From: Spirogloea muscicola
Lineage: Eukaryota
NCBI GenBank assembly: GCA_009602725.1
Contig: WELB01000003.1
Coordinates: forward strand, 537,457 to 585,561
Length of the DNA stretch: 48,105 nucleotides
Direction: 5' to 3'
Shown here: positions 1 through 48,105 of the stretch, one piece after another
Numbering within the stretch: position 1 is the stretch's first letter
Layout of the letters: the number at the start of each line of letters is the position of its first letter
The notes under the pieces: generated by a model
What the model saw: the letters and a program-made list of their open reading frames with translations, nothing else
Told to the model about the DNA's origin: nothing
Databases searched by the model: none
Made by a program: the position numbers and the translations under genes

Positions 1-10555: not shown

Positions 10556-12382
10556 TTATACAAGTTTGGAGGTAGACATCTGCCTCCGAATCACCACTGG
10601 AAGGAAAGATAGCCCTGCAATCAATACAACAGTCAGGATTGTTTGTGCATCGTACAAATCTCTGATTGAGTTGAGTCGTGAAAGAATCCTGCCGGCCTTT
10701 ATCTGCACCCAGTTCCCAGGTATGGAGCCCAACAGGGTAGCGAGAAAGAATGGTCTGCACAACAAGGACATGAGAACTTACACGCCAAGTACTTGATGAA
10801 TACGCAAGAAACGCGGGAGTTACAAAGCAAGGTCATAACACAGGATGACATGATGTTTGCAAGTAGCTGGTTAGAGCAATCAGATTGGCAAGACCTAGCA
10901 AGATGCGGACAGGCATTTTTGCAAGACCAGCCTACTCAGCGGCAGTGCTGCAGGGCATAGCAGCTATTCTTAGCGGAGCAGGAGCGCAATCAGGGATACG
11001 AAGGGGACCTGAAGGGTACGGAGATGAGGGGAGAGCCGACGTTGACAAACCAGTTGGGCAAGACCTGCGTGATGCGCAGCACGAGCATGTAGTTGACAAG
11101 GCTGTGGCGGTGCTTGTGCACCTCACGGCTGAGCGCCTCGCACTTGGCAGGAAAATAGTGGTACACAATCTCGCGGAGAACCAGGCTGGACAAGCAGTAG
11201 CACAGGGACGAACCCAGCACCACGAGGACCTGCAAGTCATGCCAGGGCCATGGAACTTCTTGTGAGCCGGCAAGTAAGGAAACACTGCGGTCAGCTCAGC
11301 CGCGACAAGCTTGCCACAGCGCCTGCGAAGATAGATGCTCTGTCAGCCTGGCCAATAATAGGTTAGAGAGCAGCGAAGCTTGCCGTTATGAGTGCGAGGG
11401 CCTTGTAGAAGTCGAAGAGGGAGCCGGCGAGGAGGTTGAGGAAGAGGCAGCCCGGCACAACGAATGTCTGGAGGAAGAGGTAGAGGCAGGAGAAGCCGAC
11501 CACGACCTGGCACGGCCATGCCGAACCCGCGCACCCAGTTGAGTTACACAAAGCTTTGGCTCGTATAAGTAACTACACTCGCCAACTGGCAATCTGGTTG
11601 ATCTAGGTGCCGAGTGCCCAGAAGGGGCTCTTGCTGCCAAGCGCTGCGCTGTTGCCACATGACAAGCTTTTGGGTTTGGGATTTGGGTTGAGCTTAGCTT
11701 ATGATTTAGGGTTAGGGCCCGCCCACAGCAGGCGCTGCTCCTCTGCTGCTGGCGCACCTGTGTTTCATACTGGTCGCCGTAGAGGTCCAGCGTCGAGCGC
11801 ACGGCCCGGAGCTCCGCCAGGTTGCGCGGCACCCGCAACAGCAGGGGCTCGGCGGGCGTCACCGCCGTCGCCGCCGCAAGCCCGCTGGCGGCGGCGCCAT
11901 CACTGGCGAGCGCGCTCTGCAGGGTGTTGACCTGCCACAGGCAGTGCGTCGCAAGCAAGTGGGCACCGCTGGCAGGGCAATCAGTGGCTCTCTGAGACGG
12001 TCCCGTGGCAAAGAAGAAGTAACATGACGGCAAGATGGGGCCAGTCCATGGCGGCGGGCGGGGGTACCTTAGGCAGGCTGGCGGCGATGGCGAGGAGCCC
12101 AGTAAGGGAGCCGAGGAAGGAGGCGGCGAGGAGCAGCAGCTTGCGGGCCCACTGCCGCCGGTCGGGCTTGAGGTCGGCCAGCCCGCTCAGGGTGACGGGC
12201 TCGGCGCCGCCGCGGCCGAGCAGGCAGCTGCTGACGCAGCCGGCAGTGGCGGCGGCGGCGGCGGCGGGGGCGGCGGNCGCGCCCGCACAGCTCTTGAGCA
12301 CGTTCACAGCGCGGAAGGCGGCGGGCGCGGGCTCACTGCCGTCGTGCCGGCGGTCGACGAGGACGGCCGGCTCGTCCAGCAT
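10556..12382 (-). CDS. VTT/DedA (SNARE-associated Golgi protein) family membrane protein, TMEM41-like; ~5 exons
   Basis: Spliced VPRNLAELRAVRSTLDLY...YLFLQTFVVPGCLFLNLLAGSLF...LGSSLCYCLS...LVNYMLVLRITQVLPNWFVNVGSPLISVPFRPFFLATLLGSIPGNWVQIKAGRILSRLNS. These are TMEM41-type motifs. There is an N at 12277 in exon 1. Confidence 0.9.
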
Positions 12383-12810
12383 CGCGGCCGCTGCGCAGCG
12401 GTCGCTACATGGGCCGGCAGCGCGCGAGCTCAGCTCCACATGCAGGCCGCGACGCAACGGGCGGCGGCGGCGGCGGCGGCGGTGCCAAACGGTGGCGTGA
12501 TGGAGGACGTTCTGTTCGTTCCGTCACGTTCGCACCCGCCCGCCAGTTTCAGTTCAAAACCTGGAGCGTCTCGCCTGCCCGCCGCCGCCGCCCGGCACGC
12601 CGCTGCCGAGCTCTGTGGGCGGCCGGTGCTCAGCGAGGCTCCGCCTCGGGTGAGGGCGCGCGGCCGAGGGGCCTGGCAGTGGCGCCTCCAGGCGCTGGCG
12701 GAGAAGAGGAGGCGCCAGCTGGGCGGCAGCCGCAGCACAGCGCCCCTCAGCCTCGGCGCTGCACTCGGCCGCCGGGTTCAGTCTGCGCAGCTGGATCCAA
12801 GGCTGCAACG

Positions 12811-21251
<8,441 letters not shown>

Positions 21252-21618
21252 TAGCTTTTCTGTCCCCTGTTTTGCTTACTCTCAAAAACCTGGCCACCAC
21301 TGTGCATCTCACGGTCAATAGCCTGGGCCATAACCGCGTCGTGAGCATGTAAAACCTCGGTACGAATAGCGCTACGCTCCACCGGTGGGAGCCGGGCATG
21401 GCGCATAGGTGACATGGACTTAGGTGGCAAGGCAAGCGTGCTTTAACCAATGGTTGGGTGTTCATTAGACTGCTAGCTGGATACTTGCACTTTCACTTAT
21501 GTAGTATTACTTGCTCCAATGTAAATCACGCTGTCAGAACTGCAAAGGAAGCCTCTATAGCTACATTACCTTGCCATATCAACAACATAAAATGTTTACT
21601 TTGTGTATCTTGTTAGCA

Positions 21619-24600
21619 CTACTCCACATTTGCAGCTTGCTCCCGCAGTTGTTCTATTGCCTGCTTCATTCTGAGGCCCAGTTGAGTCAAAGCCATGTCG
21701 GCAGCCTGCACAAGTAGCTTGTCGTGCTTAAGAAGCTGTTCATTTACATGCCAAGTTCGAAGGCAGGGCAGGCGAGGTTGCATCTGCAAGGAGGATGCTC
21801 AAGCAAGAGCTAAGAACATGAAGCATTCAGATCCAGGTTCAGAATTTGACATATTGACTACTGAATCAGAGCCATCTGCCATTTGCATCTTGCCTTGGAG
21901 CAAAGCGTGTTGGCCTCTCTGTGAAGCTCCTGTGTCAAGAACTCCAGTGACCTCCCTACACGTACCACTTCCTGGAGGGGCCTGGCACACGACCAGCGAG
22001 GCTCTTAGAGCTCCAGTGCAATGCTCACATCCTGCCTGTAGCAGTGCCTCAGGCAAGCTGCCTACCTGGACTTGCTCGGGCTGATCAGGAGCTCCTCTGC
22101 TGACTTCACGTGTATCCGCAACCTGTCCAACTGACACACAAGAAAGTGCAAACAATCTTGTGCAATTACAAGTGGAAGCACATATTTCTGTAGGTCAGAA
22201 GAGGCCAGTGGCCATTGGGCTGCCTAGATGGTCTATCTACACACAATGTTATGCAAGGTGGTAACATTTTGGATGTTGCTCTTGAGGACAGACTGTCTTG
22301 AGGACAGACTATCTTGAGGACAGACTGATGCAATTGTCCACTCATCACCTTCCCACATGGGAGTGGAAGCAGCCAGAGTACTCTAACCCCTTAGAACTCA
22401 CCTCTTCTCGAACATCCATGCGCGTAGCCAAGTACGCAGCCTCCTGCTCAAGCCTGCCACGGTCCAGCTCCAAGCCAGTCTCCAGGAGTTCCTCAACCTG
22501 CTCATCACAGACTGGCCGCTGAGCAAGCGAGGCTATGGCACTGGTAAAAGATATCATTGACAAACGCACCTGACTCCCAGTAACAAGGCAGTGCTTAGTA
22601 CTTTCCCTGTGCAGAGTACGTTCCTTATGTAGAGGTTTCTTTGCTCACCTGTGACCTAAGCTTCTCTTTCATGGCCTTGGGCTGCGCTTCAGCAAGCCGT
22701 GCGGCCTGTTCCACCAGCACGGCGATCTCGGTCAGGTGGGAGCGCAGGACGCTTGCCAGTCTCGTACCCTCGCCCCGGCGGCTCAAGGCCAGCTGCTCCA
22801 GAGCGGCCGCCATGCTGTCATAACCAATGCCCAAGGGCCATGATGAACTTTGCAGTGGAAATTGACTGCAGAAGCGTCTGCACTCATTATGACCCCTTGA
22901 ATTGTGTTCTGCACTGCTACTGGTGTTTATATTATGCTCGTATCACATGCCATGCCAGTCCTACACTGACTTGCCTAGAATCACACGCTGTCCTTGCTCG
23001 CGCCTTACGATTGGTAGATTTGCCCCTAGCAGCCCAGTCCACCAACGTGAATACCTTGCAGAGATAGCCTCCAGCTGTTGAACGTCCTCACCATCCTGAC
23101 TATCAGAGCTTCTGCAGTCCACCCGCTCTAAGATGCCCTGTCAGTCAGAACCTGCCGGTCAGGACAGATGCTCCCTATCAATCTCAATGGATGCCCTCTT
23201 TCTGTTGATGGGAGCAGAAAGGCCAGGAACTGGCTAGGAGACCTGCTCCAGACAGCTCAGCATGCAGGACAACCCAGAATACATGTTGATGCTGTGACTT
23301 ACAGGCAGTCTCAAGATGCTGTCAAGTGTCAGAATTGGGGAAAATTGCAGCTGAGGCAACTTCACATCCAAGGCTTCCGCTGCCTCAAGGACCTGCCCAC
23401 CATGATAGGAGCTGCTGAGAGGCCCTGATGTTGGCCTTGAAGCTGCAATTTTGATATTTTACAAGAGGCAGCAGCCTGGTACTGGTACTGAAGTCTCTAC
23501 CCATACCCTCACTATGCAGATCCATGAGTGGTGGAGCAGACGACCTGTTTGGTATGTCGGATTGCTCAGGTGAAGGGCCTGACACCACTGCAGAAATTCA
23601 GGCTATTCTCATGTGCCCTGACACAGGTGGAGCAAGGAATAGCATCAGAACCTGTCTGACGGCAGCCTCATTGATGACGATTTTGGTTGCCTTCTCCGCA
23701 ACTTCTTCTGACTGCTACACGTAAGACGCACCATTGAGAAAATTTCTTAGCTCTGCCCCTTCCACCAGAATTGGGTCCTACGGAAGCGTGTCTCCACTGA
23801 AGAGGTATGGCACTTGTGGCAGAGCTGTGGCACCTGCAAGGTGAGGGTGGTGTTAATCGTCCCGCGAGCAAAGCGCTGCTGTGCAGAAGTTGCAAGCGCC
23901 TGCTGGAGGCCCGAAAACCTGTCGGGCAGCCGGCACTTGACGTCCAGAGTACGCCCATTGACGCTCCTCATCTGCATGACCAGCCGAGACTCATCTGCCT
24001 CACATCTTGCTAACAAAGAAGGATGCATCATCAATGACTACAGTAGACAACTTGCAATCAATGCTGAAATATCTTGAGCATAATCAGCGGCTAGAATCTC
24101 CTACCAATCCAATTTCACCATAAGAAAGTAAAGGTCAACGCAGGCACAATAGAACAGCACCTCCCAGCACCATGTCAGCCCGTCCACACGGCCCTCGGAG
24201 GTAGCAAACCCCGTCATGCCCGAGATACCCACATCGCCCAGCAGTGCTGCCGCTTGTCCCAAGTTGTCACCGTCCACTGGCCCAATGCCAGATGTGACAG
24301 CAACGGGGTTGACAGGCGGCAGTCTTTCGACACTCTGGTCGCACCCAACGACCACTGCCCACGGGCGGATCCACCACTTGGTCACTAGACCATTCAGCAC
24401 ATATGGATCCCTTGCTGCAAACTGCTCCGCATCTGCATCCAATCTTCAGCTTAGGCATCTATGTGCCAATGCATGTGCATAATTACTGCTCTCACATGGA
24501 GGAGCTGCACTGAGCAGTACCAGCAGCAAGAGCACAATCTGAAATATTATTCTTACCGATAATGTGCCCAACATGGAAGACGAGGACGGCACTGTCAACT

Positions 24601-25701
24601 GGATCATGCAGTGGGCCACCTAGCAGGAGGTCGCCGCGCACAACATGCTCCTGGCAGAGTGCCAAGTGCGCTGCACGGTGTGGCGCCCGCCTTTCCACAA
24701 CGTTCTTGACGTACTCTGCGTGGTACAGCAGCCGCATACAAGTCAGGCTGGCCCTGGACTTCACCAGCTCCATACTGCGCCGTCAAGAGTTGAGCATGCC
24801 TCTAATTGTGAGTCATTGATTTCATCAGCTGCTGGAGATTACATCTGTGAGAAGAAGCCGACCAAGGATCAGGAGTCTACACTGTCATTGGCTCAGACTT
24901 GCTAGTACTTACATTGCTGATTCCTGCAGAAAGCTAGATGCAAGAAGTGGTGGCCAATTGCTTTTAGTTCCTCAGCTGCCAAGCCTTGAACAATCTGCAA
25001 TCCTCTCGCTATCGACAGGCAGTTTGTGCTTCGCTGCTGACTACACAAAGCACGACAGCTGTGACATCGTTGTCGTGGAGAACCATGTGCAGAGAAGGTG
25101 CTGTATGTGCTGAATTGAGCCCTCGCTGTGGCTGAGATGCTAAGCCAGCAGACTGCGACCTGGCATTTTGATGGGCATGGAACGAGGGCAGGAGTCCCAG
25201 CCTCGGAACGTTTCTTGGACCAATTCTAACGCTTTTCTGGACCATTCGAGCTTTGTCCATTGTTCTCTGGGCTGGCCACAATCGCACCCCGTCGCCCTCT
25301 ACTGGAAGAGTCTTTCTTGTTATTCTCGGAACGTGAGCTTGGGCAGGAGGGAGAACCCAAGACGGGAGGGAGGGTGCGGTGCAGAAGCTGGGGGATTTAG
25401 TAAGTAATTAAGGTTCATGGTTATGGAGGTCCAGGTCAATACCGCGACTTAGGGCTAAGAGGGTGCAACGTGTAGAATTCGAGGTCTAGGGTTCGATTCA
25501 GGATGCGTCACCGTAGAAGAGCACGAAGTGTCGCCTGGCCCGCTCCCCACCGGCCGCGGCCGCGGTGGCAGAGGCCGCCCGTGCCGGCGCCCATCTCGCG
25601 GCGACGGCTCCGGTGCCGCTGTGGCCGCGGCCATAGCGGCAGTCGGCGTCCGCCAGCAGGCGCCGCGGCGGCGGCAGGCGGCGGGCGGCGGCGGCCAGCA
25701 T
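21619..25701 (-). CDS. yicC: YCII-domain / YicC(YloC)-family endoribonuclease fusion protein with putative organellar (mitochondrial-like) presequence
   Basis: Exon 25701-25512: MLAAAARRLPPPRRLL...RHFVLFY. Exon 24715-24557: EYVKNVVERRAPHRAAHL...LLLGGPLHDPVDSAVLVF. Exon 24432-24161: AEQFAARDPYVLNGLVTKWWIRPWAVVVG-linker-ISGMTGFATSEG..TWCWE. Exon 23971-23834: MRSVNGRTLDVKCRLP..FARGTI. Exon 22814-22649: ALEQLALSRRGEG. Exon 22497-22402: RLEQEAAYLATRMDVREE. Exon 22130-22066: LDRLRIHV. Exon 21981-21894: VGRSLEFLTQELHREANTLCSK. Exon 21705-21619: IEQLREQAANVE*. Some middle exons (23.0-23.7 kb) are not fully resolved. Confidence 0.88.
22280..22327. repeat. 16-bp tandem repeat x3 (TCTTGAGGACAGACTR) in an intron of the YCII-YicC gene
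   Basis: Read directly. Confidence 0.9.
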
Positions 25702-25784
25702 CGCTTGCGCTGCTTCACGCCGCCATGGCGNTCGTCCTGGCGCTGAAGCCGAGCGGCGCTCACCATTTTGATGTGTTCGCATAG

Positions 25785-26971
25785 GTCACGGACACAGGTG
25801 CCGGCATCTCGCCAGCAGACGCGCCACGCCTCTTCCGCAAGTTTGCAGCCGCCGACCCCGTTGCCGGCCGCGGTGCTGGCGGTGCCGGCCTCGGCCTTGC
25901 CATCTGCAAGCGGTTTGGCAATGGCCGCCCTTAAACCACTTTCTGCTGCTCCATCTCACTTCCTCTGCCATTCCTCGTCTCCCTTCAAAACCCCCGTGCA
26001 TACCTCACCTTCTACATCCCTCTCTCTCATCTGCAGATTCGTGAACCTGATGGGCGGCCACTTGTGGGTGGAGAGTGAGGGTGCTGGTCGCGGCACGACC
26101 GTCACATTCACGGCGCGGCTTGGGCCGCCCCTTCCGGAAATGGAGGAGGCGCGACCGAGCCCAGGGCGCGCTGGCACTGGTGCTGCTGCCAACGGCGAAC
26201 TCCTGGTGCCCGCCAGGCGCTGTGACTTCTCAGGGGTCAGGGTTTTGGTCACAGACGACAACAGGTGCCCCTTCCTCCCATCCCCTGCTGCCCACCTCCC
26301 TCCTCTCTCCCTCCTTCCTTGGGGCCATGCCCTCACCTCCCTCCTTTCTGGCACCCTCCTCATGTTGCAAGATGACCAGACATTGCCCCATGGCAATGCA
26401 TTTTCCTGCAGCGTCAACCGAATGGTCACGCGGGGCCTCCTGACGCGACTTGGATGCGACGTCACTGTCGTGAGCTCCGGCCGTGAGTGCCTGTCTGCCA
26501 TGCTGCCCGGCCACGGCTTCACGGTATGCTGCCATAACCCATATCCAGAACAATAGGCCTTCAGGCAATGAGCGATCCTCTCGTATACCACATCCCTCAT
26601 CTGATTCCCCTCTTCTTTTAGCACAAGACTGTGGCGCCTTCCTTGCTGCTCTACACAACTTACAGCTGCCCAGGATGCCGAACGGTGCGCAGGTGCTGCT
26701 GCTGGACCTGATCATGCCAGAGATGGACGGATACGAGGTCGCGCGCCGCATTGCTGAGAAGAACATTGCCGGTCCAGAGCGGCCCTTCATTGTCGCACTT
26801 ACAGCCAACACTGACGCTGACACACGCGAACGCTGCCTGCAGCTCGGCATGGATGGCGTTGTCACCAAGCCCATCTCGCTTGAGAAGATGAGCACCGTGC
26901 TCTCGGAGCTCCTCAAGAGCGGCTCCATTGCCAGCGGCGGCGGCGGCAATGGCACCCCTGTGCTTCTCTAG
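25785..26971 (+). CDS. ETR1: ETR1-type ethylene receptor, C-terminal part only (HATPase G1/F/G2 boxes + receiver); exons 25785-25912, 26037-26264, 26412-26523, 26693-26971; 5' part absent
   Basis: [20 protein letters not shown]...[30 protein letters not shown]...[36 protein letters not shown]...[14 protein letters not shown]...[12 protein letters not shown]...[19 protein letters not shown]. This is colinear with the ETR1 C-terminus. The TM, GAF and HisKA domains are not in view beyond the N at 25731. Confidence 0.8.
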
Positions 26972-27345
26972 AACCATCAATGCAGACCACCAACTTAACC
27001 CCCCTCCTACCTCCCACCCACACATTACCTGTGCAGGGCTCACAGGCGGAAGTCAAAGATGTAAGTCCAGCATCATCGTTCTCTTATCCTCTTGTTACTT
27101 GCCTTTCCCATCCAGGCGGAGTGTCTAACGCATTAGCTAAGCGCCTGACTAAACTGAAGAGAACATACCAAGCACGAACTTTGCCTTGCAGTGCCCACCC
27201 TTGCCTCCGCCTGCTGCGATTATGGGCACAGAATATCCTGCTACTTAGGCTTAGGTACAAAGATCGCACAAAGGCACTGCAATGCTGCTTCCTTGTACCT
27301 GGCTGTCAGGACAGCGTCCTCAGCGGAGGCTCTCAGCAGATGATT

Positions 27346-29457
27346 TCAGACAATGACCTCGTCTGCATATTGCGGGCTGCCACAGCCATCGGAGAGCTCG
27401 TCGCGCAGCGTCCACGTGTCTGTGGCTGCGTCAAAGTCCTGCGCAAATGCAGCGTGATCTTGAGATGGAGGTAGAGAGTGAAAGGAGGGAAGGAGGTGGG
27501 GCAGCGGGCACAGTCTACTGACCGTGGTGAGAACACGGAGGTCTCGGAGGGACGCGAACGCGGCACTCTCCAGGGGGTCAGTGTGCCATGCGTGCCCACC
27601 GTCCTCCGAGTACAGTGGCTCCAGCTCAACCAGCAGCAGGTTCTGGAGGAATGAGTGGCATGCCTAGGAGCGTCAGAGGCAACCAGAGCACGACCAATCT
27701 GGCCTCCCTCCCTCTTCCCACCTTCCTCTCCATCCGCCCTCCCTCCTTCCGTCCTCCGTCCCTCAAAGCCCCTCCAAGGCTTGCTGCCAGCAGCCGCGTG
27801 GTCTTGGAGCTCACCTCCGGCGACAGCTTGTCACGGTCGCCCCGATCTGCCGGCCCCCGCATGGCACATCAAGCCGGCAAGGAGGTGCCACGCTGCAGTG
27901 CCATCAGCTCGTCTGGCCCAGCTGAGAAGTCATGGCTCGCCGACATGTGGCCACTGCTGGAGCAGCCCGCCAATCGGCTCAGGCAGGGTGTGTGGCTCAC
28001 CAATATTTCGGCCAACGATGAAGCCGACGCCTGTAATTATGGCAACCCAGGGCGCTTGCCATGTCAGCACATTAGCTGGTGACCAAACAGCAATAAGGTG
28101 GCAGGTCACGAGGACATCAATCTGTTAAGATTTCAATCGAGTAACTAGAGTGATTGGAGGTCAAGATAGTATAATGAGCGAATTTAGGATTGACAGTTGA
28201 GGCCTTGGGCGGCCGCACCTTTAGAGCGACCGTCACCAAGGCGGGCCTGGGCTGCCGCCGAGAGAGGGTACTCTACAACGTCGCCAGTGTTGGCGAAGCC
28301 GTCTGGGTCACCGTTGTCAGAGCCACCGCCGCTGGCACTCACCGCTGCCGAGCGTGCGTCACCCTTCCGTGACCTGCGCCGCGATCTTTCATTGAGCCTG
28401 GCGCAGCCGCAAACATGGCTGCCAACAACGAGGCACCTATCTTGTCACAGCGGTCCCAAGCCTCCTCCCAGGCAGCCCGCCCGCCGCTGTCGGCGTGTGC
28501 GCCCACCCTGCCAGCCAGGCCCGCCTCGCCGTACTTGTCGTATATGTGCCGCCGCTCGTCATCAATCAGCACCTGCAAGCAGCCAATGGTAAGGACGGGC
28601 AGCGAGCACTGCTCATGCTGTTTCTCCCTTCTCGTACCTCCCTCCTTCACCATCTCCCTCCCCCCACAGAAGCTGGCTATCTTATGCTCAGCTCCTCACC
28701 CTAACCCCTAAACCCAAAAACATTAACCCTTAATACTCTGTAATGGAAAGCTCTACTGCTAAGATCTCGGCCTTCAGCATCTGTGCCTCCCAGTGTTCCA
28801 ACTGGTGCCCTCACTGCATTGGCTCACATGTGTCTGCTTCCTCAGGGCCTCACCTCGTAGGCCGTGCTGAGATCCACGAACTTGCCCTCCGCCTCCGGCG
28901 CCGCATTGACGTCCGGGTGGTACTGCAGCGCCAGCCGCCTGTGCACGCGCTCGCGCAGCCGGCGGCTCGTTGGCCTCAAACCATAAACCTAGACCTACCC
29001 CTTAACCCTAAACCCCTGAACCCTCAACCACTATACCCTAAGCCCTGCACCCAAAGCCGGGGAATGTTTAAGGCAGTTGTGAGATACAATTTCCAGCAAA
29101 TATTATTTTGGTTGTTGGGAGTCAGGTTTTGTGCCAGCGCCCGAGACCCAGGACAGCGCCGCGAGCAAGGGAGCCGCCCCACCTGTATGCCCGCTTGAGC
29201 TCCGCGCGGTCTGCGGGAGAGAGGAGCAGGACGGCGGCGGCGGGGGCGGCGTCAGGGAGAGAAGGAATGTGGCGTGACAGCAGCGAGGAGATGGGTCGGC
29301 GCACTCAACCCTAACCCCTAAACCCAACCCTAAATGGCGAAGCGATCCGGCGTAAGGCGGCCGCCGAGTGCCGGCAATGGGGCTGGGAATGGGGAAGGGG
29401 CCCTCGCCTGCAGTCCTCGCCACTTCCAGAAGCGCGTAGAAGTCGCCGACGCCGCCT

Positions 29458-29492
<35 letters not shown>

Positions 29493-29521
29493 GCCGCCGC
29501 CGCTGCCGCCGCCGCCGCCAT
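27346..29521 (-). CDS. DnaJ/J-domain protein with a conserved-looking C-terminal domain of unknown function; start uncertain
   Basis: Spliced [62 protein letters not shown] (HPD motif), then [64 protein letters not shown]. Confidence 0.85.
28699..29333. repeat. Clusters of degenerate telomere-like (CCCTAAA/CCCTAA) repeats in introns of the DnaJ gene
   Basis: CCCTAACCCCTAAACCC (~28699), AAACC..CCCCTTAACCCTAAACCCCTGAACCCT..ACCCTAAGCCCT (~28978-29046), AACCCTAACCCCTAAACCCAACCCTAAA (~29307-29333). Confidence 0.8.
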
Positions 29522-29707
29522 TGTCGTTTGTGGGCCGGCTCGTGGAAGCGTGGAGTGTGTATTGAACGATGGAGGGCCTGAGTGGCCAAGTACAAAGGGC
29601 AAGCACGCTGCCAGCTGTATGTACATCCCCTGCTGCTAAGCTGGCCCGCTCAGTGACCACGAGCAAGCCCATATAGGTCGCTAACTGATGCCCGGGGCCC
29701 TGCACAG

Positions 29708-32700
29708 ATTTTGGCGGAGAAGGGCCTGGAGACGGTGCGCGAGATCGTGGAGGGCGCCGCCGAGGGCGCCGCCGCCGGCCAGCCGGCGGCCGCCGAGAAG
29801 GCGCGCTGCCTTCCGCCCCCTTGCATGAGAATTTTGACTTAAGGGTCAAATCAGCTTCGGCCGCTCGGATGGCCGCCGGGCCTGTGCCTCTGCCGCGGAC
29901 TGCAGTCGGCCCAAGGTTCAGGAATTAGGATCCGGGCTTCAATATTGAATTACTTCCCAAATTCCCACACCCCAGTACAGCCCGTTGATTCAAAGCCGCA
30001 GCTTTAAAGCGTGCTGAATGGTGCTGACAAAATCCTAGCCTGGGGTTTCGGATCCCTCCTTTGCGGCGGCGGTACAGGTTGGGGACTTCTACCGCTGCGC
30101 CATGGACGTGGAGCGCATCGAGGCCGAGGGCTTGGCGCCGCTGGAGGGCCTCCTGCGCAACATCGATGGCGGCGTCACCAGCCGCCCCGCCCTCCTCGCG
30201 CTGCTGCACAAGAAGGTGGCTCCTGCTGGCAGTGCCGCCAGAGCAATACCTCCTAAGTCTCAAACCCTATACTTTCTATCCTAAACCTCGTTTCCTATGT
30301 CATCAGCTTCTTAGTGAGCTACTTGATGAAGATGTCAAAGATACATTTAGCCTGGCAGCAGTAGAGCTGACGACGATCGCGGCTGGCCGGCGGGGCGGCG
30401 GCGCTTGCAGCTGTTTGGGCCTGGGTTCTTCGGCCGGCCGCAGCCGCTCTTCTCCATCTCTGATGGGCCCGACTCCAAGCGCAGCTCCTGGAGCATCCTC
30501 CAGCTCAACGCCGACGGCCTCGGCCTGCCCGACCGCGACTACTACTTCGCCGAAGAGAAGGCCTCCATTCGCGAGCAGTATGCCGCGCACCTCGAGAAGA
30601 TCTTCAGGCTGCTTGGCGATGACGAGGATGCTGCCAAGGTGCACATTGCTGCTAAATGGGGTGCAGCAAGCGATTGCCGAGCAGCACGCTCGACGGTATC
30701 CAATGCAGAGAATTTTTGAGCCTGACCGAAAGTCAGATGATGAGCTCGGCTATTGAGAATTGCTCATGTGCAGGAGAATGCAACAGGTGTGTTTGCCTTT
30801 GAGACGGAGCTGGCGCACAACCACCTGACAAAGGTGGAGCGGCGGGACCAGGACCGCGTGTACAACAAGCGCACGCCGACCGAGCTCGCGGAGCTCAGCC
30901 CCAAGTTTGACTTTGCCGCTTACTTCAGGTACTCATGACAGCCTCGGTCTCTCTGCCATATACCCACACCCTCGAAGCCATGGGCAGTCCGAGGTGGGAT
31001 TTCGTATGCTTAGCTCCTTACTTCCTCGCTTCCATGACAATGTGGAAGCAGCTATGTGCTCAGCTCGACGGCTGGGCCCCTTGGTATTGGCAGGGAGCAC
31101 GGCATAGACCCGCCAGAGCTCAATGTGGAGCAGCCGGCATATATCTCGGCAATGGGGGAGGCCGTCAGCGAGCTATCTGATGCAACTTGGTGCGCTTACC
31201 TGCGGTGGTTCCTAGTCCGGGGCACGTCGGAGCTGGTGATGTGCAGAGCCCCTCCCACTTGCCGTACACCCAAGGCCCTTGAAACCCATGGTTGTTTTGT
31301 GGATGCTCATTGTGCATTTCCTTGGCTGTGCTTGACCTGTTGGACGTGACACTGCTGAGCTCAACTTGTATCTGTATTAGACCTCTATAAGTTCTACATG
31401 CTGATCATCAAATCTGCTACCTATCGCATGGCGATTCTTATATGTCCTCTATCTGTGCGTGGCGGTTGCGCAGCTTCCAGACGTCTTCGTGCAAGCAGAC
31501 TTTGAGTTCTATGGTCAGGTCCTGACGGGGCAGCCCGAGATCAAGCCCCGCTGGAAGCGCACCCTCGCTGTGCTCGACAAGGCCCTAGGCGAGGCGGTCG
31601 GCGAGATGTACGTCCAGAAGGTGAGGGCCAGCAGCGCCGCTTATCTTGCCCTCACACCACAGCTCCCTCATGCTTGACCCTGTTGATTATATCATTTGGT
31701 ATACAGTCTTCACTGGCAAAGCAGGGCTGTGTCAGGTATTTCCGCCAGAGGCCAAGTCAAGGGCGATGGCTATCGTGGACTCAGTCACGGACGCGCTCCG
31801 GGAGCGGCTTCAGGAGCTGCGGTGGATGACTGAGGAGACTAAGCAGCGGGCACTAGAGAAGCTGTCCACGTTCCGCGTGAAAATTGGGTACCCCGACAAA
31901 TTCATTGACTACTCCGACCTCCAGGTGGGCCGACGACATACACTTCTGGCAGAAAAGGATGGTGTGTGCGCTGCACTGGGCATCTATGTCCTGTGCAAGC
32001 TGATGCAGAAGGGCCTCAAGCACAGCATCGTCACAACCAATGAAAAACACAATGGCCTTGCCTTACGATGTCTGCACAGCAAAGGATGTTAAGATAGACA
32101 GCGCACTCTGGGGAGGGGCGGTGATTGAAAGTCTGTATGGTGCTCAGGTGAAGGGCATGTCGTACGTGGAGATGGGAATGGCTGGCAGCAGCTTCCACTT
32201 GGCGCGATGCCTGGCACGGATCGACAGGCCGGTCGATCGCTCGCGGTGGCTCATGACGCCGCAGACGGTGAATGCGTACTACCACCCCAAGCTAAACGAG
32301 ATCGTCTTCCCAGCTGCCATCCTGCAGTTCCCATTTTTCGACCCAACATCAGATGACGCCGTCAATTACGGCGCCATGGGCACGGTCGTGGGGCATGAGA
32401 TGACACATGGTGGGCGCTGCCGCGAGAAACTTGTGGGCCATTGGAGATGCACGAGTTGATGTCACTGCTGCCATCTATAGCGTGCGACTTTGGGCCATGA
32501 CAGTTGCACAGAAGAAGCTATGCCCAGTAGTTGCAGTCAACCTCCTGGAATCGTTGTCTTTGCTGTCCTATTCAAATTGATATGTTGCGCATTCTTTGAA
32601 TCCCTACTGGTGCAGTATTGGCACCTCACTGTCACCGTGCTGATGTTGCATACTGATGGCCCCATCTATGCTCCATACCACAGGTTATGATGACCAAGGG

Positions 32701-33758
32701 CGCAAATTTGACGCAGAGGTGAGCTCCCAAGCTGAAATTTGAGAGAGAGCGGTTGACAGGGCTGGGATCGCTAGGCTTGCATTTCGTAGAGCTGCTGAGT
32801 TCACGCAGTCCGTTGCTCGACTGTTGATCATCTTGCAATTGCAAGCTTCGTGTGGCTTATCAACCTCATTGGTGTGTAGACCTGACGGCCTGTGTAGCAC
32901 ATGGTTGGCAGGGTAACCTCCAGGACTGGTGGCAGCCGGAGGACGCCACTGAGTTCAAGGGACGTGCAAAGGTGATCCAGGACCAGTTCTCGGCGTACAC
33001 TGTGCACGGGCACAATGTCAATGGCGACCTGACACAAGGCGAGAACATTGCCGACCTCGGCGGCGTGAAGCTGGCCTTTGCTGCTTTCCAGAAGTCCAGA
33101 AAGGTGCGCATATGAAGTGCTCAATGTGCTTAGAAGATAACTGGATTCTCTAGACGAGGCCAAAGATGTGCAGGGAATGGTACACGTAGTGGTCCTGACT
33201 GTAGAATGTGTGAAAGATACATTGCTTCAATGATACTTAACATACCTCACACCACACTTCCAGTGATGACAGCCTGCAGTGACTACCCTCTTAGGACCAT
33301 GTTATCTTGCGTCGTAAGCTGCTGCTGAAGTCAAGCGCGCTGTGCAGGCTTATGGCACGATGGAGGTCAACGCGCCAGCCAATGGCAAGGAGGTCGAGGA
33401 GGCCGAGGGCAGGAGCTTCACGCCCGAGCAGCGCTTTTTCCTGTCGGTGGCACAGATCTGGCGTTGCAACACGCGCGAGGCAGAGGCTCTGCGGCGCCTC
33501 ACAATCGACCCCCATGCCCCTCCACCTTTGCGCTGCAACGGTTAGCCAAGCGCACTAGCCCATGTCTGGAAGGTCTTGTGCTAGTTGCCATATCAGGGTC
33601 ACAAAAGCGTCAGAACATCCAGGAGGGATGAGTAACTGGGTTTTGCGGTTGTATGCCCAGGTCCGCTATCCAACATCGACGACTTTCTGACGGCGTTTGA
33701 CATCAAGGAGGGCGATCCCATGTACCGCAGCGGAGACCTGCGTGTTGACATCTGGTGA
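29708..33758 (+). CDS. M13 family zinc metalloendopeptidase (neprilysin/PepO-like), multi-exon; N-terminal exon(s) missing
   Basis: KVGDFYRCAMD, GLGLPDRDYY, KIGYPDKF, WLMTPQTVNAYYHPKLNEIVFPAAILQFPFF, GTVVGHEMTHGYDDQG (HExxH), TQGENIADLGG, DPHAP..RCNGPLSNID, C-terminal RVDIW*. Confidence 0.93.
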
Positions 33759-34964
33759 TTGCAATGGCTTCCGTGGCAATGTCATTATCAACGCTTTTAA
33801 TCCTTGCAATTTAAAGGAGACAGTTGCTCCGTCCATTTACCCTTGATGAGCTTCACCTATTTTAGTATTTGCAATCGTGTACATATATGTTGGGAATGCT
33901 TGAGCCACAAGAACGGATGTTCTTGTCCTCGCCAACAGCAGTAAGCAATAGCTGGTTGATACAGCCAGACAGCCTTATAAATATTTATACGACTATAAGT
34001 ACTATCCCCACTTGTATAAGACAGGTGACTACTAGACATGAAGTAGAGAACATGTTGCCCGCTGCTGGCATCGGGGGCTCTGTTATGGCTGAGATCACAC
34101 ATGGCATCAATCATGGATCAAGCATGAGCTGGCCTGGAAGGTAATTGAGAGGACAATTCTAAGATCGGAACCTGCACTCTATCTTCCAAGTGGATGAATA
34201 GCTCGCAAATCTCAGAGGCTGCAGATGCTTTAGGAGTGTATGTATTATGCGGTAAGGAGGATATATAAGTGATCCCAATGATGGGAGACCGTGTTTTACA
34301 CATTGGTCCGCTGGAGCGGCTTTATTACAGAGGAGCAATGGCAGCTGCAGCTGGTATTGGCAGGGGTGACAGCGGCTGCAGACGCAGTGGCTGTAATTCC
34401 TACGGCAGAAGGCAGCACGAGAGCGGCAGCAGCGCCAGCCCAAGGGCACGGCGGCGTGGGCGGCAATGGGCACAAGAAGGCGAACCTTTCCCAATACGGC
34501 GATGGCTGTGAAAGGCCAGCCCAGATGGTATGGACAAGGTCCCAATGAGCCAGAAGGCGTCAACCATGCAGCTACGCAAGTGGCTACGTTAAATGGGGCC
34601 TCAGTAGATACAACCCCTACCAAACAGCTGCACGTCAACCAGAGGTGCGGTCAGGTCCACATATTTTATGTGGGCTGGCTTTCACCAGTCGCTGGGCCCA
34701 TATAGCAGACGTGCTGATCACCACGGCAGTGGCGGCCGAGTCCTTGACACTGAGCCGCTACTTACGTGGTATGTCTGTCGATCTCAGCGCGGGCAGAGGA
34801 GCCCATCGAGTTCCTGCAGCCATAAACTAGCCGTCGCTTTCACGCCATCGCAGCCACAATCCTGTCATGGGCCACTGAGGGCAGAGGGCGGCCACCAGCC
34901 GTGTGGCCATGCAGCGCCCGCCGCGTTGCTCAGCTCAGCTCTTCGCCCTCAGCCCAATGCGGCG

Positions 34965-39120
<4,156 letters not shown>

Positions 39121-39393
39121 ACATCTATCCCATGGACTCTATCAACTCTCTCTCCTGAGCATACACCATTTTTTGCCTTGCTGAACACCACCTGGGGTAA
39201 TTTGCTCAACTTATAGCAAGGTGTTATACTAGCAAACGATCCAAAGCAACACCAGAGGGAAGGTCACTATAGGGACTATCAGAGCACCTTTGCTTAGCAA
39301 TTTCAGCACTCTTGTTTCATAAGCTTGTAGGGCACGCATCAATTGGACGTAATTAGGATAATATGTGCCTGTGAGCACAGGAAGAGGAAGTAC

Positions 39394-39527
39394 AAGCAAT
39401 TACAGCAGCAGAAGCAGTCAGGAGGGAAAGCATTCTGGCGAGCCAAGAAAAGGAAGCAGAAGCAATTACAGCAGCAGAAGCAGTCAGGAGGGAAAGCTTT
39501 CTGGCGAGCCAAGGAAAAGAAGCAGAA
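39394..39527. repeat. 66-bp tandem duplication (AAGCAATTACAGCAGCAGAAGCAGTCAGGAGGGAAAGC..CTGGCGAGCCAAG..) between the TGS1 and USP 3' ends
   Basis: Two near-identical copies start at 39394 and 39460. Confidence 0.9.
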
Positions 39528-40076
39528 AGCCAGGTGGGCAAGATCATTGACCACTTGTACAGACGAAACGAAAGCGTGGCCTTTCATCTTTTGAAGTTAC
39601 TCTAGCTCCTATTCATGAGGCTGATTGGCGTTGTTCCGCAATATCTTTCGTCTGCACTTTGGACTGCATCCTTGACACACGGGGGTTTGCATTGAAGTAT
39701 CACTGAGCAGTCGTATTTGAGCAGTCCAGTCAATCTTGACTCTGCTGTCAATAGCACAGGTTGGCCACTGACAGTCACCAGCTGTCATTCAGACCAAGGT
39801 GACCACCAGAACTGCAAAGGCTCTCAGTTCCTCAAAGTGGTGGCTCAACAGAATTCTGACCTGGGGGCTACTTAGCAGCAAGTAACCAGCAGACAAGATA
39901 ATGTTACTGTGACAAAGCCTTTCCAGGCAGCCTTATGAGGATATCACCACTTTCTGTGGCATTCTCCTGGAGCTGCTGTCTATGTTGCATAATACAAGTG
40001 TCTCAGAAAGGGTGTCTATGAAGTCCACACTGCATACGTGCTGCTTGTCATTCACTATGCAGTCACGTCCCTTCAA

Positions 40077-42673
40077 TCAGACATCCTTTGTCTGCATGGG
40101 GTCTGGCTCAGTGACACCAGTATCAGACTTGGGCATCTTGGCCACAACCAGGGGGCAAGGGCTGTTGTGGGCCAAGTAATCGCTCACACTTCCAAGGAAT
40201 GTTCTGCACCCAACAAGAGCGTAGGACAGTGTGTAAGAGAGCAACTTGTTTGCTATGCTATCACTGCCTTCACTGCTGTTCTCCTGATCCACTTGCTGTA
40301 CACCCAAAGTAGCCAAATATAATTACCAAAAGCAGCAAGGGAAGACTTAAGCAGCGATGCAACATCGCTGTCTACCACACGTACCTGGCAACCATGCCCT
40401 TATTGTGTGTGCCTACAACAACCAGGTCAGCATTCATGGATACGAGCTCCTGAAGAACTCGCTCATCGCTGGGGCCAGGCACAACTTTGCCCTCCACCTT
40501 GAACTGGTACATCCGCAAGAAAGACCATGAGATCACATTCTTTTCATACAAAAGTCTCCCTCAGCAGAATGCAATCTGGAAGCAGCAGAGCTCAGCCAAC
40601 GGCTTATTGACATTGTTCCATGCTTTCCATCTGCCCAAAGTGATGAACACAGTACTCAAGGTCTATGTCCTTTCAGATTGACATTCACCAGCTGTGTGCA
40701 CCACCTTTGGTGCTAGGAGGAAACCATCAACTACACCTCAAGAACTCGTGGGCTTGGGAGTGCAAGCAGATGAGCTCAGGATTGCCTCCATCAAGAAGAG
40801 TCGTACTGACCTTGGACTCAGTCTCCTGTGCTCTACGCATGAACAGCTCCACAAGCTTCTCGCTTGCCTCAAGTGCTGCAACGTCCTCCTTGTTACTGCC
40901 ATCCACAGGCATATAGACCTCCTCCATTCCAAATTCTCCTGAACAGGAAAGTACATCGTCTGTTGCCTGCTGCTCTTGCGCTAATTGATGACATGAAAGG
41001 TGATGGTCATTCTGAGCTGAAAAATGACAGCAATAGTATGTATAGTATCTCGCATCATTGCAATGACCAGTCCTATGCTTGCTGCTCACAAAACTTCTTG
41101 CAAGGCAAGGTAGTGTGCAAACCCTCAAGGCAGATACCAGACCTGTACCAATTGTTGTGGTTGCTGAAGTGCCGGGCTCTTGGACGTGCAGGACAACAAT
41201 TGCGTCCTCTTCTGTAGCTATATTTTGAAGACACCAGGTGAATGCATACAAAGCCTGGGTGTGCGTGACACGGCAGATACGTAAGGGCTCACAATTTTTA
41301 CTCTTCACTGATTGCCCGTGACAGAGGACGTACTCCTCTACTTCATTGAGCTCACCAGGCATACAGAGGAAGGGCATTGAGAGGCAACTCTGACTTACCT
41401 CCTTCGAGTTGTCAACCGCAACAACAATCTTCCTGGGCTTTCCGGCCATATCGACGACGTCCTGGGCCGTCTTCTCCGCCGAGTGCCTTACGATAATAAC
41501 GGGCTGCTCGCAGTTATGGAGCACGTAATCGCTAGTGGTCCCCACAAGTGTCCTGGCCAACACGTTATAGTAGTATTTGAGCTCTTGTGAGAAACATGTT
41601 CAATGAATCAGAAAATTTCTTCCAGATTCTTGATCTGTATACGATGCTTATTCAACAGCAACATAGTCGAGTCTTTTCTGCAGCCCTACGCAGCTTCCAT
41701 TGTGCAGTCCGCAGCCACACCTCTTGAGGAGGCCATGATCTCCAGTTCCAACAATGACGGCGTCTGCCCCGATTCTGGAGGCCTCGGCCACAATCCAGGA
41801 GCCCGAGTCTCCTTTTGTCACCTCACCAGTCGCTGCAATCTGCATATGGCGATACGGCTATTTGAGTTGGTCAAGGCTGGCACTGTAAGAGGTCCCAGCT
41901 GAACACCAACAAACAATGTAGGCCTCTCGGATGGCTGTAGTTTTACCATTGAACGCACAAGCAATTACTTGTTAAAAAGGATAACCTCTGCAGCTTGATG
42001 CATCTGTACTTACTCATTTCTTATGCGCTTTGAATGCCAGCCCTTACCTTCGCCTGCTCGCAGAGCTGCAGGTACTTGTTGACAACAGACCTGGATGCAT
42101 CATCCGCCTTCCTATCCACGGCTTCAGTCTCGACCGGGGCTGTGGTGAGAGGAACCGCATATTCTGCAGGTCGAGAACGGTCGCTGAGAAGAGCAGGACT
42201 AATACCAGCTAATGGGCTTCTGAGTCCATCTTCTGAAGGAGACATGTGCAGTAACGCCAGGCACAGAGGCCATGTACTCGGAGAAACTGCGATATGACGA
42301 GATATCGTGGTGCCTGACTGACAATGCAGTCCGGCCAGATAAGCTACATCGCGAGGAACATCACAAGAACAGCCTCAGCAGGTATGTCCCGTCCGGTTTG
42401 TGGCAAACTGAAAGGTCCTCGGGTGGACAGTTCCTCTGGGAGTGTGGCAAACTAGTGGGGTTCCGCTGCTAGCTGCAAGCAGTGGCCGGACCAGGAATGA
42501 CCTCCGGCACTGGCGGCCTCGACGCTGGGGAAGTCGCCGGCGGCGTGCTCCTGGGAGGTGAGCACCAGGACGTGGTCGTCGGCGCGAAACAGGTTGGTGA
42601 TGGACCACGTGAAGGCGAAGGCCGAGGCCTCGCTCGCCGTCACGGCTGCCACGAACTTGCGCCCCGACGCCAT
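40077..42673 (-). CDS. Universal stress protein with two tandem USP domains, multi-exon
   Basis: Domain 1: RKFVAAVTASEASAFAFTW...GDSGSWIVAEASRIGADAVIVGTGDHGLLKRTLVGTTSDYVLHNCEQPVIIVR. Domain 2: RKIVVAVDNSKEALYAFTW...ADLVVVGTHNKGMVARTFLGSVSDYLAHNSPCPLVVAK. Confidence 0.92.
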
Positions 42674-42930
42674 GGCGGTCGGCTGCGCTCCCGACGCGGC
42701 GCGGCTCTTGCGGCGGCTCCTGCGGCGGCACTTGCGGCGGCTCTGGCGGCGGCTCTTGCGCCGGTTGAGGAGGAACGGAGGCTCGGCTGGGCAGCGCCGG
42801 TCGGGACGCCAACCGCCGTTAGCGGCTGATGGATTCCGACGAGTATGGATGATACCTGCCGCTTTGCAACGACCACTGCCGCCCCCTTCCCAGCCAAGGC
42901 CCGATGACAGAAATGATTACTCGTGAGGCC

Positions 42931-42950
42931 CAATGTGAGGCCTCACATTG
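42931..42950. repeat. Perfect 20-bp palindrome CAATGTGAGGCCTCACATTG upstream of the USP gene
   Basis: Self-complementarity read directly. Confidence 0.9.
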
Positions 42951-43339
42951 CCCGAGGGCAACCGTTTTGACAGCTCTGATGACAGAATGTAAGTCATATG
43001 AAAAGGGGCGAGTGCTGTGAAAAGAAGTAGTGGCACTCCCCAATGGGTGCAATGGCTGTGAAAAGCCAGCGTCAGAGGAGTTGAAGGTCCGAAGGGCCGA
43101 AAAAGCGCAGAAATTATCACCAGGCCATGCTCCTCATTGTTGCACCTTTGTGTTGGTGCTTCCTTTTGTGGTACCTCCGGTGCCTGTGCGTGGAGCCGGG
43201 CGACACGTGGCGTGCCTTTCTTGTACCACTTGGCGTCCGCCATCTGGCATAAGGTTTTTGTTAAGTTTCACAGCCCTTGCCCCCGCTAGGAGTGCCACTT
43301 CTTGTTTTGTTAAGTGGCTGGCTTTCAATCTTGCGCTTC

Positions 43340-43560
43340 CTGGCCCCTTCGTGACCTGTTCCGCAGGTGGGGCGAGCAGGCCGATTTCAAAGCGGGTCGC
43401 TACGCAGGCGTTTCGCATGCTCCTGTCCATCACCCTCCAGCGGTCCATGGCCCAAGCCTTGCATCTGCGTGCTGGCCGTGCTCTAGCGGCAGCCTCTGGC
43501 TTTGGTCAAGGGATTGCTTTTTGGCTTCCGTGGTGGTGGTGGTTTGGCGCCTCAGTATAG
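43340..43560 (+). mobile_element. Second RLE-type non-LTR retrotransposon C-terminal remnant, flanked by copies of the dispersed repeat
   Basis: FRMLLSITLQRSMAQALHLRAGRAL aligns with LRRRVSACLQRAQANASHLNAGRAL of the 1014-1466 remnant. Confidence 0.6.
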
Positions 43561-44263
43561 CATGTCAGATATGCATGTGCTCACTCGGGAATATCAGTGT
43601 CGCCCTTAGCCAGCTCTTTACCCAGTTAACAGGACATTTGTAAGGCTAGAACTGGCCTCCCTTTTTGTTTCATGCGCACCGCGCACCTTCTCTCTTTTTG
43701 TCCGTCACAGCCATCGCCTAAACTGGAAGAGTCTTCCTTCCTTTCCGGCAGCCAGTCTTTCTGACTTGCGGCTCCTAACCAGAAGCTCCTACCAAGTGTT
43801 TTTCGTACAAGGCAAGCTTTGAGAATGCGCTTCTCGGCCCCTTCGAACCTCGTCAATTCTTTTCGAGCTGGCTGTTCACAGCCCTCACCCCCTTTGGCAG
43901 AGCCACGTTGAGCTTGTCAACTCTTCGAAAGGGGCCGCAGAAATGCTGAACAACACACACACTCAGGGTCCTAGATGAATGTGTGATCAGTAACCCCTTG
44001 TTAGCAGCAGCAGGTCAGAGTAGCTTGCAGCTGCTTCTTCTTGCAGCTGCAGGCTCTTGCTGGCCTGACTAGCTATATGTTCCATGGGAGCAGCATTGGT
44101 TTGTCAGCAGAGCTCCTGATGCCACCAAAGTATAAAACTCCAGACAGGACCATGCTTGAGAAAATTCATCTTCAAGCCAGTCCCAGCAGCTTTTTCTGCG
44201 GCGGTGTCCGGCTAGTGTTGGCTTGTGCTTGCTTTGGAGGGTCAGCATTGCTCAGCACTCCTT

Positions 44264-45790
44264 ATGGTGTTTGCAAAGCACGTCACAGGCGGGCTTCCGC
44301 GCATGCTCGCAGGTTCAGCCAGTTGTAAAGGCAGCCAAGTCGCCAGCCTCATTGCGGCGGCTGTTCTCCTTGCCGCGCCGCTGCTGTTGTTGCGCCGCCT
44401 GGTGGCGCCCCCAGACGACCTCGGCGGGGCCACGCAGCAGGCATTGCGAAGTGACCATGGCGGCCCTCTGGGAGGCTTCCCGGGCCTGGCGTCGGAGCTG
44501 CCGCCCATCGCGTGCTGCGGCCACCGCGGCGCCCGCCGCCTTGCGCCTGAGAACACGCTCGCCGCTTTCGAGAGGGCGCTGCAGGCCAGCGCCTCCGCCT
44601 CCACACAGGCTTGTCGTAGTCCGCTGATCTGGTGGCCTTGTCAAGACGGTGCTGGCAATCGTGGGCACCGCTTGTGTCCTTTGCTTGGACGAGCTGGTGG
44701 CGCTTTCAGAAGGCAGGCGTTGGCCAAGTCGCCAACTTGCGCGAGCTGCCATGGATGCCGCAGGAGGGCGCCAACTGCTTCGAGCTCGACGTCCACCTGA
44801 CGCGAGAGGGGGAGCTCGCCGTCGTCCATGGCCGCACCCTGCGGGACCAGATCCTGCCCACGCAGGCGTCGCCGGGCAGTGGCGGCTGGACGCGCGCGGA
44901 GGACATGAGGCTGGCGGAGCTGCAGGCGCTGGACCCCAGTGCGCACTTTGTGGGCGCCGTCGCAAGCGGCGGCAATCGCATCCCCTCGTTGGGCGACGTC
45001 CTCCGGGCGTTCGCGGCGACGCCTGTGCTCGTTCTCGCGGAGCTCAAGATCGAGCCTCCGCTGCCGCCGCCCGTTGCTGCCATGGGCGACGGTCCTGCGG
45101 CCTCGGAAGACCTGCAGAGCCCTGCACAATGGCGGGCTCGGTTCGTCCAGTCCGTGCTGCGCTGCCTGGAGCAACGGCCTGCCCCCCTGCTCGCGCTCGT
45201 CTTTGCGTCCTTTGACCATGCACTGGTTGGCGAGCTTACTCACTCGATCCTGACAGAAGCAGCTGTGGTGGTGGCAACGAGCTCGGCGAGGCCTGCCACG
45301 GCGTTGTCAAGAGTTTTTGGTGAGCCCTGCATCTATGGTAACTTAGACTCAGGCTACTGCCACTGCCTCAATGCCTTTAGGCTGAGACATAAGATTGTAT
45401 CTAGGCTCCTGATGATGTTACACTGATCCCTGATGAAATGTGTGTGCCGTGCGGGACTTGCCAACAGGCACAGCATACATTATTGATCCTAGCCGCCCAG
45501 TGCCACCAGCCTCGATGGTACTCGACCCTGCTGTGAACTTCTTGGCGCCACACTATGCCAATGTGACTCAACTTGCTGCCATGTGGTCCGACGAGACCCA
45601 CCGCCGGGTGTGCTCTTGGGTCATTGATGACCCAGCAGTGATGGCACAGCAGGCAGCTGCCGGCATTCAATCAATCACGACCAATGATGTCACCCTTTGC
45701 CGCGGCCTCTGTGGCGGCTGCTGCCCGCCGCTCATTGGCAGACAATTCCCTCGGCAAGCCCAAGTCAGATGCAGAGCGCGTACAAAGTGA
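44264..45790 (+). CDS. Glycerophosphodiester phosphodiesterase (GDPD) with N-terminal hydrophobic anchor; 3 exons
   Basis: CGHRGARRLAPENTLAAFERALQ|EGANCFELDVHLTREGELAVVHG...RIPSLGDVL...LAELK...FASFDH...CSWVIDD...GIQSITTND. The start ATG could be 44264 or 44303. Confidence 0.9.
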
Positions 45791-46345
45791 CCTCTGTTGA
45801 CTTCGTGTAATTATAGCTTATTCAGCTCGTTGTAGTGTGGGAGTCATGAGCAAATCTAAGAACCCATTCTGACTCCACTGAGCTGCAATATTCAGTAGTA
45901 ATTTAATCCACTTGGTGACCACTAGAAGTTGCACGGTTAGCAGTTAAGCGGAAGATAAGGAGTCACTTAACTTACTTGATCCTATATATCCACTGTCGCT
46001 ATGGTCCATGGGTTCCATATGTAAGTATAAGAAGCCCATGACGCTTCACCTCGGGGAGGACCCTTCTGCCCAAACTGCTGCTACATCATCGTGCTAATGA
46101 CAGTATGCACGAATCAAAGATGCGGGGTGCGCCCTGCGAAGCAGCCCAGCAGATACGCCTCGGATGTTGACCAGCCATTCGGCGCTCAAGCAGCGGCGGC
46201 CAAGTCAGATCCTGTTGCAGTGCCCTCGGCAAGGGCTCCTCTCTTGCTGCCGCCGCCAATGTGGCTGCTCCTCCATCACATGCCGGCATCTTGTGGCAAC
46301 GGTGCCAAAGGAAAGCTGAGGTGGAGCACCAGCCGCCAGCTTGGA

Positions 46346-48105
46346 TCAGGTATCAGGCTCGCTGCCGGTGTTGTCATCACCATTGCCACCGCGGCGGGTG
46401 CCATGCAGTCGGAGCAGAGATAGCCGCTCACTGACAGCAGTTGCTGTCATGTTTTCAGCAGGCCAGCCAACGTCGGCCTTGCCAGCCGACAGCGTGCGCT
46501 GTAAACGCAGGCCGAGCTCCGCGCCTGTCCTAGGTGCGCCTACAGCTGCCACTGCTGGTGGCCGCGTCGGTGGCGGCGGGCCAAAGTGGCTCTGACCATG
46601 CCATGTTGCCCCATGCACGGCCCTGCCCTCCTCTGCTTCCACGCTACCAGTGTCCTCAAGGTTGCTGCTAAGTGGCGGCTTGCCCCTGCTGGAACTGCCT
46701 GTCAGCCGGTGAAACGACAGCCTTGCAAGACCGCCGGTGCCGCCGACGCCGCTACCACCAGTGCCGCCACTGCTGGCATTGGCCGCCAGCAGCAGATGGC
46801 CTTCCGCTGCGGCCGCCGCGTGCACGGTGGAATCGCGCGACATACCCTTGACGGAGCTGTCATCGTCTGCGCCCGGCATCACCTCGGGCCATGCCAGGAA
46901 CGTCGGCGCAACATTGCCGGGCATCATGACGCGCAGGCCTTTGAAAGAACCCTCGTCCTTGAAGAGCGGCTGCATACAATGCCCAGGATTGGCACCACAA
47001 TACTTTAATCGCCTTAGATTGGTTTGCATAAATCTTACCCCTGAAGGAGCCACTAAGCATGAGTCTATCCACCCCCTACTGACTGTCACATTCACACCTG
47101 AAGCTAGGTCAGCTTGTGACAGTGCTAGGCCCACGCAAGCATGAGCAAAACAGTAGGAGAGCTTACCTCCTGGCCACGGGAGCCATCGGGATTGCGCGCT
47201 TCGGCAAGGGCGAGGCCACGTTCGCGCTCCTCCCGCGCAGCGATGTAGCGCCGCTTGAAGAACCAGCCGAGCAGCACCGTGAGCACAAGCAGCATACCGA
47301 GCGAGCCCGATGCCACGACAAGGAAGCCCCGGCTCACGTTCTTCTCTGCGCACAGCTTCTGCGGGCGCCGCCAAAGGCCAGTTGGACAAGGGCAGGCTCG
47401 CTGTCAGCTGGGCGAGCTCAACAGAGGGCGCTCAAATGATGGCCTGCAGCAATACGGCCTGGTACGGTGCACCAGGCCTCGCCAATAATCACGATGACTT
47501 GTGGATTGTCGCCAGTGTGCAGAGTCTCACCGAGTTCGAGCCGGCGTAGCACACGGTCTTCCCTGGCGGTGCCGGCACAGCGCGTGGGTCCCAGGGCGGC
47601 GACGGCGACCCCACCTTCTCTCCACCTCCTCCGCCCTTCTCAGACACCTCCCAAGCTGTCAATACTTGGAGCAACCGCGCTGGGTGTGCACCGCCCCTCA
47701 GCACTTCACCACCGTAAGCGCTGCACAGCCACGCAAGACGGCACAAAGACGGTCCTGAGGAAGCCGTGCATGGCAAGCTCGCGCCCCAACCAAGCAATAC
47801 CAGGATTGCCGACGAAGCGCGGTGAAAGCCATACCTCAGCGGCAGCCGGGCTCGGCGCCCAGTACCACCATTTGCCGCGGCAGTCGTCGAAGCAGCCGCC
47901 CCAGCTGCCTGCCCGAGCACGCCGCCGAGTGCGGCGAGTGCGAGCGCCGCGAGTATGGCGGTAGGCCACCTGCTGCACCAGCATGAAAAAAAGACGATGC
48001 ATCAGGAACCCAAGTGCAGCTGAGAGCCAGCTGTCTGTGGCGACGACACCCACGGCGGCGGCGGCGGCTGCGCCGGCGCCGGCGGCTGCAGCGGCGGCGC
48101 GCGAG
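46346..48105 (-). CDS. Putative single-pass membrane protein, 5'-partial (runs off the window)
   Basis: Hydrophobic helix FLVVASGSLGMLLVLTVLLGWFF followed by KRR. Cytoplasmic LRVMMPGNVAPTFLAWP motif. Cys/Trp-containing upstream exons (GGCFDDCRGKWWYW). Exon structure only partly resolved. Confidence 0.6.

Follow-up and report, generated by a model that had tools for sequence, protein, structure and literature searches.

The window analysed here is a stretch of 48,105 nucleotides from Spirogloea muscicola (contig WELB01000003.1, positions 537,457 to 585,561). Between 25701 and 21619 its minus strand carries a gene model of 12 exons and 1497 nt that encodes 498 amino acids with zero internal stops, and whose intron boundaries are GT-AG in ten cases and GC-AG in one. 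The product is laid out as a 57-aa leader, a YCII domain, a 40-aa linker, and a complete YicC, and the neighbouring genes are spliced and eukaryote-type. The coordinates and motifs given in a preliminary description of this DNA were recovered on re-reading the sequence, and its identification of a spliced eukaryotic gene agrees with the open 12-exon model and with spliced contigs. The features are:

25512..25701, minus strand: exon 1, aa 1-63, Arg/Ala-rich 57-aa leader and YCII strand one; open frame, GT donor
24557..24715, minus strand: exon 2, aa 64-116, YCII core of PRK12866 type, RxxH motif with His80; Pfam YCII
24161..24432, minus strand: exon 3 (junction exon), aa 117-207, YCII C-terminus, linker of about 40 aa, and YicC N-terminus in a single open frame
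23834..23971, minus strand: exon 4, aa 208-253, RSVN motif, Asn212 and Arg214 corresponding to N28 and R30; RNA joint 23971/24161
23652..23714, minus strand: exon 5, aa 254-274, in frame and homologous to bacterial YicC by alignment
23545..23617, minus strand: alternative 73-nt exon replacing exon 5; frame shifted, stop at residue 255
23303..23392, minus strand: exon 6, aa 275-304; model and RNA contigs
23055..23137, minus strand: exon 7, aa 305-331; model and RNA contigs
22649..22814, minus strand: exon 8, aa 332-387, long helix with R..EG..L motif; model, RNA contigs, and residue map
22402..22497, minus strand: exon 9, aa 388-419, Arg413, Glu418, and Glu419 corresponding to R211, E216, and E217; Pfam YicC-like_C
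22066..22130, minus strand: exon 10, aa 420-440, His426 corresponding to B. subtilis H228; start of the algal loop insertion
21894..21981, minus strand: exon 11, aa 441-470, Phe455, Arg462, and Glu463 corresponding to F244, R251, and E252; Pfam 2e-9 and PDB alignment
21619..21705, minus strand: exon 12, aa 471-498 and stop, Arg491 and Glu492 corresponding to R280 and E281; Pfam, RNA contigs, and residue map

The last residues encoded by exon 1 align with the opening YCII strand of close homologues. In-frame ATGs in intron 1 (24773 and 24737), which the public models use, are possible alternative starts that would yield a leader-less protein; exon 1 gives a better first YCII strand. A single N is present at 25731, 30 nt upstream of exon 1. 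Because the YCII C-terminus, the linker, and the start of YicC (Met189 corresponding to E. coli M5) are read in a single uninterrupted frame in 24432-24161, the fusion does not depend on exon joining, as had been argued from the letters alone. Three Spirogloea muscicola gene models carry the fusion, with identities of 100, 94, and 96% in exon 3, and the whole models match all three Pfam families. At their ends the public models of the locus are chimeras: P0001 extends into downstream exons and P0003 into a BRCA2-repeat gene. The paralogue model P0003 loses frame in exon 4. These chimeric ends and the N just upstream might raise the suspicion of an artefact, either bacterial contamination or a gene model merging two neighbours, a reading that is extremely improbable and is refuted by spliced contigs and a homologue in Klebsormidium: there are eleven spliceosomal introns, nine of them seen in RNA, the junction lies within one contig-covered exon, and the fusion occurs in three copies and in a second species.

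The RNA evidence consists of contigs of one run, X1, whose RNA status was guessed and whose contigs are spliced; no run recorded as RNA matched. Nine of the 11 modelled introns are seen in these contigs, the GC-AG intron included, and contigs with 30-nt overlaps chain from exon 2 to exon 12. The exon 2 donor is confirmed by the RNA joint 24432/24557, and exon 11 ends at the GC donor, where RNA joints skip 84 and 188 nt. Spliced contigs that overlap one another cover the junction exon with 0 differences, and the YCII-YicC junction is transcribed; the RNA check across 25701-21619 put forward in the preliminary description finds the YCII-linker-YicC exon in spliced contigs. The splice of intron 1 (the exon 1-2 joint) was not seen among the X1 contigs, which leave exon 2 and the larger part of exon 1 uncovered and are hence uninformative there, and an unspliced 644-nt contig spans 24948-25591, over intron 1.

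No X1 contig contains the exon 4-to-5 joint. The 909-nt main contig has joints 23616/23833 and 23389/23542 at a depth of 18.3, placing the 73-nt exon where exon 5 would be; the AG/GT ends, offsets, and stop of this exon were checked, and the two listed pieces of the main contig show zero differences. That the main contig of this copy carries a frame-breaking exon had been missed previously. The donor joint of exon 5 to exon 6 appears only at a depth of 2.9, which is the depth of a paralogue-like contig with seven differences. The YicC half might be decaying after genome duplication, the copies giving mostly a short YCII-bearing or degraded transcript with full-length RNase rare or absent, and the stop exon in the main contig, the unseen exon 4-5 joint, the shallow paralogue-like exon 5-6 joint, the unspliced contig over intron 1, and the frame loss of P0003 would all be in keeping with such decay. 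It is nevertheless unlikely, given that the genomic frame is intact across 12 exons with all essential residues, that the fusion is conserved in Klebsormidium, that 9 of the 14 codons that differ in paralogue-like contigs encode the same amino acid, and that the copies differ less in the domains (3/83 and 12/233) than in the linker (4/40), small numbers in each case. Contig assembly also drops alternative paths, and absence of a joint from contigs is not equivalent to absence of an isoform.

On single-exon frames, Pfam detects YicC-like_N at 4e-12 (exon 4) and YicC-like_C at 6e-5, 2e-9, and 1e-4; the junction exon alone gives zero Pfam family matches. A profile built from 105 bacterial YicC proteins aligns at positions 4-297 of 297 with model residues 185-498 (E 2e-98), and both YicC domains, the N-terminal PF03755 and the C-terminal PF08340, are present over about 290 aa. 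Identity over the full length is 31% to E. coli and 44% to Azospirillum YicC. The three public gene models of Spirogloea muscicola score below the TIGR00255 cut-off because exons 10-12 are missing in frame. The RNase activity of E. coli YicC depends on ten residues (PMC10793500), and according to the residue map all ten are present in the model, as are R211 and B. subtilis H228 and N258 (PMC8906540). The catalytic glutamates E216, E217, E252, and E281 correspond to E418, E419, E463, and E492, and all four are kept in Klebsormidium as well; the RNA-binding residues R30, R251, and R280 and the positioning residues M5, N28, and F244 are kept six out of six in the model and five out of six in Klebsormidium, where R280 is Lys. 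The earlier view of a complete YicC with its catalytic residues holds, the profile matching end to end with no loss among the residues compared. Both algal YicCs have a loop insertion (23 and 33 residues, compared with 14 in 221 of the 234 bacterial rows that could be scored), and both carry a C-terminal EQAAN that is found in 4 of 252 bacterial rows. Judged by its sequence, the fusion is probably a variant of the known YicC family, with RNase activity and compartment as predictions; YloC stays active with an N-terminal His-SUMO tag (PMC8906540).

The YCII half is detected on a single-exon frame at a Pfam E of 0.003. The PF03795 match is 32-36 bits against a cut-off of 24, and NF009508 (PRK12866) gives 97-102 bits, on gene models without the first strand, against an NCBIfam cut-off of 108. 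Identity to stand-alone bacterial members is 45-53%. In the His-Asp dyad of YciI, Asp lies 15 residues before His (D7/H22; PMC4850264). His80 is kept in the algal domain, and both algae, like nine aligned close homologues, have Tyr 15 positions before this His; one residue before that Tyr position is Glu in the model and Thr in Klebsormidium.

The preliminary description knew of no precedent for this architecture, a point that has to be revised, as public databases already include this fusion in a 'hypothetical protein' of Klebsormidium nitens (KFL_000670100; GAQ80952.1; UniProt A0A1Y1HT03) containing YCII, YicC_N, and YicC_C in the same order. This protein passes TIGR00255 (176.9 against a cut-off of 167.5) and keeps 9 of the 10 essential E. 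coli residues, R280 being Lys. Its predicted structure, which is not that of the window's own protein, has pLDDT >90 in both domains and a disordered linker; in Foldseek the predicted YicC fold matches 8ver (E 1e-19, TM 0.82) and the predicted YCII matches the ferredoxin-like structures 4lbh and 1mwq. The fusion was found in these two species among the best 150 of 7840 matches, down to 106 bits, of the one search on which the distribution rests; that search collapses relatives of >50% identity into representatives, and a eukaryotic model that is split or partial could lie below its lowest score. With 5 matches among 7996 candidates, a word-based protein search did not find the Klebsormidium protein, indicating low sensitivity, and a second (146 matches of 6555; best 120) was without this genome's three copies among the matches listed. 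No other eukaryotic YicC was recognised among the best 150 (10 identified by name) or the best 120 matches. A YCII-YicC fusion in bacteria was absent from the best 150 of 7840 matches; both domains occurred together at none of 199 loci and, in a metagenome scan, at none of 74, and 201 Pseudomonadota genomes held no fused match. Atlas clusters are solely bacterial, for YicC at 0.82-0.83 and for YCII at 0.94. A literature search found no report of a eukaryotic YicC, and the main text of PMC3655940 makes no mention of 'YicC'.

In a YicC tree of 50 rows, constructed without Rickettsiales and cyanobacteria, the two algae form a sister pair (99/96) inside a clade of Alphaproteobacteria (100/99), which supports the alphaproteobacterial affinity proposed earlier. 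The nearest sequences to the algal YicC are free-living Rhodospirillales types. Klebsormidium YicC forms a long branch (215 bits, compared with 237 for the best bacterium), and a tree placing the window's YicC beside two Rhodospirillaceae-type sequences, apart from Klebsormidium, stands unrejected (AU p 0.35). A quick tree of 63 rows, with 59 left out, had put it beside L006 and L033 at an SH-aLRT of 90, a grouping that was gone once Klebsormidium was added. The YCII domains of the two algae are not united in any bootstrap tree (0%), with an AU p of 0.24 for keeping them together. Two separate events are conceivable, each alga having independently gained an alphaproteobacterial yicC or an unsampled, ready-made bacterial fusion: the YCII domains are ungrouped, the AU test tolerates separate YicC placement, intermediate lineages are not found among the best 150 of 7840 matches, and the linkers align poorly. 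Such independence is quite unlikely in view of the common domain order and YCII subfamily, the sister grouping, the common insertion site and C-terminal motif, and the absence of a bacterial fusion in the matches, loci, and genomes searched above.

The gene lies nested in Alphaproteobacteria in its YicC half, has introns and a surrounding of eukaryotic DNA, and is patchily distributed among eukaryotes, and an old horizontal transfer from Alphaproteobacteria is likely on this comparative evidence. A plastid origin was rejected, being countered by the tree placement; TIGR00255 is found in 5 of 14 control genomes and is absent from the control Synechococcus elongatus. The preliminary description had left the choice between an endosymbiont and horizontal transfer; bacterial origin by transfer stands, and the endosymbiotic route is less likely than a later transfer because only two species were found. 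A relic of the mitochondrial endosymbiont, retained in few streptophyte algae and lost elsewhere, would fit the alphaproteobacterial placement and the basic leader of this alga. It is very unlikely: it requires loss from nearly all eukaryotes, no further eukaryotic YicC was recognised in the matches described above, and the nearest sequences are of free-living types in the tree without Rickettsiales.

The leader contains 11 Arg, 3 acidic residues, and 4 Ser/Thr. Since Ala+Arg is similar in all six frames (0.36-0.54), the Arg/Ala richness of the leader does not go beyond what base composition predicts, and its hydrophobic moment is equalled by 1450 of 2000 shuffles, so there is no excess. The 95-aa N-terminus in Klebsormidium is acidic (17 D/E compared with 3 R/K). 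The Arg/Ala-rich N-terminus noted previously is in the sequence, but the mitochondrial presequence read from it is weakened by this GC-driven composition, the unseen exon 1-2 joint, and the acidic Klebsormidium N-terminus, and an organellar presequence is a weakly supported reading.

Somewhat more probably than not, this is a nuclear YCII-YicC gene derived from an alphaproteobacterium in an early streptophyte alga, whose product would be a metal-dependent hexameric clamp cutting short structured RNAs, possibly in an organelle. A single transfer and a single fusion would have preceded the Klebsormidiophyceae/Zygnematophyceae split. The incoming yicC may have inserted behind a YCII gene and used its 5' end, a landing suggested because in bacteria the two genes are not kept side by side. 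RNase activity and the hexamer are inferred by homology. YCII would be an accessory domain on a flexible tether, probably dimerising between adjacent subunits and probably no His-Asp enzyme, with the regulatory role suggested in the preliminary description as a conjecture, and the leader would direct organellar import with a chance that we place about even. Splicing either to exon 5 or to the 73-nt stop exon may set the amount of full-length enzyme, the short form presumably keeping YCII and missing the active site. Rather doubtful is the bolder proposal of a first eukaryotic YicC-family RNase, a small-RNA clearer fused behind YCII in early streptophyte algae, imported into organelles, switched by a stop exon, and later lost in land plants.

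The recognition of YicC as an RNase is recent, the enzyme is described as bacterial, and most of its natural substrates are unknown; an intact, transcribed YicC in two distant streptophyte algae would bring a bacterial-type RNase into the RNA metabolism of the closest land-plant relatives. YCII is a widespread domain whose function is unclear, and a fusion kept over such a distance is a rare opportunity to study it: assays of the enzyme can be run with the domain present or removed, and Klebsormidium is culturable. The fusion would also be one more alphaproteobacterial transfer at the Klebsormidiophyceae node, where passages of PMC8711696 report such a transfer for EG16-2/XTH.

Compared with bacterial YicC/YloC, a family described in the literature as bacterial only, the algal protein has full-length homology, all ten essential residues, and the same predicted fold, whereas its gene is nuclear and spliced, with a leader, a YCII domain, a linker, a loop insertion before the GR.LEF motif, and a frame-breaking alternative exon. 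Klebsormidium GAQ80952.1 is 43% identical in each domain and is the sister in the YicC tree, but differs in its acidic 95-aa N-terminus, in a YCII with one helix shortened by five residues, and in the replacements of R280 by Lys and N254 by Ala. The YciI-like proteins PRK12866 (NF009508), TftG (4lbh), and HI0828 (1mwq) share the ferredoxin-like fold and the RxxH and DPY motifs, whereas the algal YCII is fused to an RNase and has Tyr, not Asp, 15 residues before His. EG16-2/XTH, according to those passages of PMC8711696, resembles the fusion in its alphaproteobacterial donor class and in a depth at the origin of Klebsormidiophyceae, but is a cell-wall enzyme expanded in land plants, whereas the fusion gene was found in two algae only.

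The gene is a real, transcribed and spliced YCII-YicC fusion of streptophyte algae that falls within the known YicC family. On the minus strand, 12 exons from 25701 to 21619 join into 1497 nt encoding 498 aa with no internal stops, and the introns comprise ten GT-AG and one GC-AG. The single frame of exon 3 (24432–24161) runs from the C-terminal part of YCII through a linker of ∼40 aa into the start of YicC, as the preliminary description read it. Pfam matches to YCII, YicC-like_N and YicC-like_C lie in separate exon frames, and a profile from 105 bacterial YicC proteins is covered over 4–297 of its 297 positions by model residues 185–498, in agreement with the claim that YicC is complete. The mapped features are the following.

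21706–21893, minus strand: GC-AG intron, present as an RNA joint and absent from public gene models
25731–26971, plus strand: HATPase_c exon (from 25788) and receiver domain, starting 87 nt from the fusion ATG
30351–32456, plus strand: spliced peptidase M13 gene (neprilysin/PepO-type)

The RNA evidence consists of the contigs of one sequencing run, spliced and of a guessed RNA type. These show 9 of the 11 modelled introns, the GC-AG intron among them, confirming the proposed spliced eukaryotic gene, and they tile exon 2 to exon 12 with 30-nt overlaps. One contig spans the exon 2–3 joint with the end of YCII, its neighbour covers the linker and YicC start with 0 differences, and a 909-nt contig reaches from exon 3 to exon 12; the junction exon is thus tiled by overlapping spliced contigs, and no single assembled contig of this run contains both domain cores. 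The 909-nt contig (depth 18.3) leaves out exon 5 (23714–23652) and uses instead a 73-nt exon, 23617–23545, which brings the reading frame to a stop at residue 255. The exon 5–6 joint has a depth of only 2.9; a contig of that same depth carries seven differences, all in agreement with public gene model P0003. Neither the exon 4–5 nor the exon 1–2 joint is seen in the run's assembled contigs. The stop exon and the unseen joints go against a simple gene model. Because alternative paths are dropped in assembled contigs, the short isoform is established as present, while the long one is not thereby absent. An unspliced 644-nt contig (24948–25591) takes in the end of exon 1 with a large part of intron 1, and its depth is similar to that of the spliced contigs; loose contig ends at 25279–25323 point to a small repeat within the intron. 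Another RNA contig skips 78 nt just past the stop codon (21523–21602). The ends of the skipped piece are non-canonical, and the probable cause is a deletion in the 3′ untranslated region of an allele or paralogue.

The Spirogloea muscicola genome is triplicated. The junction exon as query retrieved three EukProt gene models (P0001, P0002 and P0003) from 343 candidates, 100, 94 and 96% identical, each with PF03795, PF03755 and PF08340; their identifiers follow the format that 10.1101/2022.07.21.501042 has for Spirogloea muscicola (Zygnematophyceae). The ends of these models are faulty: in P0001 and P0002 exon 10 is out of frame and exon 11 (21981–21894) skipped, P0001 also extends into downstream exons, and P0003 has exon 4 out of frame and is fused to an upstream BRCA2-repeat region. 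The catalytic exon 11 is lost from public models because the GC-AG intron is missed. Separately, a paralogue-like RNA contig at 24178–24340 (11 differences, one codon missing) mixes P0002 and P0003 features; gene conversion, a fourth copy or a chimeric contig may account for it.

A protein search covered 1.84 billion representatives. Among the best 150 of 7840 hits, beyond two Spirogloea copies, one protein matches across both domains (210 bits): Klebsormidium nitens GAQ80952.1, labelled hypothetical protein. It carries YCII, YicC_N and YicC_C, exceeds the TIGR00255 cut-off, is 43% identical to the Spirogloea fusion in each domain and keeps 9 of 10 essential residues. In the structure predicted for it, a disordered linker connects two confidently modelled domains, and the matches are YicC 8ver and, for YCII, TftG and HI0828. 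Within those best 150 hits the fusion is thus known from two species, Klebsormidium nitens and Spirogloea. The preliminary description knew of no account of this architecture. No eukaryotic YicC or YCII-YicC fusion is described in the literature searched, a scope outside which most subscription papers and supplements fall, and "eukary" is absent from the YicC papers text-searched; the architecture is already in UniProt and NCBI, unnamed, and the gene may also stand among the transfers that genome papers list.

The YicC part appears alphaproteobacterial, as first suspected, judging by the similarity order (Azospirillum, 157 bits; Rhizobiales, 100–110; Gammaproteobacteria and Bacillus, 67–87) and by a 50-row maximum-likelihood tree that unites the YicC parts of the two algae as sisters (99/96) in an alphaproteobacterial-type clade (100/99). 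No donor is singled out within that clade. The rows were chosen from sequences at hand, leaving out Rickettsiales and cyanobacteria, the bootstrap is not fully settled, Klebsormidium is a long branch, and the alphaproteobacterial loci were selected by patterns derived from alphaproteobacteria. Both algal YicC parts share an insertion in one and the same loop and an EQAAN C-terminus, rare in bacteria; a tree separating them is not rejected by the AU test (p 0.35). In the YCII tree (41 rows, 98 columns) the two algal domains do not group, and a topology holding them together is likewise not rejected (p 0.24). None of 199 loci (188 YicC, 11 YCII) has both domains, no match spans YCII and YicC in 201 Pseudomonadota genomes, and the PRK12866 type exceeds its cut-off in one of these; across these loci and genomes, the fusion is not supplied by bacteria. 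PMC8711696 reports that a different gene family was transferred from Alphaproteobacteria at the Klebsormidiophyceae node.

The Arg/Ala-rich N-terminus had been read as a presequence. The 57 residues ahead of YCII are indeed Arg-rich and acid-poor (11 Arg, 3 acidic), but the DNA is 81% GC, Ala/Arg richness is equal in all six frames, and 1450 of 2000 shuffles reach the same hydrophobic moment. In Klebsormidium the N-terminus, which may be mis-modelled, is acidic whichever Met is taken as the start. Most bacterial-type RNases of plants are organellar, and the transit peptides of green algae are rich in Ala and Arg; for this reason the chances for and against organellar import are kept about even. 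The sequence has an N at 25731, possibly an assembly join, 30 nt before the fusion ATG; beyond it lies the apparent intron end of a histidine-kinase gene, and the true 5′ end of the fusion gene may be missing. The HATPase_c exon and receiver domain of this kinase gene resemble the C-terminal part of a kinase of the ethylene-receptor type; the exon upstream of them is absent from the window and shows in the RNA as a loose end. Pfam matches in neighbouring frames (9 of 20 ORFs) are to ribosomal L20, HATPase_c plus receiver, peptidase M13, WW, Usp and GDPD, and they come as fragments, the pattern to be expected where genes are spliced. Exon-like plus-strand frames at 15374–20841 and 5030–5990 look by eye SMC5-type and HORMA/MAD2-type; their single ORFs tested gave no Pfam match.

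PMC10793500 describes YicC as a hexameric clamshell closing around an RNA hairpin and lists ten inactive E. coli mutants (E216, E217, E252, E281, R30, R251, R280, M5, N28 and F244). All ten residues, the four acidic ones included, are kept in the fusion gene model, which also retains H228 and N258 of B. subtilis YloC (PMC8906540); by alignment the algal active site is intact. YloC with an N-terminal His-SUMO tag stays active (same source), and an N-terminal domain therefore need not block the enzyme. The fusion YCII, which sits near PRK12866, is a putative tethered accessory domain that probably dimerises. Stand-alone and tandem members of its subfamily also occur: metagenome locus L178 (940–1494, plus strand), on a 34% GC contig, encodes a lone YCII with a 41-aa N-terminal extension, acid-free and Ser/Thr-rich, resembling a targeting peptide, and proteins P0046 and P0081 each have two tandem YCII domains. 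According to PMC4850264 and PMC7641849, members of the YCII family form dimeric alpha-beta barrels, for which a His-Asp dyad is proposed and fusions to regulators are reported; the fusion YCII keeps the His but has Tyr in place of the Asp, a feature shared by the nine close homologues aligned.
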